Source of the DNA: Candidatus Bilamarchaeaceae archaeon
GTDB taxonomy: Archaea; Micrarchaeota; Micrarchaeia; Anstonellales; Bilamarchaeaceae
Length of the DNA stretch: 12,379 nucleotides
Reading direction: 5' to 3'
Assembly: GCA_038851325.1 (NCBI GenBank)
Contig: JAWCKZ010000017.1
Coordinates: 1-12,379, forward strand
Every line of letters begins with the position of its first letter. The first letter of the stretch is position 1. The position numbers and the translations under genes were made by a program. Of the stretch, positions 1 to 12,379 are shown piece after piece. A model generated the notes under the pieces. The model saw only the letters and a list, made by a program, of their open reading frames with translations, searched no databases and had not been told where the DNA came from.

Positions 1-8
1 TGCAGAGA

Positions 9-173
9 ATTAGAATTGAACCTATTGTAGGATTGAAATCCGACCATCACAGGGGTGGTGACGTACCCTGTTCTTATTAGAATTGAACCTATTGTAGGAT
101 TGAAATTCTGTATTTTGAATTTTTCGTCGAGCTCTTGAGATAATTAGAATTGAACCTATTGTAGGATTGAAAC
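9..173 (+). CRISPR. CRISPR array, trailer end (3 repeats, 2 complete spacers; probably continues left of the window)
   Basis: Repeat ATTAGAATTGAACCTATTGTAGGATTGAAA(T/C) at 9-39, 76-106 and 143-173, period 67 nt, with unique 36-nt spacers at 40-75 and 107-142. The ATTGAAAY 3' end gives the orientation, and the last repeat has a variant terminal base. No cas genes in the window. Confidence 0.93.
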
Positions 174-224
174 TCATTATAACAAGTATATGCCTGCGGC
201 ATTGAAAAAAGCGCTGGTGCAGCG

Positions 225-608
225 CTAGCTGCTCTTCCAAAGGCCGTGCAGGTTGCAGTATTCACGGGCGAATGCCACGTCCTTCATGTCTATTTTGAAT
301 ACGGCCTCCGGCGCGTTACCTGGCTTAAGGAATTTTATATAACTCTGGCCATCCTTCGTGATAACTTCTATCCATTCGATGTAATGTTCCGGTTCCATTG
401 GATGGGGAGTAGAACCAACTTTAACCCGCACCCCTCCTCTTGTTTTTTCTATCACAGGGATATGTTTCTCTTTGCTTGCATCAACTGTATTTTCTTTTAG
501 CAATTCCATTGGTTTTCCACAGCAGACAAGCTGTCCGATGCTTGCATGCAACACTTTTACTATATTACCACAGATGTTACACTTAAATACTTGCATTAAT
601 TCTGTCAT
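225..608 (-). CDS. dfx: Desulfoferrodoxin / 2Fe superoxide reductase
   Basis: N-terminal desulforedoxin motif CNICGN...CCGKPM, plus SOR centre ligands EKHIP, HPM, EHYIEWI and CNLHGLW. Confidence 0.95.
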
Positions 609-1921
609 GCTTTCACCACCAAATAACTGTTAACATCTAATTTTTTATATGACTCTTTTCTAAATTTTTCCTTTTCTTTCAGAGGCATAGTTGCATCAAC
701 ACCCATCTTCGCAGTTACTCTTGTGTTTGGGTCTGCTGATGGATCAAGAGAAGAACCAAGCTGATTCTTAAAAATAAAAACATCTTTATCAGCTTGAACG
801 CGTGTAGCGATTGCCCACTCGACCTCCTCCATATTATTTACATCTATGTCATCATCGACGATAACGACATGCTTAAGTGATTTATGACCTGCAAAGGCTG
901 CCTCTATTGCCTTTCTTCCATCTTCTTCAGTCTTCTTTTTTATTGCAACTACTGCATGGAGCCAAGAACATCCGCCCTGTGTTATGTTAACCCCTGTGCA
1001 TTCTGTAGCTTTATTAACTTCCCGCCATATTGTGGGTTCTTTCGGCATCCCCATGAGGATCTTATGCTCTGCTCCTCCCGGAAGAAGAACATGATGGATT
1101 GCATTCTTGCGATGGTGTATCTTTGTTATTCTTATCACCCTTTGTCTTCTCACGACATCATACGTGCCTGTTAGATCGAGAAAAGGCCCTTCGTTTGCTT
1201 CCTCTCTAGTAACAACCCCTTCATAAACGAATTCAGCATCTGCTGGAACTTCTAACCCGTTCTCAAGACGAACCGTTGTAACGGGCATGAGAGTATTCGC
1301 TATTCCCATCTCATCAGCACCAAGTTGAACAGATGTCGCTCCTGCCAGAAGAACATTTATCGGTGCGCCAATGACTATGGCGACGTCGAGCTCTTTGTTG
1401 CCTTCATCTGCTCTTTTTATGAATTCATGAAGATGCCTTGGGAGTATTCGCGCGACTACTTTGTTTTTTCCGATCACCATGAGCCTATGAAAAGAAAGAT
1501 TCCTTCCATATTTCTCATCTTTCGCGATGACAACCCCAGATGTGTAATACGGTCCTCCATCCTTTTCAAGATGCAAGGGAACAGGCATCTTAGCCAAATC
1601 GACATCATAGATCGTGTTTTCGAGTACAGGCGCTTTATCCCTTTCCACAATTCTTGGCTCTGATGGATTTTCAATCGCATAAAGCATTTTTTTGATAAGC
1701 TCCTCTTTTTTGCAACCAAGACAATCCGCAACGAGTTCTTTTGTCGCAAACACATTCCCAACTATCTTGAATTTAGACTCCTTTACATCTGCCATCATCG
1801 GCCGAGGCTCTACCGAATGAAGAAGGGAAGCAACCTCGAGCTTCAGTGAAAGAGCCTTCTTCGGTTTCAAAAGTCTTCCTTCTGCATCAAGCCTTTCAAC
1901 AAATTCTCGAAAAGAGGACAT
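605..1921 (-). CDS. ubiD: UbiD-family prFMN-dependent decarboxylase (possibly anhydromevalonate-phosphate decarboxylase)
   Basis: 438 aa with [34 protein letters not shown] and KMGVDAT motifs; adjacent to ubiX; SD-like GGTGA upstream; 4-nt overlap with dfx. Confidence 0.92.
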
Positions 1922-1972
1922 AATGTCACCACAGCTAATAGCTTGTTGGAAATATTTATCTGTTTTGCGCCA

Positions 1973-2503
1973 TTACCCCCATCGCCTAGTCAATTTGTGT
2001 TCTATACCAAGGTGATCGAGCACCCTTGCTACAACGAAATCTATTATATCACCGACGCTTTTTGGGTTGTGGTAGAAGCCTGGGGAGGCAGGCATTATTA
2101 CACCACCGGCAAGCGCTATCTTTCGCATGTTCTCGATTGCTATAAGAGATAATGGCGTCTCTCGAATAACGAGTATCAACTTTTTCCTCTCCTTCAGCGC
2201 TACCTCTGCAACCCTTGTTATAACACTTGACGATATTCCATTCGCGATTTCACCAAGAGTTTTTAATGAACAAGGTACCACGATCATTGCATCCGGCGGG
2301 TTAGAACCAGAGACGTAAGGACAGGAGAAATCCTCTTCTTCGTAATCAGCTTTCGGTATTTTTACATTCTCAAATTTAGCAACCTTTTTGGCAGCATCGC
2401 TAACCAAAACAGTTACATCATGCTTGTCTTTTTTTAGGATTTCAGTAAGTCTCGTTGCATATCGAAGGCCAGAGGCCCCTGTTATTGCTAAAACTATCTT
2501 CAT
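1973..2503 (-). CDS. ubiX: UbiX flavin prenyltransferase
   Basis: AITGASG, SGS, VPCSLKTL, ALKERKKL, RETPL and PASPGFY motifs. Confidence 0.95.
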   Translation of the reverse strand: MKIVLAITGASGLRYATRLTEILKKDKHDVTVLVSDAAKKVAKFENVKIPKADYEEEDFSCPYVSGSNPPDAMIVVPCSLKTLGEIANGISSSVITRVAEVALKERKKLILVIRETPLSLIAIENMRKIALAGGVIMPASPGFYHNPKSVGDIIDFVVARVLDHLGIEHKLTRRWG

Positions 2504-2522
2504 AGCACACCATCTGAGAATA

Positions 2523-2827
2523 ATGCGGGCTTCCCAGATTGCCGCTGGTTGCAGATGTGGAGCTTCTGCCGTCGGCTCAACCCTGTTTATCTGCGAGCAT
2601 GGACCTTATCGCTTATGGCTGCTCCTTTGCCGGCTCTGCTGGCAATAGTTTGAACGCCAGGTTTCAAAGCATCCGGCCTGACCAGGTTCGCAATAAGACC
2701 CACCGCGCAGGACAGGGTCTCAACACCTAAGACAAAAGACGCATCTACAAACAGAGACGCACTGGGCATTCGGCCTGTCTAAGGGGATTTACAGTTCAGG
2801 GACCCCTAGCCCCCACCTAGCCCGCAT
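2523..2827 (-). ncRNA. ffs: SRP RNA (large type with Alu domain), interrupted by a 45-nt BHB intron
   Basis: Terminal helix ATGCGGGCT/AGCCCGCAT; Alu-like 5' GGGCTAGGTGGGGGCTAGGGGTCCCTGAACTGTAAATCCCC; helix-8 signature GAACCTGGTCAGGCCGGA|AGGAGCAGCCATAAG once the insert is removed; TATA-like box upstream. Confidence 0.9.
2627..2671 (-). other. BHB-type intron (family C) in the SRP RNA helix-8 tetraloop, 45 nt
   Basis: Sense TGCTTTGAAACCTGGCGTTCAAACTATTGCCAGCAGAGCCGGCAA. Central helix GCCG/CGGC, bulges GA|U and AA|A, inner stem GCUUUG/CAGAGC. Splicing restores CAGG-CC-GGAA-GG-AGCAG. Confidence 0.85.
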
Positions 2828-2847
2828 ATGAATTAGGAAAAAAGCCG

Positions 2848-2863
2848 TTTTTAAACGTTATCG
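2848..2863 (-). promoter_or_regulatory. Putative archaeal BRE/TATA promoter of the SRP RNA
   Basis: Minus strand reads CGATAACG-TTTAAAAA, ending about 20-22 nt before the SRP RNA 5' end. Confidence 0.6.
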
Positions 2864-2875
2864 CAACCGAGAAGG

Positions 2876-3760
2876 TTACACCGGTGTAAAAGAACCGACG
2901 ATACGAAGCTTCTGATTGCTGGCGTCAACAACAAGAAGTGGATCTCTTTTCCGGTAGGCGATCTCCTTGTCCAAGCTTATCGAATTTTCCAGAACAGTTC
3001 CCTCTGCTGACTGAAAGGAGTAAAAAAAGGAAAGCTTTCTGTTTAGATCATCTTTATAAAATGGGTTTTTGTTAAAGCGGCCCATAATATTCTTGCTGTT
3101 CTCAAATTCGCTTCGTAGAGATACGAGCATCCCTCGCTCTATTGGTTCCCCTTTGTATGCGATACCAAATCTATCCCCTGCAACCGCTTCCTCAACATCA
3201 TTATCGTTAAGCTGGATGGAACGAACCTCCAATTCTTTCTTCTCAGGAAGATATATGAGTGTGTCGTGCTTCTTGATTTTACCTTCTTTTATTACCCCTA
3301 ACGCAACGTTTCCTACACTCTTCACGTTGATGTATTTATCTACAAAAGCAAGAAGCTCGCCTTCTCCAGACGTCTCTGCCTGTAGCTCAAGTAATTTTTG
3401 CTTTGCAGCAGTTTCATCTGCAACCTTATCGTATTTTTCAAGCACAGTTCCTTTTATCGGCAGGTTAAGCTGTGTAACGAGCATCCCTCTATCCTTTTTT
3501 AATGTATCCAGAGCAACGATTATCTCGCCAAGTTGCGGTGTAAGTTGGTCAGCAAGGACCACGACATAATCTGCTATGTAAAGCGCGTATACAAGCGGCT
3601 GGATTTTCTGAGGATAAAGCGTCGGTTCTACGATGGTATTTATCTTCCCGCCAAAATTTACAGAGTAGAACGCAATATCATCCTTGCCTGTCTCTTTGCC
3701 CACTGCCTTGCAGAACCTTTCCCGAACCTCTGGTTTATCTGACAAAACTGCGAAGAACAA
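2876..3760 (-). CDS. Archaeal SelB-like (aSelBL) EF-Tu domain-II protein with degenerate G domain
   Basis: VDKYINVKSVGNVALGVIKEG, VRSIQLNDND and GDRFGIAYKG match the EF-Tu/SelB barrel II. The N-terminus (GKETGKDDIAFY, YPQKIQPL) lacks a canonical P-loop. TTG start preceded by GGGTGG. Confidence 0.78.
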   Translation of the reverse strand: MFFAVLSDKPEVRERFCKAVGKETGKDDIAFYSVNFGGKINTIVEPTLYPQKIQPLVYALYIADYVVVLADQLTPQLGEIIVALDTLKKDRGMLVTQLNLPIKGTVLEKYDKVADETAAKQKLLELQAETSGEGELLAFVDKYINVKSVGNVALGVIKEGKIKKHDTLIYLPEKKELEVRSIQLNDNDVEEAVAGDRFGIAYKGEPIERGMLVSLRSEFENSKNIMGRFNKNPFYKDDLNRKLSFFYSFQSAEGTVLENSISLDKEIAYRKRDPLLVVDASNQKLRIVGSFTPV

Positions 3761-3822
3761 AAAACCACCCTTACTATACCTCTGCCGTATAACTTATAAT
3801 ATTTACTCTCTTTGTCATATTT

Positions 3823-4647
3823 ATGTTTGAAAGAAAACCTTGGTGCCATAAATACGACTTTGGCCATCTCCTAGTTGTTGGAGGTAACTGGAGGTATTCG
3901 GGCTCTCCGGCATTTAACGCCATCGCTGCACTTCGTACTGGAGTGGATGTTGTCACTGTGGCTGCGCCTGAACGCGCAGCGAACATAATCGCCGGGTTTT
4001 CTCCTGACATGATAACAGTTCCTTTACATGGAGATTTCTTAAGAAAGAGCCATGTTGAAAGACTTGTTTGCATCACGAACAATGAGAAGGTAAGCGCGCT
4101 TGCGGTTGGAGGTGGAATGGGAAGAGAACGCGAGAGCGCGAAAGCGCTGAAGGAACTACATAACCGGATCGAGCTTCCTTTTGTGTTTGATGCAGATGCG
4201 CTCCACGCGATGAAAATAGCAGGTATAAAACCTAGAAGTTGTGATGTTATAACCCCACACGGTGGAGAATTTAGAAATCTCTTCGGAACAAAGCCGTCTG
4301 AGAATGTGAAAGAAAGGATAGAACAAACAACTGCAGCAGCTAAAAAGACAGGTTGTGTTATTCTTCTCAAAGGGCACATTGACATAATAACTGATGGAAA
4401 GAAAACGAAAATCGTGAAGAAAAACAAATACGCGGTATACATGACGAAAGGCGGAACAGGAGATGTACTTACCGGCATTGTCGGCTCGCTCCTTGCGCAA
4501 GGATGGCCTGCATTCGATGCTGCTTATTATGCAACGGTCATAAACGGAAGGGCGGGCGAGGTTGTAGGGAAGGAAAAAGGTCCTGGGCTATTGGCAAGCG
4601 ACCTTCTTGATAGAATACCTGAAGCAATAAGAGTAATAAAGAAATGA
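3823..4647 (+). CDS. nnrD: ADP/ATP-dependent NAD(P)H-hydrate dehydratase (YjeF C-terminal domain)
   Basis: GHLLVVGG..YSGSP, AALRTG, FDADAL, ITPHGGEF, LLKG and GGTGDVLTG motifs. Confidence 0.93.
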   Translation: MFERKPWCHKYDFGHLLVVGGNWRYSGSPAFNAIAALRTGVDVVTVAAPERAANIIAGFSPDMITVPLHGDFLRKSHVERLVCITNNEKVSALAVGGGMGRERESAKALKELHNRIELPFVFDADALHAMKIAGIKPRSCDVITPHGGEFRNLFGTKPSENVKERIEQTTAAAKKTGCVILLKGHIDIITDGKKTKIVKKNKYAVYMTKGGTGDVLTGIVGSLLAQGWPAFDAAYYATVINGRAGEVVGKEKGPGLLASDLLDRIPEAIRVIKK

Positions 4648-4695
4648 GCCAACAAACGTTCGAACCAACAAATGTTCCTTTCCGTTGGTTACGCG

Positions 4696-5574
4696 TTACT
4701 CCTTGCTAACAGAGATACACGCTATTCCGTCCTTTGTAGGTTCGAAGCATTGCAAATTGCTGCCAGAGTCTTTTGTCTGAGCGCTTGTCTTTCTTATAAT
4801 TCTCTTGAATTTTCCAATAGTCAAACTAAGCTCGCCTTCCCGAGTTTTGACAAGCGCGGGTTTTCCAGTAATGTTCGTTTTGGCCAAAAACTTTAGCACT
4901 TCTTTTTTCGTGCTTTTAGCATTAATAGCATAGAGATAAGGCTCCCCTTTCTTTGCCTCTGATGCAATGAGTAGAATGTCCCCAATAACTTGCATGTCTA
5001 TGCGTGCGCTTGCTCTATGTTGTATATCCATTTTGTTGTAGTTTGAGTAAGCAACATCAACAGCCACAACAGAATGTTTTCGCGTTTTTGAATCCAGAGC
5101 AATAACAAAAACGAAATTTGGCGAGCTTATTGAACGTATATACTCTTCGTTTTCTTTTGCGTGTATAACGGTAAACCCGGTTGAGGAATCACCAAGCGCA
5201 GCCTTAAAAACAGATTCCTCCAGTCCTTCGTATCCTCTATCAGCCAGTAGAATGCATTTTGACCATATTATGATGGTTTGTACTTTTCTGCACTCTACGC
5301 TAAGGAGTGTGCCAACCTCTGGTAGCGGCAACATACGGTATTTCTTACTTTCTTTTCCATCGTAAAAAAATGTTAAAGTGGGCGCTCCGGACGGGTTAAC
5401 CTCGCACCTTCCGCCAGGAAAAAAAGCAACCGCTTTCTCAAGAGCAGCATTTTCCTCTAAAATTGGCAAAGACTTTTCCGAAGAAATACCAAATGTTCTC
5501 TGCGGCAATGATAGTGATGAGAGAACAAATTGTGAAGCAGCAAGTCCAGCAATCAGTTTTTTTCTGAGCCTCAT
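4696..5574 (-). CDS. Hypothetical protein, possible signal peptide
   Basis: 292-aa ORF filling the gap; basic then hydrophobic N-terminus (MRLRKKLIAGLAASQFVLSSL); SD-like GAGGG upstream; no family recognised. Confidence 0.7.
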   Translation of the reverse strand: MRLRKKLIAGLAASQFVLSSLSLPQRTFGISSEKSLPILEENAALEKAVAFFPGGRCEVNPSGAPTLTFFYDGKESKKYRMLPLPEVGTLLSVECRKVQTIIIWSKCILLADRGYEGLEESVFKAALGDSSTGFTVIHAKENEEYIRSISSPNFVFVIALDSKTRKHSVVAVDVAYSNYNKMDIQHRASARIDMQVIGDILLIASEAKKGEPYLYAINAKSTKKEVLKFLAKTNITGKPALVKTREGELSLTIGKFKRIIRKTSAQTKDSGSNLQCFEPTKDGIACISVSKE

Positions 5575-5725
5575 GAACCGCCCTCTGTTTCGGCTACTCT
5601 GTGTCAGTTAATAGAATGTTAAGAAAGAATTAAAAACCAAACGGAATTATTGAGGAGAGCTGGTATGTGCAAAGCTGGTACGCGCGAGTTTAAAAATATA
5701 TCTAGCGAATATTTATCGTGATACC

Positions 5726-6091
5726 ATGACAGATGAGAAGAAAGAAGAGAAACTTCGTCTTGTAGACATAGGAGGAGGGTATTACTTCGTGGTGCCTGCA
5801 GAGAACCTGAAACATGCTCTTTTAGAGTTTAAACCACCGAAGGAGAAAACGTCTGAAGCGCTGAAAAAAAGCTATATCGATCTTGTGGAGAAACTCGGTA
5901 TAACGGTCTACCGCATCACAAAAACACCGAAAGGAGAGAAGTGGGAGATCGTAAAGGATCCGAACAAGCTTGCAAAAGCTGGAGAGGAGGCGTATAAGAT
6001 AGCAAAGGTAGAAACTGAAAAGAAAATTATGCGTGTTCCATCCTTTCAAAAATATAAGCTTTCCAAAAATATAAGAATAAAAAATAAATAG
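5726..6091 (+). CDS. Hypothetical Lys/Glu-rich protein
   Basis: 121-aa ORF with composition like the neighbouring genes; TTTAAAAA about 30 nt upstream; no family recognised. Confidence 0.7.
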   Translation: MTDEKKEEKLRLVDIGGGYYFVVPAENLKHALLEFKPPKEKTSEALKKSYIDLVEKLGITVYRITKTPKGEKWEIVKDPNKLAKAGEEAYKIAKVETEKKIMRVPSFQKYKLSKNIRIKNK

Positions 6092-6105
6092 ATAAAGAGC
6101 GCTTT

Positions 6106-6780
6106 TCATCGCTGCACATTTTGCATACAGGTAATAAGCGCTTGGCCTGAAAGTCCTTCGCACACTTCATAACCAGGTGGAAGTTCTGGCATAGGCGGAA
6201 TTAGATCGTCCATTGTGCAAATCTTTCCTGGTGTGGCGAATTTTTCATCACCAAAACTTGCCGGGTGACAGTCAACCTTAACTTGCGCAGGATTTCTATA
6301 ATTCTCAATAGCTGTAGAATAATCTTTAGGCTCTTCTGCAGATTTTTGCTGTTCGAATACTATCCACGCGCACTCTACTTCTTCTGGTAATTCCATTACG
6401 GATGCATCGGTATAAATCTTGTTATCCTTAACCACAGCTACGGTCGTTCGACCCTCAATCCTACTCTCCGCTCTCAATCTACCAGATTTTACCCAATAAT
6501 GCGTTGTCGTGGTAATTCCATTGCTGGTTGTTGTGGTCGTGCACTCTATCGGTACTGATTGCGCAAGCGCGTCTCCAAGATTACTAATCTGTTTGCTTAC
6601 TGCTTCACCAACTCCGCTCCCTGCGCTGGCAGGTTGCTCCCCTCCTGTCTGCTGTCCTGCTCCGCCTGCGGTTGCTTGGTTACCACCGCTCGTTGACTGG
6701 CCCGAAGGCTGACCTGGTATTGATATGCAACCTGTAAGCAGAACAAGCGCTAGGATTCCGAATACGATAAATCGCTTCAT
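6106..6780 (-). CDS. Hypothetical exported (lipo)protein
   Basis: MKRFIVFGILALVLLTGC lipobox-like signal, G/S/Q-rich linker, then a Cys-containing domain; SD GAGGTG upstream. Confidence 0.8.
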   Translation of the reverse strand: MKRFIVFGILALVLLTGCISIPGQPSGQSTSGGNQATAGGAGQQTGGEQPASAGSGVGEAVSKQISNLGDALAQSVPIECTTTTTSNGITTTTHYWVKSGRLRAESRIEGRTTVAVVKDNKIYTDASVMELPEEVECAWIVFEQQKSAEEPKDYSTAIENYRNPAQVKVDCHPASFGDEKFATPGKICTMDDLIPPMPELPPGYEVCEGLSGQALITCMQNVQR

Positions 6781-6830
6781 TCACACACCTCTTAAACAGA
6801 AGCTGTAGTAAGATTTATAGTAAGATTTAA

Positions 6831-6850
6831 AAAGGAATAATATTATAAAG
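6831..6850 (+). promoter_or_regulatory. Putative BRE/TATA promoter of the 16S rRNA transcription unit
   Basis: Purine-rich AAAGGAATAA followed by TATTATAAAG, upstream of the processing stem. Confidence 0.55.
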
Positions 6851-6925
6851 TAATTCTGCGCTCTGAAGAGCTCGAGGCATGCTTTTCTGGGCGCGAATGT
6901 GGAAATCTAATATTTTTAGATTTGA

Positions 6926-6953
6926 CTCACGCTTCAAGAGAGAACGTATCCGA
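6926..6953 (+). other. 5' strand of the pre-16S processing stem (BHB-like)
   Basis: CTCACGCTTCA pairs with 9224-9234, AGAG with CTCT 9217-9220, and GTATCCGA with 9206-9213; 3-nt bulges AGA and AAA. Confidence 0.85.
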
Positions 6954-7263
6954 ACAGCCAATTCTAAAGACGTGCTTTCCAAAATTCGTATGCAGAGATC
7001 AACTCCAGTTGATCCTGCTGGAGGGTACTGCTATCGGACTCCGACTAAGCCATGCATGTCTACGGCTGGACTTCTAGCCGTGGCGGAATGCTGAGTAACA
7101 CGTAGTCAACCTAACCTAAGGACGGGGACAACCTCGGGAAACTGAGGACAATCCCAGATAGGCGATGGGGACTGGAACGCCTCATCACCGAAATGGCTGG
7201 TGAATTGGAGCCAGTCCGCCTTAGGATGGGACTGCGGGGGATTAGGTAGTTGGTGAGGTAACG

Positions 7264-7304
7264 AATTTTTCAGCGATTTTTAGAAAGCGTTGGAAAATTT
7301 ACAG
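7264..7304 (+). other. 16S intron 1 (family A, 41 nt, about E. coli 265)
   Basis: Strict BHB: helix GTAA/TTAC, bulges CG|A and AG|G, outer stem GGTGAG/CTCACC. Restores GGTAACGGCTCACC. Confidence 0.92.
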
Positions 7305-7393
7305 GCTCACCAAGCCGATAATCCCTAGGGGCCATGGGAGTGGTGGCCCCCAGAGGCACACTGAGACAAGGGTGCCAGCCCTACGGGGTGCAG

Positions 7394-7435
7394 ACGTGCG
7401 ACAGCACCGATGTATGGTGATGGAACACGGCATAA
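7394..7435 (+). other. 16S intron 2 (family B, 42 nt, about 354)
   Basis: Helix GTGC/GCAT, bulges AG|A and AA|C, relaxed outer side. Restores CCTACGGGGTGCAGCAGG. Confidence 0.9.
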
Positions 7436-7550
7436 CAGGCGCGAAACCTCCGCAATGCGCGCAAGCGTGACGGGGGGAGTCCGAGTGGCGACAACTTTGT
7501 TGTCGTCTTTTGCCGAGTGTAAGCAGCTCGGAGAATAAGGGTGTGGGCAA

Positions 7551-7591
7551 ACACAAAACGCGCACGATATATGGACGCGTGAGTGGTTCAA
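7551..7591 (+). other. 16S intron 3 (B-related loop GATATAT, 41 nt, about 509)
   Basis: Helix GGGC/GTTC, bulges AA|A and AA|G. Restores GGGCAAGACTGGTG. Confidence 0.88.
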
Positions 7592-7607
7592 GACTGGTGG
7601 CAGCCGC

Positions 7608-7650
7608 ACGCTATTTGTTCAGGTTTTTAGGAAGGCAAATGGCGGGCTAG
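7608..7650 (+). other. 16S intron 4 (family A, 43 nt, about 525; 530 loop)
   Basis: Helix AGCC/GGCT, bulges GC|A and AG|C. Restores CAGCCGCCGCGGTAA. Confidence 0.92.
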
Positions 7651-7734
7651 CGCGGTAACACCAGCGCCTCAAGTGGTACCCACGAATATTGGGCCTAAAG
7701 CGTCCGTAGCCGGTTTGGCAAGTCTTCTGTGAAA

Positions 7735-7777
7735 AGATGTTGCCTCGTGGAGCGATTTGCGAGACTTCGTCTCACAA
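7735..7777 (+). other. 16S intron 5 (family C-like architecture, 43 nt, about 609)
   Basis: Helix GTGA/TCAC, bulges AA|A and AA|T, inner stem GATG/CGTC. Restores GTGAAATGTTGGGG. Confidence 0.88.
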
Positions 7778-7789
7778 TGTTGGGGCTCA

Positions 7790-7831
7790 ACGCATGACAG
7801 CGCCGATGTATGGCGATGGAATGCGGGTTAT
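7790..7831 (+). other. 16S intron 6 (family B, 42 nt, about 621)
   Basis: Helix GGCT/GGTT (wobble-rich), bulges CA|A and AT|A. Restores GGGGCTCAACCC. Confidence 0.9.
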
Positions 7832-7992
7832 ACCCTAACGCGTGCAGAAGATACTGCCTGACTCGGGAGCGGGGGAGGGCAGGGGTACACCCGGGGTAGG
7901 GGTAAAATCCGTTGATCCTGGGTGGACCACCAGTGGCGTAGGCGCCTGTCCAAAACGCGTCCGACGGTGAGGGACGAAAGCTGGGGGAGCGA

Positions 7993-8037
7993 AACACGAG
8001 ATAGCCAGGTTTTTAGGAAGGGCTACCGAGTGTTCAA
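7993..8037 (+). other. 16S intron 7 (family A, 45 nt, about 781; boundary +/-1)
   Basis: Helix GAGC/GTTC, bulges GA|A and AA|A. Restores GGAGCGAACGGGATTAG. Confidence 0.88.
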
Positions 8038-8126
8038 ACGGGATTAGATACCCCGGTAGTCCCAGCTGTAAATTATGCAGACTTTGGTGTTACGCGCGAG
8101 TAATCGCGCGTAGTGCTGTAGCGTAG

Positions 8127-8161
8127 ACACACACTGTCGAACGACGAAGAGTGTGGCGTAA
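8127..8161 (+). other. 16S intron 8 (unassigned family, 35 nt, about 866)
   Basis: Helix GCGT/GCGT (with G-U pairs), bulges AG|A and AA|G, inner stem CACAC/GTGTG. Restores GCGTAGGTGTTAAG. Confidence 0.85.
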
Positions 8162-8199
8162 GTGTTAAGTCTGCCGCCTGGGGAGTACGATCGCAAGAT

Positions 8200-8235
<36 letters not shown>

Positions 8236-8312
8236 CCGTGGATGCTACGGTTCAATTGGATACAACGCCGGGAACATCACCAAGGGCGACGGCAGCATGA
8301 AGGCCAGACTAA

Positions 8313-8357
8313 ACAAGGTCTGAGGGTTTTTAGGCACGTACTCAGACCTTGGTTCAA
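8313..8357 (+). other. 16S intron 9 (family A, 45 nt, about 1015)
   Basis: 11-bp inner stem CAAGGTCTGAG/CTCAGACCTTG; helix GACT/GTTC has one mismatch; bulges AA|A and AA|A. Restores CAGACTAAAGATCTTG. Confidence 0.8.
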
Positions 8358-8414
8358 AGATCTTGCCTGACAAGCCGAGAGGTATTGCATGGCCATCGTC
8401 AGCTCGTGGCGTGA

Positions 8415-8456
8415 ACGCGTGACAACGCAGATTTATTGCGGTGGAACGCGGTGTAA
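8415..8456 (+). other. 16S intron 10 (family B, 42 nt, about 1080)
   Basis: Helix GCGT/GTGT (wobble-rich), bulges GA|A and AA|A. Restores CGTGAACTGTCC. Confidence 0.9.
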
Positions 8457-8470
8457 ACTGTCCGGTTAAG

Positions 8471-8517
8471 ACCTTTGAAATGTAGCGCATTTCAAAATTT
8501 GCTACCAAAGGTAGCAA
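8471..8517 (+). other. 16S intron 11 (family C, 47 nt, about 1094)
   Basis: Helix GTTA/TAGC, bulges AG|A and AA|T, inner stem CCTTTG/CAAAGG. Restores GGTTAAGTCCGGCAACGAGCG. Confidence 0.92.
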
Positions 8518-8656
8518 TCCGGCAACGAGCGAGACCCATGCCCATAGTTGCTAATCTCTTCTCCGGAAGGGATGCACTCTACGGGGACTGCCCGCGTTAA
8601 GTGGGAGGAAGGAGTGGGCGACGGTAGGTCAGTATGGTCCGAAACCCTTGGGCTAC

Positions 8657-8701
8657 ACACGAGGTTCGGGTTTTTAGGAGTGCACGAACCGAGTGGGCCA
8701 C
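8657..8701 (+). other. 16S intron 12 (family A, 45 nt, about 1226; first of a tandem pair)
   Basis: Helix GGCT/GGCC, bulges AC|A and AC|A, inner stem CAC-GA-GGTTCG/CGAACC-GA-GTG. Confidence 0.88.
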
Positions 8702-8743
8702 ACGCATGACAGCGCCGATGTATGGCGATGGAATGCGGGCCAC
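8702..8743 (+). other. 16S intron 13 (family B, 42 nt, about 1226; second of a tandem pair)
   Basis: Follows intron 12 directly; helix GGC(C/T)/GGCC, bulges AC|A and AC|A. Removing both restores GGGCTACACGCGG. Confidence 0.88.
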
Positions 8744-8837
8744 ACGCGGCATACAATGGGTGGAACAATGGGTTGCGACTCCGAGAGGAGAAGCTAATCC
8801 CCTAAATCCACTCTCAGTTCGGATTGAGGGTTGCAAC

Positions 8838-8881
8838 ACAAGGTTCAACCAGGTTTTTAGGAAGGGTTGAGCTTGGGCAAA
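8838..8881 (+). other. 16S intron 14 (family A, 44 nt, about 1320)
   Basis: Helix TGCA/GGCA (3 of 4 pairs), bulges AC|A and AA|T. Restores GTTGCAACTCACCC. Confidence 0.85.
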
Positions 8882-8938
8882 TCACCCTCATGAAGCTGGA
8901 ATGGCTAGTAATCGCAGGTCATCATCCTGCGGTGAATG

Positions 8939-8970
<32 letters not shown>

Positions 8971-9044
8971 GTCATCCAAATGTGTTTTCGGTGAGGCCCC
9001 GGTTATTGCCGGATTCGAACCGAAGATACGTGAGGAGGGCTAAG

Positions 9045-9088
9045 AGCTTTGAGCTGGTGCTCAAAATTTGCCAGCCAAGGGCTAGCAA
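9045..9088 (+). other. 16S intron 15 (family C, 44 nt, about 1494; decoding site)
   Basis: Helix GCTA/TAGC, bulges AG|A and AA|T. Restores AAGTCGTAACAAGG. Confidence 0.92.
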
Positions 9089-9108
9089 TCGTAACAAGGT
9101 ATCCGTAG

Positions 9109-9150
9109 ACGCATGACAGCGCCGATTTATGGCGATGAAATGCGACGGAA
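9109..9150 (+). other. 16S intron 16 (family B, 42 nt, about 1514; helix 45)
   Basis: Helix CCGT/ACGG, bulges AG|A and AA|G. Restores CCGTAGGGGAACCTGCGG. Confidence 0.92.
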
Positions 9151-9205
9151 GGGAACCTGCGGATAGATCACCTCCAAATTTTATTTGAGCGTGCGAGGAA
9201 GCACA

Positions 9206-9234
9206 TCGGATACACTCTCTAAATGAAGCGTGAG
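9206..9234 (+). other. 3' strand of the pre-16S processing stem
   Basis: TCGGATAC-ACT-CTCT-AAA-TGAAGCGTGAG, complementary to 6926-6953. Confidence 0.85.
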
Positions 9235-9254
9235 ACCCAAGTCTTCTTCTATTT

Positions 9255-9830
9255 TTAACGTGATGGAGTGGATACCCTGCACGCTTGCAGAATAGCATCC
9301 CTTAACTCGTCGAATGTAAAATACCCAGAGCCTGTATTGAGATGTGCTGCGCCCTTTATTATAATCAATTCTGATGCTAGGAGGTCGCGCAGCTCTTCGG
9401 TTTTTTTCATAGGGATATAGGGGTCATTGTCGCTTGCAAACACCACGAACCTCTTGCAGTTCTGCCTTATCTTTTTCCAGTTGAATGTTCGCATTGAGAT
9501 ATCTCTTATGTATCCATCGAATTCGTCTCCTATTGACCCGACGAAGCCAGCAACAAGGAACGCTGCCTTCACAGGATGGTCTAGCCGTTCAAGAATGTTA
9601 AGAATGAATGGAACACCAAGGCTGTGGCCAACGAAAATCGTGTTCTTATCTATATACTTTCGGTATTTTTCAAACTCCTTCAACCATTTTGCAAGGTTTG
9701 GAAAATCAGAACCAGGGAATGCAGGCACAAATACTTTATAGCCCCTCTTCTCCAGCTCTTTTTTAAGCCAGGGAAACCAGTTTGATTCCGGATTGGCGCC
9801 CCACCCGTGAATAATGAAAACAGTTGACAT
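9255..9830 (-). CDS. RBBP9/YdeN-family alpha/beta serine hydrolase
   Basis: IHGWG, NWFPWL, nucleophile elbow GHSLG, SDNDPY (Asp) and GAAHLN (His). Confidence 0.92.
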   Translation of the reverse strand: MSTVFIIHGWGANPESNWFPWLKKELEKRGYKVFVPAFPGSDFPNLAKWLKEFEKYRKYIDKNTIFVGHSLGVPFILNILERLDHPVKAAFLVAGFVGSIGDEFDGYIRDISMRTFNWKKIRQNCKRFVVFASDNDPYIPMKKTEELRDLLASELIIIKGAAHLNTGSGYFTFDELRDAILQACRVSTPSR

Positions 9831-9910
9831 GATGTGCCTCTTGGAGCGATTCTTTAAAAATATTATTCGCGATGACGCTCTACTAATACTTGTTCGTTGA
9901 AGGTGAGTGA

Positions 9911-10903
9911 ATGAAAAGCATTGTAGTTGGGGGGCAGTACGGAGACGAAGGAAAGGGAAAGATTATTTCGTATCTTGCGCTACATGACAATCCTGAAATA
10001 ATAGCGCGTGGAGGCGTTGGGCCAAACGCCGGCCACGAGGTGAATTTCAAAGGAAAACGCTACCCAATGAGAATGCTTTCCTGTGGCTTTGTGAACGAGA
10101 GTGCAAGACTGCTTATCGGTGCTGGCGTTGTAGTAAACCCAGAAGTGTTCTTAAAAGAGGTAGAACTCATTGGCGGTGGCCCTAATAGATGCGGGGTTGA
10201 TTTCAGAGCAACATGGCTAACAAAAGAGCATATAGACCGAGATAGGGTGGAAACAGAGGGCAAGATTGGAAGTACGAATACTGGTTGTGGTCCTGCGGTC
10301 ATGGACAGAGCGCGTCGAATAGCAAAGACGGTTGCTGAATGTCCTGAACTTAAACCGTACTTAACAGACGTAGCAAGAGAAGTAAAAAGAGCAAAAAATG
10401 TTCTTGTTGAAGGAACCCAGGGCTTTATGCTCTCTGTTCTCTATGGCACTTATCCGTTTTGTACATCAAAGGACGTGAGCGCCTCAAGTATAGCAGCAGA
10501 TGTTGGTCTCGGGCCAAAGGATATCGATGAAGTTATAATGGTAATAAAATCCTACACCACGCGAGTTGGTGGCGGTCCTTTCAAAAATGAACTTTCGCGA
10601 GAAGAAGCTGAAAGGCTTGGAATTCAAGAATACGGAACAGTAACAGGAAGACCAAGAAGAACATCCTTAGAACTTCATTGGGATGACCTAAAGTTTGCTG
10701 CAGAAGTTAACAGCGCAACACAGATCGCGCTCACAAAGCTTGATGTAAGATTCCCTGGAAATGCTGGGGTAAAAAAATACAGCGACTTAACAAAAGAAGC
10801 AAAGGAGTTTATAAATACCATAGAGAAAAAAATCGGAGTTCCAGTAACTTTGATAGGGACGGGAAAAGATGCCGAGGAAATAATAGATAGAAGAAAGAGT
10901 TAA
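9911..10903 (+). CDS. purA: Adenylosuccinate synthetase (short archaeal type)
   Basis: GGQYGDEGKGK, GPNAGH, EGTQG, TTRVGGGPF, EYGTVTGRPRR and TKLD; SD AGGTGA at 9901-9906. Confidence 0.97.
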   Translation: MKSIVVGGQYGDEGKGKIISYLALHDNPEIIARGGVGPNAGHEVNFKGKRYPMRMLSCGFVNESARLLIGAGVVVNPEVFLKEVELIGGGPNRCGVDFRATWLTKEHIDRDRVETEGKIGSTNTGCGPAVMDRARRIAKTVAECPELKPYLTDVAREVKRAKNVLVEGTQGFMLSVLYGTYPFCTSKDVSASSIAADVGLGPKDIDEVIMVIKSYTTRVGGGPFKNELSREEAERLGIQEYGTVTGRPRRTSLELHWDDLKFAAEVNSATQIALTKLDVRFPGNAGVKKYSDLTKEAKEFINTIEKKIGVPVTLIGTGKDAEEIIDRRKS

Positions 10904-12379
10904 TTATTCAACCGTAACGGATTTTGCGAGATTTCGCGGTTTGTCTGGGTCATTGCCACGTATTACGCTAGTGTGATAGGCAAGCAATTGGAGCGGAATT
11001 GTAAGCACGAACGGATACAGTAAGGAGTCAGTAAGCTTTGGTATGCTTATCACATAATCGCTCTCTGCTGCGATCTCTCTATTGTTTGTGAAACTTATAA
11101 TAAGTGCACCGCGTGCCTTTGCCTCCTTTAGATTCCCAAGCATTTTTCCTGCTGTTTCGTCTTCAGGTGCAAGCACGATCACTGGAACGCCAGGCTCAAG
11201 TAGACTTAGCGTTCCGTGCTTGAGTTCTCCACCCGGATACGCTTCGGAATGAATGTATGATATCTCCTTAAACTTGAGCGAGCCCTCATACGCGATGGGC
11301 ACATTAAGCCCACGAGCTATGAAAAAGATATCGTGCTTATCCTTAAGCACGTAACCTAGTTTTTTTACCTCTGGGTCTGTCTCAAGTGCATGTTTTATTA
11401 TCTCTGGCAAAGTCCGCAATCTGTCTTTGCCAACAGTAAGCATATAGGCAACCGCAAGTTGTGCTGTGAATGTTTTTGTCGCAGCAACGCCTATCTCCGG
11501 ACCTGCGTTGAGATAGACAACAGTATTAGCCTCCCTAGTGATGGAAGAACCAACAACGTTCGTTATTGCAAGGACCCGTGCTCCATTTTTCTTCGTATAC
11601 TTAACAGCTTGAAGAACATCGGCCGTCTCTCCACTTTGTGTTATCGCTACAACCAACGTGTCTTGATCTGGTTTAGCAATAAAAGAGTAATCACTCGCTA
11701 TAAATGTACGCGCTCTTTTTCCAATTGACTCGAGAAGAAGCGCAAGTAACAACCCTGCATGATAAGACGTACCACACGCAATAATGTCTATGTTTTTGTA
11801 TCGCTCGATTAATTTTCGTGCCTGAGAGATATCAGTCGCAAGCGTTTCATAGATAAAGTGCTTCTGATCATTTATCTCTTTTAACATAAAGTGCGGATAG
11901 CCTCCCTTCTCAGCCATCGCAAGATTCCAGTCGACCTTTATTTGTTTTCTTTGAACTTTGTTGCCCGATAACACATCAAACAACTCGTAACCGTGCCGGG
12001 TTATGAAACCAAAATCGCCATCTTCAAGCGGGACAAACGTCTTTGTATGCTTCAACAACGCAGGGATATCAGAAGCGCAGAACATCTCTCCACTGCCTAT
12101 ACCAAGAATGAGAGGGCTTCCATTTCTTGCGATGTAGAGCCGGTCTCTATCTTGCGCGATTATTATCGCCAGCGCGTATGAGCCACGAATTGTTGCGATA
12201 GCCTTTCTTACTGCATCAAATGGTTTATTCTTTTTCAATTTTTCTTCTATGAGATGCGCAATTACCTCAGAATCTGTTTCTGACTTAAATGTATGTCCAA
12301 GCTCAACAAGCTCCTCCTTTAGTTCTCTATAATTCTCTATGACGCCATTATGAACAAGCACGACATTGCCCGTGCAATC
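10904..12379 (-). CDS. glmS: Glutamine-fructose-6-phosphate aminotransferase (5' end outside the window)
   Basis: VHNGVIENY, SETDSEVIAHL, CGTSYHAG, TQSGETAD, ELKHG and C-terminal PRNLAKSVTVE; the frame is open to the window edge. Confidence 0.97.
   Translation of the reverse strand, partial: DCTGNVVLVHNGVIENYRELKEELVELGHTFKSETDSEVIAHLIEEKLKKNKPFDAVRKAIATIRGSYALAIIIAQDRDRLYIARNGSPLILGIGSGEMFCASDIPALLKHTKTFVPLEDGDFGFITRHGYELFDVLSGNKVQRKQIKVDWNLAMAEKGGYPHFMLKEINDQKHFIYETLATDISQARKLIERYKNIDIIACGTSYHAGLLLALLLESIGKRARTFIASDYSFIAKPDQDTLVVAITQSGETADVLQAVKYTKKNGARVLAITNVVGSSITREANTVVYLNAGPEIGVAATKTFTAQLAVAYMLTVGKDRLRTLPEIIKHALETDPEVKKLGYVLKDKHDIFFIARGLNVPIAYEGSLKFKEISYIHSEAYPGGELKHGTLSLLEPGVPVIVLAPEDETAGKMLGNLKEAKARGALIISFTNNREIAAESDYVISIPKLTDSLLYPFVLTIPLQLLAYHTSVIRGNDPDKPRNLAKSVTVE

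Follow-up and report, generated by a model that had tools for sequence, protein, structure and literature searches.

The SRP RNA gene on the 12,379-nt stretch of DNA analyzed here (the window; contig JAWCKZ010000017.1 of a Candidatus Bilamarchaeaceae archaeon) raises a simple question: what are 45 additional nucleotides doing in the GGAA tetraloop at the tip of helix 8? The SRP RNA is a universal and essential noncoding RNA, the tip is part of the helix that binds SRP54, and its tetraloop promotes docking to the receptor (FtsY). As judged from sequence comparison, the 45 nt are very likely an archaeal BHB intron within the SRP RNA gene that would be removed by EndA and RtcB to restore the GGAA tetraloop.

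A cmscan of the window revealed two RNA genes, a 16S rRNA gene (7002-9069, plus strand) and the SRP RNA gene on the minus strand. The latter (2523..2827; models of the Rfam clan CL00003) is 305 nt long with the insert and 260 nt without it and sits between the minus-strand ORFs 1973-2503 and 2876-3760; a TATA-like box, TTTAAAAA (2848..2855, minus strand), recognized by reading the sequence, is located approximately 21 to 28 nt upstream of the 5′ end of the SRP RNA. The Rfam model Bacteria_large_SRP matched with 93 bits (2825..2525, minus strand; cutoff, 60), and, at permissive thresholds, Archaea_SRP (RF01857) matched from 2827 to 2523 over model positions 1 to 317 with 90.6 bits (gathering score, 96.5). 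The gene is colinear with the model, which led us to reject a permuted or circular SRP RNA of the Thermoproteus type, and the Alu domain, helix 5, and the helix-8 motifs are present. Missing from the Archaea_SRP alignment is the helix-6 segment (40 nt), the SRP19 site; SRP19 (PF01922) was not found in the genome. The congeners without the intron likewise have no helix 6 and reach only 66 to 105 bits with Archaea_SRP, and hence, the score below the cutoff is explained by the intron together with the lineage-wide lack of helix 6. In both Rfam alignments, the helix-8 apex has 49 nt where the model has 6, and both flanks align with high posterior probabilities. No other SRP RNA match was found in the genome (90.9% complete, 18 contigs, 0.9 Mb).

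Read on the minus strand, the apex consists of CAGGCCGGA, followed by the 45 nt (2671..2627) and AGGAGCAG, with the tetraloop split at GGA|A; the coordinates and the split point claimed in an earlier note on this DNA are exact, both in the Rfam alignments and by reading the minus strand. Exon 1 (2672..2827, minus strand) ends with CAGGCCGGA, the putative mini-intron (2627..2671, minus strand; delimited by alignment, fold, covariation, and a leave-out profile) follows, and exon 2 (2523..2626, minus strand) begins with AGGAGCAGCC. Deletion of the 45 nt gives CAGGCCGGAAGGAGCAG. This sequence is uninterrupted in 8 of 11 aligned relatives, including, without any deviation, 5 of 5 congeners; the other 3 have a close variant and no insert. 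The relatives, 5 congeners and 6 other genomes from the same family, whose SRP RNAs were collected with the same Rfam model, all have an unbroken apex CAGRYCGRAAGRAGCA (11/11); their SRP RNAs are about 259 to 275 nt long, compared to 305 nt here, and the gap in the alignment amounts to exactly 45 columns. The junction is ambiguous by one A (GG|A..CA|AA or GGA|U..AA|A), and the product is identical in either register. As is required of a BHB intron, precise removal of the insert therefore restores a conserved sequence, and the comparison with related genomes suggested in the earlier note found the insert in none of the 11. At its junction, the spliced sequence forms a stem of 2 bp that carries a 4-nt loop and is flanked by a symmetric internal loop, which makes the GGAA hairpin of a normal helix-8 tip. 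A regular expression detected the uninterrupted motif in 25 of 30 SRP RNAs (the own one and those of 29 relatives); G036 and G040 have a variant motif without an insert, and the remaining three, those of the genome of the window (G000), G030, and G028, are interrupted at the same place.

In the MFE fold of the 80-nt region (−25.7 kcal/mol), the exon strand GCCG (2674..2677, minus strand) and the intron strand CGGC (2629..2632, minus strand) form a 4-bp helix H, which is followed by a 3-nt 5′ bulge (GAU) and a 6-bp helix h′ made of the 5′ strand GCUUUG (2665..2670, minus strand) and the 3′ strand CAGAGC (2633..2638, minus strand). H is assigned by fold and covariation, h′ by fold, alignment, and covariation, and h′ stacks directly on H on the 3′ strand. 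Cuts are predicted after 2672 in the 5′ bulge (G-A|U at 2673-2671) and after 2627 on the opposite side (A-A|A at 2628-2626). The 3′ side has no clean 3-nt bulge; the AAA is part of a 2×4 internal loop, in which its third A and the G after it lie opposite two unpaired bases of the symmetric loop of helix 8, and this non-Watson-Crick loop itself takes the place of the exon-exon helix h. The predicted motif is best described as a relaxed BHB of the HBh′ type with a strict 5′ side and a relaxed 3′ side. The BHB with GCCG/CGGC proposed in the earlier note is thus found in the MFE fold, the relaxed 3′ side being a point missing from that note. Fold energy was rejected as evidence for an intron, as that of the region is ordinary (z = −1.03; 27 of 200 shuffles fold as well). 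Our own loose BHB scan of other long SRP genes, which asked for a 4-bp H with G-U pairs allowed and an h′ of 3 bp or more, was uninformative, firing dozens of times per structured RNA; from it, only the match in G136 was kept, which coincides with insert ends defined by alignment. Since BHB motifs appear everywhere in the loose scan and the fold energy is ordinary, the significance of the insert rests on comparative data and not on the fold.

Within the order, the interrupted-apex pattern is found in 3 of 176 genomes (G000, G030, and G028), which belong to three different families; the other 173 gave no match. A retained extension in relatives, which the earlier note had named as grounds against an intron, was not seen in these 173, and all aligned relatives have the plain loop. 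The SRP intron of G030 is 45 nt long and of the same family as that of the window, and its hairpin 1 differs by compensated changes; the introns are 80% identical and the SRP exons 63%. Its congeners G038 and G045 are without an SRP intron. Enforcing the BHB on the isolated 80-nt piece of G030 gave a fold 5.1 kcal/mol worse than the free one. In the SRP intron of G028 (53 nt), H is GCCG/CGGU, the bulges are the same, h′ has 11 bp, and the fold comes within 0.3 kcal/mol of the MFE; this intron is unrelated in sequence to that of the window and has the same geometry at the same site. The covariance model R1 of the intron family of the window (see below) matched contig C9 of G028 only, not its SRP intron on C49. 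A looser pattern applied to a sample of 401 genomes of the phylum gave extra matches in G104, G217, and G429, which were discarded, there being no SRP RNA by cmscan at an E value of ≤0.001. A 5S gene lies near one of these three loci.

The 16S rRNA gene of the window contains 15 to 16 inserts with a total of 683 nt. We numbered them as 15 blocks; block 14 is number 15 in a count that divides the 87-nt block 12. The SRP insert aligns with two of them, block 11 (8471..8517, plus strand) and block 14 (9045..9088, plus strand), and with two 16S inserts of the congener G006; the two blocks were assigned to the family by alignment, by R1, and by the leave-out profile. The first alignment of the family (A2) comprises six members, among them the SRP insert of the window, 16S inserts including the two of G006, and a row of G030. 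RNAalifold on these six sequences gave hairpin 1 and H as well as a 4-bp h′ and a 3-nt bulge. Pairing in H is complete (24 of 24 cells), and in 3 of its 4 pairs both sides differ between the SRP host (GCCG/CGGC) and the 16S hosts (GYUA/UARC). MAFFT, with which A2 was made, misaligns hairpin 1 of G030 by one column, and a model-fitted alignment (A3) was used for the larger counts. R1, the covariance model of the six members of A2 (family pattern CUUUG...CAAA...UUGCCAGC), found five places in the own genome, all in RNA genes: two in 16S rRNA, one in SRP RNA, and two in tRNA T-loops, the introns at the latter being identified by sequence reading. Over 151 genomes of the order, it found 66 places in 40 genomes (E ≤ 1e-4). 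A look-alike downstream of the 16S gene of G010 (L037), picked up by a regular expression for two hairpins, was dropped because it gave no R1 match at an E value of ≤1.

A3 has 37 members from 32 sources. With host sites judged by eye from the exon flanks, 2 members are in SRP helix 8, 2 at the first and 7 at the second 16S site, 17 in T-loop-like and 6 in D-loop-like sites of tRNAs, and 3 in uncertain, tRNA-like hosts. In this alignment, pairing holds in 91.2% of the H cells, with double changes in 3 of the 4 pairs (9 to 11 cells each). For the whole structure, 92.7% of the cells pair, compared to 74.5% in shuffles (none of 500 reached the observed value) and 29 to 44% with the partners slid, where the fitting of A3 to the model structure favors the structure and the relatedness of the members makes the shuffle counts overstate significance. 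Independent of this fitting, the four bases before the last two of the intron always complement the local exon, in five host contexts. Such covariation of a four-base 3′ guide with the local 5′ exon, irrespective of the host gene, is the signature of selection for endonuclease cleavage. A leave-out profile was built from the intron columns of 31 of the 37 rows of A3, dropping the three rows of the window, the SRP intron of G030, and the two tRNA introns of the own genome. In a genome-wide search, it found the SRP insert with an E value of 0.0019, as the third-best match after the two 16S introns of the window; the match runs from 2670 to 2627 and its envelope from 2671 to 2627, the exact ends of the insert. 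The likeness to the 16S introns 11 and 15 pointed out in the earlier note is therefore one of common family, and its suggestion that the family has moved between RNA classes is borne out by the presence of members in tRNA D- and T-loops as well, including the two T-loops found when the own genome was scanned as that note had advised. The insert appears to be a copy of a mobile, noncoding mini-intron family whose hosts are SRP RNA, 16S rRNA (two sites), and the D- and T-loops of tRNAs.

The family has a second fold. The segment UUGCCAGC (2638..2645, minus strand), conserved in the family, has two possible partners, the hairpin 1 loop (CCUGGC, 2661-2656) and the intron's 3′ end, GCCGGCAA (2634-2627). 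Pairing with the latter, hairpin 2, uses the 3′ strands of h′ and H and the terminal AA of the intron and competes with both helices. On A3, 86.9% of its cells pair, and 7 of its 8 pairs have double changes, one of which, from U-A to C-G, involves the terminal AA and cannot be explained by the BHB fold. The unpaired cells cluster at 3 of the 4 guide positions (17, 7, and 7), where 8, 0, and 2 cells are unpaired with the exon. As for the complementarity of UUGCCAGC to the hairpin 1 loop, the mean longest run is 5.4; it falls to 4.7 when the partners are shuffled (0 of 500) and to 3.5 when the loops are shuffled (0 of 300). Since hairpin 2, which sequesters the 3′ guide, is conserved and co-varying, the BHB is not the sole selected fold of the family. 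In our reading, the element was self-paired in its ancestral form, and its guide may have been retuned to each new exon. It is conceivable, albeit rather unlikely, that this is a two-state, retargetable mini-intron, whose 3′ guide pairs either with the 5′ exon (giving the BHB and splicing) or with the internal exon mimic UUGCCAGC (giving hairpin 2). Hairpin 2 could then be the form for spread, e.g., by reverse splicing of the excised circle into an RNA with four matching bases, or, alternatively, a switch that times or limits splicing. If this were true, the biogenesis of SRP, ribosome, and tRNA would hang on one enzyme pair and one selfish element.

Both enzymes that splicing at a BHB requires of a host, a splicing endonuclease and RtcB, are encoded in the genome. 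EndA (391 amino acids; contig C1) has two nuclease-like units in one frame and matches the ARMAN-2 ε2 structure 4fz2_A from end to end (E = 4.5e-130); such a match is consistent with the Micrarchaeota lineage. RtcB was found with 559 bits and the M domain of SRP54 with 95 bits. In the primary transcript, CGGC of the intron would pair with GCCG of the exon just 5′ of the 5′ splice site, and GCUUUG/CAGAGC would close the intron. The ε2-type endonuclease would cut after GGA and after the terminal AA of the intron, and RtcB would ligate the exons and probably circularize the intron. Ligation would recreate the CC-GGAA-GG tip of helix 8. These cleavage and ligation steps we infer from the insert itself, the relatives, the geometry, the family, the covariation, and the presence of the enzymes. 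That the SRP RNA is spliced, and that SRP function needs this splicing, is very probable from the same sequence data.

Other explanations have to be weighed against a spliced BHB intron. The genome is metagenome assembled, and repeated mini-introns could mislead an assembler, but the probability of an assembly artifact or a chimera is next to nil. The insert is spanned without a gap by separately assembled DNA contigs from three runs (X1, 3554 nt; X3, 632 nt; X4, 6299 nt), all of one hot-spring metagenome study that may include the source sample. X4 represents a strain variant with approximately 1.4% divergence (59 differing positions over about 4.1 kb) that has kept the insert, with one change within the intron, at 2644. 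A joint skipping the insert (2626/2672) was not seen among the 15 of 48 DNA contig joints listed. For positions 2400 to 9100 of the window, no RNA run containing this organism was listed. The contigs of the three runs exclude a one-off misassembly and, coming from one study, are not an independent confirmation; the homologous intron in another genome, G030, argues against an artifact as well. We also give very little credence to a pseudogene that was disrupted by a mobile element, with SRP RNA function lost or provided by an unassembled copy. A second copy could be missing from 18 contigs at 90.9% completeness, and the Archaea_SRP score is under the Rfam cutoff, but this low score is accounted for above, both exons match SRP models over their full length, including the well-aligned flanks of helix 8, SRP54 is intact, and the insert has been kept in the diverged strain, with counterparts in two further families of the order.

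Two further explanations accept the insert as part of a working gene. It might be an expansion of helix 8 that is tolerated and never spliced out, a mobile hairpin element retained in the mature RNA; indeed, the insert can form two hairpins by itself, and hairpin 2 shows covariation. However, the unspliced RNA would exchange a conserved tetraloop for approximately 49 nt, and the relatives keep no extension. The strongest case against retention is made by three observations together: where exon and internal partner conflict, the 3′ guide matches the exon, even though this breaks the intron's own hairpin; the unrelated insert of G028 has the same BHB at the same site; and members of the same family sit in the D- and T-loops of tRNAs, from which they have to be removed. 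We therefore consider retention quite improbable. Alternatively, the RNA might be cut and the exons not rejoined, leaving a two-piece SRP RNA that is held together by helices 5 and 8 and has no GNRA loop. Fragmented stable RNAs do exist in other systems, and the BHB evidence supports cleavage alone and is silent on ligation. On the other hand, RtcB is present and is needed in any case to join the exons of this genome's many intron-bearing tRNAs, and the exon bases that remake the exact GGAA loop are kept in all three intron-bearing SRP genes, as expected only if the loop is re-formed. Cleavage without ligation is thus highly improbable, and a spliced BHB intron remains the preferred explanation.

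BHB introns are known in tRNA, rRNA, and cbf5 mRNA, and the only published link between SRP RNA and the tRNA splicing machinery is, to our knowledge, the permuted gene of Thermoproteus. Fujishima et al. are said to have described, in 2010, transposing (paralogous) tRNA intron families of Thermoproteales, with related introns occupying different positions in different RNA genes of a genome. The family described here resembles these in that mobility is implied without a homing endonuclease, and it differs in that the hosts include SRP RNA and rRNA. For the Thermoproteales families, we know of no description of a four-base exon-matching 3′ guide combined with an internal competitor hairpin.

The earlier note knew of no described internal SRP RNA intron, and no published report was found in the main texts of the open papers searched, including PMC4731332, PMC3239211, PMC12397907, PMC12918454, and PMC3326292. 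The circular 7S RNA segments of unknown function in PMC3326292 were considered and are not introns. The closest case is the circularly permuted SRP RNA of Thermoproteus tenax and T. uzoniensis, which, according to PMC4731332, matures via a BHB, the tRNA splicing endonuclease, and RtcB. The maturation proposed here would employ the same motif and enzymes. Unlike the Thermoproteus gene, the gene of the window is colinear, not permuted, has an internal intron, and does not imply a mature RNA that is circular. A simple-intron SRP ancestor is, in PMC4731332, only postulated by its authors, and the SRP locus of the window would be this postulated state.

PMC3239211 describes the tRNA introns of ARMAN-2 (Candidatus Micrarchaeum acidiphilum) as having noncanonical BHBs, which are cut by a three-unit ε2 endonuclease; in vitro, this enzyme cleaves strict as well as relaxed BHBs, including that of a T-loop intron. 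The enzyme type, the short noncoding introns, and the strict or relaxed BHB (here predicted) are shared with our system, and the family described here is also found at tRNA T-loop sites that resemble the published 59/60 position. Unlike in ARMAN-2, the host is an SRP RNA, a term with 0 occurrences in PMC3239211, and a functional GNRA tetraloop is split. The 16S genes of Thermoproteales contain small (<50 nt), hairpin-forming "HP" BHB introns of 35 to 47 nt (PMC4496867). The introns of the window are similar in size, in the absence of an ORF, and in combining a hairpin with a predicted BHB; they differ in that they come from another phylum and that one family is common to 16S rRNA, tRNA, and SRP RNA. 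The density of inserts (683 nt in a single 16S gene) is far above that of the loci tabulated in PMC4496867. Finally, the cbf5 pre-mRNA of Crenarchaeota has a BHB intron (PMC2738675), which, like the one proposed here, lies outside tRNA and rRNA; the cbf5 host is protein coding, whereas the SRP host is a noncoding RNA.

In sum, a known kind of intron has a new host class and a new site in SRP RNA, and this in a lineage whose broken-up tRNA genes were known before. By this evidence, BHB mini-introns can also invade a third class of stable RNA, and can do so in its most constrained loop, and the family data yield a testable rule for retargeting, the four-base exon match. Together with the 15 to 16 introns in the nearby 16S gene and the multi-intron tRNAs, the finding suggests that the tRNAs, the 16S rRNA, and the SRP of a 0.9-Mb symbiont genome depend on one endonuclease and one ligase. 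For this tiny hot-spring archaeon, making a working SRP very probably needs the tRNA-splicing enzymes.

The 16S rRNA gene of the window (7002-9176, + strand) is interrupted by 15 insert blocks, counted against the intron-less 16S gene of the congener G003, to which it is 92.3% identical in the aligned columns. The blocks are 35 to 87 nt long, sum to 683 nt, and represent three or more different sequence families. The 87-nt block probably consists of two introns, which would raise the count from 15 to 16. The Rfam match to 16S rRNA stops at position 9069, within an intron, and the gene continues to GATCACCTCC near 9176. Among the congeners, the number of inserts is 0 in G003, 2 in G005, and 10 in G006. 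Two of the inserts are skipped in DNA contigs assembled from the same hot-spring metagenomes: insert 1 (7262-7304; 41 nt) in run X4 and insert 7 (7989-8035; 45 nt) in runs X1, X2, and X4, with the short sides of these joints being only 24 to 26 nt. These contigs suggest that intron-less 16S alleles, or close relatives of the organism, are present in the same community.

Introns of the SRP-intron family are also found in the T loops of two tRNA genes of the organism's own genome (contig C10, 3616-3674, + strand; contig C1, 97137-97192, − strand), neither of which is detected by ARAGORN or Rfam. The gene on C10 carries an additional insert in the D loop and, read by eye, appears to be tRNA-Gln(UUG). 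In an alignment of 37 family members, there is a conserved and co-varying alternative hairpin in which the guide of the 3′ splice site is sequestered, and a loop-to-tail complementarity (CUGGC with GCCAG) is present; the latter pairing would create a pseudoknot involving hairpin 1. In another genome (G010, contig C63, 2382-2432, − strand), a two-hairpin element that is family-like by regular expression lies directly past the 3′ end of a 16S gene and in the opposite orientation to it; the covariance model of the family does not match this element. Besides the epsilon2 splicing endonuclease, the organism's genome has, at contig C8, 40030-40257 (+ strand), a second open frame, a short one of 159 aa, with a tRNA_int_endo domain (37 bits).

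Another insert in an SRP RNA, 20 nt long, was seen in a genome from the organism's own taxonomic family (G136, contig C54, 212-231). It interrupts helix 8 on its 3′ strand, 5 bases downstream of the intron site of the window's SRP RNA, and a perfect BHB, made up of helix H (GAAG/CUUC) and a short hairpin h′, is seen at the ends defined by the alignment. Three further SRP RNAs from the order (genomes G098, G079, and G041) are 307 to 319 nt long and have an intact helix-8 apex; in each, the Alu or helix-5 region is longer by 40 to 55 nt, and this additional sequence may represent introns elsewhere in the SRP RNA.

The window's SRP RNA (2523-2827, − strand) lacks helix 6, a 40-nt deletion relative to the model, and in most relatives of the order, too, the SRP RNA is about 260 nt long. 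SRP19 (PF01922) was not found in the organism's genome, which is 90.9% complete, by a search that in a control missed one of four archaeal genomes. The SRP particle may be of a bacterial-like, SRP54-only type.

Follow-up and report, generated by a model that had tools for sequence, protein, structure and literature searches.

At one site of the 16S rRNA gene of an archaeon assigned to Candidatus Micrarchaeota, 87 nt are inserted that read as two introns of different families placed end to end. The locus raises the question of whether these are two separate introns or one, how a second intron came to share the site of the first, and in what way the two would be removed from the transcript. The gene lies in a 12,379-nt stretch of DNA (the window) from a genome of 899,799 bases in 18 contigs, here called G000; its relatives are likewise designated by G numbers.

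Mini-introns of the 16S rRNA gene

The 16S rRNA gene occupies positions 7002–9176 of the window on the forward strand and contains 16 mini-introns. A search with the archaeal SSU rRNA model (Rfam RF01959) gave a match at 7002–9069 on that strand with 984.5 bits, which is the sole 16S copy found in G000. The match exceeds the 1478-position model by ∼590 nt and contains big unaligned blocks. It stops at 9069 because the introns at 9045–9088 and 9109–9150 split the last 60 nt of the gene; the true 3′ end, GATCACCTCCA with the anti-Shine-Dalgarno region (9166–9176), is located downstream of both. In a MAFFT alignment of the window gene with the full-length 16S genes of 17 relatives (18 genes, several of them intron-free and 1491–1495 nt long), the inserts are distributed over 15 sites and are 35–47 nt each, plus the single 87-nt insert. 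The inserts split universally conserved sequence, for example around the 530 loop and, at the 3′ end, close to positions 1494 and 1514.

In the BHB geometry, exon positions −6 to −3 pair with intron positions n−5 to n−2, each strand carries a 3-nt bulge, and cleavage takes place behind base 2 of the bulge. This is the standard register, and its support in the present gene is its consistent fit to all 16 introns. The central helix (H) is complete (4/4) in 14 of the inserts and has three of four pairs in the other two, which is above chance, as a complete helix is expected at random with a frequency of ∼0.02 per site. The first intron base, which is the third base of the 5′ bulge, is A in 16/16 introns, and so is the first base of the 3′ bulge. 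Computed splicing left 0 mismatches over a 28-nt junction relative to an intron-free homologue for 14 of the 16 introns.

Within each family, the introns follow one plan, with a conserved hairpin core and a 6-nt tail, the first four bases of which are complementary to the local exon. The exon tetramer is self-complementary at 6 of the 15 sites (counted by eye). Family A is characterized by the loop GGTTTTTAGG, which is present in 18 hairpin inserts in G000, G006, and G014, located in 16S and 23S genes; the stems of these inserts have differing sequences, with complementarity kept. In the window gene, all on the forward strand, family A comprises the introns at 7608–7650 in the 530-loop region (H 4/4, intron-side helix h′ of 11 bp), 7993–8037 (assigned from its loop and the table of BHB registers), 8313–8357 (H 3/4, h′ 11), 8838–8881 (H 3/4), and 8657–8701, referred to below as intron A. 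An A-like intron with the loop GATTTTTAGA is found at 7264–7304 (H 4/4, h′ 11, exon-exon helix h of 8 bp).

Family B is represented by intron B (8702–8743), an intron at 7790–7831 that follows E. coli position ∼621 and has the tail GGTTAT, and an intron at 9109–9150 that follows position ∼1514 and has the tail ACGGAA, in which ACGG is complementary to the exon CCGU. The site at 7790 is occupied in G000 only among the 18 full-length 16S genes. Two further introns are diverged and B-like, one at 7394–7435 (24/26 identical to the B core, H 4/4) and the other at 8415–8456 (33/38 identical to a copy on contig C8 that lies in what is, by eye, a probable tRNA gene). The core CAAAATTTGC defines family C, with introns at 8471–8517 and 9045–9088, which were placed from the alignment and the BHB table, as were a mini-intron without family assignment at 7551–7591 and one of 35 nt at 8127–8161. 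The intron at 7735–7777 has orthologous copies in G005, G006, and G014. Tandem G.A/A.G pairs a few pairs into the stem were observed in both families A and B. A K-turn or C/D-box reading of family B was rejected by eye, as the tandem G.A/A.G pairs have no adjacent 3-nt bulge and C/D boxes are absent.

Similar inserts were observed in other RNA genes of this genome. An SRP RNA gene at 2523–2827 of the window, on the reverse strand (Bacteria_large_SRP, 93 bits; Archaea_SRP, 90.6 bits, below the gathering score of 96.5), contains a 45-nt insert at ∼2627–2671 in the apical loop of helix 8. The insert resembles the family-C core and, judged by eye, forms a BHB in which the exon GCCG pairs with the tail CGGC; its excision yields CAGGCCGGAAGGAGCAG, and it is probably a mini-intron. 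The 23S rRNA gene (locus L153, contig C13:5569–9220, reverse strand) has 10 inserts relative to that of G005, a member of the same genus. These include four family-A copies, inserts of 39 and 41 nt with B-like loops (by eye), one of 54 nt whose ends are B-like, and two composites of 263 and 130 nt. At the site of the 130-nt composite, G006 has a 72-nt version. Among relatives, the 16S gene of G014 (L022, 2586 nt) has inserts at 24 alignment sites and so exceeds the window gene, and that of G027 from the same order (L017, 3766 nt) contains long AT-rich inserts of 748, 806, 392, and 259 nt.

Other inserts were considered as candidate stacks. At alignment site 652, the 104 nt inserted in G014 are introns of 55 and 49 nt with an 8-nt exon between them and form no stack; the 105- and 87-nt inserts of G028 are single long hairpins by eye, and the 263- and 130-nt inserts of the G000 23S gene are made of repeated units of another family.

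Structure and predicted splicing of the stack at site 1226

The 5′ exon, which ends in GGGCTAC at 8656 and corresponds to E. coli C1226 at its last base, is followed by 45 nt of intron A up to 8701, 42 nt of intron B up to 8743, and the exon ACGCGG from 8744 onward. Both introns end in GGCCAC. Excision of the 87 nt joins GGGCUAC to ACGCGG and gives the conserved sequence with 0 mismatches in 28 nt relative to an intron-free homologue. The first-pass annotation had described two introns of different families abutting without an exon and had numbered them 12 and 13. The letters are as it described, and the insert map gives the same numbers (12th and 13th of 16). The family assignments also hold: A carries the GGTTTTTAGG loop, and 8702–8739 of B is identical to 7790–7827 at 38/38 positions (34/36 for 9109–9144). 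Both introns have the helix-bulge-helix geometry of archaeal BHB introns, and their computed removal restores the mature RNA. They also correspond to hairpin mini-introns, as each is shorter than ∼50 nt, has no ORF, and is predicted in the minimum free energy (MFE) fold to form a hairpin that keeps the BHB.

All elements of the stack are on the forward strand. The 5′ exon strand of the central helix is GGCU at 8651–8654, which can pair 4/4 with either 8696–8699 or 8738–8741. It is followed by the bulge ACA at 8655–8657, which contains the 5′ splice site of A (cut between 8656 and 8657). Intron A forms a hairpin of 3 bp, tandem G.A/A.G, and 6 bp with the loop GGUUUUUAGG, and ends in a site-specific tail, GGCC plus AC. 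The GGCC of this tail (8696–8699) belongs to both central helices, as the 3′ strand in that of A and as the 5′ strand in that of B. The next bulge, ACA at 8700–8702, is shared, so that by sequence logic and the predicted fold the bond between 8701 and 8702 would serve A as its 3′ splice site and B as its 5′ splice site. Intron B consists of one A, an irregular stem of 14 positions with tandem G.A/A.G, the loop GAUGUAU, and a GGCC plus AC tail. Its 3′ splice site is placed by the BHB register in the bulge ACA at 8742–8744, with the cut between 8743 and 8744. The 3′ exon begins with ACGCGGCAUACAAUGG (8744–8765) and, joined to 8656, gives the conserved mature sequence, the same as in intron-free homologues across the junction.

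The BHB of A (BHB-A) has H formed by GGCU (8651–8654) and GGCC (8696–8699), 4/4, with an h′ of 3 bp followed by G.A/A.G and 6 bp, and an h of 2 bp. In BHB-B, H is formed by GGCC (8696–8699) and GGCC (8738–8741), also 4/4, with an h′ of 5 bp followed by G.A/A.G and further pairs, and an h of 3 bp. This register is the best among those that give the same product, of which there are 5 for A and 12 for B. The 12 registers of B result from an 11-nt direct repeat, GGGCCACACGC, on either side of it, and as all of them correspond to one sequence, any of them could mark the point at which B was inserted in the DNA.

It had been proposed that the 3′ end of A mimics the end of the exon and can serve as the 5′ helix strand for B. 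In agreement with this, the exon strand GGCU and the tail GGCC are both self-complementary, if wobble pairs are allowed. Stacking is possible because the exon strand is self-complementary, so a tail that pairs with it (GGCC; RGYY) necessarily resembles it. The 3′ end of A would thereby recreate the half-site that a B-type intron requires, namely GGCY-AC before the cut and A-CGC after it.

Folding of 8636–8765 with RNAfold gave a free minimum of −49.9 kcal/mol, with the GGCC/GGCC helix and both hairpins present; in this unconstrained fold the A tail (8696–8699) is paired with 8738–8741. When the individual motifs were forced, the energies were −48.6 kcal/mol for BHB-A, −47.1 kcal/mol for BHB-B, and −41.3 kcal/mol for the outer combination, in which the outermost bulges are used. 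BHB-A and BHB-B are mutually exclusive, since the A tail takes part in both central helices and the bulge at 8700–8702 belongs to both. Thus, A and B compete for the A tail, neither interrupts the other, and each can form its entire BHB while the other is still present. In both one-intron intermediates, the forced BHB lies within 1.3–2.0 kcal/mol of the free minimum, which bears out the earlier claim that either order of removal gives a valid BHB. Sequential splicing of A and B is predicted on these structural grounds. An epsilon2-like endonuclease and RtcB would have to act twice, on A first or on B first, which would release one circle of 45 nt and one of 42 nt and leave the conserved mature junction.

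Both types of enzyme are encoded in G000. A 391-aa ORF on contig C1 is a splicing endonuclease with an N-terminal PF02778 domain and two PF01974 stretches (PF01974, 85.1 bits), a length and layout that agree with what the accessible part of the ARMAN-2 report gives for its epsilon2 endonuclease, a broad-specificity, three-unit enzyme that cleaves relaxed motifs (PMC3239211). A second PF01974 match is a 159-aa ORF, and RtcB is found with 559 bits. The RNA runs listed each contain at most 0.08 of the sampled words of the locus. We infer that splicing occurs, and in which order, from the DNA and the predicted structures.

Two other accounts concern the fate of the insert in the RNA. The 87 nt could be a single composite intron that is removed in one step at the outer bulges, with the inner junction being a fossil of the insertion. 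The outer combination (exon GGCU with the B tail GGCC) has a 4/4 central helix and the same 2-bp exon-exon helix as intron A, and since epsilon2-type enzymes cleave relaxed BHB motifs, as indicated in the accessible part of PMC3239211, one-step removal is possible. An 87-nt circle is, in addition, predicted to refold into a BHB made up of both hairpins and the GGCC/GGCC helix, so it could be resolved later. However, the intron-side helix of the outer combination is just 1 bp, which disfavours this route; its forced fold is 5.8–7.3 kcal/mol worse than the inner folds and 8.6 kcal/mol worse than the free minimum, and the inner junction has kept a perfect 3-4-3 geometry. We therefore consider a composite intron unlikely. 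That the inserts are expansion segments kept in the mature rRNA would be compatible with the fact that the case for their removal is built on DNA and predicted folds. Against this stand the BHB geometry of all 16 inserts (14 with H 4/4, two with H 3/4), their location inside universally conserved sequence (for example around the 530 loop and, at the 3′ end, close to 1494 and 1514), and the occurrence of family B in tRNA-Leu genes that ARAGORN calls as tRNA only after its removal, and the probability of such retention is practically negligible.

Probable arrival of intron B on an occupied site

At site 1226 of the 18 aligned 16S genes, there is no insert in 15, a single 45-nt A-type intron in two (G006 and G014), and the 87-nt insert in the window gene only. 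G006 belongs to the same genus as G000, and G014 to another genus of the same family. The site was also surveyed in 176 species-level genomes of the order, 98 of which belong to the family. An insert of 30–60 nt was found in G006 and G014, with G000 also matching through its B part; a match in G173 was rejected as an unrelated upstream repeat. An insert of 61–91 nt is present in 1/176 genomes, G000 itself, and none of the other 175 has B at this site. The relatives with only one of the two introns, for which the first-pass annotation had suggested a search, thus exist, and both carry A.

A tree based on exons only has the topology (G006,(G000,(G003,G005))), with supports of 0.99 and 0.93. G006 and G000 share eight intron sites, the stack site included, and there are no introns in the 16S gene of G003 and two in that of G005, which suggests wholesale intron loss in the G003/G005 sub-lineage, nested within the intron-rich G000 and G006. 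From the tree, the shared sites, and these inferred losses, A appears to be the older resident, with B gained in the G000 line. The presence of A without B in two relatives, the restriction of the double insert to 1/176 genomes, the 38-nt identity to the 7790 copy, and the occurrence of B cores in other genera likewise indicate that B arrived later, on an occupied site. The proposed second insertion at an occupied or regenerated site is therefore upheld: A stands alone in two relatives, one of which (G006) branches outside G000. Intron A of G000 and that of G006 have the loop in common and very different stems despite 92.2% identity of the exons, so site 1226 may have been invaded independently in the two lines rather than A being inherited.

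To judge whether the assembled DNA is real, we used contigs built per run from 31-letter words for three runs (X1, X2, and X3) of one hot-spring study that may include the source sample of the genome; hot springs are the origin of the related metagenome runs. A path from the exon through A into B was recovered with 0 differences at 8607–8731 in X1 and X3 and at 8601–8731 in X2, and a path from B into the exon, also with 0 differences, at 8702–8915 in X1 and 8710–8807 in X3. The contigs crossing from A into B extend 30 letters on the B side, one under the 31-letter bridging rule, and break, as expected, at the repeated B core. Contig depths are 6.8–9.4, compared with 7.8–10.8 in the flanks. None of the 15 joints listed, out of 17, skips 42 or 45 nt at the site.

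Two accounts that dispense with a new insertion can be judged against these data. In one, A-only and B-only alleles were joined, or repeats collapsed, during assembly. The B core occurs three times in the gene, and such repeats confuse short-read assemblers. The two kinds of path described above, from the exon through A and 30 nt into B and from B into the exon, argue against an assembly join, as do their depths near those of the flanks, and a word that runs from the A tail into B would be impossible if the alleles were separate. A concatenation of this kind, which had been named as the observation that would overturn the stack, was looked for in the DNA contigs and not found in the three runs, which makes an artefact very improbable. 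In the other, the stack arose by recombination between A-only and B-only alleles through the microhomology GGGCYACACGC. The 11-nt direct repeat GGGCCACACGC that flanks B is exactly what unequal exchange between such alleles would leave, yet a palindromic central helix would by itself be enough to give this repeat. Moreover, no B-only allele is present in the 176 genomes of the order, and no skipping joint at the site is seen among the 15 joints listed for the three runs. A metagenome scan for B directly after GGGCYAC returned 80 loci of 90 matches, all of them chance matches in protein-coding DNA, with no rRNA or B intron among them; the pattern was exact, so diverged copies would be missed, and the collection may omit records of the window genome. 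We regard this recombination as improbable.

With a probability of about 0.75, we favour the reading that the 87 nt are two separate, abutting BHB introns, of which A is the older resident and B a recent copy from a mobile family, and that they are removed in two rounds in either order. Allowing ≤3 mismatches, the 36-nt B core is present in 8/176 genomes, all from one family (seven of the 98 besides G000). In G001 it occupies the site of the 9109 intron, and in G012 the one that holds the 8127 intron in the window gene. G106 has one copy at a different 16S site (35/36) and one in a second gene (36/36), and in G084, G090, G150, and G151 the core lies between one common pair of flanks. The exon tetramer is GGCY at 6 of 11 B copies (by eye). 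In five of the relatives' B loci, ARAGORN found 0 tRNAs in the unspliced sequence; after computational removal of the intron, two were called as tRNA-Leu(GAG) in G106 and tRNA-Leu(TAG) in G090. The three loci that gave no call share flanks with one of these two tRNA-Leu loci. Family B thus occupies three 16S sites of G000, and in other genera it is found, with 0–3 mismatches per 36 nt, at two more 16S sites and in tRNA-Leu genes; such near-identical bodies in different genes and positions are the mark of a mobile BHB family.

The 36-nt core of 7790–7825 and 8702–8737 is identical to that in the tRNA-Leu(GAG) gene of G106 (L033), which belongs to another genus. 16S exons are ∼86–88% identical between genera (G000 compared with G014, G018, and G007; G106 is not among the pairs). 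A 36/36 match between genera is conserved beyond neutral drift, either through selection or strong constraint on the core or through lateral spread. In G000 itself, a B-like intron was observed at C8:30838–30879, in the apparent D-loop of a tRNA gene with a long second insert; ARAGORN makes no call for this gene even after the B-like intron is removed.

The DNA around B suggests how it might have arrived. The 38-nt block identical to the 7790 copy runs from ACGC to GGG, and an A-only allele would read GTGGGCCAC followed directly by ACGCGG, with ACGC in common with the block on the left and GGG on the right. B may therefore have been copied at the DNA level from 7790 by a template switch or ectopic conversion that was bounded by these microhomologies and re-entered 11 nt upstream, which would leave the duplication GGGCCACACGC; this route is a guess. 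As far as the sequence goes, the 11-nt repeat fits a palindromic BHB that resembles a duplication equally well. Target-site duplication was rejected as a rule of the family, as a clean direct repeat is found only at 8702 and none at 7790 or 9109. The 7790 intron is a possible donor of the 8702 copy.

A wider reading, which we put forward tentatively, is that BHB mini-introns of Micrarchaeota are currently active DNA-level mobile elements that home on any half-motif with which their tail can pair (here GGCY-NN, followed after the cut by A) and build head-to-tail stacks that are peeled off singly through the shared bulge. Under this reading, a self-complementary tetramer would let the intron tail rebuild the target, and copying from 7790 to 8702 would have left two traces, the 38-nt block bounded by ACGC and GGG and the 11-nt duplication. 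The same copying process might lie behind the repeat-swollen tRNA and 23S introns of G000. A long tRNA intron on contig C1 is composed of 74-nt tandem units, with a BHB-like register at the unit junctions in which the central helix has four G.U pairs.

The locus bears on how protein-spliced archaeal introns spread without a homing endonuclease. The age of a recent copy can be set here against that of its neighbours, and a possible donor is located 900 nt away in the same gene. The target of B was the splice site of another intron. A recent insertion of intron onto intron is thereby documented, and the rule that the tail pairs with the exon tetramer means that self-complementary tetramers permit stacking. 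The predicted substrate, in which a single bulge is used both at the 3′ end of one intron and at the 5′ end of the one after it, is described in no paper that we found. With 16 introns in conserved primer regions, the lineage would also escape amplicon surveys.

Relation to known BHB introns and twintrons

Short (<50 nt) hairpin ('HP') BHB introns have been described in the 16S genes of Thermoproteales, Desulfurococcales, and Aigarchaeota (Jay and Inskeep 2015, PMC4496867). As far as the accessible text of that paper goes, the introns of the window gene resemble them in having no ORF, a length of <50 nt, a hairpin that keeps the BHB, and a location in conserved parts of the 16S gene. They differ in their host, which belongs to the Micrarchaeota (DPANN), in their number of 16 in a single gene, and in that site 1226 lies outside the 13 loci given there (374, 548, 722, 781, 803, 901, 908, 919, 978, 1093, 1205, 1213, and 1391). 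Neighbouring HP loci are separated by 8 nt (1205/1213) or 7 nt (901/908) in the same account, whereas in the stack the exon has zero length and one bulge and one helix strand are shared. The words 'tandem' and 'adjacent' have 0 matches in PMC4496867. HP introns of different loci are reported there as too different to compare; here, one family occurs at many loci.

Transposing families are known among the tRNA introns of Thermoproteales (Fujishima et al. 2010, as described in the accessible part of PMC4090602), where the BHB requirement is thought to set the targets and the mechanism is given as unknown. Family B resembles them in having near-identical bodies at different positions and in unrelated genes, and differs in that it crosses the boundaries between rRNA and tRNA and between genera, with one copy placed on another intron. 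The closest comparison by phylum is ARMAN-2 (Candidatus Micrarchaeum acidiphilum), for which the accessible part of PMC3239211 describes disrupted tRNA genes with many non-canonical introns, one tRNA having introns at the adjacent positions 53/54 and 59/60. The two organisms share the phylum and an endonuclease similar to the 391-aa protein in length and domain content. That work concerns tRNA, and in the same part of it rRNA mini-intron families or stacks are not described. Other papers on Micrarchaeota, in their accessible parts, mention 16S introns or one 522-bp insertion (PMC5498576, PMC8784108). In the literature that we covered, we found no description of mini-intron families in Micrarchaeota rRNA and no report of BHB introns that abut with a zero-length exon, for which Fujishima 2010 and Sugahara 2007, on multi-intron tRNAs, could hold a precedent. 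The chemistry of the BHB mini-introns is thus ordinary, and it is the arrangement, with a shared bulge, a shared strand, and no exon, that we did not find described.

As outlined in the sources available in part, group II/III twintrons and spliceosomal stwintrons are similar to the stack in that two introns occupy one place and are spliced consecutively. In a twintron, however, the inner intron interrupts the outer one and the order of removal is fixed, whereas in the stack neither intron interrupts the other and either could be removed first. The chemistry is also different, as removal of A and B would depend on a protein endonuclease and a ligase.
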